DNA from: Leucoraja erinacea
Taxonomy: Eukaryota
NCBI RefSeq assembly: GCF_028641065.1
Contig: NW_026576285.1
Coordinates: 1-64,000, forward strand
DNA: 64,000 nt
Reading direction: 5' to 3'
Shown: positions 1 through 64,000 of the stretch, one piece after another
How positions within the stretch are numbered: position 1 is the first letter of the stretch
Layout of the letters: every line of letters starts with the position of its first letter
The notes under the pieces: generated by a model
What the model saw: only the letters and a program-made list of their open reading frames with translations
What the model was told of the DNA's origin: nothing
The model's database searches: none
Translations under genes and position numbers: made by a program

Positions 1-117
1 GGCTTTTGACATTTGGGGTAATAATTAGCATGAATGGAAGAAACAATTCCGAGCAAGCAGAGAGTTGTCTTAATGTTGGCCTTCATAACAATAGGATTTC
101 CGTATAGGTTCTTCTGC

Positions 118-950
118 AGTTGTATAGGGCTCTGGTGAGATCACATCTGGAGTAGTGTGTGCCGCTTTGGTCTCCTAATTTGAGAAAGGACATCCTTGTG
201 ATTGAAGCAGTGCAGCTTAGGTTCACGAGATTGATCCCTGGAATGGCGGGACTGTCATATGAGGAAAGAGTAAAAAGACTATGCTTGTATTCACTGGAGT
301 TTAGAAGGATGAGGGGGATCTTATAGAAACATATAAAATTATAAAAGGACTGGACAAGCTAGATGTAGGAAAAATGTTCCCAATGTTGGGCGAATCCAGA
401 ACCAGGGGCCACAGTCTTGGAATAAAGGGGAGGTCATTTAAGACTGAGGTGAGAAAAAACTTTTTCACCCAGAGAGTTGTGAATTTGTGGAATCCCGTGC
501 CACAGAGGGCAGTGGAGGCCAAGTCACTGGATGGTTTTAAGAGTGAGTTAGATAGAGCTCTAGGGGCTAGTGCAGTCAAGGGGTATGGGGAGAAGGCAGG
601 CACGGGTTATTGATAGGGGATGATCAGCCATGATCACTATGAATGAGAAACAAAAGAAATACAATATATTGTAGAGATCCAAACGTCATGAACAATCATG
701 AACAAATCATATATTTAAGAGGGAGTTAGATGTGGCCCTTGTGGCTAAAGGGATCAGGAGATATGGAGAGAAGGCAGGTACGGGATACTGAGTTGGTTGA
801 TCAGCCATGATCATATTGAATGGCGGTGCAGGCTCAAAGGGCCGAATGGCCTACTCCTGCACCTATTTTCTATGTATCTATGAATGGTGGTGCTGGCTCG
901 AAGGGCCGAATGGCCTCCTCCTGCACCTATTTTCTATGTCTCTATGTTTC
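118..950 (+). mobile_element. CR1 family B 3' fragment with duplicated tails
   Basis: RT C-terminus, with repeated gggccgaatggcctactcctgcacc tails at 712-880 and 880-950. Confidence 0.88.
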
Positions 951-1334
951 TAAAAGAGTGTTCAGGTTGGGAAACTGTAACTGCAGGTTGGGAATCAATG
1001 CAACTACTTATTGTTGGTATTAAGAGCAGATGAAGGGACAGATGGTGCTGTAGCCTAGATTGCTCATAATACATAGATAGGTTGGAAATTAAGTTCTGGA
1101 GTATGTCAACAGTCTTCAGAGTGAAACATCAGATTCCTTAGTTGTGCATTGTTCGAGGGGATCTTCAAAAGTGAGCATTTGTGTAGGTTAGTGCAGCATA
1201 CCTGGAATCAAACTAGTACAGTCGCTGTTTGTCAGGCAGTTATATTTTACGTTGCAGAAACTGTAACTTGCGTCACAGAACTTACTTCCTTAGGTTTTGT
1301 TTTATTAATGCCAGATGTTTCAAGATACAGTGTA

Positions 1335-1965
1335 AAGGTTTGTTTTAAATGCTGTCCAAACTAATTAGATATTACTATACATTAATACAAACTCAAAAAC
1401 AATAGATAGAGCAAAGAGGAGGATACAGAGTACAGAATATAGTTCTCAACATTGTAACATATCAGTCCCATAGACAATGTTCGATGTGCAATGAGGTTGA
1501 GGTGAATTAAACTAAATTAAACCTACATTATGGAAGGACCCTTCCGAAGCCTGATAACAGAAGGGTGTCCCTGAGTCTGGCATATTTTCAACTTTCTGTA
1601 CCTATTGCCTGATGGGAGCAGGAAGGAGGAATGACCAGGGTGGGATAAGTCTTGTTTTCCAAGGCAACCTGGTGTAGATTGAGTCAATAGTAGGAAGTCT
1701 GGGCTGTGTGATGATCCTTAACTCTTCGTTTATTCTTGCAGTCTTGGGCAGTGCAGTTCCTAAATCAAGATATGATGCAACCCAACAACATGCATTCTCT
1801 AGCGGCATCTATAGATGTTTGCAAGAGTCATGATGAATATTCTCAGTCTCCTGAGGAAGTAGAGGTGTCGGTGTGCCTCCTTGTCTATGTGGTCAGTCCA
1901 TGACAGTATATTGGATATATTCATGCCAAGGAACACAAATCTCTCAACCATTTCCACCTCGGACC
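1335..1965 (-). mobile_element. Degenerate Rex1/Babar fragment
   Basis: VERFVFLG..I...LSWTDHI...LYFLRRLR. Confidence 0.7.
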
Positions 1966-1992
1966 ATTGATTCGGATTGGGGCATTGGGGCA

Positions 1993-2605
1993 ATAAAACA
2001 TTCCTCCACTTTGATGACCTCGAAAAGATCATCCACACATTTATCTCCTCCCGCCTAGATTACTGCAACTCTTACACTGGCATCAGCCAATCTTCCCTGT
2101 CCCGCCTGCAACTGGTCCAAAACGCCACAGCGAGACTCCTGATGGGCACCCGAAAAAGGGACCACATCACCCCGATCCTGGCCTCTCTCCACTGGCTCTC
2201 TGTGCGGTTCTGTATACATTTCAAGACCCTCCTCTATGTCAACAAAGCTCTCAATGGGCTTGCCCCCTCCTACATTAAAAGTCTTCTCACCCACCACTCC
2301 ACCTCCAGGTCCCTCAGATCGGCCGACTTGGGGTTGCTGAATATCCCGCGGTCTAGGCATAAGCTTAGGGGCGACCGTGCCTTTGTGGTTGCAGCTCCTA
2401 GACTGTGGAACAGCATCCCTCTTCCCATTAGAACTGCCCCCTCCATCGACTCCTATAAGTCAAGACTAAAAACCTATCTATACTACCAAGCCTTTCCTGA
2501 CGTCCACTAAGCGAGGGCTATATGTATATATGTATGTAGTTTGTTTTTGTTTATACTATTCTTATAACAAATGTAAAGCACTTTGGCCAATGAGAGTTGT
2601 TTTTT
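1993..2605 (+). mobile_element. L2-clade LINE 3' fragment
   Basis: IHTFISSRLDYCNS, LQLVQNA, HITPIL..LHWL, AAPRLWN, and the tail tgtaaagcactttg. Confidence 0.9.
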
Positions 2606-3111
2606 AAATGGAGAGAAGGCAGGTACGGGATACTGAGTTGGATGATCAGCCATGATCATATTGAATGGTGGTGCAGGCTCGAAGGGCTGAATGGCCTACT
2701 CCTGCACCTAATTTCTATGTTTCTATGTTTCTAAATGTGCCAAATAAATAAATGTGACTTGATTTGACTTGACATGTACTCCCCCAGTGCCTTGCTGTTA
2801 ATCACATCATGAGGAAAGATTCATTTTTTAAATTTAAACATACCTTTCATGGATTTCAGTTTCACCACTGAGAACCCCAAATACTCCTTCCTTGTATATT
2901 AATTATTTATTTATTTACTTTTGATAAATTTTCTGTTGACAAAATCTTCTGCTCATGTGGAGAGTGGGAGTCTGATTACGTGATTGCTTAGAGCAACACC
3001 ACGAAACAAAGACAGTTTACGCATCTTGGAACATGGGATGTAGTCACATTGATTAAAATGGAAACAACAGAAGATAATGATTATCTATGAAAGAATATTT
3101 TACATTCTTAC

Positions 3112-3378
3112 CCCAGATGATAGTCTTCCCACCGGGCAGGCTGCTGTGATCAACATGACAGGAATACTGTTTCCCATCATACGGATCATACTCAAGGACA
3201 GACTTGAGATGATATGTTCCATCGTTGTTGGGTATGACCCCAGAAGATTTGGTCTCAAAGACATGGTGGCCATTCTGCAACCAGCTGACATTGATGGCCG
3301 GTGGGTAAAATGCAAACACAGTGCAGTACAGGATTGAATGATCATCAGTGCGGGCAGCGAGTGTGACCTCAGGTGAAA
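3112..3378 (-). CDS. MHC class I-like gene, exon 4 (alpha3 Ig C1-set domain)
   Basis: Acceptor tctcactgtcttgcag|, 267 nt, donor TGG G|GTAAGA. Encodes VSPEVTL...LYCTVFAFYPPAINVSWLQNG...PNNDGTYHL...YSCHVDHSSL...W, with the C1-set motifs C-x4-FYP, W, PNxDGTY and YxCxVxH. Confidence 0.96.
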
Positions 3379-4307
3379 CTGCAAGACAGTGAGATGGTTA
3401 TTTTCACCTTCAGTAAAACTTGCACAGTCACCCACCTCAAACTATTCTTCAGTCTACTACAACAACCAGGTTACTGACTACATCTGCCCCATTTTGTCTC
3501 TTTCGTCACCATCAACTAACCACGTGGTTTAAAAGGGATCGCACGCTCCCTGTTAAGATAGTACACAAGAGTTTGAAAGCTCGTACCATTAAATTCAGGA
3601 ACAGCTTCTTCCCCACTTTATTTGGACTACTGAATGATTCTCATGTAAGATAAGGTGTTGTCCTGATCTTCCAACCAATCTCATTATGATCCTTGCAACT
3701 CATTTTGATCTGCACTATCTCTGTAACTGTAATGCTATGATATTGTAATTCTGCTCTCTGAATAGTTTTCTCTTTGCCCTGTTCTACTTGTGGATTGCTT
3801 GATTGCACATGTGTAGTATGATCTGATTGGATAACACAGACAAACTTTAGACTATATCTCAGTTCACGTAACAATAATATACTAATACCAACGGCAAATC
3901 TTTCAACTCGGGCACATTAATAAATAATTGACAAGTTACGAAATGAGGGCCAATTGGGGAGGGGACAAGCATAAAATTGACAATATTTCACTCCTCGTCA
4001 ATAAGAGATAAAAGGGACCAGTCATTTGTTTACAAAATCTAAGTTTGCAGAGTGTGGTCATTCTCTGGCACTCTCGACCCCAGAGATTTGTGAAGACAAA
4101 ATCATTGGAAGTATTTAATGTGGCAGTAGTTAAACTTTTGAAAGATTTGAGAATTTAGTTCAATGAGGAACTGACACCGAACAGGAGTTGATGCCTGAGG
4201 AACATCAGCCATGGTCATACTGAATGGTGGGCAGGTTTGAGGACCAAATGGCTTACTCGGAAACTTGATAATCAAGGAGAAAATCAGGCTTATGAATGAT
4301 CGTTCCA

Positions 4308-4822
4308 TAAACATATAACCATATAAACATATAACAATTACAGCACGGAAACAGGCCATCTCGACCCTTCTAGTCCGTGCCGAACACATAATCTCCCCGA
4401 GTCCCATATACCTGCGCTCAGACCATAACCCTCCATTCCCTTCCCATCCATATAACTATCCAATTTATTTTTAAATGATAAAAACGAACCTGCCTCCACC
4501 ACCTTCACTGGAAGCTCATTCCACACAGCTACCACTCTCTTAGTAAAGAAGTTCCCCCTCATGTTACCCCTAAACTTCAGTCCCTTAATTCTCATGTCAT
4601 GTCCCCTTGTTTGAATCTTCACTACTCTCAGTGGGAAAAGCTTTTCCACGTCAACTCTGTCTATCCCTCTCATCATTTTAAAAACCTCTATCAAGTCCCC
4701 CCTTAACCTTCTGCGATCCAAAGAATAAAGCCCTAACTTGTTCAACCTTTCTCTGTAACTTAGTTGCTGAAACCCAGGCAACATTCTAGTAAATCTCCTC
4801 TGTACTCTCTCTATTTTGTTAA
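4308..4822 (-). mobile_element. CR1 family A 3' fragment
   Basis: RT C-terminus NKIERVQRRFTRML...GIWD plus tail. Confidence 0.92.
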
Positions 4823-6384
4823 CCCTATAAGCTAGGGTTCTATCCAATTGACCACTACCCCATTGCAGACAGTGGACTTTGTTTATGGAACTATGTAGGA
4901 AGTAACTGTAGACGCTGGTTTAAACCGCAGATAGACACAACATGCTAGAGTAACTCAACGTGTCAGGCAGCATCTCTGGAGAGAAGGAATGTGTCACGTT
5001 TCATGTCAAAACCCTTCTCTAATGGGCTGCATTGCTGAGAACTATATGCTGCACTCTGTAACTTCCCTTTTGCTCTACCTACAGTACCTGAGTTTGACTT
5101 GATTATATATATGTATGTTGTTATCTCATCCAATTGGATAGCATGCAAAACAAAGCGTTACACTGTAGCTCAGTACATGGGCAGCACAGTAGCGCAGCGG
5201 GAAAGTTGCTGCCTTACAGTACCACAGACCCAAGTTCAATCTTGACAATGGGTGCTGTCTATATGGAGTTCACACATTCTACCTGTGACCATGTGAGTTA
5301 TCTCTGGCTGCTCCACTTCCGTCACATTCAAAGACGCCCAGGTTTGTACATTTTTTGGCTTCATTGTCCCTAGTGTGTAGGATAGAACTAATGTTTGGGT
5401 GGTCGTTAGTCAGCACAGATTCAGTGGGCCAAAAGGCCTGTTTCCATGCTGTACCTCTAAACTAAAGGTGACAATAATAAATCTACACTTTACCCTGTGC
5501 CTATCTGTAGATTAGTGTCACTCATACTGTGGTTCCGCCCACATGCTTATTAGAGCGCTCTCTCTCTCTCTCTGTCTCCGGTAGACTGAGAAGAAAGCAC
5601 CTTGTGTTTCTCTGCATAGTTACTAATAATAGACTATGGATTCTACCCACTATGTGTGAGTTTGGTCATTCTTCCAACACTATCTCTTGTGTTGTTACGT
5701 CTCTGGAACTAAGTGGTAGCTGCGCTTAACTGTTGTAGCATACCTGTTTATGTTGAACAATTCATGAAAAAAGTCTAAAAAGGATTAAAAAAACAAGTGA
5801 TTCCAGAATGTTGAAAGATAATTGGGGCTGATACGTAATGGGGTGGCACTGCGGCACAGTTCCAGTGACGAGGGTTTGATCGCAATCTTGAAAGAAAAAC
5901 TTAAACTGAGGCAGGCTCCTCTACTTCATCAATCCAGTTATGACACTCAAGTCAAGTCAAGTCCAATCACATTTATTTATATAGCACATATAAAAACAAC
6001 TCTTGTTGGCCAAAGTGCTTCACATTTGTTATAAGAATAGTATGAACAAACAAACTACATACATCTTATATATTACTAAAAGCCTGATTTGACCGCTTTT
6101 GACCCACTGTGCTGCGATTCTCTGAGAGAACGCCGCAACATACGCCCGTCATTTATGGCCACCTCGCCTTCTGGGAGCAGAGGATTTTTCCCATCGATGA
6201 AAAATGGGAGAGATATTAATGTTTTTACAACATTCTCCATTCTCTCTGCTGCCCCCGCTGGCGGCAGGGGGAGGGACTATAAAACCCGGAAGTGTTGTAC
6301 CTCACTCGGTGTCTGCCAGACCCAGGATGGCAGAGGGTCACGGCTCTCTGAGCTGCGAATCTACCCCACAGTGAGTCCCCACGA

Positions 6385-7165
6385 TGTGCTTTTCAGCAAA
6401 CGGATGTGTTTTTAGCGGCTTGCTTGCTTGCTCAGTGTTTTTTTCCCTAATTGCTTGGCATGTTTTTAAATTGCTTTCCAACGAACGGATGTGTTTTTGT
6501 CGGCTTGCTTGCTTGCTCAGTGTTTTTCCCCAATTGCTTGGCATGTTTAACATTGCTTTTCAGCGAACGGATGTGTTTTTTGTCGGCTTGCTTGCTTGCT
6601 CAGTCTTTTTTTCCCCCAATTGCTTGGCTTTTTAAAAATTACTTTTCAGCGAGGGGATGTGTTTTTGTCGGCTTGCTTGCTTGCTTGCTCAGTGTATTTT
6701 TTCACCAATTGCTTGGCATTTTATAAATTGCTTTTCAGCGAACGGATGTGTTTTTTGTCGATTTGCTTGCTTGCTCAGTGTTTTTTTTCCCCAATTCCTT
6801 CGCATTTTTTAAATTGCTTTTCAGCGACGGATGAGTTTTTTGTTGGCTTGCCTGTTTGCTCAGTTTTTTTTTCCGTGGGGGGAGGGATTATAAAACCTGG
6901 AAGTGCCGTGCCTCACTCAGTCTCTGCCAGACATAGGAAGCGAGAGGGTCACGGCTCTCTGAGCTGCGAAGCACACCTACACGGTGAGTCCCCTCGATGT
7001 ACTTTTCAGCGAACGGATGTGTTTTTGTCGGCTTGCTTGCTTGCTCAGTGTTTTTTTTCCGCAATTGCTTGGCATTTTTTAAATTGTTTTTCAGCGAGCG
7101 GATGTGGTCTTTGTCGGCTTGCCTGATTGCTCAGTGTTCTTTTCCCCAATTGCTTGGCTTTTTAA
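6385..7165 (+). repeat. ~83-87-bp tandem minisatellite (about 8 units, interrupted at 6876-6995)
   Basis: Recurring ttttcagcgaacggatgtgtttttgtcggcttgcttgcttgctcagtg. Confidence 0.9.
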
Positions 7166-7572
7166 AGGGCTTTCTTGCAACAGTTTTCAGATGGATAAAG
7201 TGAATAAACATTGTATTAGATCAGTACTGTGTTTAATTTCAAAATTGGCACTCATTCTGCGATTTTCGCTAGGTTGCAAGATGGCATAATTTCCGGTTAG
7301 TGGCATGTTGGCGATTAGTGCATAATTTCCGCTTCGTGGCGAGCAGCGAGAGTGTGACGTGAAGATGGCGGCAAGTGCAGGTGCTGTTAAATAATTCATG
7401 AATTTACTGCTCTGTCTATGGTGAGTGTGTTTGTTTGACGTTATTAAAAGCATGATTTTGCTTCAGCAGCAGCCTCCACAGCAGGCTTTAAAGATTTGTT
7501 TTACACACTGTATATTCAACACGTTCTGAATGTACTTGGCATTTTAGAATTGGAGTTTGTGTGTATTAATGC

Positions 7573-8194
7573 GTGTGTGAATGAGTCTGTGTGTGTGTGA
7601 ATGTGTGTGTGAATGAGTCTGTGTGTGTGAGTGAGAATGTGTGAATGAGTCTGTGTGTGTGTGTGAATGTGTGTGTGTGTGTGTGCATGTGTGTGTGTGT
7701 GTGCATATCAAGAGTCAAGAGTCAATTTAATTGTCATTTGGACCCCTTGAGGTCCAAACGAAATGCCGTTTCTGCAGCCATACATTACAAACAAATAGAC
7801 CCCAGACACAACACAATTTACATTTTACATAAACATCCATCACATTGCTGTGATGGAAGGCCAAAAAAACTTATCTCTCCACTGCACTCTCCCCCCCCGA
7901 TGTCAGAGTCAAAGTCAAAGCCCCCGGCTGGCGATGGCGATTGTCCCGCGGCCATTAAAGCCACGCCGGGTGGTGCGAGGTCGCACACCGGGTCTTGGTG
8001 TTAGAGCCCCCGGCGTGCGCTCGCAGAGTCCCACGGCCATTCCAAGCCGCGCGGGGCGGTGATGTTAGGCCCCGCTCCAGGAGCTCTTCGACCCCGCAAC
8101 GCCGTTGCAGGAGCCCTGAAAAGCGGTCTCCCTCCAGGGACCCGCGGGCTCCCGGTGCCGCCGTCCGCAGACCCGCAGTTGCAGCCCTCCGAAT

Positions 8195-8225
<31 letters not shown>

Positions 8226-8682
8226 TCCACCACCGCTCCACCCGCTCTGGACTCGGCCAGCTCCGCGACGGTGAGGTGAGTCAGCACCAGAGTCCCCGGC
8301 TTCTTCTGTTGGAGGCCGCTCCTCATTTGCAGCCCCAACGACAACGGAGACCCGACAAGAAAAGGTCGGGTCTCCCGTGCAGGGAGAGATTTAAAAAGTT
8401 GCCCCCTCCCTCCGACCCCCCCCACACACACACCCCAACAAAAAATAACAAAAACTACATATAAACATAGACAAAAAATAATAAAAACGCGGACGGGCTG
8501 CAGAGGCCGCTGCTGACGAGAGTCGCGCCGCCTACCGGATGTGTGTGTGTGTGAATGAGTGTCTGTGTGTGCGTGTGTGTGAATGTGTGTGTGTGTGTGT
8601 GTGTGTGTGTTTGTGTTTGTGTGAATGAGTCTGTGCGAATGAGTCTGTGTGTGTGTGTGTGAATGAGTCTGTGTGTGTGTGT
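7573..8682. repeat. (TG)n/(GTGAATGA) microsatellite split by a retroelement
   Basis: Tracts at 7573-7705 and 8540-8682. Confidence 0.9.
7708..8539 (-). mobile_element. Non-autonomous retroelement inserted in a TG-rich microsatellite
   Basis: GC-rich body containing (CTG)n, a 3' stem-loop and a (TTGACTC)n tail. Its 3' part is homologous to 9497-9790 (+). Confidence 0.6.
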
Positions 8683-9185
8683 GATCAACAAATAGCACAA
8701 ATAACAGTCTTTCATAGTTCAGAGCTTATTTGTTATGTCCAATAGCTTGATGGCTGTCAGGAAGAAGCTTTTCTTCAATGTAGATGTTACAGTTTTCAGT
8801 TTACAAAAGTCAGTCGTGACTCCAGAAGTCGGGCATCAGTCAGTCCACAAGCCGTGAGAGTCAGTCAGTCCAAAGACCATGAGTTCATCCAAAGGCAGTG
8901 AGTGAGTCCAGAGGTCATGAGTAAGTCGCTCACTGCCCCCCCCCCCCCCTCCACTGACACCCCCCACCTCAAGACTCTGCCCTCCACCTGGCTATAGGAT
9001 GCGCCCTCTCCTGCCCCCCTACTGAAGCCGCCCACATCCCCTGCTGGGTCCCCTAGCTGTACTGCCAGGCCTCAGTGACTGAGCTGCCAGCCCAAGAATC
9101 CATCCGGCCCACAATGTCCATACTAGCCCTTTGGAAACCAGTACCTTCAGTCCACAACACCCATACTAGCACAACAGGAAGTCCC

Positions 9186-9219
<34 letters not shown>

Positions 9220-9325
9220 ACCACACTGGCGAGCAATATTGGAATTGGTGGAGAGGTGGAATATTGCATTGGGTGACCAGCCCTCCCGTGTGATGCTGGG
9301 ACCCAATGAGTCCCACTTAGTCTAG

Positions 9326-10540
9326 TATATACATATAGCCCTCGCCCAGTGGACGTCAGGAAAGGCTTGGGAGTATAGATAAGATTTTAGTCTTGACTTA
9401 AAGGAGTCGATGGAGGGGGCAGTTCTGATGGGAAGGGGGTTGCTGTTCCACAGTCTAGGAGCTGCAACCGCAAAGGTGCGGTCGCCCCTAAGCATATGCC
9501 AAGACCCGGGGCAGGGCCTTACATCGCCCGACGTGGCTTTAAATGGTTGCAGACTTGCAGGCGCCCACTGGAGGCTTTGACTTTGACTTCGGGAGAGGAA
9601 TGGAGAGCAGGAGAGAGACAAGACTTTGCCTTCCATCAGATTGAGGAGGAGATTCACTGTGACGGATTTTGTGTAAATTGTGTTGGTGTGTGCCTTGGTT
9701 CTTTTCTTGTATGGCTGCAGAAACCAAATTTCGTTTGAACTTCATGTGAGGTTCAAATGACAAATAAACGGTATTGTATTGTATTGTATATTCAGCAGTC
9801 CCAAGTCGGCCGATCTGACGGACCTGGAGGTGGAATGGTGGGTGAGAAGACTTTTAATGTAGGAGGGGGCAAGCCCATTGCGGGCTTTGTAGACATAGAG
9901 GAGGGTCTTGAAATGTATACGGAACCGCACAGGGAGCCAGTGGAGAGAGGCCAGGATCGGGGTGATGTGGTCCCTTTTGCAGGCGCGGGACAGGGAAGAT
10001 TGGCTGATGCCAGTGTAAAGAGAGTTGCAGTAATCTAGGCGGGAGGAGATAAATGTGTGGATGATCTTTTCAAGGTCATCAAAGTGGAGGAATTGTTTTA
10101 TTTTAGCTATCGGCCGAAGCTGGAAGAAGCTAGCTTTTACCACGGCATTGACTTGTTTGTCAAATTTCAATGCCGAGTCAAATATCACGCTAAGGTTTTT
10201 GACGTGAGGTTAGAGTAGTGGGGTAAGGCTTCCAAGGCTACCTACTATCATTTTGATTTAGTCCGAGGGGCCGAGAAAGATGACCTCAGACTTACTCTCA
10301 TTTAGTTGGAGGAAGTTCTGGGCCACCCAGCACTTTTTATCCTTGAGGCAGCGGGTAAGTTTAAGCAGATTTGATTGGTTTTTGGCTTCAGGGGGAGATA
10401 GAGTTGTGTATCGTCTGCGTAGCAATGGAAGGAAATGCCGTGCCTTTGAATAACTTGGCCTAAGGGGAGCATATACAGGGAAAAGAGAATGGGGCCAAGG
10501 ATGAAACCTTTTAGAACCCCACAGCAGAAACTAGCTGGGC
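9326..10540 (-). mobile_element. L2-clade LINE fragment, interrupted at 9497-9790
   Basis: [18 protein letters not shown] and SRLDYCNS. Same family as 1993-2605. Confidence 0.9.
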
Positions 10541-12221
10541 CTGAACATGAGAAAATGAGAAATTGGGTATTTCCTTGGGGCAAAATCAGACTTTTCAGAG
10601 ACTTAGAAGCTGCAAGACAGTCCTGGAATATGGTGGATCTCTGCAAGGTGTTCCAGAAGAGGATGTATTGTACTTATGTACAGTGTGACTTGACTGGAGA
10701 GAATGCAGAACAAACATTTCACTGCAGATAGACACAAAAAGCTGAAGTGACACAGCGGGACGGGCATTTTGCAGGTAGATAACTTAACTGTAATTTTTTT
10801 TTAAAACACAAAAACGTGCAGGTGTAACTCAGTGGCTTTGGCAGCATCTGGAAGACATGGTTACGTAATGTTTCAGCTTGGGATCCTGCTTCATACTTCT
10901 TGCATCTGTTCTTTCTGACTTAACACTTGAAATGACCAGTTCATTTATCGACAGGGAATGCAACTTGTTGAATGTGAAATTGAGTTTGAAAGGCTGCAAC
11001 ATGTCCAGACAGAAGCTGATTTGTTGCTCCTCAAGGTTACTTTCACCCATGTTATTATAGTGTAAGAGATACAGATGGATGGATCATGGTGGGGGTCGAA
11101 CTGAGAATTAAAGTGGCAGGAATTAGGAATTTTAGAAATTCCCATGGATTGAATGCAGGTTCTCCAGAAAACAGCCACTCACTTGGTTTCATTGATGCAA
11201 TGTGGAAGATTACATCATGAAAACCAAGTGCAGTAGATTTGAATGGAAGTGCAAGTGTTTCACGCTGTTTCGCTTTGAAGAACTACCTGGGTCTATGGAC
11301 AGTGGGAAGGGAAGAGGTAAATGGATAGATGTTGCATGCACCAAGACAGGAAAGTAGAGGAAAGTAGTGGGGATAGTAGACAGACCAGGGAGTGAAAAGG
11401 GAATGACTAGTTCAAAATATAGAATTGGGAGCAGAGCAGGAGGGGAGGGAGAAATGGATTGACTAATTGAATCAGATTTAAACTGGGATGAAGTACTCAA
11501 CATGGAGGCTGGAAGAGTGGAAAAACGTATCCCTGCCCGGTCCAATGAGAATATATAGAACATAGACCAGTACAGCACAAGAACAGGACTTTCAGCCAGG
11601 TTAAACTAAGGCAACACATTGGCACAGTGATAGAGTGGATGTCTAACAGCATTATAGATCCGGGTACGATCCTGACTAGAGTGCTGTCTGGACGGAGTTT
11701 GTACGTTCTCTCTGTCACTCTGTGGGTTTTCTCTGGGGACTCCGGTTTCCTCCCAAATACAAAAGACATGCAGGTTAATTGGCTTCTGTAAATTGTCCCT
11801 AGCTTGTAGGACGGAAATAGTGAATGGGCAATTGCTGGTCAGTGCAGACTCAGTGGCCCAAAGGTCCTGTTTCCATACTCTATCTCTAAACTAAACCAAA
11901 ACTAATCTCCACAGCCTGCATGTGGTCCATATCATTGTATTCGCTGCATATCCTCAAGCCTGTCCAAAACTTTCTTAAGCACCAGTATCATGTCCCTCTC
12001 TACCACCACTCCTGGTTGCACATTCTAAGTATCAAGCACACTATGCAAAAAAACACTTGACGCGCACATCTCGTGTAAATGTTGCCCTTCGAAGCTTAAC
12101 GCAGTGCTCTATAGATCTGTGTGATAGACATGCAATCCCATTAGGGGCTGTCAACTGTGGTCAAGTAAGTCCATGGTTAACTAATATGAAAGACATCAAT
12201 GACACTTTCTCCCTCTCAGAC

Positions 12222-12800
12222 AGGGATGTAATGCTGAGGTGCCGGTCAAGCCACATTTGGAGCATTGTGAGCAATTGTGGGCACCATATCTGAGGAAGGA
12301 TGTGCTGGCCCTGGAGAGGGTCCAGAGGAGGTGTACAAGAATGATCCCAGGAATGAGTGGGTTAACATATGATGAGCATTTGATGGTAGTGGACATGTAC
12401 TCGCTGGAGTTTAGAAGAATAAGGGTGAACCTCATTGAATCATACCAAATGGTGAAAAGATTTGGATAGAGTGGATGTGGAGAGGATGTTTCCAATGGTG
12501 GGGGAGTCTACGACTAGACGTCACAGTCTCAATATTAAAGGACAATCCTTGAGGAAGGAGTTAAAGAGGAATTAATTTTGTTTGAGGGTGGTGAGTCTGT
12601 GGAATTATTTGCCACAGAAGGCTTTGGAGTCTATCAATGGATATTTCTAAGCCATAGAAAGATTCTTGATTAGTATGCATGTCAGGGGTTATGGGGAGAA
12701 GGCAAGAGAATGGGGTTAGGAGGGAGAGATAGATCAGCCACGATTGAATGGCGAAGTAGACTTGATGGGCCGAATGTTCTAATACTGCACCCATCACTAG
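12222..12800 (+). mobile_element. Older CR1 3' fragment
   Basis: PHLEHCEQLWAPYLRKDVLALERVQRR. Confidence 0.8.
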
Positions 12801-13119
12801 TGACCTTATGACTCAGTTGGCTTCCTCCATGTGCTCCAGTTTCATCCCATATACCAAAGACGTGCCAGTGATTTAGTTGGACATTGCAAATTATCCGTAG
12901 TGGAGCTGAATGAAAGGAGAATCCGAGGGAGCAGAGTACAAGGTGTGAGAGAGCTGTGGAGCAGTTTGTCGACATTTCATTGAAAATTAGCATCGACTCA
13001 ATGGGCCGAATTACCTTCCACTCTGTCATGATTGGGTCAGAGATAATATTACTCATTGCCTCAGAGTGAAATATTACTCATTGCTTACCATCACAAAACA
13101 ACACTTTTTCAGAACTCAC

Positions 13120-13395
13120 CTTTTCTGGTCAGGTATGTCTTTCCAATTGCATAGTATGTATGCCATAGATCCACACAGTCATGTTCTAACAAGCTCTTGA
13201 AATAACGGTTCATTTTTTCATTCTTGTCCCATTTCTCTTTGAAGGGTTCAGCTATTGGATCATGCACCGTCCACTTTAGTTTGTCCTTGTCAAAACTAAA
13301 TGCATATCTTCCGTCAAAAGCCAACTTCAATATCCCTAAATTGGGACTGTGATCGTTCACCTGACAACCAAACTGACCTTGAGTATAGTGATAAT
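13120..13395 (-). CDS. MHC class I-like gene, exon 3 (alpha2 domain)
   Basis: Acceptor ttttgtttttctttcag|, 276 nt, donor G|GTGAGT. Encodes YHYTQGQFGCQV...LAFDGRYAFSFDKDKLKW...FKEKWD...LLEHDCVDLWHTYYAIGKTYLTRK, with the C101/C164 pair, Q96, A-F-D-G, K146 and W147. Confidence 0.95.
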
Positions 13396-13549
13396 CTGAA
13401 AGAAAAACAAAATCATTATTTGATTAATTGTTATGACTGGATAATTTCTGATCTCCAGGGTCCAAGTCATTTCTATATGTCACAAGTAGCAAGGGTCACA
13501 GCACAGGTCCCTGCAGAACTCTACTTGTCACTGAACTACAGCCTGAATA

Positions 13550-14080
13550 TTTGACCTTCCGTGCAACTGTAGAGACCATATTATTGTACGGGTGCGAGGC
13601 ATGGATTCTCACTCCAGCACTGTCCAAGTCTCTCGATGGTACCTACACCCGAATGCTCAGAAAAACTCAAATTGACAGTTGGAGGCACGGCAAGGCAAGG
13701 CAAGTTTATTTGTATAGCACCTTTCAACAAGGTAATTCAAAGGGCTTTACATAAAACATTAAAACCACATCACAAACTCTATGGCGAGACTCCACCTCTG
13801 ACCGAGAAGGTCACGTTGAGAAGGATGATGTGGTTCCGCCACCTTGAAATGGCAGTAAAAAAGGTTGTGCTGTGGGAACCCACCCATGGAAGACTTGACC
13901 CAGGACGGCCAATCAAGATGATGCTTGATGGAAGACGCATGTGTATAGTAGATAAGAGGAGCTTGCCAGCTGCATGGAGGACAGAGGAGTGATGTGTCCT
14001 TCACCATGCCGGTTGTAAACCAGCACCACTGCCTCACTAATGTTTTCAACAATTATTATTATTATTATTATTATCTACTA
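13550..14080 (+). mobile_element. RTE-like LINE 3' fragment
   Basis: FRATVETILLYGCEAW...LDGTYTRMLR and LWEP..GR..PGRP, with a (TTA)n tail. Confidence 0.7.
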
Positions 14081-14479
14081 CATCCCTCCGTCCTGGGATT
14101 TATCCACCTTAATGCTCATCAAGTGACCCATCATTTCCTTCTTATTTACCTTCAAAGAGCCCCTGCATGTTCGTATTCTCCACACTGATCTTACTATTCT
14201 CCAAGGAGTAAGCCATTTAGAACGGAGACGAGGAAGCACTTTTTCTCGCAGAGAGTGGTGTCTGTGGTATTATCCGCCTCAGGAAGGGCAGTGAGGGCCA
14301 GTTCTCTGGATACTTTCAAGAGAGAGCTAGATAGGGCTTGTAAAGATAGTGGAGTCAGGGGATATGCAGAGAAGGCAGGAACGGGGTACTGATTGTGGAT
14401 GATCTGCCATGATCACATTGAATGGCGGTGCTGGCTCGAAGGGCCAAATGGCCTACTCCTGCACCTATTGTCTATTCTC

Positions 14480-15770
14480 TTGGTTAAACCGAAGGTAGAC
14501 ACAAAATGCTGCAGGACAAGCAGCATCTCTGGAGAGAAGGAATGTGCGACGTTTCTGGTCGAGACACTTTCTCAGATTGATGTCAAGGGAGAGACAAAGA
14601 TAGAATATAGGCAGAGAAAGTAAGAGTGGAGGGAGAACTGGGAAGGGGAGGGGATGGAAAGAGAAAGCAAGGGCTATCGAATGATAGAGAGGTCAATGTT
14701 CATACTGCTGGAGGGTATACTAAATTATTCATAACTATGGACTATAAACTAAACCAAGCAAAATATGAGGTGCTGTTCCTCCAATTTGCACTGGGCCTCA
14801 CTCACACAATGGAGGAAGCCCAGGACAGAAAGTTCATATTGGGAATCGGAGGGGAAGTTGAAGTGCTGAGCCACCGGGAGATCAGGTAGGTTAAGACGGA
14901 CTGAGCGGACGTGTTCAGTGAAATGATCGCCGAGCCTGCGCTTGGTCTCGCCGATGCAGAGAAGATGACAACTGGAACAGTGGATTTACTAGAATGTTGC
15001 CTGGGTTTCAGCAACTAAGTTACAGAGAAAGGTTGAACAAGTTAGGGCTTTATTCTTTGGAGCGCAGAAGGTTAAGGGGGGACTTGATAGAGGTTTTTAA
15101 AATGATGAGAGGGATAGACAGAGTTGACGTGGAAAAGCTTTTCCCACTGAGAGTAGGGAAGATTCAAACAAGGGGACATGACATGAGAATTAAGGGACTG
15201 AAGTTTAGGGGTAACATGAGGGGGAACTTCTTTACTCAGAGAGTGGTAGCGGTGTGGAATGAGCTTCCAGTGAAGGTGGTGGAGGCAGGTTCGTTTTTAT
15301 CATTTAAAAATAAATTGGATAGTTATATGGATGGGAAGGGAATGGAGGGTTATGGTCTGAGCGCAGGTATATGGGACTAGGGGAGATTATGTGTTCGGCA
15401 CGGACTAGAGGGGTCGAGATGGCCTGTTTCCGTGCTGTAATTGTTATACGGTTATATGGTTATATAGTGGATACAGTAGATGAGGTTGGGGGAGGAGCAA
15501 GTGAACCTCTGCTTCACCTGGAAAGACTTTGGGGCCTTGGATGGAGTAGAGGGGGAAGGTGAAGGGGGAGGTAAAGGGACAGGCGTTGCATCTCCTGCAG
15601 TTGCAGGGGAAAGTACCCGGGGTGGGGGTGGTTTGGGTGTGAAGGGATGAGTTGACCAGGGAGTTTTCCTTGGGAACGGTCTCTGCACAAAGCAGAAAGT
15701 GGTGAGATGGGAAGTGGCTAGTAATGGGATCCTGCTGGAGGTGGCGATAATGATGGAGGGTTATATGCTG
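14480..15770 (-). mobile_element. Penelope-like remnant, split by a CR1 insertion
   Basis: Nucleotide similarity to 42590-43330 on both sides of the CR1 insertion. Confidence 0.8.
14986..15465 (+). mobile_element. CR1 family A 3' fragment inserted in a Penelope remnant
   Basis: RT C-terminus plus tail, flanked by the direct repeat AGTGGAT (14979-14985 and 15466-15472). Confidence 0.92.
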
Positions 15771-15784
15771 TACTTACTAATAAT

Positions 15785-16375
15785 CTATCTATCTATCTAT
15801 ACATATGTACAACTCTCATCTTGTTATCTTCCGGTTTGGCGGTCTTTTTATTTGTGCAAAAATGGATTGCGATAGTGCAACGATATTTCACCAGTTCACT
15901 CACCGTTCTCCTGTGCTGCGAGTGCACCAAGTTTCGTTCCGATCGGTTGAATGCCGTAAATGTTAGCGAGGTTTCAAAATCTTTAAAAACGCGCATGCGC
16001 AGATCGATCTCATCTCCTGCCAGTCGGCGTCGCACAGATTAGTCTCTTCCCCATCACTCCCCGGAACGGTCTACCCCTTCCTGCGCCATCGCGTCTTTAC
16101 AGGAGCTGAAGGTGGCCGGCGTAGGTTTCCAACCAGTCTTTCGGAGAGATCCGACCCAGCCCAGCCCCTCCCCAAACAGCAGCCCAGCGTCGGAGACCTG
16201 ACCCAGCCCAGTCCAGCGTGGGAGACCCAGCGCGGAGTCAGAGACCCAGCCCAGTCGGAGATGTCGCCGATGTCTCCACAAGCCCTCCTGCCCACCCGCA
16301 GCCCCCCTGCCCACACGCAGCCCCCCACGCACACCCAGCCCCCCACGCACAACCCCCACCCCCCATTATCCCACA
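15785..16375 (+). mobile_element. Helitron-like 5' fragment with GACCCAGCC repeats
   Basis: Starts (tcta)n-tac...aactctcatcttg, similar to the other Helitron 5' ends. Confidence 0.45.
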
Positions 16376-17278
16376 CACATTAGGGGCAATTTATATTTAT
16401 ACAAAGCCAATTAGCCGACAAACCTGTATGTCTTTGGAGTGTGGGAGGAAACCAAGATCTCTGAGAAAACTCAAGCGGTCACGGGGAAAACTTACAAACT
16501 CCATACAGACAGCAGTCTTGTACCTTGGTCTATGGCACTGTGAGGCAGCAATATGTTTGGAGAAGTTGGAAGAATTCTGCCTGCGGCAGAAACACCACTA
16601 CAGAATGCCGACCTGATCCTATATTAACGATGGTTCCAGGTTCCTTTGATGGAATTAAGAAAGGAAAGAAACCCTGGATATATGCCCCAGGTGTGAAATA
16701 AGCTCATATTTGTTACAAGGACAATTACTTTAGTTTAGGTTAGAGATAAAGCATGAAAACAGACCCTTCAGCCCACTGTGCCCTCATCGCCCAGCAATAT
16801 CTGTACATCAGTACTATCCCACATACGATTACAATCTACAATTTTTACCGAAGCCAATTAACCTACAAACATGTGAGTCTTTGGATTGTTGGATGAAACT
16901 GGAACAATTAGAGAAAACCCTCACAGTCACGAGGTCAATGTACAAACTCCGTACCGACAACACCCGGAGTCAGGATCGAACCCAGGTCTCTGTAGCTGTG
17001 AGGCAGCAACTCTACCACTGTGCCACCATGCTACCCTGTGTCATTAGTATTGTGTGTTGAAATGTTTCCATCAGTGATTTTACTTCGGAGTCGCGTGAGT
17101 GACTACGTGAAGAACCCGCTCAGTGCGCAGGCGCGGCATTACGCCAGCAGTGCAACAGCGGCGGCAGCTGGAGTCAGGCTCTCCAGCTGCACTTTAAAAC
17201 GGACCGTCAGGTAAGTAGACGGTGCGTTGGGATAACAGAGGAGAGTCGCATTTAGTGTTTTGCAGGATTTCACAGAAC

Positions 17279-18517
17279 ATGTCTCAACGCAGAAAACTCT
17301 CGTATAGAACTGCCCGCGCTTTAACTCCACCAGAGGAGCGTTCAATTCCAGCGGGGCAGCAACCGGCGGCAGCGTCGCTCTCAGAGCGTTTCGCTATCCC
17401 CGAGACCGAGCCTGACCCAGTCACACCAGAGTCTGCACGGCGGACTGGGAAAGCGGCCAGGAAGACCAATCGGCCGGTCGAATCCGATTCGTCGGAGGGG
17501 GACATGTCTCCCCCAAAGCGGAGGAGAGACAGCCGCCTGAGCTGCATTCAGCAGCTCCTGGAGGAGATGGTCTACCGGGAACAGCAGCGCTCCCGGAGAG
17601 ACAGGACAGGTACCTCCTCCATAGTGTCGTGTCAGGCACTGCCCTTTGCTACCTCATACCAGAAGGCTAGCATTGGTGACCAGGGCAGGGCTGGTCTGGA
17701 ACAGGGGCAGGCGGACAAAATCGTGAGTATGCATGGGGTGCAGGAACAGGAACAGCTGTTGGGTGTGGTGGACCGCTTCGTAGCAACCCCACGGGCTGGA
17801 GCACCGCTGGAGCCAAAAATGGCAGCCAGTATTAACCACCTATCCAATAAACCTCTACTGGAAAAGGTGCTCGCCGAGGTGCTGGAAGAACATACAGCAC
17901 CAGAGAACTGTGAGGCCCTTAAGGGAAAAAGCCTCAACAGCCAAATCTGGGGAAATGTGGGGGCCCCTATTCGGGCACAAGAACTCAAGCTACAGCGGAT
18001 CCTAAGGCTCCTGACGTCAGCTATCACAGCCTTTGCTCGTTCTGTGGAGACAACGGAGATGAGTACACACCAGCAGGATGTCCTGGCATTAATGTGTACC
18101 ACACAATTCGAACTGAACAATCTCCGGAGGGAAAATATAAGACCTGCCCTCAATCCCAAATTTGCTGGCTTGTGCAAAGCCCCAGCTGCGGAGGCTGACT
18201 CACTGCTGTTTGGGAAAGATCTGAACAAAAAGCTGATGGACATGGAAGAGGCATCAAAAACCTTCGGCCTCATGAGGGCAGGCCACGGGACGAGCAAACC
18301 ACGACCTCCGATACCCAAGCGGCAGCACCCCACGGCATCCACCAGTCGACGTCTGGAATATGGGACTGGTGAACGCTTGGGGCCGCATTATCCCCAAAGA
18401 TCTTTTTTAGATAAGGGCCCGCCGCGGACCCCCTGGAAAATGCGCCTCCCCCCAACATCGCCAGCACGTCATCAGAACAAAGCACTCAGAAAACAGAAAA
18501 GACAAAACCGCCAATAA
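17279..18517 (+). CDS. DIRS gag-like ORF1
   Basis: Open frame of about 412 aa from the first ATG (MSQRRK...), first ORF inside the DIRS termini. Contains LNNLRRENIRPAL and LLFG-type motifs. Confidence 0.8.
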   Translation: MSQRRKLSYRTARALTPPEERSIPAGQQPAAASLSERFAIPETEPDPVTPESARRTGKAARKTNRPVESDSSEGDMSPPKRRRDSRLSCIQQLLEEMVYREQQRSRRDRTGTSSIVSCQALPFATSYQKASIGDQGRAGLEQGQADKIVSMHGVQEQEQLLGVVDRFVATPRAGAPLEPKMAASINHLSNKPLLEKVLAEVLEEHTAPENCEALKGKSLNSQIWGNVGAPIRAQELKLQRILRLLTSAITAFARSVETTEMSTHQQDVLALMCTTQFELNNLRRENIRPALNPKFAGLCKAPAAEADSLLFGKDLNKKLMDMEEASKTFGLMRAGHGTSKPRPPIPKRQHPTASTSRRLEYGTGERLGPHYPQRSFLDKGPPRTPWKMRLPPTSPARHQNKALRKQKRQNRQ

Positions 18518-18519
18518 CC

Positions 18520-19850
18520 AAGGAGGTAGGTGGGTCTGGTTCCTACCAGCATATAGAGAATAAGGGTGCCTTACTAACAGGGGGGAGATTACACTTGTTT
18601 AAAAAAGCATGGGGGATGATCACGAGTGACAAGTATATACTCAACAGCATTAGAGGATATAAAATACAGTTTATATCAGAATCAACACCGCCAGTTCAAC
18701 ATTGGCCCGAAAGGGTATTTTCTCCCTCCAAAAAAGAGCAACGGGAGGGACAAGCTGAACTGGTGAGACTTATAAATAAGGGGGTCATAGAAAAGACCAA
18801 ACATGAACCCTTGGGATTTGTATCCAATATATTTACCAAAACCAAAAAAGATGGTGGATGTCGCATCATCATTGACTTAACAAGTTTGTTAAGTATATAC
18901 ATTTCAAAATGGAAACATTTGTGACTGCTAGACAACTGATTTCAAAGGATACTACATGGCAAGCATTGATCTCAAGGATGCTTACTATCTAGTACCCATA
19001 CATAAGGATCATAGCAGATACCTAAAATTTATCTGGATGGGGCAGCTGTGGCAGTACAAAGCATTGCCTAATGGGCTCATGTCAGCCCCAAGATTGTTCA
19101 CAAAAATATTGAAGCCAGCCATGGCAATATTAAGGAAACAAAAACATATAGTCATGGCATATTTGGATGATATCCTCATAGTAGGGAAAACTATGGAATT
19201 AGCTGTGGCAGCAGTCTCAGCTACAAAACAGCTCCTTGAAACTCTGGGATTCGTCCTACATCCAGATAAATCCAAGTTAAATCCATCCTCTATTATGGAC
19301 TAGCTGGGGTTCACAATTAACTCAGTCCAAATGACTATTACCCTGCCAAGGGAAAAGATGATTGCATTAGCACAATCATGCAATTAATAGTCAACAAAAG
19401 ACCAACTATTCGACAAGTAGCAACAGTAATTGGTAAAATGGTAGCAGCATTTCCGGCTACACAATTTGGACCTTTGCATTATCAAAATTTACAAAGAGCA
19501 AAGGTGCAGGCACTAAAACAACATAAAGGTCACTATGATCGGGTCATGATGTTACCCACGGAAGCAATATCAGAGCTACAGTGATGGACACAAAATGTTT
19601 GGCATAGTTTTAGTCCTATTATCATTACTAATCCTACTTTAGTTCTTCAAACAGATGCCAGTGCTCAAGGCTGGGGAGCAACTAACTCCATATCCAGCAC
19701 AAGTGGTAGATGGACTAACTCAGAATCATCATTACTATCTACACTGGGCATTAACTATTTAGAAATGTTGGGCGCCTTTTATGGTTTAAAAGCATATGCA
19801 TCAAATATGCAGCACTTGCATGTTCGATTACAAATAGATAATACTATATT
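18520..19850 (+). pseudogene. DIRS reverse transcriptase / RNase H, disrupted
   Basis: Motifs GGRL, KKDGGCRIIIDL, SIDLKDAYY, LPNGL, YLDD and TDAS-GWG are split across frames, with stops at 19301 and 19582. A probable start ACCATGG appears as ACCAAGG 2 nt after the gag stop. Confidence 0.9.
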
Positions 19851-19856
19851 ATCCAT

Positions 19857-20426
19857 ATGGGCGGCATAAAATCTTTATCATGCGACAAATTGGTCAATAT
19901 GATTTGGCAATGTTGTGTCGAAAGACATATTTGGCTTTCAGCTACCTATCTACCAGGTAAGCTAAACACAGTGGCAGACACCAGGTCACGCAAATTCAAT
20001 GACAACATCGAATGGATGTTAAATCCTAAAGCATTTGCTAAAATTGTCAAGCAATATGGAACGCCAGATATCGATTTATTTGCATCAAGACTAAATCACC
20101 AGTTAACTATGTATGTCGCTTGGGAACCAGATCCAGAGGCAGCAGCGGTAGATGCCTTCACGCTGGATTGGGGAAAGTTCTTTTTCTATGCCTTTCCTCC
20201 CTTCTGCCTCATCAGTCGGGTACTTCGCAAAATCCAGATGGACTCGGCTTCTGGTATTTTGGTGGTACCCGACTGGCCTACACAGCCATGGTTCCCAGTA
20301 CTACATGACATGGTGGTGGAATCACCAATGGTGTTTCCCAGTCATCCAGGACTATTGGTTCACCCAGTGTCAGGCATAAGCCACCCATGCCATCAAGACA
20401 TTAAACTCCTGGGTTGCAGATTCTGA
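19857..20426 (+). CDS. DIRS RNase H C-terminus plus N6-adenine methyltransferase-like domain
   Basis: YLPGKLNTVAD, DIDLFASRLNHQL, DAFTLDW, YAFPPF and VVPDWPTQPWFP motifs, typical of the DIRS1 MT domain. Confidence 0.85.
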   Translation: MGGIKSLSCDKLVNMIWQCCVERHIWLSATYLPGKLNTVADTRSRKFNDNIEWMLNPKAFAKIVKQYGTPDIDLFASRLNHQLTMYVAWEPDPEAAAVDAFTLDWGKFFFYAFPPFCLISRVLRKIQMDSASGILVVPDWPTQPWFPVLHDMVVESPMVFPSHPGLLVHPVSGISHPCHQDIKLLGCRF

Positions 20427-21337
20427 ACAGACCCTACCTGGACCTGGGATTATCCAAACAAACCATCACCACCATGTCAGCATCCCTGCGAACATCTACC
20501 AAGAGGCAGTACTTAACCAGCATCAAAAAATGGGAGAAGTACTGCCAGGAAACAGGGACATCATATGAAACAGCCACAGTAACCAACGTATTGGAGTTCC
20601 TGGCCTATCTACACCATCATGAAGGGATCAGCTACAGTGCCATCAATACGGCACGCAGTGCTCTTTCCGCGTACCTCAAACCAGCAGGACATCAGGCCAT
20701 GGGATCCCATCCACTGGTGGTTAAACTGATGAGGGGCATTTACAACATCAAGCCCCCTAAGCCCAGGTATACCCATATTTGGGACATCAGTGTCATCCTG
20801 GCATACCTCAGGGAATGGCCGCCAGCTAGATCCCTCAGCCTCGAGCAATCAACACTGAAGACGCTCATGCTGATGGCACTGGTATCTGCTCAGAGGGTCC
20901 AGTCACTACACAAATTGAGACTGGACAACATGAAAACAACTCCAGACCAGATAACATTCATTCTACAAGGTCTGGTGAAACAAAGCAGGCCAGGAACATC
21001 CAATTCACTAGTGGTATTCCGGGCCTACCCACCAGAGCCACGATTGTGTGTGGTGGCCCATCTACTACAGTATATAGACACAACCCACAACATCAGAGGG
21101 AGTGAACAAGCCTTATGGGTCAGCCACAAAAAACCTCATGGCCGGGTAACAAGCCAAACCATCTCAAGATGGCTAAAACAGGTATTGGAAGCTGCTGGGA
21201 TAGATATTAACACCTTTAAATCTCATTCCACTAGGGCAGCCTCCACATCAACAACAGCTAGGATGGATGTACCTATTGACCCCATCCTGAATGGTCGAGG
21301 GAATCCACATTCCGAACATTCTATAATAAGCCATTGA
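20414..21337 (+). CDS. DIRS tyrosine recombinase (C-terminus frameshifted)
   Basis: SAM-like N-terminus (INTARSALS), catalytic R in SAQR, and HSTR. The frame drifts before the expected W and catalytic Y. Confidence 0.88.
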   Translation: MQILNRPYLDLGLSKQTITTMSASLRTSTKRQYLTSIKKWEKYCQETGTSYETATVTNVLEFLAYLHHHEGISYSAINTARSALSAYLKPAGHQAMGSHPLVVKLMRGIYNIKPPKPRYTHIWDISVILAYLREWPPARSLSLEQSTLKTLMLMALVSAQRVQSLHKLRLDNMKTTPDQITFILQGLVKQSRPGTSNSLVVFRAYPPEPRLCVVAHLLQYIDTTHNIRGSEQALWVSHKKPHGRVTSQTISRWLKQVLEAAGIDINTFKSHSTRAASTSTTARMDVPIDPILNGRGNPHSEHSIISH

Positions 21338-22631
21338 TGAAGCCTGATTTATTTGCAGCAAAGATATTAGAAGCTGCAAATATTTAATTTAAGCCCGGGG
21401 GAGCAATTTTATTTTTTGTTATTGTTAATAAACACCTTTTTGTTTTTCTTGAAAAACAGATTCATTGGTTAATTACGATAACACTTCCTTCCTCAAGAGC
21501 TTTCGGCAGTGAGTGAGTAAAACTGTTACACGGTTTAAAATTACAGAGCTTTGAAATCTTCACGTAGTCACTCACGTGACTCTGAAGTAAAATAGTAAGA
21601 TTAAACGAGAACTTACCAGTTTGAAGTTTGATCTGTATTTTATGAGGAGTTTACGATGAGGGATTACGTGCCCTCCGCTCCCACCCTCATTATATGGATC
21701 AAACTGATAAATTGATGTCTCTTTTTCTTTACTATGTTACTTCAAATACTTGTGTCTATCTGTGATTCCACACCGCTGCTTGGAAGTATGCCGCGCCTGC
21801 GCACTGAGCGGGTTCTTCACGTAATCCCTCATCGTAACTCCTCATAAAATACAGACCAAACTTCAAACTGGTAAGTTCTCGTTTAATCTTACTATTATAG
21901 CAACTCTCTCTAAACCTCTGTACTTTTTCAGTTGACCAAGCAGTTCCTCCTTCCACCTTATGAGGCTAAGTTATTGGATGGCTGAACTTTTTGGGGAAAC
22001 TCCTCAGTGCAAGCTTGGTTTAGTTTATTTTAGTTTAGAGATACAGTGCAGAAACAGGGCATTCGGCCCACCGAGTCCACACCAAGCAGTGATCCCCACA
22101 CATTAACACTATTTTACACGCACTAGGCACGATTTACATTTATACCGAGCCAATTAACCTACAAACCTGTACGTCTTTGGAGTGTGGATGGAAACCGAAG
22201 ATAATGGAGAAAACCCACACAGGTCACGGTGAGAACGTACAAACTCTGTACAGACACCACTCGTAGTCAGGATCAAACCCGCGTCTCTGACGCTGCAAGT
22301 GCTGTAAGGCAGCAACTCTACCACCGTGCCACATGATTTATTGGCTTTGCTGATAATTATGATCATTTTTTATCTTATATTGTGTTCTCTTTGCTTATTG
22401 CATATAAACAAATATAAAGCTGCAAAGGTTGGATCCTTTCGAGACCCGAGCTGACCCTTCTTTCACCACAAAAGTGCTTCCTATGGTTAGAGAAATAGAT
22501 ATAAGGCTCACCCCTCATGGCCATTGAAGGCTTTCTCTAAACTATGGAGACCATGAAGCTGTTCCCTGCCAAGTTTAATTTTACTAGTGGCCATGACCCG
22601 AGTGTACTCGGGGGTGGCATTGAACAGGTTA

Positions 22632-23960
22632 AACATAGAAACATAGAAAATAGGTGCAGGAGTAGGCAATTCGGCCCTTCGAGCCTGATCAGCCATTCAA
22701 TATGATCATGGCTGATCATCCAACTCAGTATCCTGTACCTGCCTTCTCTCCATACCCCCTGATCCCTTTAGCCACAAGGACCACATCTAACTCCCTCTTA
22801 AATATAGTCAATGAACTGGCCTCAACTACCTTCTGCGGGAGAGAATTCCAGAGATTCACCACTGTGTGAAAAATGTTTTCCTCATCTCGGTCCTAAAAGA
22901 TTTCCCCCTTATCCTTAAACTGTGACCCCTTGTTCTGGACTTTCCCAACATTGGGAACAATCTTCCTGCATCTAGCCTGTCCAACCGCTTAAGAATTTTG
23001 TAAGTTTCTATAAGATCCCCCCTCAATCTTCTAAATTCTAGCGAGTACAAACCGAGTCTATCCAGTCTTTCTTCATATGAAAGTCCTGACATCCCAGGAA
23101 TCAGTCCGGTGAACCTTCTCTGTACTCCCTCTATGGCAAGAATGTCTTTCCTCAGATTAGGAGACCAAAACTGTACGCAATACTCCAAGTGTGGTCTCAC
23201 CAAGACCCTGTACAACTGCAGTAGAACCTCCCTGCTCCTATACTCAAATCCTTTTGCTATTAATGCTAACATACCATTCGCTTTCTTCACTGCCTGCTGC
23301 ACCTGCATGCCTACTTTTAATGACTGGTGTACCATGACACCCAGGTCTCGTTGCATGTCCCCCTTTCCTAATCGGCCACCATTCAGATAATAATCTACTT
23401 TCCTGTTTTTGCCACAAAAGTGGATAACCTCACATTTATCCACATTATACTGCATCTGCCATGCATTTGCCCTCTCACCCAGCCTATCCAAGTCACCTTG
23501 CAGCCTCCTAGCATCCTCCTCACAGCTAACACTGCCCCCCAGCTTAGTGTCATCCGCAAACTTGGAGATTTTGCATTCAATTCCCTCATCCAAATCATTA
23601 ATATATATCGTAAATAGCTGAGGTCCCAGAATAGAGCCTTGCGGTACCCCCACTAGTCACTGCCTGCCATTGTGAAAAGGACCCGTTTACTCCTACTCTT
23701 TGCTTCCGGTCTGCCAGCCAGTTCTCTATCCACATCAATACTGAACCCCCAATGCCGTGTGCTTTAAGTTTGTATACTAATCTCTTTTGTGTGACCTTGT
23801 CGAAAGCCTTCTGGAAGTCCAGATATAACACATCCACTGGTTCTCCCTTATCCACTCTACTAGTTACATCCTCGAAAAATTCTATAAGATTCGTCAAGCA
23901 TGATTTACCTTTCATAAATCCATGCTGACTTTGTCCAATGATTTCACCACTTTCCAAATG
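22632..23960 (-). mobile_element. CR1 family B 3' fragment
   Basis: RT ORFs at 23598-23957 and 22856-23653, with the family B tail. Confidence 0.93.
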
Positions 23961-24265
23961 TTTAAGATGTTAAAGATATCCAGTGATGTGTGACTGCTCT
24001 ACCTTTCCTTGGTATTCTTAGGTGATTCATTCCCTCTGGCATAAAAAAGCTTATGCCAACCAGTAGCAATAAGGAAGGGACAAAACTTGGATGATGTTTT
24101 AACTAACCATATAACCATATAACAATTACAGCACGGAAACAGGCCATCTCGGCCCTACAAGTCCATGCCGAACAAATTTTTTTCCCCTTAGTCCCACCTG
24201 CCTGCACTCGTACCATAACCCTCCATTCCCTTCTCATCCATATGCCTATCCAATTTATTTTTAAA

Positions 24266-27142
24266 TTATACCAATGAACCTGCCTCCACCACTTCCACTG
24301 GGAGCTCATTCCACACCACCACCACTCTCTGCGTAAAGAAGTTCCCCCTCATATTACCCCTAAACTTCTGTCCCTTAATTCTGAAGTCATGTCCCCTTGT
24401 TTGAATCTTCCCTATTCTCAAAGGGAAAAGCTTGTCCACATCAACTCTGTCTATCCCTCTCATCATTTTAAAGACCTCTATCAGGTCCCCCCTTAACCTT
24501 CTGCGCTCCAGAGAATAAAGACCTAACTTATTCAACCTATCTCTGTAACTTAGTTGTTGAAACCCAGGCAACATTCTAGTAAATCTCCTCTGTACTCTCT
24601 CTATTTTGTTGACATCCTTCCTATAATTTGGCGACCAAAATTGTACCCCATACTCCAGATTTGGTCTCACCAATGCCTTGTACAATTTTAACATTACATC
24701 CCAGCTTCTATACTCAATGCTCTGATTTATAAAGGCTAGCATACCAAAAGCTTTCTTTACCACCCTATCTATATGAGATTCCACCTTCAAGGAACTATGC
24801 ACGGTTATACCCAAATCCCTCTGTTCAACTGTATTCTTCAATTCCCTACCATTTACCATGTACGTCCTATTTTGATTTGTCCTGCCAAGGTGTAGCACCT
24901 CACATTTATCAGCATTAAACTCCATCTGCCACCTTTCAGCCCATTTTTCCAAATGGCCTAAATCACTCTGTAGACTTTGGAAATCCTCTTCATTATCCAC
25001 AACACCCCCTATCTTAGTATCATCTGCATACTTACTAATCCAATTTACCACACCTTCATCCAGATCATTGATGTACATGACAAACAACAAAGGACCCAAC
25101 ACAGATCCCTGAGGCACCCCACTAGTCACCTGCCTCCAACCCGATAAACAGCCATCCACCATTACCCTCTGGCTTCTCCCATTCAGCCACTGTTGAATCC
25201 ATCTTGCTATTCCTGCATTTATACCCAACAGTTGAACCTTCTTAACCAACCTTCCATGAGGAACCTTGTCAAAGGCCTTACTAAAGTCCATATAGACAAC
25301 ATCCACTGCTTTACCCTCGTCAATTTCCCTAGTAACCTCTTCAAAAAATTCAAGAAGATTAGTCAAACATGACCTTCCAGGCACAAATCCATGTTGACTG
25401 TTCCTAATCAGACCCTGTTTATCTAGATGCTTATATATATTGTCTCTAAGTATCTTTTCCATTAATTTGCCCACCACTGAAGTCAAACTAACAGGTCTAT
25501 AATTGCTAGGTTTACTCTTAGAACCCTTTTTAAACAATGGAACAACATGCGCAGTACGCCAATCCTCGGGGACTATTCCCGTTTCTAATGACATTTGAAA
25601 TATTTCTGTCATAGCCCCGGCTATTTCTACACTAACTTCCCTCAATGTCCTAGGGAATATCCTGTCAGGACCTGGAGACTTATCCACTTTTATATTTTTC
25701 AAAAGTGTCAGTACTTCTTTTACTTTGAACCTCATAGTATCCATAGCTACTCTACTAGTTTCCCTTACCTCACATAATTCAATATCCTTCTCCTTGGTGA
25801 ATACCGAAGAAAAAAAATTGTTCAATATCTCCCCCATCTCTTTTGGCTCTGCAGATAGCTGTCCACTCTGTCTCTCCAATGGACCAATTTTATCCCTCGT
25901 TATCCTTTTGCTATTAATATAGCTGTAGAAACCCTTTGGATTGACTTTCACCTTACTTGCCAAAGCAACCTCATATCTTCTTTTAGCTTTTCTAATTTCT
26001 TTCTTAAGATTCTTTTTACATTCCTTATACTCCTCAAGCACCTCATTTACTTCATGCTGCCTATAATTATTGTAGATCTCCCTCTTTTTCCGAACAAGAT
26101 GTCCAATTTCCCTTGAAAACCAGGGCTCTTTCCAATTTTTACTGTTTCCTTTCAACCGAACAGGAACATAAAGATTCTGTACTCTTAAAATTTCCCCTTT
26201 AAATGTCCTCCATTTCTCTTCTACATCTTTCCCATAAAACAAAATGTCCCAGTTCACTCCTTTTAAATCATCTCGCATCGCATCAAAGTTAGCCTTTCTC
26301 CAATCAAAAATCTCAACCCTAGGTCCAGTTCTGACCCTCTCCATAATTATCTTGAAACTAATGGTATTGTGATCACTGGACCCGAAGTGCTCCCCAACGC
26401 ATACCTCCGCCACCTGTCCCATCTCATTTCCTAACAGGAGGTCCAGCACTGCCCCTCCTCTAGTAGGTACCTCTATGTATTGCTGCAAAAAACTATCCTG
26501 CACACATTTTACAAACTCCAACCCATCCAGCCCATTTACAGAATGTGTTTCCCAGTCTATGTGTGGAAAGTTGAAATCTCCCACAATCACTACCTTGTGC
26601 TTACTACTAATATCTGCTATCTCCTTACATATTTGCTCTTCCAATTCTCGTTCCCCATTTGGCGGTCTATAATACACCCCTATAAGAGTTGCTGCACCTT
26701 TCCCACTTCTCAATTCCACCCAAATAGCCTCCCTAGATGAGCCCTCCAATCTATCCTGCCAAAGCACTGCTGTAATATCTTCCCTGACTAGCAATGCAAC
26801 ACCTCCACCTCTTGCCCCTCCAATTCTATCACACCTGAAGCAGCGAAATCCTGGAATATTTAGTTTCCAATCACAGCCCTCCTGCAACCACGTTTCACTG
26901 ATCGCCACAACATCATACTTCCAGGTGTCTATCCAGACTCTAAGCTCATCAACCTTTCTTACAATGCTCCTAGCATTAAAATATGCACATTTAAGAAAAC
27001 CCCCGTCTCTTATTCTCTGTTTATTTCCTTTTTTTTCTTTCTCCTCTTGTGTCCGAGTGCTTCCCATTTCTGCTTCCTGCCTCCCATTCTGTCTACTACC
27101 TTTCGCTATTTGAGTCCCTCGCCCCAACCATTCTAGTTTAAA
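24266..27142 (-). CDS. CR1 ORF2 (APE endonuclease + reverse transcriptase)
   Basis: Motifs NARS, ISETWL, GDFN, SDH, KSPGPD, QHGF, DFSKAFD, PQGS and YADD. The frame is open across the ORF1 stop and ends in a late premature TAA. Confidence 0.93.
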   Translation of the reverse strand, partial: FKLEWLGRGTQIAKGSRQNGRQEAEMGSTRTQEEKEKKGNKQRIRDGGFLKCAYFNARSIVRKVDELRVWIDTWKYDVVAISETWLQEGCDWKLNIPGFRCFRCDRIGGARGGGVALLVREDITAVLWQDRLEGSSREAIWVELRSGKGAATLIGVYYRPPNGERELEEQICKEIADISSKHKVVIVGDFNFPHIDWETHSVNGLDGLEFVKCVQDSFLQQYIEVPTRGGAVLDLLLGNEMGQVAEVCVGEHFGSSDHNTISFKIIMERVRTGPRVEIFDWRKANFDAMRDDLKGVNWDILFYGKDVEEKWRTFKGEILRVQNLYVPVRLKGNSKNWKEPWFSREIGHLVRKKREIYNNYRQHEVNEVLEEYKECKKNLKKEIRKAKRRYEVALASKVKVNPKGFYSYINSKRITRDKIGPLERQSGQLSAEPKEMGEILNNFFSSVFTKEKDIELCEVRETSRVAMDTMRFKVKEVLTLLKNIKVDKSPGPDRIFPRTLREVSVEIAGAMTEIFQMSLETGIVPEDWRTAHVVPLFKKGSKSKPSNYRPVSLTSVVGKLMEKILRDNIYKHLDKQGLIRNSQHGFVPGRSCLTNLLEFFEEVTREIDEGKAVDVVYMDFSKAFDKVPHGRLVKKVQLLGINAGIARWIQQWLNGRSQRVMVDGCLSGWRQVTSGVPQGSVLGPLLFVMYINDLDEGVVNWISKYADDTKIGGVVDNEEDFQSLQSDLGHLEKWAERWQMEFNADKCEVLHLGRTNQNRTYMVNGRELKNTVEQRDLGITVHSSLKVESHIDRVVKKAFGMLAFINQSIEYRSWDVMLKLYKALVRPNLEYGVQFWSPNYRKDVNKIERVQRRFTRMLPGFQQLSYRDRLNKLGLYSLERRRLRGDLIEVFKMMRGIDRVDVDKLFPLRIGKIQTRGHDFRIKGQKFRGNMRGNFFTQRVVVVWNELPVEVVEAGSLV

Positions 27143-28065
27143 GTCTCCCCAGCTGCCTTTGCAAATTTCCCCGCTAGGATATTGGTCCCCCTCGGGTTCA
27201 AGTGCAACCCATCCTTGCTGTACAGGTCCCACCTTCCCCAAAAGAAGTCCCAATGATCCAGGAACTTGAATCCCTGCCCTCTGCACCAGTCTTTCAGCCA
27301 CGCATTTATCCTCCACCTCGCTCCATTCCTACTCTCACTGTCGCGTGGCACAGGCAGTAATCCTGATATGGTTACCTTTTTGGTCCTTTTTTTTAACTCT
27401 CCTCCCAACTCCCTAAATCCTCCCTTCAGGACCTCTTCCCTTTTTTTTCCTATGTCATTGGTACCTATATGTACCACGACCTCAGGCTCCTCTCCCTCTG
27501 ATTTAAGGATATCTTGGATGCGTTGAGTCACGTCCGAGACCTTGGCACCAGGGAGGCAGACCACCATCCTGGTCTCCCGACTGCGTCCACAGAATCGCCT
27601 ATCCGACCCCCTAACAATAGAGTCCCCAATTACTATGGCCCTCTTTTTTTCCCTAGCTTTTGGAGCAACAGGGCCGGTCTCTGTGCTGGAGGCCCGTCCG
27701 CTGTCACTACCCCCGGGTAGGCTGTCACCCCCATCTGTACTCAAACAGGAGTACTTATTTGCGAGGTGTACCGACATTGGAGTACTCACTCGTTCCTGCC
27801 TCTGCCCCTTGCCCTTCCTTAACGTGACCCACATGTCTCTCTCCCGTGGTTTTGGTGTGACCACCTCTCTATAACTCCCCTCTATGACCTCCTCACTCTC
27901 CCTGATCAGAGCGAGGTCATCGAGCTGCTGCTCCAGGATCCTAATACGGTCCCTTAGGAGCCCCATCTCGCTGCACCTGGTGCAGATGTGGACGTCTGGA
28001 AGGCCATCCGACACCATGACCTCCCACATCTGACATCCAGAACAGTATACTGCTCTGACTGTCAT
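27133..28065 (-). CDS. CR1 ORF1 (zinc finger / coiled coil + SGNH esterase)
   Basis: CxxC...CxxC, a leucine zipper, and the motifs IGDS, PGA, HIGTND and DGLH. 310 aa, intact. Confidence 0.93.
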   Translation of the reverse strand: MTVRAVYCSGCQMWEVMVSDGLPDVHICTRCSEMGLLRDRIRILEQQLDDLALIRESEEVIEGSYREVVTPKPRERDMWVTLRKGKGQRQERVSTPMSVHLANKYSCLSTDGGDSLPGGSDSGRASSTETGPVAPKAREKKRAIVIGDSIVRGSDRRFCGRSRETRMVVCLPGAKVSDVTQRIQDILKSEGEEPEVVVHIGTNDIGKKREEVLKGGFRELGGELKKRTKKVTISGLLPVPRDSESRNGARWRINAWLKDWCRGQGFKFLDHWDFFWGRWDLYSKDGLHLNPRGTNILAGKFAKAAGETLN

Positions 28066-28424
28066 TCTCCCGCCTTACCCTGGATCTGATACCAGTATAA
28101 CACAATAGAAACTGCTGGGAGAAATCAGCAGGTATCTGACTCACAACAGCTGCTCCCTCGTGACCTTTAAACTGCACCTTTATTATATAAACAAAAAGCA
28201 CTGTACCTTTAGCCCACTGTACCCTTGGCTCACTGTACCTTTACTAAAGAACTGCACCTTTAACCCACTGTACCTTAACTAAAGCACTGCCCCTTTAACC
28301 AGAAAGCACAAATGCTAACCTGAGGTTGCACCCAATCAGCTGCTTCCTCTAGTCTGCTTCCACCAATCAGCGGCTTCCACCAGAACCCTCACTATGGAGT
28401 GTGGAACGTTACGGATTTTGGTAA

Positions 28425-28620
28425 GCCCTGACCCTCCTCCACTGTTCACCAACGGTCCTGGGCCTCTGTGAAAACAAGCCCCGCGCCCGATTTATATACT
28501 CACCGCCCTGACCCTCCTCCACTGTTCACCAACGGTCCTGGGCCTCTGTGAAAACAAGCCCCGCGCCCGATTTATATACTCACCGCCCTGACCCTCCTCC
28601 ACTGCTCACCAACGGTCCTT
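28425..28620 (-). repeat. 80-bp tandem monomers, CR1 5' UTR (~2.4 copies)
   Basis: gccctgaccctcctcc recurs at 80-bp intervals (about 28425, 28505 and 28585). Confidence 0.9.
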
Positions 28621-29229
28621 ATTAATTCCAATAAGAAACATCACAAACATTGATAGCTGAATACTAAGTAATAATGTTGTCATTAATGGTCCCCCTCCCA
28701 TTGGTATGGAACATTTTTATTTTTCAGCTTAAAATTGTGCAATATGGTGCATACTGTAGCGAGTCTTTTAACTTACACTTGAATGCAATGTATATGCTTT
28801 AAATTGTATTGGAGCATTTTTGAAAGGGGGGAGGCTGTGCAATCACTGATCACTGGCCTTGGGGGTACCCAGTGAGGGAGTGGAGCAACTGAGTGGGGAG
28901 AGGGTGTGGAAGAAGGTTGTCCCCCCTCCCAGGGTAGGAACTTTTTGAAATTTGATGTATTATAATCATGTTTTAGTGCACTGTAGAAGTATGATTTCAA
29001 TGTTTTTTGTATGAGGTATTTTTAAGAGGTAACTTTTTAAGGGGTAACTTTATCCACACAAAGGGTCCACACGTGTCAATTGGCCTGCACTGCCTTGTGG
29101 CAGAGAATTCCGCAGATTCACAACTCTCTGCGTGAAGAAAGTTTGTTCTCATCTCAGTCCTATTCTTATTCTTTAACTGTGACCCATGGTTCTGAACGCC
29201 CACAACATCGGGAACATTTTTCCTGCAGT

Positions 29230-29731
29230 TACAGTAAGTGAAAATCTAGCAGGCAAGCAGGATGCTTTCACCAACCACCCCAATTTGAAGTCCACTATCT
29301 TCCACTGTATCTATCCAGTGCTTGGTACTTACTTCCAGCAGCCACTGGTTGTCCTCCAGGATGCACCGAGCCCCAGCCTGATCCATGCCGGTCACCTGGG
29401 TGAATTCGGCACAGAGACTCTCACGGCAGCAGCGCAACGCTTCGCCGCCTCCGACGGCCCAGGACTCTTGCACTGAGGCTGCTCCATGGCCGGAGCTGCA
29501 ATGAGCAACTCGCCAGCCGGCAAACACTCGCCAGCCCCCGCTACCCGTCCGCATCTGTCCCCGCCGCTGCTTCTGCGTTCAACACCTGCGACCCATGCAG
29601 TTGATATGAGTTTTGACATTTTCGTTGATCACAGAATTTCTCACAACAGAGCGAGAGAAATTTGTGATCACCGTGAGAATTTGGTGAAATGCGTGATTCT
29701 CACGCTCAATGCATGGGAGTTGGCAGCCCTG
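29230..29731 (-). mobile_element. hAT-like DNA transposon end carrying the TDP2-like fragment (copy 1)
   Basis: Minus-strand terminus CAGGGCTGCCAACTCCCATGCATTGAGCGTGAGA with repeated TCACGC/GCGTGA subterminal motifs. The opposite TIR was not found. Confidence 0.55.
29333..29487 (-). pseudogene. TDP2: TDP2-like exon 1 fragment (UBA-like N-terminus), frameshifted
   Basis: GCCATGG start gives MEQPQCKSPGPSEAAKRC. After a frameshift it reads RESLCAEFTQVTGMDQAGARCILEDNQWLLE|GTAAGT, resembling TDP2 LCxEFxxVxxxDxAxAxCxLxxNxWxxE with a phase-0 donor. The exon is 155 nt, not a multiple of 3, and no downstream exons were seen. Confidence 0.72.
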
Positions 29732-30393
29732 CCTCTCTATCTCCCTCTCCCTCGTCCCCTTCTCTCTCCCCCTCTCTCTCACCCCTCCCCCTCCCCTCTC
29801 TCCCCTGTCTCACCCCTCTCCCCTTCCCCCTCTATTCTCTCTCCCCCCTCTCTCTCCCCCCACTCTCTCCCCACTCTCTCTCTCCCCCCTCGCTCTCTTC
29901 TCTCTATCTCCCTCCCACCTCACTCTCCTCCTCTCTCGTCCCTCTCTCCTCTCACTCTCCCCCTCTCTCTCGTCCCCTCTCTCCCTTCTCCTCCCCCCAA
30001 CTCTCTCTCCCCTCTCTTTCCCCTAACTCTCTCTCCCCTCTTTCCCCTAACTCACTCCCCCCTCTCTCTCCCCCCCTCTCTTTCTTCTCTCTCCCCCTCT
30101 TCTCTCTCTCTCTCTCTTTCTCCCTCTCTATCTCTCCCTCTCTACACAATCTCCCCTCTCTCTCTGNNNNNNNNNNNNNNNNNNNNNNNNNNNNNNNNNN
30201 NNNNNNNNNNNNNNNNNNNNNNNNNNNNNNNNNNNNNNNNNNNNNNNNNNNNNNNNNNNNNNNNNNNNNNNNNNNNNNNNNNNNNNNNNNNNNNNNNNNN
30301 NNNNNNNNNNNNNNNNNNNNNNNNNNNNNNNNNNNNNNNNNNNNNNNNNNNNNNNNNNNNNNNNNNNNNNNNNNTCTCTCTCCCCCCCTCTCC

Positions 30394-30450
<57 letters not shown>

Positions 30451-30500
30451 TCACCCCCCCCCCCCTCCCTGTCTCATTACCCCCTCCCACTCTCCACCAC
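29732..30500. repeat. CT-rich/poly-C low-complexity tract containing an assembly gap (N at 30167-30374)
   Basis: Seen directly in the sequence. Confidence 0.95.
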
Positions 30501-30504
30501 CCCC

Positions 30505-30825
30505 TGGGAGCTTCCGACGGCCCGTGACTTGCACTGTCCAGAGTGCTCCATGGCCAGAGCTGCAGTGAGCGACTCGTCAGCGCCGCAAGCACTCGACAGT
30601 CCCGGCTCCCCGCATCTGTTCCCGCCACTGGTTCTGCTCCCATCCCTCCCGCAGCCCCGGATCTCCAACACCCGCGGACCCTGCAGTTTATCCGAGTTTT
30701 GAAATTTTCGTTGATCACAAAATTTCTCACCGCTGAGTGTGAGAAATATCTGATCAGTGTGAGGGCGTGAGAGTTTGCTTGAGGGTGTGAGTCTCACACT
30801 CAAAGCGTGAGAGTTGGCAGCCCTG
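30505..30825 (-). mobile_element. hAT-like DNA transposon end with truncated TDP2-like 5' segment (copy 2)
   Basis: Terminus CAGGGCTGCCAACTCTCACGC. Colinear but diverged relative to 29445-29731, including GCCATGGAG at 30551 (MEHSGQCKS). Confidence 0.55.
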
Positions 30826-31611
30826 GATACCCCATCTAAGCTAGTCCCATTTACCCTGCAATGGGTAGAAACTGTATCACTGAAACCTTTCCCATGCAGT
30901 GTCTTTTAAATATTGTTATTGTACCTGCCCAACTGCATTATCTGGAAGGTCATTCCATATGCTGACCACTCTCTGAGCTCAAAGATTGCTCCCCAAGTTC
31001 CAATTAAATCTTCCCCCTCTCACAATAAACCCATGTCCTCTGGTAATTTATTCCCCTTCTCCCGGTAAAAGGCTCGGTGCATACACTATCAATTCCCCTC
31101 ATGATTTTAAAACACCCCTATATGATCACCCTTAGCCTCCTGTGCTCCATGGAATAAAGCCCTGGCTTGCCCAATCTCTCCCTCTTGTTCACACCCTGGA
31201 GCCCCGGCAATATGCTCATAAATCTCATAAACATAACAATGTTGCAGATAATATGGGCACCATGATTAATGCAAATAAAAAAATCTTATTTTTGAAGGCA
31301 ATATGATTCGATAAACATGGTTCAATGAATCTGACGATAATCCCATCAATGTCATTCACATTAATTCACATGTAATTTGAAAATAATAATAAATATTGCA
31401 AGAAAATATAATAATAAATATTGCATGGAAAATTGATAGAAATTATGCACAGCGCATAATATTTTGAGGTATTGTACACACCTTAACCTGTCCCAGGGTT
31501 AAAGATTAAATATAATTTGTATAATGTGTAACCAAAGAGGTAACAAAAAGCAATGTTTTAAAAAATAATTAATCATGAATCAGTGGTCATAATGAATACC
31601 CAAGGCATGAC

Positions 31612-34600
31612 AATAGACAACAGGTGCAGGAGTAGGCCATTCGGCCCTTCGAGCCAGCACCGCCATTCAATGTGATCATGGCTGATCGTCCCCAATCAGT
31701 ACCCCGTTCCTGCCTTCTCCCCATATCCCCCCGACTCTGCTATTTTTAAGAGCCCTGTCTAGCTCTCTCTTCAAAGCATCCAGAGAACCTGCCTCCACTG
31801 CCCTCTGAGCAAGAGAATTCCACAGACTCACCACTCTCTGTGAGAAAAAGTGTTTCCTTGTCTCCCTTCTAAACGGCTTACTCCTTATTCTTAAACGGTG
31901 GCCCCTGGTTTTGGACTCCCCCAACATCGGGATCATGTTTCCTGCCTCAAGCTTGTCCAAACCCTTAACAACCTTATATGTTTCAATGAGATGCCCTCTC
32001 ATCCTTCTAAACTCCAGAGTGCACAAGCCCAGCTGCTCCATTCCCTCAGCATATGACAGTCCCGCCATCCCAGGAAATAACCTTGTAAACCTATGCTGCA
32101 CTCCCTCAATAGCAAGAATGTCCTTCCTCAAATTAGGGGACCAAAACTGCACACAATACTCCAGGTGTGGTCTCACTTGGGATCTATTTGCTCCTATTAT
32201 CGACTCCTCTTGTTATAATGGCCATTCACTTTCTTCACTGCCTGCTGTTCATGCATGCTTACTTTCATAGACTAATGTACAAGGACCCCCAGATCCCGTT
32301 GTACTTCCCCTTTTCCCATCTTGACGCCATTTAGATAATAAACTGCCTTCCTGTTTTTGTTACCAAAGTGCATAACCTCACATTTATCCGCATTAAACTT
32401 CATATGCCATGCATCTGCCCACACCCCTAACCTGTCCAAGTCACCCTGCATTCTCATAGCATCCTCCTCACAGTACACATTGCCACCCAGATTTGTGTCA
32501 TCTGCAACTTTGCTAATGTTACTTTAACCATATAACCATATAACAATTACAGCACGGAAACAGGCCATCTCGACCCTTCTAGTCCGTGCCGAACACATAA
32601 TTTCCCCTAGTCCCATATACCTGCGCTCAGACCATAACCCTCCATACCTTTCCCATCCATATAACTATCCAATTTATTTTTAAATGATAAAAACGAACCT
32701 GCCTTCACCACCTTCACTGGAAGCTCATTCCACACAGCCACCACTCCACCACCACCACCATTTGATTTGTCCTGCCAAGATGTAGCACCTCACACTTATC
32801 AGCATTAAACTCCATCTGCCATCTTTCAGCCCACTCTTCCCTTCCCTTGAATCCCTTCATCCAAATCATTGATGTATATTGTAAATAGCTGCGGTCCCAG
32901 CACCGAGCCTTGCTGTACCCCACTAGTCACTGCCTGCCATTCTGAAAGGGACCCGTTAATCCCTACTCTTTGTTTCCTGTCTGCCAACCGCTTGCCTATC
33001 CATGTCAGCACTCTACCTCCAATACCATGTGCCCTAATTTTGCCCACTAATCTCCTATGTGGGACCATATAATAACCATTTAACAATTACAGCACGGAAA
33101 CAGGCCATCTCGACCCTTCTAGTCCGTGCCGAAAACGTATTCTCCACTAGTCCCATACACCTACCTTCAGACCATAACCCTCCATACCTTTCCCGTCCAT
33201 ATAACTATCCAATTTATTTTTAAATTATAAAAACGAACCTGCCTTCACCACCTTCACTGGAAGCTCATTCCACACAGCGACCACTCTCTGAGTAAAGAAG
33301 TTCCCCCTCATGTTACCCCTAAATTTCTGTCCCTTAATTCTCAAGTCATGTCCCCTTGTTTGAATCTTCCCTACTCTCAATGGGAAAAGCTTATCCACGT
33401 CAACTCTGTCTATCCCTCTCATCATTTTAAAGACCTCTATCAAGTCCCCCCTCAACCTTCTGCGCTTCAAAGAATAAAGCCCTAACTTGTTCAACCTTTC
33501 TCTGTAACTTAGTTGCTGAAACCCAGGCAACATTCTAGTAAATCTCCTCTGTACTCTCTCTATTTTGTTGACATCTTTCCTATAACTAGGTGACCAAAAT
33601 TGTACACCATACTCCAAAATTGGCCTCACCAATGCCTTGTACAATTTTAACATTACATCCCAACTTCTATACTCAATGCTCTGATTTATAAAGGGCAGCA
33701 CACCAAAGGCTTTCTTTACCACCCTATCTACATGAGATTCCACTTTCAGGGAACTGTGCACAGTTATTCCCAGATCCCTCTGTTCAACTGCATTCTTCAA
33801 TTCCCTACCATTTACCATGTACGTCCTATTTTGATTTGTCCTGCCAAGATGTAGCACCTCACACTTATCAGCATTAAACTCCATCTGCCATCTTTCAGCC
33901 CACTCTTCCAACTGGCATAAATCTCTCTGTAGACTTTGAAAATCTACTTCATTATCCACAACCCCTCCTATCTTAGTGTCATCTGCATACTTATTAATCC
34001 AATTTACCACACCATCATCCAGATCATTGATGTACATGACAAACAGCAGTGGACCCAACACAGATCCCTGTGGCACCCCACTAGTCACTGGCCTCCAACC
34101 TGACAAACAACCATCCACCATTACTCTCTGGCATCTCCCATTCAGCCACTGTTGAATCCATCTTGCTACTCCTCCATTAATCCCCAACCATTGAACCTTC
34201 TTAACCAACCTTCCGCGAGGAACCTTGTCAAAGGCCTTACTGAAGTCCATATATACAACATCCACTGCTTTACCCTCATCAATTTCCCGAGTAACCTTTT
34301 AAAAAAATTCAAGAAGATTAGTCAAACATGATCTTCTAGGCACAAATCCATGTTGACTGTTCCTAATCAGACCCTGTTTATTATATATTATCTCTAAGTA
34401 TCCTTTCCATTAATTTGCCCACCACTGACGTCAAACTAACAGGTCTATAATTGCTAGGTTTACTCTTAGACCCCTTTTTAAACAATGGAACAACATGCGC
34501 AGTACGCCAATCCTCCGGCACTATCCCGTTTCTAATGACATTTGAAATATTTCTGTCATAGCCCCTGCTATTTCTACACTAACTTCCCACAATGTCCTAG

Positions 34601-37600
34601 GGAATATCCTGTCCGGACCTGGAGACTTATCCACTTTTATATTTCTCAAAAGTGTCAGTACTTCCTCTTCTTTGATCCTCATAGTTTCCATAGCTACTCT
34701 ACTTGTTTCCCTTACCTCACATAATTCAATATCCTTCTCCTTGGTGAATACCGAAGAAAAGAAATTGTTCAATATCTCCCCCATCTCTTTTGACTCTGCA
34801 CCACTCTGACTCTCTAATGGACCAATTTTATCCCTCGTTATCCTTTTGCTATTAATATAGCTGTAGAAACCCTTTCGATTTACTTTCACCTTACTTGCCA
34901 AAGCAACCTCATATCTTCTTTTAGCTTTTCCTATTTCTTTCTTGAGATTCTTTTTACATTCTTTATACTCCTCAAGCACCTCATTTACTCCATGCTGCCT
35001 ATAATTATTGTAGGTCTCTCTCTTTTTCCGAACCAAGTGTCCAATTTCCCTTGAAAACCATGGCTCTTTCCAATTTTTACTATTTCCTTTCAACCGAACA
35101 GGGACATAAAGATTCTGTACTCTTAAAATTTCACCTTTAAATGTCCTCCACATCTTTCCCATAAAACAAACTGTCCCAATTCACTCCTTTTAAATCCTTT
35201 CGCATCTCATCAAAGTTAGCCTTTCTCCAATCAAAAATCTCAACCCTAGGTTCAGTTCTGACCCTATCCATAATTATATTGAAACTAACGATATTGTGAT
35301 CACTGGAGCCGAACTGTTCCCCAACGCATACCTCCGCCACCTGACCCGTCTCATTTCCTAACAGGAGGTCCAGCACTGCCCCTTCTCTAGTAGGTACTTC
35401 TTTGTATTGCTGCAAAAAACTATCCTGCACACATTTTACAAACTCCAACCCATCCAGCCCATTTACAGAATGTGTTTCCCAGTCTATGTGTGGAAAATTG
35501 AAATCTCCCACAATCACTACCTTGTGCTTACTACTAATATCTGCAATCTCCTTACATATTTGCTCTTCCAATTCTCGCTCCTCATTTGGCGGTCTATAAT
35601 ACACCCCTATAAGTGTTTCTACCCCTTTCCCATTTCTCAGTTCCACCCAAATAGCCTCCCTAGACGAGCCCTCTAATCTATCCTGCCAAAGCACTGCTGT
35701 AATATCTTCCCTGATAAGTAATGCAACACCTCCACCTCTTGCCCCTCCAATTCTTTCACACCTGAAGCAACAAAATCCTGGAATATTTAGTTTCCAATCA
35801 CAGCCCTCCTGCAACCATGTTTCACTGATCGCCACAACATCATACTTCCAGGTGTCAATCCAGGCTCTAAGTTCATCCACCTTTCTTACTATGCTCCTAG
35901 CATTAAAATATACACATTTAAGAAACGCACCATCTCTTGTTCTCTGATTATTTTCTTTTTCTGATCTCTCCCCTACATTTTGGGTCAGAGTGTTACCATT
36001 CTCTGCCCCATTACACACTGACTGCTAGCTTTCCCAATTCGAGTCCCTCCCCCCAACCATACTAGTTTAATGTCTCCCTTTGCAAATCTCCCCACCAGGA
36101 TATTGGTCCCTCTCGAGTTCAAGTGCAACCTGTCTTTTCTGTACAGGTCGCACCTTCCCCAAAAGAGGTCCCAATGATCCAGAAGATATTTTCAAGGTGT
36201 ACAGCCACCGGGGTACTCACCAGTCCCTGCCTCTGCCCATTGCCCTTCCTAACTGTGACCCAGTTTTCTGTCTCCCGTGGTCTTGGAGTGACCACCTCCC
36301 TGTAACTCCTTTCTATAACCTCCTCGCTCTCCCTGAGCAGACAGAGGTCATCGAGTTGCTGCTCCAGGTTCCTGACACGGTCTCTTAGGAGCCCCATCTC
36401 GACGCACCTTGCGCAGATGTGGACGTCTGGAGGGCACTCAGATTCCATGACCTCCCACATCTGACATCCGGAACAGTAAACTGCCCCGGCCCTCATTCTC
36501 CCCCTTATCCTGGATACAATAAAGCCTTACCTGGGATAAAGCCAATCAGCTGCTTCCTCTGGTCCTCTTCCACCAATCAGAGGCTTCCACCAGAATCCTT
36601 CTCTGGAAGTGAGATGGAACGTTGCAGATTTGGGTAACTCACAGCTCCAGGTACCTTATCAAATGCTTTCTGAAAGTCCAGGTACACTACATCCACTAGC
36701 TCGCCCTTGTCCATTTTCTTAGTTAACCATATAACATATAAACCATATAACAATTACAGCACGGAAACAGGCCACCTCGACCCTTCTAGTCCGTGCCGAA
36801 CACATAATTTCCCCTAGTCCCATATACCTGCGCTCAGACCATAACCCTCCATTCCCTTCCCATCCATATAACTATCCAATTTATTTTTAAATGATAAAAA
36901 CGAACCTGCCTCCACCACCTTCACTGGAAGCTCATTCCACACAGCTACCACTCTCTGAGTAAAGAAGTTCCCCCTCATGTTACCCCTAAACTTCAGTGCC
37001 TTAATTCTCATGTCATGTCCCCTTGTTTGAATCTTCCCTACTCTCAGTGGGAAAAGTTTTTCCACGTCAACTCTGTCTAACCCTCTCATCATTTAAAAAA
37101 CCTCTATCAAGTCCCCCCTTAACCTTCTGCGCTCCAAAGAATAAAGCCCTAACTTCCCAAAGATTAATCAAGCATGATTTCCCCTTCGTAAATTCATGCT
37201 GACTCGGACCGATCCTGTTACTGCTATCTAAATGTGCGGTTATCTCATCTTTTATAATTGACTCCTCCCCACCACCGACGTCAGGCTAACGGGTCTATAA
37301 TTCCCTGTTTTCTCTCGCCCGCCTTTCATAAAAAGTGGGATAACATTAGCTACCCTCCAATCCACAGGAACTGATCCCGAGTCAAAAATAATCAACAATG
37401 CATCCATGATTTCTAGAGCCACTTCCTTAAGTATCCTGGGATGCAGACCATTAGCCCCTTGGGATTTATCAGCCTTCAGTCCCATCAGTCGATCCAACAC
37501 CATTTCCTGCCCAATGTGGATTTCCTTCAGTTCCTCTGTCACCCCAGATCCTCTGGCCACTACTATATCAGGAATATTCTTTGTGTCCTCCTGACACTTT

Positions 37601-38615
37601 TGAAAAATATAAAAGTGGATAAGTCCCCAGGTCCGGACAGGATATTCCCTAGGACATTGAGGGAAGTTAATGTAGAAATAGCAGGGGCTATGGCAGAAAT
37701 ATTTCAAGTGTCATTAGAAACGGGAATAGTGCCGGGGGATTGGCGTACTGCGCATGTTGTTCCATTGTTTAAAAAGGGGTCTAAGAGTAAACCTAGCAAT
37801 TATAGACCTGTTAGTTTGACGTCAGTGGTGGGCAAATTAATGGAAAGAATACTTAGAGATAATATATATAAGCATCTGGATAAACAGGGTCTGATTAGGA
37901 ACAGTCAACATGGATTTGTGCCTGGAAGGTCATGTTTGACTAATCTTCTTGAATTTTTTGAAGATGTTACTCGGGAAATTGATGAGGGTAAAGCAGTGGA
38001 TGTTATGTATATGGACTTCAGTAAGGCCTTTGACAAGGTTCCTCATGGAAGGTTGGTTAAGAAGGTTCAATGGTTGGGTATTAATGGTGGAGTAGCAAGA
38101 TGGATTCAACAGTGGCTGAATGGGAGATGCCAGAGAGTAATGGTGGATGGTTGTTTGTCAGGTTGGAGGCCAGTGACGAGTGGGGTGCCACAGGGATCTG
38201 TGTTGGGTCCACTGTTGTTTGTCATGTACATCAATGATCTGGATGATGGTGTAGTAAATTGGATTAGTAAGTATGCAGATGATACTAAGATAGGTGGGGT
38301 TGCGGGTAATGAAGTAGAGTTTCAAAGTCTACAGAGAGATTTATGCCAGTTGAAAGAGTGGCCTAAATAACTCTGTAGACTTCGGAAATCCTCTTCATTA
38401 TCCACAACACAAATCTTGGTATCATCTGCATACTTACTAATCCAATTTACCACACCAATAGGAGGTATATCCTTGAATATTCAGTTCCCAGCCCTGGCCC
38501 TCGTGCAGCCATGACTCCCCACAACATCATACTTGGCAGTTTCTAACTGAGCCTCAAGCTCATCCACTTTATTCCTTATACGTCGCGCATTCATATAAAG
38601 TACTTTGACTCTGCA
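31612..38615 (-). mobile_element. Nested CR1 cluster: family B host broken by family A insertions
   Basis: Family B pieces at 31612-32525, 32843-33066, 36650-36722, 37156-37592 and 38465-38615, in 3'-to-5' order. They are interleaved with family A pieces at 32526-32838, 33064-36640, 36725-37155 and 37592-38458. Confidence 0.85.
33064..36640 (-). mobile_element. CR1 family A (related subfamily), degenerate near full-length copy
   Basis: ORF1 remnant MRAGAVYCSGC (esterase region deleted), ORF2 pieces at 35137-36018, 34521-35162 and 33225-34265, and a 3' tail. Confidence 0.92.
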
Positions 38616-39423
38616 AAGAATCTTCACATAAAGGGCACCAACAAAGTTATAAAGAATCACACACACCAGGTGCTCCTTTGTTCTTCCACCTCCCACCATC
38701 CCCTCCCCCATCCCCTCCCCCACACTATCTATCCTCCTCCACCACCTCCCCTCCCCTCACACCACACCCCCCTCCCCTCTTATCTCCTCTCTCCCCTCCC
38801 CTCCTCCACTGACATTTTGTTTTTTATTTCACATTTCCAGCATTTGCAGTTATTAATTAGGTTGGACACAGCATGGAAACGGGCCATTAGGCCCGAAGAG
38901 TCCATGCCGACCATCGATCATCAATTCATAATTCTGAAGTCACTCAGTGGAACAGGCAGCATCTCTGGATAGAAGGTATGGGTGATGTTTCCAGTCAAGA
39001 GCCTTCCTCAGACAGGGAAGAAACTCTGTCTGAGGAAGGGTCTCGACCCAAAACTATACCTTCTATCCAGAGATGCTGCCTGTCCCGCTGAGTTACTCCA
39101 GCATTTTGTGTCTATCTTTGCTGTAAACCAGCATCTGCAGTTCATTCCTACGCATCTACAGTATGTTATCCACATTCTCACCCAAGCTCCGCACTACAAC
39201 GAGAGTAATTTACAGAGCCCAATTAACGTACAAACCTGCACGTTTACAAGATATAGGACAAAACTGGAGCACCTGGAGGAAATATGTGTGGTCACAGGGA
39301 GAATGTGTAAACTTGCTCGAGATCAGGATCAAACCTGGATCTCTGCCACAGCGAGGTATTTCTTTGAGATTTGTTTTATTTACATTGATCACTATCCAAA
39401 TTTATTGAAATGAATGAACTAAC

Positions 39424-39684
39424 TTGCTGTTTCGTTCTGCCTCCGCATCCATTCATCCACTTGCCCTTTGATGATTCCATGGAAACCGGTTTCGGTGAAC
39501 GTATCTGTTACCCAGTACTTCCGGTCAAATGCAGCCGCCATCCATTTCTGTCTTGGGACTGTAATGTCCATGTTGTTGTCATAATACTGTATCTCACAAC
39601 CGTCCAGAACACCCACAAAACTATATTCTTCTAGATGAGTACTCCTGTGGTTCAGGGTGTAGTAATAGATCAGTGTGTGAGGCC
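39424..39684 (-). CDS. MHC class I-like gene, exon 2 (alpha1 domain)
   Basis: Acceptor ttttatttgtgtctag|, 261 nt, donor A|GTTAGT. Encodes GPHTLIYYYTLNHRSTHLEEYSFVGVLDGCEIQYYDNNMDITVPRQKWMAAAFDRKYW...WMRRQNETA. Class I hallmarks present: H3, Y7, VGxLDG, PRQxWM, YW and the N86 glycosylation sequon. Confidence 0.95.
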
Positions 39685-39842
39685 CTAGACACAAATAAAA
39701 TACAATTATTGTCTAGTAATCGAAATTTCTATGGATATGAAAGGTTTGGAGGGAAATCGGCAAAACACCAATCAGATTTACATTGCACTAAACACGACAC
39801 CCTTTACCCTCTATCTATCGATTGTGAAAGGCTTCATTGCAA

Positions 39843-40636
39843 TAACCATATAACAATTACAGCACGGAAACAGGCCATCTCGACCCTTCTAGTCCGTGTC
39901 GAACACATATTCTCCCCTAGTCCCATACACCTGCGTTCAGACCATAACCTTCCATTCCCTTCCCGTCCATATAACTATCCAATTTATTTTTAAATGACAA
40001 AAACTAACCTGCCTCCACCACCTTCACTGGAAGCTCATTCCACACAGCCACCATTCTCTGAGTAAAGAAGTTCCCCCTCATGTTACCCCTAAACTTCAGT
40101 CCCTTAATTCTCAAGTCATGTCCCCTTGTTTGATTCTTCCCTACTCAGTGGGAAAAGCTTTTCCACATCAACTCTGTCTATCCCTCTCATCATTTTAAAG
40201 ACCTCTATCAAGTCCCCCCTTAACCTTCTGCGCTCCAAAGAATAAAGCCCTAACTTGTTCAACCTTTCTCTGTAACTTAGTTGCTGAAACCCAGGCAACA
40301 TTCTAGTAAATCTCCTCTGTACTCTCTCTATTTTGTTGACATCCTTCCTATAATTAGGCGACCAAAATTGTACACCATACTCCAGAATTGGCCTCACCAA
40401 TGCCTTGTACAATTTTAACATTACATCCCAACTTCTATACTCAATGCTCTGATTTATAAAGGCCAGTACACTGATTTATAAAGGCCAGCACACCAAAAGC
40501 TTTCTTTACCACCCTATCTACATGAGATTCCACTTTCAGGGAACTGTGCACAGTTATTCCCAGATCCCTCTGTTCACCTACATTCTTGAACTCTGCACAG
40601 TTATTCCAGATCCCTCTGTTCACCTACATTCTTCAA
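39843..40636 (-). mobile_element. CR1 family A 3' fragment
   Basis: RT C-terminus plus tail, with small internal duplications. Ends about 160 bp upstream of the alpha1 acceptor. Confidence 0.9.
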
Positions 40637-41585
40637 TGTAGTCTTGTAGTCTTTTCACTGACTGGATAGCACACAAGAAACATTTTCACTGCAAAACAGT
40701 ACGCGTCACATTAATATTAAATTAAATTAAGCTAAAACGTAGGTAGGTGGGTCAAGGATATTTGGGGCATCTTGGCCAGCATAGATAAGCTGGGCTGAAG
40801 GGCCTGTTTATATGTTGTATATGATTCTAAATGTCAAGCTTACTTAGATTATTTTAGTTTAGAGATACAGAGTGGAAACAGGCCCTTCGGCACAAGAGTC
40901 GGCACAAATCCAGCACATTAACACTATCCTACACACGAAGGACAATTTACATTTATTTCAAGCCTATTAACCAACAAACCTGAACGCCTTTGGAGTGTGG
41001 GAGGAAACTGGACATCTTGGAGAAAACCCACACTGGTCATGGGGAGAACGTACAAACTCCCTACAAACAGCACCCTTAGTCAGGATCGGACCCGGGGCTC
41101 TGGCACTTTAAGGCAGCAACTCTATCACTGCCCCATCGTGCCGCCCGCCCTAACCAATCAACATGTGGAAATAATATGATATTCAGATATTCCACCCACA
41201 AAGGTAAGTCATGGCAGTTATTTGGTTCACAGGCCACCATACATTACTCCGTGTGTCGTTAAAGAGTAACATTTAGGGGTAGGTATTGGAAATATCAGGA
41301 AGATAAAAAGAGATCAGGTACCAAAAGGGTTAGCATGGACTTGGTGGGTCAAAGGGCTTGTTTCTGTGCTGCACTCTCTATGCTGCACATTCAACTATTT
41401 GCATCACATCGTAACCTTCATAAGTCGTAACCTTCAGTTGATTAGTCTAACAAGGATTCATCCACTGGTGTGTCAGACGGTGTGTATATATGGTTAACTG
41501 GTCGCCCGACGCGTCACAGAGTGCATCGTGTCGTCGGTTCCGGGGATCGCCACGAGGAGGCTTCTGTCATGATCCCTCCTATTTC

Positions 41586-42205
41586 AGTATAGGAGCAGGG
41601 AGGTTCTACTGCAGTTGTAAAGGGGGTTAGTGAGACCACACCTGGAGTATTGCGTACAGTTTTGGTCTCCTAATCTGAGGAAAGACATTCTTGCCATAAA
41701 GGGAGTACAGAGAAGGTTCACCAGACTGATTCCTGGGATGTCAGGACTTTCATATGAAGAAAGACTGGACAGACGCGGCTTGTACTCGCTAGAATTTGGA
41801 AGATTGAGGGGGGATCTTAAAGAAACTTACAAAATTCTTAAGGGGTTGGACAGGCTAGATGCAGGAAGATTGTTCCTGGTGTTGGGGAAGTCCAGAACAA
41901 GAGGTCACAGTTTAAGGATAAGGGGGAAATCTGTTAGGACCGAGATGAGAAAAACATTTTTCACACAGAGAGTGATGAATCTCTGGAATTCTCTGCCACC
42001 GAAGGTAGTTGAGGCCAGTTCATTGGCTACATCTAAGAGGGAGTTAGATGTGGCCCTTGTGGCTAAAGGGATCAGGGGGTATGGAGAGAAGGCAGGTACA
42101 GGATGTTGAGTTGGATGATCAGCCATGATCATATTGAATGGCGGAGCAAGCTCGAAGGGCCGAATGGCCTACTCCTGAACCTATTTTCTATGTTTCTATG
42201 TTTCT
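41586..42205 (+). mobile_element. CR1 family B 3' fragment
   Basis: RPHLEYCVQFWSP...GYGEKAG plus tail. Confidence 0.92.
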
Positions 42206-42589
42206 AAACAAGGGTGACAGTGGAACAGGGATAGAGTTACTGCCTTAGAGTTCAAAAGACAGCCAGGTTCAATCCTGACCATGGGTGCTGTCTGCATGCA
42301 GTTTTTACATTCTACCTGTGGGTTTTACCTGGGTGCTCCAGTTTCCTCCCACACTCCAAAGCCGAGTTTGTAGTTTAATAGGCTTTGGTAAAGATTGTAA
42401 ATTGTTGCTGGTCTATAAGATATTGCTACTGTACAGGTATCGCTGTTCAGCATGGTGGGTTGAAGAGCCTGTTCCCATGCTATATCTCTATGTCATCTTG
42501 AGCTGCAATATACAGTAGACTGTTGAAATCGGCTTGCACCATGGCAGTACATCAAGAGCAGACTCTAAAAATATCAATGTAACATTTAA

Positions 42590-43870
42590 GGTACACAAAA
42601 TTGCTGGAGAAACTCAGCGGGTGCAGCAGCATCTATGGAGCGAAGGAAATAGGCGACGTTTCGGGCCGAAACCGTTCTTCAGACTGATGGGGGGTGGTGG
42701 GGGAGAAGGAAGGGAAAGGGGAGGAGGAGGAGGAGGAGCCCGAGGGTGGGGGGATGGGAGGAGACAGCTAGAGGGTTAAGGAAGGGGAGGAGACAGCAAG
42801 GGCTAGCAAAATTGGGAGAATTCAATGTTAATGCCATCCGGACGCAAGGTCCCCAGGCGGAATATGAGGTGCTGTTCCTCCAATTTCCACTGTTGCTCAC
42901 TCTGGCAATGGAGGAGACCCAGGACAGAGAGGTCGGATTGGGAATGGGAGGAGGAGTTGAAGTGCTGAGCCACCGGGAGGTCAGGTTGGTTATTGCGGAC
43001 TGAGCGGAGGTGTTCGGCGAAACGATCGCCCAACCTACGCTTAGTCTCCCCGATGTAAATCAGCTGACACCTAGAGCAGAGGATGCAGTAGATGAGGTTG
43101 GAGGAGATGCAGGTGAACCTTTATCGCACCTGGAATGACTGCTTGGGCCCTTGAATGGAGTCGAGGGGGGAGGTGAAGGGACAGGTGTTGTATTTCTTGC
43201 GGTTGCAACGGAAAGTACCCAGGGAGGGGGTGGTACGGGAGGGAAGGGAAGAATTGACAAGGGAGTTGCAGAGGGAGCGGTCTTTGCGGAAGGCAGACAT
43301 GTGGGGAGATGGGAAGATGTGGCGAGTGGTGGGGTCACGTTGGAGGTGGCGGAAATGGCGGAGGATTATGTGTTGTATTTTCCGGCTGGTGGGGTGAAAG
43401 GTGAGGACCAGGGGGACTCTGCCCTTGTTGCAAGTGCGGGGATGGGGAGAGAGAGCAGTGTTACGGGGTATGGATGAGACCCTGTTGTGAGCTTCATCTA
43501 TGGTGGCGGAGGGGAATCCCCGTTCCCTGAAGAACGAGGACATTTCTGATGCCCTGGTATGGAATGTCTCATCCTGGGAACAGATGCGGCGTAGGCGGCG
43601 GAATTGGGAGTAGGGGATGGAGTCTTTACAGGGGGCACGGTGGGAAGACGTGTAGTCCAGATAGCCATGTGAGTCAGTGGGTTTGTAATGTATGTCGGTC
43701 AGGAGTCTGTCCACTGCGATGGAGATGGTGAGGTCAAGGAATGGTAGGGAAGTGTCGGAAATGGTCCAGGTGTATTGTAGTGCCGGATAGAAGTTGGTGG
43801 TGAAGTGGATGAAGTCAGTCAGTTGTGTGTAGGTGCAGGAGGTGGCCCCAAAGCAGTCGTCAATGTAACA
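42590..43870 (-). mobile_element. Penelope-like element 3' part (RT thumb, GIY-YIG endonuclease, pLTR)
   Basis: TDIHYKPTDSHGYLDYTSSH, a zinc-binding linker, and RFAEHLRSV...PVAQHFN...E-QHLIFRLGT...GINIEF, followed by a pLTR containing a hammerhead motif. Confidence 0.92.
42655..42682 (-). ncRNA. Minimal type I hammerhead ribozyme motif in Penelope pLTR
   Basis: CUGAAGA-A-(CGGUUUCGGCCC stem II)-GAAAC-GUC, with a palindromic ACGU stem III. Confidence 0.75.
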
Positions 43871-44117
43871 TTTAACTTCTGTTTTGTTATGACCTCCTGG
43901 TGACTTTCTGATAGTTCACCACATCCCTCCCCACATCACCACATCCCCCTTTGTTCCCCTATCATCTCACTGGAGAGGCCCCACATTCACACTTCCTCAA
44001 ATACCACAGATTTCCTGCTAGACTAGTTATTCAACTATTTACTCCCACAGTCTGCTCTGTGAACATGCAGAAATTAACATCACAAACAATCAGGATTGAA
44101 CAGCTCATTATCAACCT

Positions 44118-44395
44118 TAGACACAAAGTGCTAAAGTAACTCAGCGAGACCTGCAGCATCTCTGGAAAAAAAGGCTGGATGACACTTCGGGTCAAGACCC
44201 TACTTCAGTCTCAAGCAGGGTTAGTCTGAAGAAGGGTCCCAACCTGACACATCAGACTGAAGAAGGTTTCCAACCTGAAGCTTCACCCAGCATCACCTAT
44301 CCTTTTTCTACAGAGATGCTGTTTGACCCGTTGAGTTACTCCAGCATTTTGTGACTCTCTTTGGTACTAGCAGCATCTGCAGTTTGTTGTTTCTA
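44118..44395. mobile_element. Palindromic Penelope-pLTR-derived element (similar at 38940-39155, 45280-45720, 52205-52600, 58078-58245)
   Basis: Inverted arms acacaaa-tgctggagtaactcag...gcagcatctctgg enclose hammerhead-like cores on both strands. Confidence 0.75.
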
Positions 44396-44477
44396 CATCA
44401 TTATCTATCTCTTTGAGAAAGCTTTCCCATAGAATTTGCCCCCTAACAAAATAAGATCACACAAAGTTACCAATAAG

Positions 44478-44795
44478 GGATGCACGGTGCACAGCGGTAG
44501 AGTTGCTGCCTCCCAGTGTTTGCAGTGCCAGAGACCCAGTTTCAATCCTGACTATGGGTGCTCTCTGTACGGAGTTAGTACGTTCTCCCCGTGACCTGCG
44601 TGGATTTTCGCCGAGATCTTTAATTTACTCCCACACTCCAAAGACGTGCAGGAATGTAGGTTAATTCACTTGATGCATGTGTAAAATTGCCCCTCATGTG
44701 TATAGGGCAGTGTTGGTGTGCGGGGTAGTCGCTGGTCAGTGCAGACTCGGTGGGCCGAAGGGCCTGTTTCCGTGCTGTATAGCTAAACTAAAACA
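44478..44795 (+). mobile_element. tRNA-derived V-SINE/HE1-like SINE (representative copy)
   Basis: A/B-box-like head, conserved core gtacgttctccccgtgacctgcgtgg, and a CR1-like tail gggccgaagggcctgtttccgtgctgta followed by (ctaaa)n. Other copies at about 5180-5467+, 11615-11905+, 16730-17030-, 22020-22335-, 40850-41145-, 42215-42490+, 48800-49120+, 58445-58870+ and 61470-61760+. Confidence 0.85.
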
Positions 44796-45585
44796 AATGA
44801 AAGAACCTATTTTACATATGTCACTTCCTTTGGTTCAGGCAGTGTTCTCTCTGGTGTAGACTGCCCGATAGTAATTTTCAGTGCTTATTCTGGTGAATAG
44901 AGATAGCAACATGAAAACCACAGAAATAATCTTAAAATAAACGGAATCATGCAGCATATGAACAGGCCCATTTGCCCAATCTTGTTTATGCTGACCGAGA
45001 TGTTTATCTACAAATACATGAATTACGCCCTTACCCCTCCCTGACTTTCCTACCAAAAGTCCAAATGCTTTAAACATTGTGATTATCTCTGCCTCTATCA
45101 TCTCCCCTGCAGCTCATTCCAGATAACTACTGTGGTGAGAAACATCTGCTCACATCCCCTTGACATTTCTCCCCCATCACCTTAAACCTCCAGTTCTAGT
45201 CTCCACTGTAATAGAAAGCTGAAAAAGAGAGGTGGGGCTGGGACAAAGCCTGGCAAGTGATACAGGTGATAAGACCATAAAATGCTGGAGTAACTCAGTG
45301 GGTCAGGCAGCATCTCTGGAGAGAAGGAATGGGTGCCTTTTCAGGTCGAGATTCTTCTTCAGACTACTTGAGGATAAGGGAAACAAGAGGTATAGACAAT
45401 GATGTCGAGAGATAAAGAAGAATGAATGAAAGATATGCAAAAATGTAACGATAATAAGGGAAACAGGCCATTGTAAGCTATTTGTTGGGTGGAAGCAAGA
45501 AGCTGGTCCGACTTGAGAACAGATTTTGATAAGTAGATGGGTGGAGTAAGTGGCAACGGCAAGAGGTGAAAAGGTTACAAAGGGT

Positions 45586-45613
45586 CTGAAGAAGGGTCTC
45601 GACCAGAAACGTC
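45586..45613 (+). ncRNA. Minimal type I hammerhead ribozyme motif
   Basis: CUGAAGA-AG-GGUC-UC-GACC-A-GAAAC-GUC. Confidence 0.7.
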
Positions 45614-45739
45614 CCATTCCTTCTATCCAGAGATACTGCCTGTATCTCTGGATAGAAGGAGTTACTCCAGCTTTTTGTGTCTATCTTTGGTTTAAACCGC
45701 ATCTGCAGTTCCTCCTTACACAAGAGACAAATGGCGTCA

Positions 45740-46280
45740 GGTAAGGAGATAAGAGGAGTGAAATCTAAAGCCAGATGAAGGGCCATAGGTGGAACGAGAC
45801 GGGGGGGGGGGGGGGGGGGGGGGGGGGAGGGGGGGGGGGGCGAGAAAGATTGGGGATAAAAGTGCAATGAGAGAATTGAGGAAGGTAGATGCATAAACAA
45901 AGGGGAAAGGAACTGAGTGATTGGGAGGGTGGGTGTTAGTGGGAGAAATAGGCGCACATCAGGTGGACAGGAAATAATGGGTGTTGGGGGGGGTGGGGGG
46001 GGGGACGGGGAGGAAGGGGAGGGTATTGCCTCAAGTTGAACAATTCAATGTCCATAACATTGGACTGTAAGCTATCCAAGTAGAACATGAAGTGCTGTTC
46101 CTCCAGATTGCATGTGTCCTCACTCTGGCAATGGAAGAAGCTAAAGACAGAAAGGTGGTTCTGGTACTGGGAAGGGGGTTGGGGGGGAGGGTTGAAAGGG
46201 TTAGAGCTGGGAGATCCAGCAGGTGTTGGCAGAAAGAATGCAAGTGCTTTATAAAATGGTGGTCCCGTCTATGCTGATGC
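45740..46280 (-). mobile_element. Degenerate Penelope 3' fragment
   Basis: gtgctgttcctccagattg...tcactctggcaatgga matches 42869-42912. Confidence 0.7.
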
Positions 46281-46869
46281 AAAAGAGGCTACTTAGGGAC
46301 ACAGAAAGTGGTAGGTGCTTGGAACACACTCTCAGGAGAGGTGGATGCAGATACTACAGCACAATATATGTGGATATGCAGACACACACATGAACAGGCA
46401 GGAAATAGAGGGCTATAGACCACATGGTAACGTGGAATTAATTTAAATAGGCATTACGGTCAGCCTAGATCTCACGGGTGGAAAATACTGTATGAAAAAG
46501 GGTCTCGTCCAGAATCATCACCCATTCCTTCCCTCCAGAGAAGCTGCCTGTCCACCGAGTTACTCCAGCTTTATGTGTCTATCTACTGATTGAACCAGTT
46601 TCAGCAGTTCCTTCCTGTACATCCTGCCTGTGCAGCATTGTTCTGTGTTTACACATAGAGTGTAAATAAAACCTGCCATCCATTGTGCCATTTAAATCAA
46701 TTATGAGTGATGTATATTTTTATTCCATGTCATCCTACAAAATACCCCACAAATATACCACTCAGTGGCAGCATTCAGTGGATAGTGGCTGAGGCAAGGC
46801 AGCTATCAACTAGTTCATAGATTACATTTGTTTTCTTTTGACATTGTCAAGTTACTGAACATTTTCCAC

Positions 46870-48715
46870 AGGATATGTAAAAAGAAAGAGATTAGTTAAA
46901 ACAAATGTAGGTCCCTTGCAGTCATAAACAGGTGAGTTGATCATGGGGAACAAGGATATGGCGGACCAATTGAACCAACTACTTTGGTTCCGTCTTCACA
47001 AAGGAAGACATAAATAATCTGCCGGAAATAGCAGGGGCCCGCGGGTCAAAGGAGTTGGAGGAATTGAGTGAAATCCAGGTTAGCCGGGAAGTGGTGTTGG
47101 TTAAATTTAATGGATTAAAGGCCGATAAATCCCCAGGGCCAAATAGGCTGCATCCCAGAGTACTTAAGGAAGTAGCTCCAGAAATAGTGGATGCATTAGT
47201 AATAATCTTTCAAAACTCTTTAGATTCTGGAATAGTTCCTGAGGATTGGCGGGTAGCAAACGTAACCCCACTTTTTAAGAAGGGAGGGAGAGAGAAAACG
47301 GGGAATTGCAGACCAGTTAGTCTAACATCGGTAGTGGGGAAACTGCTAGAGTCAGTTATTAAAGATCGGATAGCAGCACATTTGGAAAGTGGTGAAATCA
47401 TTGGACAAAGTCAGCATGGATTTACGAAAGGTAAATCATGTCTGACGAATCTTATAGAATTTTTCGAGGATGTAACTAGTAGCGTGGATAGGGGAGAACC
47501 AGTGGATGTGGTGTATCTGGACTTCCAGAAGGCTTTTGACAAGGTCCCACATAAGAGATTAGTATACAAACTTAAAGTACACGGCATTGGGTGTTCAGTA
47601 TTGATGTGGATAGAGAACTGGCTGGCAAACAGGAAGCAAAGAGTAGGAGTAAACGGGTCCTTTCCACAATGGCAGGCAGTGACTAGTGGGGTACCGCAAG
47701 GCTCAGTGCTGGGACCCCAGCTATTTACAATATATATTAATGATCTGGATGAGGGAATTGAAGGCAATATCTCCAAGTTTGCGGATGACACTAAGCTGGG
47801 GGGCAGTGTTAGCTGTGAGGAGCATGCTAGGAGACGGCAAGGTGACTTGGATAGGCTGGGTGAGTGGGCAAATGTTTGGCAGATGCAGTATAATGTGGAT
47901 AAATGTGAGGTTATCCATTTTGGTGGCAAAAACGGGAAAGCAGACTATTATCTAAATGGTGGCCGATTGGGAAAGGGGGAGATGCAACGAGACCTGGGTG
48001 TCATGGTACATCAGTCATTGAAAGTAGGCATGCAGGTGCAGCAGGTAGTGAAGAAAGCGAATGGTATGTTAGCATTCATAGCAAAAAGAATTGAGTATAG
48101 GAGCAGGGAGGTTCTACTGCAGTTGTATAGGGTCTTAGTGAGACCACACCTGGAGTATTGCGTACAGTTTTGGTCTCCAAATCTGAGGACGGACATTATT
48201 GCCATAGAGGGAGTGCAGAGAAGGTTCACCAGACTGATTCCTGGGATGTCAGGACTGTCTTATGAAGAAAGACTGGATAGACTTGGTTTATACTCTCTAG
48301 AATTTAGGAGATTGCGAGGGGATCTTATAGAAACTTACAAAATTCTTAAGGCGTTTGACAGGCTAGATGCAGGAAGATTGCTCCCGATGTTGGGGAAGTC
48401 CAGGACAAGGGTTCACAGCTTAAGGATAAGGGGGAAATCCTTTAAAACCGAGATGAGAAGAACTTTTTTCACACAGAGAGTGGTGAGTCTCTGGAACACT
48501 CTGCCGCAGAGGGTAGTCAAGGCCAGTCCATTGGCTATATTTAAGAGGGAGTTAGATGTGGCCCTTGTGGCTAAAGGGATCAGAGGGTATGGAGAGAAGG
48601 CAGGTATGGGATACTGAGTTGGATGATCAGCCATGATCATATTGAATGGCGGTGCAGGCTCGAAGGGCCGAATGGCCTACTCCTGCACCTAATTTCTATG
48701 TCTATGTTTCCTATG
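46870..48715 (+). mobile_element. CR1 family B (HER1-like), 5'-truncated, intact RT frame
   Basis: 520-aa ORF at 47055-48617 with DFQKAFD, PQGS and FADD. Tail is cctactcctgcacc followed by (ttctatg)n. Confidence 0.94.
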
Positions 48716-49466
48716 GAAGTATATTTTTATGGCCCATTCTAGTGAGAATATTGATGAATGAAAAACAAGAAAACTGTTCTTTTGGACAGCACTATTATGG
48801 GGGTCACGGGGCAGTAGAGGTAGAGCTACTGCCTTACAGCGCCAGCGACCCGGGTTCGATCCTGACTACAGGTGCTGTCTGTATGGAGTTTGCACGTTCT
48901 CCCCGTGACCTGCATGGGTTTTCTCCAAGACCTTTGATTTCCTCCCACACTCCAAAGACGTACAGATTTGTAGGTTAATGGGCTTTGTGTAAATATTAGA
49001 TTGTGTGTCGTGTGTGTGCGTGCGCGCCTGCGTGTGGTAGCGATAGTGCGGTAATCGCTGGCCGGTGCGGACTCGGTGGGCTGAAGGGCCTGTTTCTGCT
49101 CTGTATCTCTGAACTAAAGTATTAACGTCTGTATCAAAACACTAAGGAAAATAAAGTCATCGAACACAGAAACTTGTGTCTGTGAGAGTGGTCAAGCACT
49201 AATCCCACACTAAACTGTTCCAAATGTTGCAGGAGTCCAGAACCAGGGGTCAGTTTAAAACTGAGGGGTAGGCTATTTAGAACTGAGATGAGGAAGAACT
49301 TTTTCAACCAGATAGTTGTGAATCTGTGGTATTTTCTGCCACAGAAGGCAGTGGAGACCAATTCATGGGATGGTTTCAAGACAGTTAGATTTAGCTCTTA
49401 GGGCTATTGGAATCAAATAATATGGGGGGGAAAGCAGGAACGAGGTAATGATTTTGTATGATCAGC

Positions 49467-49820
49467 CGTCGGAGAGCAGTGGAGGAGGGTCAGGGCGGTG
49501 AGTACTTAAATCGGGCGCGCGGGGCTTGTTTTCACAGAGGCCCAGGACCGTCGGAGAGCAGTGGAGGAGGGTCAGGGCGGTGAGTACTTAAATCGGGCGC
49601 GGGGCTTGTTTTCACAGAGGCCCAGGACCGTCGGAGAGCAGTGGAGGAGGGTCAGGGCGGTGAGTACTTAAATCGGGCGCGGGGCTTGTTTTCACAGAGG
49701 CCCAGGACCGTCGGAGAGCAGTGGAGGAGGGTCAGGGCGGTGAGTACTTAAATCGGGCGCGGGGCTTGTTTTCACAGAGGCCCAGGACCGTTGGAGAGCA
49801 GTGGAGGAGGGTCAGGGCTT
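49467..49820 (+). repeat. 80-bp tandem monomers, CR1 5' UTR (~4.4 copies)
   Basis: ggagagcagtggaggagggtcaggg starts at 49471, 49553, 49633, 49713 and 49793. Confidence 0.93.
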
Positions 49821-51746
49821 TTTTACCGAAATCCGTAACGTTCCACACTCCATAGGGAGGGTTCTGGTGGAAGCCGCTGATTGGTGGAAGCAGACTAGAG
49901 GAAGCAGCTGATTGGGTGCAACCTCAGGTTAGCATTTGTGCTTTCTGGTTAAAGGTGCAGTGCTTTAGTAAAGGTACAGTGAGCCAAAGGTACAGTGGGC
50001 TAAAGGTACAGTGCTTTTTGTTTATATAATAAAGGTGCAGTTTAAAGGTCACGAGGGAGCAGCTGTTGTGAGTCAGATACTGGCTGATTTCTCCCAGCAG
50101 TTTCTATTGTATTATACTGGTATCAGATCCAGGGTAAGGCGGGAGAATGACAGTCAGAGCAGTATACTGTTCTGGATGTCAGATGTGGGAGGTCATGGTG
50201 TCGGATGGCCCTCCAGACATCCACATCTGCACCAGGTGCAGCGAGATGGGGCTCCTAAGGGACCGTATTAGGATCCTGGAGCAGCAGCTCGATGACCTCG
50301 CTCTGATCAGGGAGAGTGAGGAGGTCATAGAGGGGAGTTATAGAGAGGTGGTCACTCCAAACCCACGGGAGAGAGACATGTGGGTCACATTAAGGAAGGG
50401 CAAGGGGCAGAGGCAGGAACGAGTGAGTACTCCAATGTCGGTACACCTCGCAAATAAGTACTCCTGTTTGAGTACGGATGGGGGTGACAGCCTACCCGGG
50501 GGTAGTGACAGCGGACGGGCCTCCAGCACAGAGACTGGCCCTGTTGCTCCAAAAGTTAGGGAAAAAAAGAGGGCAATAGTAATTGGGGACTCTATTGTTA
50601 GGGGGTCGGATAGGCGATTCTGTGGACGCAGTCGGGAGACCAGGATGGTGGTCTGCCTCCCTGGTGCCAAGGTCTCAGACGTGTCTCAACGCATCCAAGA
50701 TATCCTTAAATCAGAGGGAGAGGAGCCTGAGGTCGTGGTACATATAGGTACCAATGACAAAGGAAAAAAAAGGGAAGAGGACCTGAAGGGAGGATTTAGG
50801 GAGTTGGGAGGAGAGTTAAGAAAAATGACCAAAAAGGTAAAAATCTCAGGATTACTGCCTGTGCCACGCGACAGTGAGAGTAGGAATGGAGCGAGGTGGA
50901 GGATAAATGCGTGGCTGAAAGACTGGTGCAGAGGGCAGGGATTCGAGTTCCTGGATCATTGGGACTTCTTTTGGGGAAGGTGGGACCTGTACAGAAAGGA
51001 TGGGTTGCACTTGAACCCGAGGGGGACCAATATCCTAGCGGGGAAATTTGCAAAGGCAACTGGGGAGACTTTAAACTAGAATGGTTGGGGCGAGGGACTC
51101 AAATAGCGAAAGGTAGTAGACAGAATGGGAGGCAGGAAGCAGAAATGGGAAGCACTCGGACACAAGAGGAGAAAGAAAAAAAAGGAAATAAACAGAGAAT
51201 ATGAGACGGGGGTTTTCTTAAATGTGCATATTTTAATGCTAGGAGTATTGTAAGAAAGGTGGATGAGCTTAGAGTCTGGATAGACACCTGGAAGTATGAT
51301 GTTGTGGCGATCAGTGAAACGTGGTTGCAGGACGGCTGTGATTGGAAACTAAATATTCCAGGATTTCGTTGCTTCAGGTGTGATAGAATTGGAGGGGCAA
51401 GAGGTGGAGGTGTTGCATTGCTAGTCAGGGAAGATATTACAGCAGTGCTTTGGCAGGATAGATTGGAGGGCTCATCTAGGGAGGCTATTTGGGTGGAATT
51501 GAGAAGTGGGAAAGGTGTAGCAACACTTATAGGGGTGTATTATAGACCGCCAAACGGAGAACGAGAATTGGAAGAGCAAATATGTAAGGAGATAGCAGAG
51601 ATTAGTAGTAAGCACAAGGTAGTGATTGTGGGAGATTTCAACTTTCCACACATAGACTGGGAAACACATTCTGTAAATGGGCTGGATGGGTTGGAGTTTG
51701 TAAAATGTGTGCAGGATAGTTTTTTGCAGCAATACATAGAGGTACC
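49467..51746 (+). mobile_element. CR1 family A 5' half (monomers, ORF1 50147-51079, partial EN)
   Basis: Near-identical to 26470-28620. ORF1 is intact (310 aa), ORF2 has a TGA at about 51202, and the copy breaks at IEVP. Confidence 0.94.
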
Positions 51747-52022
51747 ACTACCGCTACCACTCTCTGAGTAAAGAAGTTCCCCCTCATGTTACCCCTAAAC
51801 TTCTGTCCCTTAATTCTCAAATCATGTCCTCTTGTTTGAATCTTCCCTACTGTTAATGGAAAAAGCTAATCCACATCAATTCTGTCTATCCCTCTCATCA
51901 TTTTAAAGACCTCTATCAAGTCCCCCCTTAACCTTCTGCGCTCCAAAAAAATAAAGACCTAACTTGTTCAACCTTTCTCTGTAACTTAGGTGCTGAAAAT
52001 AAGGCAACATTCTAGTAAATCT
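51747..52022 (-). mobile_element. CR1 family A RT C-terminal fragment, inverted, no tail
   Basis: RFTRML...FRGNMRGNFFTQRVV on the minus strand, abutting the plus-strand copy. Confidence 0.85.
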
Positions 52023-53929
52023 AATATTAAATTATTGTGTCATTGATTGTTTTATATTTAATATGTGTATAAGAATGTCATTGTTCCATTGCCAGGACAG
52101 ATGACAATTAAACTCTTGCTCTTGTCCAACCCATTCTTATTCTCTGTAAATTCCCATCATCTCTCTCCAGATTCTATCACTTACCTACAAATGACAGTCA
52201 ACTTACATGGTAGAAACAAGGAACTACAAATGTTGGTTCACAAAGAAATAGACGCAAAGTTCTGGAGCACCTTAGTGGGTCAGGCAGCATCCCTGGAGAA
52301 CGGATATGTGTCGATGGATAGATGTTTCGGGTCAAGACCACTTCTTCACTCTGTGGAAGGGTGTTAACCCTAAATGTCATCTCTCTATGATCTCCGGAGA
52401 TGCTGCCTGACCAGTTGAGTTAATCCAGCACTTAGAGTTAGACACAAAATGCTGGAGTAACTCAGTGGGACAGGCAGTATCTCTGGAGAGAAGGTCTCGA
52501 ACTGAAATGCCACCTATTCCCTTTCTCCAGAGTCGCTGTCTGACCCGCTGAATTACTCAAGCTTTTTGTGTCTATCTTTGGTTTAAACCAGCATCTGCAG
52601 TTGTTGGGAGGAAACTATTCTTCAACCTGGAGGTCATGGTTTTCAAGCACCTATACTTTCTTCCCCATGGTGGGAGGTATTAAAAGTGTGGCCAGGGGGA
52701 TGATGTTGGCTACCTTTTTGAGGCAGGGTGTCGTGTGGATCCCTTCGATGGTGGTGAGGTCAGTATAACATCCTGATTATTCACAAATCTAAGTACATCT
52801 GAAGAGCAGGCCTAAGTTGTAGAATTGCTCTCTAAATATCCCTTCCTCTTATACTTCCTATAAGATGCACCTTAACTGTTCATTTTGCTAATTGTCATGT
52901 AATGCCATTATACTGCTCTAAGTAATATGTTACAGAATAATATTCTTACGAATCTCATTGAAGCATTTTCCTACATTGAAACTGCTATAAATATGTTATT
53001 CGTTATATCTATGCCTGTTTCCCCTTTCACCAAACTAGATTATTCCCATTAAACGTGAATGTCATTGTTTTGTTTGGCTCCGGAGATGTGTGCTGGAATG
53101 TGATCATTAAAATCTTCCAGTATATTGAACCCTGAACTACGCTACACTCAACTATGAATAATCAACAAAATAAATACAAAGTGTTGGAGTAACTCAGCAG
53201 ATCAGGCAGCGTCGCTGGTGAGAATGGATAGGTAATGTGTCGAATCGGACCCTGTAGACCGATGGACTGTCTTTGGTTAAACTAAGCATTCGAGGTGTTT
53301 TTGCACAAATATTGGGATTATCAATTTACTGAATTTTTAGCATGTTATCTATTGATTTACAGGTCTGCTAAGCTGCTGCAAGAATGTCATTATTTGGTAG
53401 TCAGCACATATGACTATTGAACATTCTATACTCTTCTGGACTCTCTTGTGGAGTGGGAACAAACCTAACATAAGCAAAATGGTGCCATTCATCCTTTGTC
53501 CCCAATCTCTGATATTCTATAAGATCCTCTAGCAGACCACCATTTTTCCAAACTATCCCACAATTCCTTTTGTATCCAAGCATCTTCCTATCCGTGCCTC
53601 AAGCATCTGATTGACTGAATGCCCGCACCTTTCTTGGACAGAGAATTTGAAAGACTAATTACCCTCTGGGTGAAAAAGTTTCATCTCTTTACTGCACTGA
53701 ATTCAATGATTCAATGATATTTTATTGTCACATGCACCTAGGTACAGTGAAATGCTCTGTTCCGCATACAACTCGGTAAAATCATATAGCAGACCTAACC
53801 GCGGCAATACACAAGTGTCACCATGTTTTGGTGCCATAAGAATGTCTGAACCCTTATTTCTAAACTGTAAATTTTGGTTCCAGACACACCAGTCTGGGGA
53901 GAAATAAAAAGATCATCCCTCATGACCTT

Positions 53930-56152
53930 TATAACATATAACCATAGGTTAACCCTAAATTTCTGTACCTTAATTCTGAAGTCATGTTCTCTTGTTTGAA
54001 TCTTCCGTATTCTCCAAGGGAAAAGCTTGTCCACATCAACTCTGTCTATCCCTCTCATCATTTTAAAGACCTCTATCAAGTCCCCCCTTAACCTTCTGCG
54101 CTCCAGAGAATAAAGACCTAACTTATTCAACCTTTCTCTGTAACTTAGTTGTTGAAACCCAGGCAACATTCTAGTAAATCTCCTCTACACTCTCTCTATT
54201 TTGTTGACATCCTTCCTATAATTGGGCAGCCAAAATTGTACACCATACTTCAGATTTGGTCTCACCAATGCCTTGTACAATTTTAACATTACATCCCAGC
54301 TTCTATACTCAATGCTCTGATTTATAAAGGCTAGAATACCAAAAGCTTTCTTTACCACCCTATCTATATGAGATTCCACCTTCAAGGAACTATGCAGTTA
54401 TTCCCAGATCCCACTGTTCAACTGCATTCTCCAATTCCCTACCATTTACCATGTACGTCCTATTTTGATTTGTCCTGCCAAGGTGTAGCACCTCACATTT
54501 ATCAGCATTAAACATCATCTGCCATCTTTCAGCCCATTCTTCCAAATGGCCTAAATCACTCTGTAGACTTTGGAAATCCTCTTCATTATCCACAACACCC
54601 CCTATCTTGGTATCATCTGCATACTTACTAATCCAATTCACCACACCTTCATCCAGATCATTGATGTACATGACAAACAACAAAGGATCCAACACAGATC
54701 CCTGAGGCACCCTACTAGTCCACTGCCTCCAACCCGACAAACAGCCATCCACCATTACCCTCTGGCGTCTCCCATTCAGCCACTGTTGAATCCATCTTGC
54801 TACTCCTGCATTTATACCCAACAGTTGAACCTTCTTAACCAACCTTCCATTAGGAACCTTGTTAAAGGCCTTACTAAAGTCCATATAGACAACATTCACT
54901 GCTTTACCCTCATCAATTTCCCTAGTAACCTCTTCAAAAAATTCAAGAAGATTAGTCAAACATGACCTTCCAGGTACAAATCCATGTTGACTGTTCCTAA
55001 TCAGACCCTGTTTATCCAGATGCTTATATATAGTATATTTTCCATTAATTTTCCCACCACTGAAGTCAAACTAACAGGTATATAATTGCTAGGTTTACTC
55101 TTAGTACCCTTTTTAAACAATGGAACAAAATGCGCAGTATGCCAATCCTCGGGGACTATTCCCATTTCTAATGACATTTGAAATATTTCTGTCATAGCCC
55201 CGGCTATTTCTACACTAACTTCCCTCAATGTCCTAGGGAATATCCTGTCAGGACCTGGAGACTTATCCACTTTTATATTTTTCAAAAGTGTCAGTACTTC
55301 TTTTACTTTGAAACTCATAGTATCCATAGCTACTCTACTAGTTTTCCTTACCTCACATAATTTAATATCCTTCTCCTTGGTGAATACCGAAGAAAAGAAA
55401 TTGTTCAATATCTCCCCCATCTCTTTTGGCTCTGCAGATAGTTGTCCACTCTGTCTCTCCAATGGACCAATTTTATCCCTCGTTATCCGTTTGCTATTAA
55501 TATAGCGGTAGAAACCCTTTGGATTGACTTTCACCTTACTTGCCAAAGCAACCTCATGTCTTCTTTTCGCTTTTCTAATTTCTTTCTTAAAATTCTTTTT
55601 ACATTCCTTATACTCCTCAAGCACCTCATTTACTTCATGCTGCCTATAATTATTGTAGATCTCCCTCTTCTTCCAAACAAGATGTCCAATTTCCCTTGAA
55701 AACCAGGGCTCTTTCCAATTTTTACTGTTTCCTTTCAACCGAACAGGAACATAAAGATTCTGTTCTCTTAAAATTTCCCCTTTAAATGTCTTCCATTTCT
55801 CTTCTACATCCTTCCCATAAAACAAAATGTCCCAGTTCACTCCTTTTAAATCATTTCGCATCTCATCAAAGTTAGCCTTTCTCCAATCAAAAATCTCAAC
55901 CTTAGGTCCAGTTCTGACCCTCTCCATAATTATATTGAAACTAATGGTATTGTGATCACTGGACCCGAAGTGCTCCCCAACGCATACCTCCGCCACCTGT
56001 CCCGTCTCATTTCCTAACAGGAGTTCCAGCACTGCCCCTCCTCTAGTAGGTACCTCTATGTATTGCTGCAAAAAACTATCCTGCACACAGTTTACAAACT
56101 TCAAACCATCCAGCCCATTTACAGAATGTGTTTCCCAGTCTATGTGTGGAAA
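53930..56152 (-). mobile_element. CR1 family A, 5'-truncated (EN C-terminus to 3' end, internal deletions)
   Basis: Fragmented ORF2 from FPHIDW to KFR, with a residual tail. Confidence 0.92.
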
Positions 56153-56310
56153 TTGGTGGTGAAGTTGATGAAGTCTGAGTTCTGCATGGGTGCAGGAAGT
56201 AGCACCAATGCAGTCGTCAATGTAGCTGAGGTAGAGTTCAGGGATCGGGCCAGTGTACGCCTGGAACAGTAGCTGTTCGACGTTCCCTACAAAGAGGCAA
56301 GCACAGCCCT
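56153..56310 (-). mobile_element. Penelope RT core fragment fused to the CR1 5' end
   Basis: ACLFVGNVEQ...YIDDCIG, a Penelope-type RT catalytic region. Confidence 0.75.
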
Positions 56311-56589
56311 TTCCCGCCTCTCCCACATATTCCCATTCTTACAATAAGAACTTGAAATCAAAGATGTTTTTGCTTCAAACCGCGTCGCTCCTGTTTGTTT
56401 TACACGAGTTAAAATGCAGTTTAAACCAATACCTGCAGTTCCTTCTCTCACAAAGGAAACGGTGCATGGTGCAAATCAAAGCAGAAATTCCAGTCTGTAT
56501 TGTACCGAAACAGGGGAGATTGAACCGTTTTAACGTCTACATGAACCTCAGACTGAATGTGTATTGCGCGCTTTTTAGATAGATAGATA

Positions 56590-57728
56590 TGCCATTTATT
56601 GTCACTATACATGTACAGTGAAACTGAAAGCTGCTCGTACTCAGTGCATACATACAATTTTACACAAAAAACAAGAAACAGAAAACAAAACAGAAGGGAG
56701 ATGGGGGGGGGAATAGGTGCACAAATTCTACGGCGCTACATACATATATACATATATACAGATGGAAGTCCGTGTTGGGCGGTGTAGTCAGTGAATGTGT
56801 GGATTTGAATTCATGGTAGATATAATTCTCGGGAAGCAGCTATTCCTGAGTCTGTTTGTCCTGGATTTGATACACCTATAGCGCCTTCCAGAGGGCAGCA
56901 GGTCGAACAGTCCAAACGCAGGATGGGAGCTGTCTTTGGTGATCTTCTTTGCCCTGCTAAGGCAGCGGGAGGTGTAGATGTCCATCAGGGAGGGGAGAGG
57001 GCAACCAATGATCCTCTGCGCTGTCCTGGTTACCCTCTGAAGCCTCTCCCTGTCTGCCATGGTGCAGCTGCCATACCATGCTGTAATGCAGTATGTCAGC
57101 AGGCTCTCGATGGACGAGCGGTAGAAGGTCAGCAGCAGGTTAGAGTCTAGGTTGTGCTTCCTGAGGACCCTCAGGAAGTGCAGCCGCTGCTGAGCCTTCT
57201 TGATGACCGCTGTCGTGTTGTCCGTCCAGGAGATGTCAGCCGCGATATGGACGCCGAGAAACCGGAAGGTGTTGACCCTCTCCACACACTCGCCGTTGAT
57301 GTGTAGGGGGGCTAAGTCGGTGCTGTGCCTCCTGAAGTCGACAATGAGCTCTTTTGTTTTCCTGGTGTTCAGAGCCAGATTGTTTTCTGAGCACCAGGTT
57401 GTCAACTTCAGGACTTCCTCTCTGTAGGCTGCCTCGTCTCCCTTTGAAATAAGTCCGACCACAGTAGTGTCGTCAGCAAATTTGACGATGCGGTTGTTGT
57501 TGTGGGCCGGACTACAGTCGTAGGTGTAGAGACAGTATAAGAGGGGGCTTAGCACACAGCCCTGTGGGGAACCGGTACTCAACCTGCGAGTGGAGGAGAG
57601 GTGGGGGCCAAGTCTCACAGTCTGGGGCCGGTTTGTGAGGAAATCCTTAATCCAGGCACATGTGACAGTGGGGAGGCCGAGAGTGACCAGTTTACCAATG
57701 AGGATGTCCGGGATGATTGTGTTAAAGT
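56590..57728 (-). mobile_element. Rex1/Babar-clade LINE 3' portion, adjacent to the exon 1 donor
   Basis: [28 protein letters not shown] and LPSGRRYR, followed by a 3' UTR. Confidence 0.9.
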
Positions 57729-57796
57729 GTTGTGTTTTAAACTCAATAGAGATAAAGCCAAGCCAGTAACGAATAAAATGAGAATCATTAACTTAC

Positions 57797-57869
57797 CTGC
57801 AAGAGCCCCTTGTACGTGGAAGAAACTCAGCAAGATGAACAGAATCATTTCGCGTACAACCTCTCGCAT
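57797..57869 (-). CDS. MHC class I-like gene, exon 1 (leader/signal peptide)
   Basis: Encodes (MREVVRE)MILFILLSFFHVQGALA-G, a hydrophobic signal peptide ending A-L-A. In-frame ATGs at 57869 and 57848, the latter with a purine at -3. The phase-1 donor GCA G|GTAAGT joins in frame to the alpha1 exon to give G-P-H-T-L. Confidence 0.85.
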
Positions 57870-57925
57870 CAGCAGCAGCAACTGAGCCAAACTTCACCAA
57901 CACCAAAGCAGGATAATCTCATCAT

Positions 57926-57967
57926 ACAATCAGAATAAAAATACCACGGTCGTCACCAGTTGTCGAG
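57926..57967 (-). promoter_or_regulatory. X1-X2-Y-like (SXY) proximal promoter module
   Basis: Minus strand reads CTCGACAACTGG TGACGAC, then 15 nt, then CTGATTGT, located 57-98 nt upstream of the ATG. An extra CCAAT lies at about 57975-57979. Confidence 0.55.
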
Positions 57968-59056
57968 CGGTGTCATTGGACCGGCAGGAAACCATTGACT
58001 GCAATGGAGACACGAGGAGGTGCTGAGGTGTAACTCAGCAGTTCAGGTCGCAAGTCCGGAGAGCATAAATGGTGACGATAGACACAAAGCGCTGGAGTAA
58101 CTCAACGGGTCGAGCAGCATCTTTGGAGAAAAAGGATAGGTGACTATTGTCAATCTGAAGTAGGGTCCCAATCTGAAATAGCGCCTGTCAATGTCTTCCA
58201 GAGATGTTGCCCGACCTGCTGAGTCACTACAGCGCTTTGTTTTTTCGCACTATGTAGCAAATGGAATGGAATGGAATGGCAGGGCGTAGTTGCCTGGAAA
58301 TGTAATTACGTTTCAGATAACGCACCATTCTTGTGCTGCTAACTGCTCCTAATGTTCCTTTATGATTCAGGAGACCCATAAATCCAATCGCCTATCCTGA
58401 CTTGAATCATTACAATGCAGAACAAAAGGAGGAAACCAAACACTGTCCACAGCTGGTAGAGCTGCTGCCTCACAGTACTAGCGACCAGCGTTAGATCATC
58501 ACCTCTGGTATTATCTGTAGATTTTCTTTAAGAAAGAACTGCAGATGCTGAAAAATCGAATGTAGACACAAATGCTGGAGAAACTCAGTGGGTGAGGCAG
58601 CATCTATGGAGTGAAGGAATAGGCGACGTTTCGGGTCGGGGCCCTCCAAGAAGGGTCTTCTTCGTTCTTTCTGTGACCACTGTGTTCTTCCCGGGTACTC
58701 TGGTTTTCTCCCACATTCCTCAGATGTGTGGGTTTGTCAGTTAATTGACCTCTGTAAATTTTCCCTAGCGTGTGTGGGGATTGGACAACATTGAACTAGT
58801 GTGAAGGGGTGACTGATGGTCAGCATGATGGGCTGAAGGGCCTGTGTCCATGTTGTATCTTTCAACTCAAAATGGAATGATGTAAAGAAGTTATATTGGA
58901 AGCTAGGTTGGACATTGAAACTGTGCAGCGCATGGTGGTGAATATAGACGGCAATGGTGTCTACGAGTTTATCAAGGTCCTATCTATCAGATATGGGGAG
59001 AACTTACACAACAGCATTGGTATTTGTTTATAATTGTCACTTGGGTTATTGAGATA

Positions 59057-61265
59057 CTAGACCATGTATGTTTCTCCAACATCGTTTGCGGGGGGGGGGG
59101 GGGGGGGGCTGTGGCATCACACTCAAATTAACCACCCCCCAGACCCACAGGTGGGGGGAGGGGGGGGGGGTGTGAAAAGGGGAGGGAGGGAGGGAGGGGA
59201 GAGGAGGAGGAGGAGGAAACATGACAGATTTGGGAGGGAAGGGAGAGCGGGTAGGAGGTGAGAGAGGGGGATGGGGAGAGAGATGTGGAGGAGGGGGGGT
59301 GGGGAGGGAGGGAGGGGGAGAGGGGGTGGGGGGAGAGAGGGGGAAGAGTGGGGAGGGAGAGTAGAGGGGGAAGGGGAGATGTGGAAGAGTGGGGGGAGGG
59401 AGGAGGAGAGGGGTAGGGGGAGTGATTGAAAGGACAGAGGTGTAGGAGGAAGGGGGCGGGTGGAGGGGGAGGAGAGAGGGAAGGGGGTGGGGTAGAGAGG
59501 GAAGGGGGGTGAGGGAGAGAGGGGAGAGGGGTGAGGAGAGGGAGAGGGGTGAGGAGAGGGAGAGGGGTGAGGAGAGGGAAAGGGGTGAGGAGAGGGAAAA
59601 ATGGAAATTAAGTGCCATTCGTGTTCCTGTCTTGCAACTTTTGTCTCGAAGTGTGTTGGAAGCTGATAGGAAGGAGCAGCCGTCAACAAATCAAAAGGCA
59701 GAAAGGCAGCCGGTCGGATGGCACGAGAGTTTTATATATTAACTAGACCAAGTGCAGACCAATTGGGTCTGTTTCCCCAACAGCGTTTGCGGGGGGGGGG
59801 GGGGGGGGGGGGGCTGCGACATCACACTCAAATTAACCACCCCCCAAACTCACAGGTGGGGGGAGGGGGGGGGGTGAGAAGAGGGGAGGGGGTGAGAGGA
59901 GGAGGAAATGGGACAGATTTGCGAGGGAAAGGAGAGTGGGGTAGGGGGTGAGAGGGGGATGGGATGGGAGAGAGATGTGGGGGAGGGGGGGATGGGGAGG
60001 GGGGGGGGAGGGAGGGGGAGAGGGGGAAAGAGTGGGGAGGGAGAGTGGAGGGGGAAGGGGGAGACATGCAAGAGTGGGGAGGGAGGAGGAGAGGGGTAGG
60101 GGGAGTGATGGAAGAGGGACAGAGGGGTAGGAGGAAGGGGCCGGGTGGAGAGAGGGAGAGGGGTGAGGAGAGAGGGAAGGGTGGGAGCGGGAGAGGGGTG
60201 AGGAGAGGGAAACATAGAAAATAGGTGCAGGAGTAGGCCATTCGGCCCTTTGAGCCTGCACCACCATTCAATATGATCATGGCTGATCATCCAACTCAGT
60301 ATCCTGTACCTGCCTTCTCTCCATATCCCTTTAGCCACAAGGGCTGCATCTAACCCTCTTAAATATAGCCAATGAACTGGCCTCAACTGCCTTCTGTGGC
60401 AGAGAATTCCAGAGATTCACCACTCTCTGTGTGAAAAATGTTTTTCTCATCTCTGTCCTAAAGGATTTCCCCCTTATCTTTAAACTGTGACCCCTTGTTC
60501 TGGACTTCCCCAACATCTGGATCAATCTTCCTGCATCTAGCCTGTCCAACCCCTTAAGAATTTTGTACGTTTCTATAAGATCTGCACTCAATCTTCTAAA
60601 TTCTAGCGAGTACAAGCCGAGTCTATCTAGTCTTTCTTCATATGAAAGTCCTGACATCCCAGAAATTAGTCTGGTGAACCTTCTCTGTACTCCCTCTATG
60701 GCAACAATGCCTTTGAACATTGGACATTGTGACATCACACGATGGAAAGTTCACCAAGTGCTTGTGCTCCTGCAAAGGCATTTGTAAATGAATCCATTCC
60801 GATTGGACATCTGTGAACATTGGACATTGTGACATCACACGTTGGAACGTTCACCAGGGGCTGGGGCTGGTGCTGCTTCTATGGGTGAGAAGCCAGTTTA
60901 TTTTTGAAATATTGGTGGAAGGAGAGAAGGATTTGATTAAAAACGTGTACTTAAACACGACGAAATGTAATGAGGAGTGGATACTTAGAAGGAAAAGTGT
61001 AATCTCTACCGAAATGGAAAAGATGTCGGCGATTCTGCGTCTGGTTTCGGAGTTGCAGGGAATCAAAGGAAGAAAGGCAGTCGACAGCCGTCCATGTAAA
61101 TGGATCCATTCCGATTGGACATCTGCGAGCATTGGGCATTGTGATTGGACATCTGCGAGCATTCGGCATGGTGACATCACACGATGGAAACAAATCAAAA
61201 GGCAGAAAGGCAGGCGGACGGCAGCCAGTCGGATGGCACGAGAGTTTTATATATTAATAGATAGA
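59057..61265 (-). mobile_element. Two head-to-tail non-autonomous Helitron units
   Basis: 5' end TC...TATATAAAACTCTCGTGCCATCCG at about 61260 and about 59740. 3' end is a hairpin CAGACC-caatt-GGTCTG + 8 nt + CTAG at 59743. A second CTAG end lies at 59057. Confidence 0.75.
60210..60706 (-). mobile_element. CR1 family B 3' fragment inserted in a Helitron
   Basis: AIEGVQRRFTRLI... plus tail. Confidence 0.9.
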
Positions 61266-62575
61266 TAGATAGATAGTAGTGAAAAGCTTTTGTTTGCGTC
61301 ATAATCAACTCAGATCAGGAATGACTGAGGGATTGTATTGAATGACAGCGCAGGCTTGTGGGCCTGTTTCAATGCAATAAACTCCATATTAACGTAGCAT
61401 ATAAAGAATGCAGGTGCTTGTATGTTTGATGATGAGCCCAAAATATTGCTTTGGTAATTCAAGATATTCTCAGTGTCGCAATGGTAGAGTTGCTGCCTAT
61501 AGCAGCAGAAACTCAGGTCCATTCCGACTAATGGTGCTGTCTGTACGGTGTTTGTACGTTCTCCCTGAGTGTGGTGTTTTTCTCTGGGTGCTCCAGTTTC
61601 CGCCCACATCTCAAAGAAGTACAGGTTTTTAGGTTAATTCGCTTTGGTAAAATTGTAAATTGTCACTTGTCGTGTTATAGTACTAGTGTACGGGGAGTCA
61701 GCGAGGACTCAGTGGGCCGGAGGACCTGCTTCCGTGCTGCACCTCTGACGTCTAAACTCAAAATGTTAATTTCTATTAATTTTAATTTTCATCTCTTAAC
61801 TAAAATCATTTCAATCAACCCAAACATGAATGTGTTGCTCCCTCATGACACCAGATTTAAGTCTGCACTTTTAAAACGGTTTTTAATTTTGCTCGGATAG
61901 TGCTGAACTAATTCACTTTTTTAACAGAAGTTGCAACTCACAGCAGTGACCAGAGTAAGCAAGAGACATCAAATACATGAACACAAGAAACGAGAAGCAG
62001 GAATAGGCCCACAAGTCACTGGCAGACCTAGTCCAAACCAACGTTTTAGTCCATATTACTCATCCACTGATTGAGGCCACATTATTCAGCTCCCTTCTCC
62101 ATAAAGTTTAGTTTAGTTTATTATTGTAATGTGTATACAAATACAGTGAGATACTATGTTTTGCATGCCATACAGTCATAATACACCATACATGAGTGCA
62201 ATGATAGACAAGTAAGTGCAGTGGGTCATTGGGTCAGTGCAGGTGCAGTGGGTCATTGTAGAGATCACAAGAACAATGATGTATTTGTTGGCTATGAGAA
62301 AAGTCTGTTCTGCAGCTCAATTGCGTCATGACTGATCTACTCCTGACCAGAAGAGTCTGTAACCAATAACCCACAACTTCCCAAAGAAACAAATCCATCC
62401 TTCTCAGTAACGTAATGAATCTACACTCTGCAGTTGAAGATTCCCACCATTCGTTATCATCTGGGAGAAAATAAAACAATTTTCTCCTCAGTTTGAAACC
62501 TTGGCCTCCAAGGTCAAGTTTCCTCCATGAGGGGGAATATCAAGAACAGGAGGAAATAGAAGAGTGGTAGGCTAT

Positions 62576-63241
62576 TGAAAAAGCTACTTATCTTAACTAC
62601 TAAACCAGGTTCGCTTCTTAATAAACAGACACCACACAAACGGTTTGGTAGACCAGTTCAAAACTTTACTTAACATCGGCCGATGGAAGGGAGGGAGAAC
62701 TCCAGTCAAGTGACCAACACAGACACTTGACTGTCCTCAGCCACCTTCCCTTAACAACAGAATTACATTGCCTTAAATAGGGTTTTTTTACCCCTTATCA
62801 CATTCCACAGACATTAGTCATGGTCAGAGGTACTGGAAAAGGTTTCCACAGAATGCATCACATCAAACCTTTTTTTTACATGGTACAAGATATACTAAAA
62901 ACATTGCCATTTGCCTTATCTCCAAATAGACCACCCCTAGCTCTTTTCGCTGCTTCCTCTGTCATTTGGTCCCTCATAAACATAGGTCATTTGTTTACAA
63001 AGATGTGACTGTTTATTTCTCTCTTCCTTTATTGCCTCCTCCCCCATAAACATTGGTTATTTGGTTTATGGCATCTTACTTTCAAAGATATCTCTCTAGC
63101 TCCTTCACTTGGGAGACAATGTTATCTCACACACCCCGCAACCTGAGGAAAGCCTAATTTGACACTAAATATAAGCTGTAAGCTAGCCCAGAAACCAATT
63201 TAATATCTTCTTATATTTTTAACTAAAACTCGGCTTCATCA
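62576..63241 (-). mobile_element. 3' LTR of an LTR retroelement/ERV; internal sequence continues off the window
   Basis: Minus strand reads TGA...TCA (666 bp), preceded by the purine tract AAAAGGATGGAA. It contains a TATTTAA TATA-like box (about 62775) and an AGTAAA poly(A)-like signal (about 62667). Confidence 0.6.
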
Positions 63242-64000
63242 TTCCATCCTTTTATCAAAATTTTGATAACAACTACAGTCCTTCCTGAGTACATACGAAA
63301 GACCATAAGCATCTCATCAGACAAATTAATAGTACACTAGTAACCCAATCAATTCATAGTGGACAATCGTTTCACAAGTCCCTCCAAACATTTTAAATGG
63401 CCACCAACCTTCCCCGGACGTGACACTATAATATACTACCATAGGACAGGAAAAGGATCATAAAAATTGCTCAGCCTTTATTCGGCTTCGCTTGGAATTC
63501 CCCGTGTGCTGGTGTAACTGGTTCATGCTTCTCTTGTGTGGCACTGCATTTGCAACATAACAATGCCCTGTCACAAATATACTGTTTCCTTAAAATACAC
63601 CAGTGCCTTGGTTGTGGCAAAAACAGGTAGATTTAACTGGCCTTTGCAGACTTCTTACTGTCTGTAGTCAGGGTATCTTTGCTGCGCTTGTCATGTTTGA
63701 CTTCAATCTTGTTTAAAAGGAGGTGTGTACCATCCTTTAAATGTGGGTTAGTCCGCAAGTTTGCCATTCTGAAGAAAGTTCAGTCCATGTGGGCTGGGCC
63801 ACCCCAGAATAAAGGAGCATCAATAGCCCATCGTCCTTGTTTCCACAAACTGTTCACAGTCAATCAAATGTATCCAGCGACGATGATCTTTCATCTTTAC
63901 AGCAGTTCATGTTGTTAGCAACACTTGGTTGTTCTTTTCAATACAGTTTCAATTTCTTCTTGTCCCAGCACCCCCGTCATCGTATAGCTTTTATGGCTCC

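Follow-up and report, generated by a model that had tools for sequence, protein, structure and literature searches.

A conserved slippery heptamer at the ORF1/ORF2 junction of esterase-type CR1 LINEs points to programmed -1 ribosomal frameshifting

The U_UUA_AAC site of coronaviruses and the gag-pol junctions of retroviruses are canonical cases of programmed frameshifting by ribosomes in the -1 direction (-1 PRF). According to the accessible text of PMC7618472, the canonical viral signal consists of an X_XXY_YYZ heptamer and a 3' stimulator, while the arterivirus PRRSV, in the part of PMC4937337 at hand, combines a slippery site with a 10-nt spacer and a C-rich motif bound by nsp1beta and PCBP. 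Among non-LTR retrotransposons, the APE-type elements TRE5-A and TRE3-A of Dictyostelium are said to depend on a -1 frameshift for ORF2 (PMC5911963, excerpt); SART1 relies on UAAUG stop-start coupling and an unconventional reinitiation has been proposed for L1 (PMC5972666 and PMC3894237, excerpts), and a 2013 review called the translation of LINE ORF2 an open question (PMC3894237, excerpt). Canonical vertebrate CR1 LINEs carry a type IVB esterase ORF1 (PMC4120745, PMC13343379, accessible portions). The accessible portions of both papers contain no mention of frameshifting and describe no route of ORF2 translation, and no earlier description of a slippery CR1 ORF1/ORF2 junction was found in the searchable literature.

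We analysed a 64,000-nt stretch of the Leucoraja erinacea genome (contig NW_026576285.1, positions 1 to 64,000; hereafter the window), which holds three CR1 copies, A, B and C. The features discussed below are as follows.

24104..28619, minus strand: near full-length CR1 LINE, copy A, delimited by blastn against copies B and C and by TRF arrays
27133..28065, minus strand: ORF1, 310 aa, SGNH/GDSL esterase type, ATG at 28065, C-terminus ...ETLN*
24266..27142, minus strand: ORF2 in the -1 frame, with a charged linker of about 50 aa, APE endonuclease and RT
27136..27142, minus strand: slippery heptamer U_UUA_AAC in ORF1 phase, recognised by its sequence and its conservation in relatives
27133..27135, minus strand: ORF1 stop TAG directly 3' of the heptamer (TAG or TAA in relatives)
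27129..27131, minus strand: ATG separated from the stop by one base, whose 11-codon frame is not that of ORF2; absent in other families
27116..27129, minus strand: G-rich tract, candidate stimulator, in which four consecutive G begin 10 nt past the heptamer
27065..27067, minus strand: linker ATG in the ORF2 frame, the 26th codon counted from the slip site, not conserved
36062..36071, minus strand: copy C junction, degenerate, behind an 8-nt deletion
51070..51079, plus strand: copy B junction, heptamer and stop identical to copy A

Copy A is an esterase-type (IVB) CR1 LINE, as identified by its ORF1 esterase, its APE-then-RT ORF2 and its tandem-repeat 3' end. It runs from 5' 80-bp tandem units (TRF array at 28425-28619) through ORF1 and ORF2 to a 3' UTR closing in an 8-bp unit repeated 2.5 times (TRF array at 24104-24123), with no poly(A). 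By sequence reading, the ORF1 product shows an N-terminal Cys motif and a coiled-coil-like region, followed by the SGNH/GDSL esterase domain (Pfam PF13472, E 2.8e-14, about 27633-27187); ORF2 matches PF03372 (APE endonuclease, about 26980-26369) and PF00078 (RVT_1, about 25522-24866). Copy A shares with the vertebrate IVB elements the zf/lz plus SGNH esterase ORF1, the APE-RT ORF2 and the short tandem repeat at the 3' end, as far as the available text on those elements describes them. Entries that the consensus library of PMC13343379 labels LINE/CR1 carry a matching junction. In an RT tree built from the retrieved loci alone, the esterase loci formed a single 14-row clade (support 95/98).

ORF1 of copy A ends in GAG ACT TTA AAC TAG on the minus strand, with T_TTA_AAC at 27142-27136, and the -1 frame, reading TTT AAA CTA GAA TGG, meets no stop for 958 codons and spans the endonuclease and RVT_1 domains (Pfam). 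Re-reading the locus bore out the original prediction of an in-phase X_XXY_YYZ heptamer, an abutting stop and an ORF2 open in -1, and the same 10 letters recur in copy B at 51070-51079 as had been claimed. The degenerate junction proposed for copy C was likewise found, as ATTAAACTAG at 36071-36062, and the linker of this copy carries a further 1-nt indel. Copy B retains an intact ORF1 (50147-51079), with a stop in its ORF2 linker (TGA, 51202-51204) and an ORF2 that breaks off near 51750. Since copies A and B are 96% identical and the heptamer motif is not above chance within the window (2 exact occurrences; 9 with at most one mismatch versus 5.25 expected), support has to come from other lineages. 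Like viral -1 PRF signals, the junction places a canonical heptamer in the zero frame and a replicative enzyme downstream in -1, and a structural protein would be produced in excess. The Dictyostelium elements, in the part of the source available, differ from CR1 in having an unrelated ORF1, an unrelated clade and a protist host.

Two details of the predicted product had to be amended. Lysine had been proposed as the transframe residue (...TLK-LEW), whereas tandem slippage predicts Asn at the fusion junction, giving ...TLN-LEW... and the tryptic peptide AAGETLNLEWLGR. The proposed fusion length of about 1,290 aa fits the family, but the fusion of copy A would come to 1,266 aa owing to a premature TAA in ORF2 (24268-24266), 26 codons ahead of the family's usual end.

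For comparison we took the ORF1 homologues that end 18-40 aa past the DGxH motif. An LN ending was found in 38/44 close and 41/94 distant ORF1s, including proteins from skate, rays, sharks, a snake, turtles, a monitor lizard and a swallow. The residue before LN could not be encoded by a U-ending codon in only 1/38 close and 0/41 distant sequences, compared with 4-14/41 at five neighbouring positions. Among 96 cluster representatives, 54 had a C-terminal tripeptide encodable as X_XXY_YYZ against a background of 3.9%, while 38/96 distant ORF1s had no compatible tripeptide in the last two positions; one lineage, in which KN occupies the homologous position and the stop comes 2-13 codons beyond the candidate site, has a possible A_AAA_AAY, as read from its protein sequence. 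In the consensus library of PMC13343379, tttaaacta[g/a] fell at ORF1/ORF2 junctions in 17/20 matches, and 15 other spellings did so in 0/27, both judged by eye. The heptamer is hence kept across lineages without synonymous erosion among the spellings tested. Because these lineages are related by descent, the counts cannot be treated as independent trials, and a joint product across them of 5e-15 is not taken as a probability.

The LN ending might be kept for the esterase fold, with an incidental -1 overlap and no decoding role for the heptamer, and LN does close a predicted C-terminal helix at a fixed 26 aa from DGxH in many homologues. Such a constraint on the protein would, however, leave unexplained the absence of synonymous spellings at the junctions, the restriction of the preceding codon to U-ending residues, and the substitution of GN and FL for LN together with a canonical heptamer. 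We consider this explanation highly improbable; judged from these comparisons, the heptamer is conserved beyond the need of the protein.

Further evidence came from switching between heptamers. At the DNA level the junction carries G_GGA_AAC in L004 and L006, U_UUU_UUA in L020 and U_UUA_AAC in the L026 and L082 families, and the esterase ORF1s of these lineages share 29-41% identity; in the lineages that have switched heptamer, ORF2 is again in -1 wherever it can be seen. A canonical heptamer lies 0-3 nt ahead of the stop in 12/13 esterase loci (background, 4 in 1,937 codons), whereas non-esterase CR1 junctions had one at the stop in 0/19. In the sister loci L038 and L044, a U-run heptamer (U_UUU_UUA and U_UUU_UUG, respectively) stands at the start of the -1 frame. 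L025 and L034 do not enter these totals: both copies are truncated at the 5' end, and the frames upstream of them belong to host flank. ORF2 was in -1 in 9/12 esterase loci with the endonuclease in view; the expectation that this would always be so held for all intact copies but not for L016 (frame 0, with a G11 run and a stop in the -1 frame), L023 (+1, with one base fewer than its sister L082) and copy C, which we read as broken copies. As distant relatives keep the layout while swapping slippery sequences, fusion by a ribosome slip is likely.

ORF1-based scans found no LINE in viral contigs, no match in plasmids, and only one short esterase fragment and one bacterial esterase in genome contigs, where two further scans gave nothing; an ORF2 scan of viral contigs gave no match. 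The heptamer-plus-G pattern hit 11 loci in genome contigs, one of them CR1 (L016), and 2 in viral contigs, neither with an esterase or endonuclease match.

Homopolymer runs can slip during transcription, and the two frames could in principle be brought together at the RNA level, through slippage of the polymerase on the T/A run or through splicing. Nevertheless, one poly(A) RNA run of a related organism, about 1,300 reads deep at the site, showed, among the variants listed (40 of 88), no indel at or above 2% and no splice joint at 27133-27152, a weak test because most reads probably derive from dead copies. Joining at the RNA level is the least probable of the explanations considered here.

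A further route to ORF2 would be the in-frame linker AUG (27067-27065), used by ordinary reinitiation or internal initiation. This ATG, placed about 22 codons downstream in the original prediction, is codon 26 from the slip site in copy A, and it is not conserved. The AUG occurs in copies A and B, and Mets precede the endonuclease in frame in L004 (Met 64, 67), in L020 (Met 15, 32) and in several predicted ORF2 proteins. On the other hand, the position reads AAG in 53%, 54% and 59% of contig depth in related sequencing runs and in 1,197/1,244 RNA reads (96%) of a related run, and AAT in copy C. Furthermore, the linker Met is absent from 5/5 intact loci of the L026 and L082 families, where the first ORF2 Met lies 14 residues past the Asn of the NARS motif. 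A start at the linker AUG is therefore very unlikely.

The G-rich tract had been proposed as a stimulator. The tract is present, but neither a stable hairpin nor a conserved quadruplex accompanies it. Folding without pseudoknot prediction found no stable 3' structure in the window (MFE z +0.33, and z -0.3 to +0.4) and, with z near 0 and pseudoknots outside the method, no stem-loop 5-9 nt downstream in the window, L004, L026 or L082; the sole hairpin, of 9 bp, was found in L020, 11 nt downstream (z -1.8). An Rfam search of the junction gave no match. With no stable 3' structure, the junction lacks the second element that a -1 signal normally has, and it differs from viral -1 PRF in that no stem-loop or pseudoknot was found 5-9 nt downstream and in its non-LTR retrotransposon host. 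A two-tier quadruplex could be formed only in the broken copies C and L016, and the best long-range duplexes for the tract lay inside or barely outside the spread given by 8 shuffles, at unrelated places; both candidates were rejected. Copies A and B, the L026 and L082 families and 6/17 consensus junctions all have the start of the G-run at exactly 10 nt, and L004 has it at 12 nt; it is absent from L020 and 4/17 consensus junctions. PRRSV, as far as the consulted part of its description goes, also has an unstructured homopolymer-rich motif from 10 nt past the heptamer, a likeness of spacing only; its motif is C-rich and bound by nsp1beta and PCBP, whereas that of CR1 is G-rich.

The lack of a folded stimulator would also suit AUG-independent termination-reinitiation near the ORF1 stop, in which ORF2 is a separate protein and the conserved letters position the post-termination ribosome. 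The stop abuts the heptamer in most families, reinitiation, shown for caliciviruses, tolerates non-AUG starts there, and an unconventional version has been proposed for mammalian L1 (PMC5972666, excerpt). SART1 and L1, in the sources available in part, also have bicistronic LINE RNAs, like CR1, and couple ORF2 expression to ORF1 translation, but they make a separate ORF2p, and the CR1 junction has neither an in-frame stop-start AUG nor an inter-ORF spacer. The nearest in-frame ATG of copy A lies 68 nt beyond the stop and the adjacent one is out of frame, so no stop-start AUG of the SART1 or calicivirus type exists. Copy A has UGGGA (TURBS motif 1) 96 and 117 nt upstream, L082 has it at 79 nt and L004 at 108 nt, but the motif is absent from L020, L026, L028 and L006 and varies in related runs, and no conserved UGGGA 40-90 nt upstream was found across the loci compared. 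Moreover, other families have CAG or CCG where copy A has UUG, and the ORF1 stops of L038 and L044 fall 28 nt into the endonuclease region, ahead of which there is no Met. Reinitiation also fails to predict the X_XXY_YYZ form, its ORF1-phase register, the U-ending codon before LN and the switching among three heptamers. We regard it as unlikely, though the strongest of the alternatives.

Taken together, heptamer conservation, the -1 position of ORF2 in intact copies, loss of the downstream ATG and heptamer switching, all observed along with the layout, support the frameshift interpretation, and from them we infer ribosome slippage itself. We put the probability at roughly three in four that ORF2 of this esterase-type CR1 LINE is translated by programmed -1 frameshifting into an esterase-EN-RT fusion. 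Most ribosomes would halt at the TAG and release ORF1p, while a smaller share would shift back by one base at U_UUA_AAC and continue into the linker, endonuclease and RT, yielding a product of about 1,290 aa, or 1,266 aa from copy A. The pause would be provided by the abutting stop and the G-run 10 nt downstream rather than by a hairpin or pseudoknot, and the fusion may co-assemble with ORF1p as Gag-Pol does with Gag.

More tentatively, we suggest that esterase-type CR1 and its close sister lineages, an entire branch of the LINEs of animals, might make endonuclease-RT only as a Gag-Pol-like -1 fusion, and that in the U_UUA_AAC lineages the slip might be driven by a protein, a host G-run binder or ORF1p, acting on the G-run 10 nt downstream rather than by an RNA fold; this extended proposal is speculative. 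If it is true, an arterivirus-like trans-activated frameshift would operate in a chromosomal mobile element, and ORF1p levels or the host could set ORF2 output.

In most vertebrates the dominant retrotransposons belong to the CR1 group (PMC13343379, accessible portion). If the esterase-type members of this group do frameshift, ORF2p would bear the esterase and coiled coil at its N-terminus, ORF2 annotations that begin at an internal Met would be wrong, and the ORF1p:ORF2p ratio would be set as in retroviruses. CR1 might also be open to inhibition by host factors that act against -1 frameshifting, Shiftless for example, and the question of LINE ORF2 translation would become directly testable with a 100-nt insert.

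The layout proposed for the ORF1/ORF2 junction of CR1 LINE copy A was read directly from its sequence: the heptamer lies in phase, a TAG adjoins it and ORF2 occupies the -1 frame. On the minus strand the junction reads GGG GAG ACT TTA AAC TAG AATGGTTGGGGCGAGGG, and the -1 frame entered from the heptamer stays open over 958 codons that include the APE endonuclease and RT domains.

about 28619-24104, minus strand: CR1 LINE copy A, whole element
ATG 28065 to TAG 27135-27133, minus strand: ORF1, 310 aa, SGNH/GDSL esterase
27142-27136, minus strand: slippery heptamer T_TTA_AAC in the ORF1 register

Copy B (51070-51079) has the identical junction, with a TGA interrupting its linker (the charged stretch before the endonuclease), and copy C (36062-36071) a degenerate one. 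The closest named ORF1 relative was from Leucoraja erinacea (94% identical), and the heptamer motif count within the window alone showed no excess over chance. The esterase-EN-RT fusion, put at about 1,290 aa, would for copy A measure 310 + 956 = 1,266 aa because its ORF2 stops 26 codons early. A transframe peptide with Lys (...TLK-LEW) had also been expected; the tandem-slippage model instead gives ...GETLN-LEWLGR, since the A-site tRNA would then be tRNA-Asn (accessible text of PMC7618472). At the 5' ends of copies A (28425-28619) and B (about 49466-49818) are 80-bp tandem units, with a TATATAAA-like stretch in each. Such arrays are described in the available part of PMC13343379 for elements lacking ORF1, whereas copies A and B possess it. 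The window also holds a DIRS-like retrotransposon (17219-21337, plus strand), with a gag-like frame, RT/RNase H frames that prove broken when the translation is read, and a frame for a tyrosine recombinase that matches Pfam Phage_integrase, and an assembly gap (N run, about 29950-30370) within a G/C-rich low-complexity stretch.

The consensus library in the PMC13343379 supplement was searched for the motif in 400-letter cells, and junctions were judged by eye. There were 12 matches to tttaaactag and 8 to tttaaactaa; 17 of the 20 lay at an ORF1/ORF2 junction and 3 elsewhere. The 17 rows bore labels read as alligator, crocodile, bullfrog, coelacanth, bowfin, chimaera, rays and sharks, and one as a teleost 'Crack' element. 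Fifteen other X-Leu-Asn-stop spellings, a subset of the possible ones, gave 27 matches in this library, none at a junction. The heptamer is conserved, with no synonymous erosion among the spellings tried, in agreement with the original prediction.

Among 66 close ORF1 homologues, 44 terminate 18-40 aa past the DGxH motif, 38 of them in LN. In a distant set (best 150 of 2,673 representatives, 142 of them new), 94 terminate in this interval, with LN in 41, GN in 9, EN in 3, KN in 2 and other endings in 39. Heptamer function requires a U-ending codon before Leu, which rules out E, Q, K, M and W there; these residues precede LN in 1/38 close and 0/41 distant LN-enders and stand at the five preceding positions in 4-14 of the 41 distant ones, while ten different residues are in use before LN in the distant set. 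The final tripeptide was heptamer-encodable in 54 of 96 intact-ended proteins from the best 150 of 2,673 representatives (background 3.9%), and 38 of the 96 had no compatible tripeptide within the last two positions. Five of ten LN-enders checked carried an organism name (snake, two turtles, monitor lizard, swallow). The junction feature is real and conserved, and it is highly improbable that constraint on the protein explains the conserved ending. Eight esterase ORF1s (P0134, P0142, P0145, P0175, P0177, P0188, P0193, P0200) have KN where others have LN and stop 2-13 codons later; in each of them the residue ahead of KN is one that an A-ending codon can encode, and A_AAA_AAY is a possible site. 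Three predicted proteins (P0032, P0101, P0010) cross from the esterase into the -1 frame (F-K-L) or past the stop (LN-L-NG), and are likely single-copy mutations or gene-model joins displaying the same junction. A homologue labelled Pseudomonas aeruginosa (P0022, 57% identical to copy A ORF1) probably reflects contamination.

For more distant families, metagenome contigs scanned with ORF1 yielded three loci (L004, L005, L006). A junction-blind RT-pattern scan of prokaryote assemblies found 234 CR1-like contaminant loci, and we used the best 80. The pooled 102 sequences included an endonuclease start in 48 and an esterase match in 17. Four of the 17 (L001-L003 and L005) were left out because they break off ahead of the junction or are unrelated; L005 has no junction. 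A canonical in-phase heptamer stood 0-3 nt before the stop in 12 of the remaining 13, copy C being the exception, compared with 4 in 1,937 other ORF1 codons. The heptamer itself switches: ORF1 ends in CAG GGA AAC TAG (G_GGA_AAC) in L004, with an 851-codon ORF2 in -1, and in CAG GGA AAC TAC TAG at a contig end in L006; L020 has U_UUU_UUA one codon ahead of TAA; and L026, L028, L063, L071 and L082 have U_UUA_AAC TAG, then N7 and G6. Between the five deep lineages the esterases are 29-41% identical; the families of L026 and L082, which are 64% alike, are counted as one. ORF2 had been expected always in -1, which held for 9 of 12 esterase loci with the endonuclease in view and failed in L016 (a biased pattern-scan find with ORF2 in frame 0, G11, a -1-frame stop and further breaks), in L023, which has one base fewer than its sister L082, and in copy C. 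Extra domains occur in two esterase ORF1s: an SH3 domain in that of L023 (ORF1 at L023:3656-4909; E 6.8e-09) and a weakly matching PHD finger in that of L006 (ORF1 at L006:22-1296). Many eukaryotic LINE contigs stand under prokaryote labels in CBDHHR01 (L016, L025, L026, L028 and others); esterase ORF1 is found solely in vertebrate groups according to the accessible text of PMC4120745.

An in-frame linker ATG (27067-27065) had been named as the alternative route to ORF2. A Met lies ahead of the NARS motif in copy A, L004 and L020, as it does in five of eight predicted ORF2 proteins (a sixth begins at the motif's edge), which makes AUG starts possible in some lineages; against this, the first ORF2 Met in L026, L028, L063, L071 and L082 falls 14 residues past the motif's Asn, which we take to be an active-site residue of APE-type endonucleases. 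Four sequencing runs were aligned to positions 26960-27300 of the window. AAG replaces the ATG in 53%, 54% and 59% of contig depth, as well as in 1,197 of the 1,244 reads that a poly(A) RNA run from a related organism contributes. It is not a conserved start, and initiation at the linker AUG is very unlikely. No variant, indel or splice joint at 27133-27152 appeared among the 40 variant rows listed of 88 from the four runs, and joining of the frames at the RNA level is the least probable explanation of all. Junction-spanning RNA reads occurred in both orientations and do not in themselves demonstrate active-copy expression.

As controls we took 19 loci without an esterase match and with an upstream frame of at least 110 codons (L025 and L034 left out as truncated). 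Their ORF2 lay in -1 in 5, frame 0 in 7 and +1 in 6 (one ambiguous), and in none did a canonical heptamer stand 3 nt or less from the stop. Two of the -1 controls, L038 and L044, group with the esterase loci in one RT clade. Their ORF1 stop lies 28 nt into the endonuclease region, no Met precedes that region, and U-run heptamers opening the -1 frame (L038:1297-1303, L044:995-1001; U_UUU_UUA or U_UUU_UUG) occur about 50-60 codons before the stop. This arrangement fits slippage but does not fit reinitiation where ORF1 stops; AUG-independent reinitiation as the source of ORF2 is unlikely. In six non-esterase CR1-group loci (L022:350-360, L058:1227-1240, L086:1698-1712, L050, L072, L076), ORF1 and ORF2 share a frame with one stop between and no Met before the endonuclease; the stop is TGA-CAA, a leaky context, in three, and these loci are candidates for readthrough. 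In L031:2530-2545, L042:775-790, L052:2010-2020 and L077:1155-1170, ORF2 is in +1 and overlaps the ORF1 end, with double stops there in L031, L042 and L077, and +1 recoding is possible. Frames differ between RT sisters (L050 and L076 in frame 0, L052 in +1).

The proposed G-rich tract is a candidate stimulator. Copies A and B share with L026, L028, L082 and L023 a G-run that begins exactly 10 nt past the heptamer; in L004 the distance is 12 nt. In the gappy consensus rows, 13 of 17 junctions have four or more consecutive G beginning no more than 12 nt from the stop, and 6 of 17 have exact TAR-N7-GGGGG. No stable fold was found 3' of the heptamer in the window, L004, L026 or L082. L020 has a 9-bp hairpin 11 nt downstream (z -1.8), resembling an HIV-type signal. 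A quadruplex-driven slip was rejected, as the G-runs lack the peak spacing of 6-8 nt and the four G3 tracts given in the available part of PMC3919603. In PRRSV a protein-bound C-rich motif sits at the same 10-nt spacing (accessible text of PMC4937337), a likeness in spacing alone. The junction would act like a viral -1 site, differing from the canonical class in one defining feature, the absent folded stimulator.

Full-text literature searches returned no title or abstract start describing CR1 frameshifting, and no such statement was found in the accessible parts of PMC13343379, PMC4120745, PMC2734521, PMC11303007, PMC4316615 and PMC3894237; 'CR1' is absent from the searched part of the 2016 recoding review PMC5009743. 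Haas 1997/2001, Kajikawa 1997 and Kapitonov and Jurka 2003 lie beyond this set and may hold an earlier mention. In the portions available, non-LTR precedents are TRE5-A and TRE3-A with a -1 frameshift (PMC5911963; nothing further in PMC5006619) and HeT-A (PMC5009743), +1 shifting or readthrough is suggested for Paramecium elements (PMC5405496), and for SART1 and L1 reinitiation is the route given (PMC5972666). The mechanism is a known one, in an element class for which the searched literature yielded no description. From the sequence evidence, we put the probability that ORF2 is made by -1 frameshifting at about 0.75: the ribosome would slip at the heptamer, the stop and the G-run may contribute, and the fusion would co-assemble with ORF1p.

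Follow-up and report, generated by a model that had tools for sequence, protein, structure and literature searches.

The window, that is the whole stretch of 64,000 nucleotides from Leucoraja erinacea that was analysed (contig NW_026576285.1, positions 1 to 64,000), carries three minus-strand exons of an MHC class I-like gene (Table 1). The structure PDB 9ch4 matched the alpha-1 and the alpha-2 exon, each with an E value of about 1e-35 and far above nurse-shark-type and other class I chains, thus the host gene likely belongs to a nonclassical class I lineage. UDA, UEA, UFA and UGA are the nonclassical lineages named in passages of two reports (PMC10751288, PMC12562908); a CD1-like lineage of UFA/UGA type (PMC12562908) is a guess for the host gene. 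Two copies of a repeat with a fragment of TDP2 were located in the 26-kb intron between the alpha-1 and the alpha-2 exon, both in sense orientation to the class I gene, which confirmed the orientation given in an earlier note on this DNA. The same intron holds a plus-strand retroelement (17219-21337) with a gag-like open reading frame, a reverse transcriptase and a tyrosine recombinase (Pfam RVT_1 and Phage_integrase), likely of the DIRS type. A young, nearly full-length CR1-type LINE is present on the minus strand at 24104-28619; its 5' end carries an 80-base tandem repeat, and it has an ORF1 of 313 codons with a GDSL/SGNH esterase domain and a frame of 1,020 codons with endonuclease and reverse transcriptase. 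A sister of this LINE, 95 % identical, was observed at 49466-51211.

Both copies start with the same 14-base end, exact at 29718-29731 and at 30812-30825 on the minus strand. Eight matches with up to three mismatches occurred in the 64 kb, the two copies being the only ones without a mismatch. The alignment of copy 1 (29447-29731) with copy 2 (30510-30825) comprised 323 columns with 234 matches and 45 gap columns, an identity of 84 % outside gaps. The score of 216, with none of 200 shuffles exceeding 28, showed that the likeness is not due to chance. The copies are thus diverged and direct with a common end, as first described. The difference of 16 % outside gaps rules out a possible objection, namely that the assembly duplicated one copy across the N gap. 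The copies are arranged head to tail with about 780 bases between them, and no likeness was present between their flanks just past the terminal end. Subterminal CTCAC/GTGAG motifs, a pattern picked after the sequence had been inspected, were counted seven times per 120 bases in copy 2 and three times in copy 1, with a window mean of 0.29 (530 bins). Hence of the subterminal repeats of TCACGC type ascribed to both copies, those of copy 2 are dense and those of copy 1 weak. A hairpin at the end of copy 2 (z -2.9) is no more than a by-product of these motifs being present in both orientations.

Table 1. Features of the class I-like gene and of the two TDP2-bearing copies in the window
Feature	Position	Strand	Remarks
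MHC class I-like alpha-1 exon	39424-39684	-	PDB 9ch4, E 2.8e-35; upstream of the TDP2-bearing intron
MHC class I-like alpha-2 exon	13120-13395	-	downstream of the TDP2-bearing intron; phase 1 acceptor
MHC class I-like alpha-3 (Ig C1-set) exon	3112-3378	-	host gene
Copy 2, transposon-like 5' end	30676-30825	-	terminus 30812-30825; dense subterminal motifs
Copy 2, GC-rich leader, upstream ATG 30643 and first TDP2 codons	30510-30675	-	frameshifted, cut before the UBA codons
GA/G-rich low-complexity tract between the copies	29732-30509	.	includes the 208-base N gap 30167-30374
Copy 1, transposon-like 5' end and subterminal region	29590-29731	-	terminus 29718-29731; GC step near 29590; inner boundary approximate
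Copy 1, TDP2 exon-1-derived sequence	29333-29582	-	N-terminus and UBA profile positions 2-30 of 43; one stop, two frameshifts
Copy 1, GTAAGT donor and intron-1-like DNA	29228-29332	-	donor 29327-29332; high-copy too
CR1 LINE fragment	29078-29227	-	7 further window matches at 72-78 %; loose ends 29096, 29227
High-copy segment, likely inner right arm of the element	28700-29077	-	stops near 28700 without terminal repeat

The origin of the cargo was evident on the protein level. In a PDB search, the best match of the copy 1 exon was the UBA domain of TDP2 (6q00, E 0.0014; two matches up to E 10), and the Pfam profile UBA_4 was matched with 26 bits at a cut-off of 21.8. The best protein was the TDP2 of Leucoraja erinacea (P0002) with 88 % over 40 residues. 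In the UBA part, 31 of 35 residues were identical to P0002 and 27 of 35 to the TDP2 of Rhinoraja longicauda (P0007). The assignment of the fragment to TDP2 thus held, and an origin from another gene was dismissed. Likeness to the native protein ends at base 29333 and the GTAAGT donor comes directly after; the native protein covers the UBA profile from position 2 to 39. In both copies, the DNA that precedes GCCATGGAG matched the longer N-terminus of the Rhinoraja protein, thus the start of the cargo is at about 29582 in copy 1, and in copy 2 the upstream ATG is part of it. As this upstream stretch is itself derived from TDP2, the transposon-like part has a length of only about 140-150 bases. 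A transposon end of about 245-275 bp reaching to GCCATGGAG had been proposed; the distances, 241 bases in copy 1 and 271 bases in copy 2, were close to this range, but not all of this length is transposon. The Leucoraja TDP2 record begins at the MEQPQ methionine, which is the GCCATGGAG ATG. About 37 extra N-terminal residues of the Rhinoraja protein are present in the repeat copies too, so that N-terminal residues may be missing from the Leucoraja record.

Copy 1 runs through the UBA exon and the donor into about 100 bases of intron-like DNA, as had been noticed before, the exon being partial and broken, while copy 2 stops near 30510, short of the UBA codons. The retained donor and intron exclude a retrocopy and indicate that the capture, as already suspected, likely took place on the DNA level; both were also observed in further versions of the exon (P0003 and P0004) and at high sequencing depth. 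A functional TDP2 gene is not what the window holds: stop and frameshifts interrupt the exon, and a tblastn search of the window for the catalytic domain gave a best E value of 1.1 and no catalytic exon. A functional UBA-decoy peptide was considered and is unlikely, exon 1 encoding the UBA profile only from position 2 to 30 of 43. Open frames in P0003 and P0004 are to be expected among many copies and therefore no sign of such a peptide.

Three more diverged versions were found as predicted proteins (P0003, P0004 and P0005), of which P0003 and P0004 read into the same intron start. All three have a common short indel before the UBA that is missing from both native proteins, which is consistent with one capture event. 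Instead of a copy, P0003 may be another species' native exon 1 with read-through into the intron. Decay is visible in the comparison with the family: at the three listed positions in the UBA codons at which copy 1 deviates, the family majority restored in each case the native TDP2 residue of P0002, P0007 or both. Outside the CR1 piece 34 differences were listed, of which 20 were transitions, including 11 cases of CpG decay; this tally covers 40 of 286 differences, from which six inside the CR1 piece were excluded. Searches for chimeric proteins with the exon gave weak negatives: 2 of 10 candidates (92-2,000 aa) were obtained in the first search, 2 of 17 in the second, both native TDP2, and in the third two matches, a copy and an unrelated repeat protein of 371 aa.

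The stretch or a part of it was contained in 20 of 23 sequencing runs (11 studies, 7 coded organisms), with a best word share of 0.47. No run reached half of the sampled words, thus the depth counts come from relatives or other individuals. Depth was determined for the copy 1 region only, with contigs of the runs X1, X2 and X11 and RNA reads of X23 placed on 28630-29760 at 80 % likeness. The flank bin 28630-28667 had a summed depth of 22-32 in the three contig sets, resembling single contigs. The exon bins 29314-29465 presented on average 5,483 (X1), 10,567 (X2) and 7,529 (X11) times this depth. Short contigs in such assemblies overlap by up to 30 letters. Summed contig depth is not a copy number, and a worst-case correction for the overlap, a division by 31, gave ratios of 177, 341 and 243 for X1, X2 and X11. 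Depth in the intron-like bins 29238-29313 was 117,000-728,000, and as a rough second gauge the exon reached one fifth to one ninth of the depth of the CR1 piece. At five listed exon positions (29373-29461) at least 57-115 contigs per run carried the majority base. The exon-carrying family has at least hundreds of copies and likely thousands. A low-copy duplication, the outcome that would have spoken against a dispersed family, is excluded by a depth of at least 177-341 times the flank after correction. The single-copy-like depth at 28630-28667 may mean that those organisms possess the orthologous intron.

Depth dropped just past 29731 by 30.9-fold in X1, 15.2-fold in X2 and 15.4-fold in X11, thus the family begins at the common end. 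This sharp edge and the exon depth support the proposal that a repeat family disperses the 5' end of TDP2. End and exon are also joined elsewhere: a contig of X1 spans 29467-29644, and joints from 29518 to 29592 (X1, X11) and from 29542 to 29672 (X1, X2) link the two; no single contig across the whole element was among the contigs listed. Five of the 15 listed joints, the best 15 of 120, recurred in two runs as single contigs with depths of 21-69, which suggests insertions older than the split of the species concerned. Towards the interior, 28744-29047 had 0.83-1.51 times the exon depth, and one contig of X2 joined 28904 to 29450, the intervening letters matching both sides by eye. From this similar depth and the one contig, 28700-29077 likely belongs to the element. 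The bounds first given, 29230-30825, take in both 14-base ends, but high-copy DNA extends past the CR1 piece and down to near 28700. The CR1 piece was skipped by none of the joints listed (15 of 120), so it may be cargo, or copy 1 may be a mosaic. An X2 joint from 29225 to 29733 was considered as an empty site and rejected, because one side consisted of only 21 low-complexity letters.

A relative of the terminus was found on a metagenome contig (L001), where an element of 310 bases (1936-2245) has the same first 21 bases as the end of the copies. Its right end is an inverted partner matching in 11 of 13 bases, thus the end of the copies acts as a terminal inverted repeat elsewhere. The first 58 bases of copy 1 were 78 % and 41 bases of copy 2 were 88 % like this element, and its flanks agreed in only four of eight bases. 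By eye, the contig looks like fish DNA with kinase exons. Within the 64-kb window, no second, right-hand terminal inverted repeat was found, including a search by eye beyond the CR1 LINE at 24104-28619, and no target-site duplication, the 8-mers beside the left ends recurring at no plausible place. End-pattern scans yielded one locus in metagenome contigs (L001), none in genome contigs, and in viral contigs 0, 0 and 3 matches, the three failing to extend. A hAT transposase partner was not found in the prokaryote, virus and metagenome collections, which gave L001 and three non-extending matches of 17-18 bases, and no viral locus encoded a relative. For a SINE head derived from tRNA or 5S RNA, Rfam gave one match over 28300-31300 with an E value of 0.6, far below the gathering score.

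The end of the copies resembles, as we presume, the ends of fish hAT elements; the literature on hAT ends gave nothing confirming this likeness. Subterminal motifs repeated in both orientations, a hAT character, were present in both copies. Helitrons start with 5' TC and bear no inverted terminal repeat. The boundary at 29731 begins with CA. Two characters of Pack-TIRs were recognised, a cargo of about 350 bases (29228-29582), within the 100-5,000 bases asked for by Tan et al. 2021, from a parent, TDP2, that is known at the protein level only, and a donor with intron that speaks against a retrocopy. Both ends, a further character, are not to be found in the two truncated copies, so we do not file these as Pack-TIRs outright. 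The earlier description as a hAT-like Pack-type element agrees with the subterminal motifs and the cargo, but in the window it is not backed by a second inverted repeat or a target-site duplication. The element behaves as a Pack-TIR would, and membership of the family in the hAT elements and the Pack-TIRs is likely, if unproven. The end of the copies might also be situated upstream of native TDP2.

In our opinion the locus most probably contains two decayed and truncated copies of a high-copy family, in which a transposon-like end is combined with the first exon of TDP2 and the beginning of its intron 1; the family is likely a non-autonomous cut-and-paste DNA transposon, probably hAT. The identity of the fragment, the retained donor and intron, the high copy number, the sharp 5' boundary and the decay were observed directly; the vehicle, the capture route and the timing we infer. 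The interior of an ancestral element would have received, on the DNA level, about 350 bases copied from TDP2, namely from its GC-rich 5' end. Template switch or gap repair may have been the route, as proposed for multicopy Pack-TIRs in passages of Tan et al. 2021 (PMC8277862). The element would have kept its ends, and a transposase encoded at another place would have amplified it, likely at a time when several of the sampled species had not yet diverged; the copies would later likely have been methylated and then have decayed.

Capture and amplification of the same kind by a vehicle other than hAT, be it another inverted-repeat superfamily, a Helitron or Helentron, or an end-bypass chimera in which an element upstream of native TDP2 takes up adjacent DNA, is unlikely. 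The right end and the target-site duplication missing from the window are compatible with such vehicles, and bat Helitrons amplify the same kind of cargo, with 5' leader, first exon and a portion of intron 1, according to the relevant passages of PMC4224331. Against this alternative stand the first dinucleotide of the sharp boundary, CA and not the TC of Helitrons, the inverted partner of the same end in L001 and the prevalence of hAT elements, with 208 of 370 Pack-TIRs in 100 animal genomes, in the portion of Tan et al. 2021 that treats them (PMC8277862). Tandem or segmental duplication in the form of a satellite-like array or of duplicated blocks, instead of transposition, is very unlikely. 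The head-to-tail arrangement across low-complexity DNA and an assembly gap would agree with it, and contig depth is silent on where the copies lie, but the depth step at 29731 is sharp, a common upstream flank is missing, the divergence of the copies exceeds that of a homogenised array, and the class I intron holds no other TDP2 exon.

The earlier note had also raised a function of the copies as internal promoter or splice donor, or small RNAs against TDP2. That the copies act as internal class I promoter or splice donor, or that small RNAs of the family lower TDP2, is very unlikely. The sense orientation and the intact donor would permit it, the leader has a CpG observed/expected ratio of 0.8-1.0 versus 0.41 for the window, and in poly(A) RNA of X23 family reads were present on both strands of the exon, with depths of 10-21 per strand. 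Some Pack-TIRs form chimeric RNAs, as reported by Tan et al. 2021 (PMC8277862). Several results oppose a function. The donor of copy 1 is in phase 0 and the alpha-2 acceptor, and thus the class I intron, in phase 1; the frame fitting alpha-2 has no ATG after the last stop, and copy 1 is damaged by its stop, the frameshifts and CpG decay. RNA depth in X23 was 27-32 in the intron piece, near the 25-39 of the exon; no start-site pile was found over 28630-29760 and no RNA reads crossed the listed joints (best 15 of 120). These RNA data stem from a different organism or individual and cover 6 in 100 of a single run; none of 4,301 placed reads was 99 % alike. None of the suggested functions, promoter, splice donor and small RNAs, gained support, and the proposed connection to the 5'-tyrosyl intermediates of Helitrons was supported by no result. 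Reads on both strands, with similar depth in exon and intron piece, fit a passive transcription of scattered copies; they say little on the locus in the window and nothing on small RNAs. RNA reads over 28700-28970 were skewed to one mate orientation, unlike those over the exon (2.5 versus 33.6 in bin 28896-28933); perhaps one host transcript contains a copy. The copies in the window are most likely passengers in the class I intron without a role.

Elements amplifying host gene fragments are known from other genomes, here compared on the basis of the passages of the cited studies that describe them. Tan et al. 2021 reported four multicopy Pack-TIRs (1.4 %), for example Pack-hAT-N8_XT with 291 bases of the CAPSL 5' UTR in three copies (PMC8277862). 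The TDP2 family is like multicopy Pack-TIRs in having a few hundred bases of a GC-rich host-gene 5' end behind an inverted-repeat-type end, in several copies; unlike Pack-hAT-N8_XT, it has hundreds to thousands of copies and carries a coding exon with its donor. In the supplements of that study no skate and no TDP2 were found, and the elephant shark has 0 Pack-TIRs (PMC8277862). The Pack-TIR definition in the same source asks for both ends and a unique parent, thus the method would likely miss the TDP2 family. Similar in cargo and scale are HelibatN3 and other vesper-bat Helitrons with a promoter and first exon; HelibatN3 has spread the NUBPL promoter together with 5' UTR, first exon and a portion of intron 1 in about 1,000 copies (passages of Thomas et al. 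2014, PMC4224331). These are rolling-circle elements, whereas the TDP2 family has an inverted-repeat-type end and starts with CA. Rice Pack-MULEs, non-autonomous DNA transposons that amplify intron-bearing host gene fragments with a bias to GC-rich 5' ends (PMC8277862), are similar in the cargo and different as Mutator elements of plants. Compared to the skate TDP2 proteins (P0002, P0007), the repeat has the same exon end, but exon 1 only and no catalytic domain. No literature was found that links TDP2 to transposon capture or to elasmobranchs. The family is likely undescribed in the literature; it may already stand in a repeat library.

DNA transposons carrying gene fragments are thus a known kind, to which the TDP2 family likely adds an unusually high copy number for a vertebrate. 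Its distinction is the scale, which matches that of the bat Helitrons, together with the coding first exon of a DNA-repair gene, and it suggests that such families are under-counted in cartilaginous fish. There is a slim chance that thousands of CpG-rich TDP2 leaders, transcribed on both strands, feed the germline small-RNA system and that some serve as promoters or first exons. If true, the level of TDP2, which removes 5'-tyrosyl protein-DNA adducts, would be tied to transposon silencing. The family offers a test bed for the question of whether copies of a 5' exon in such numbers influence the gene they came from via small RNAs, an effect known from Pack-MULEs, or make new promoters. On the practical side, primers, probes, guide RNAs and read mapping for TDP2 exon 1 are confounded in skates.
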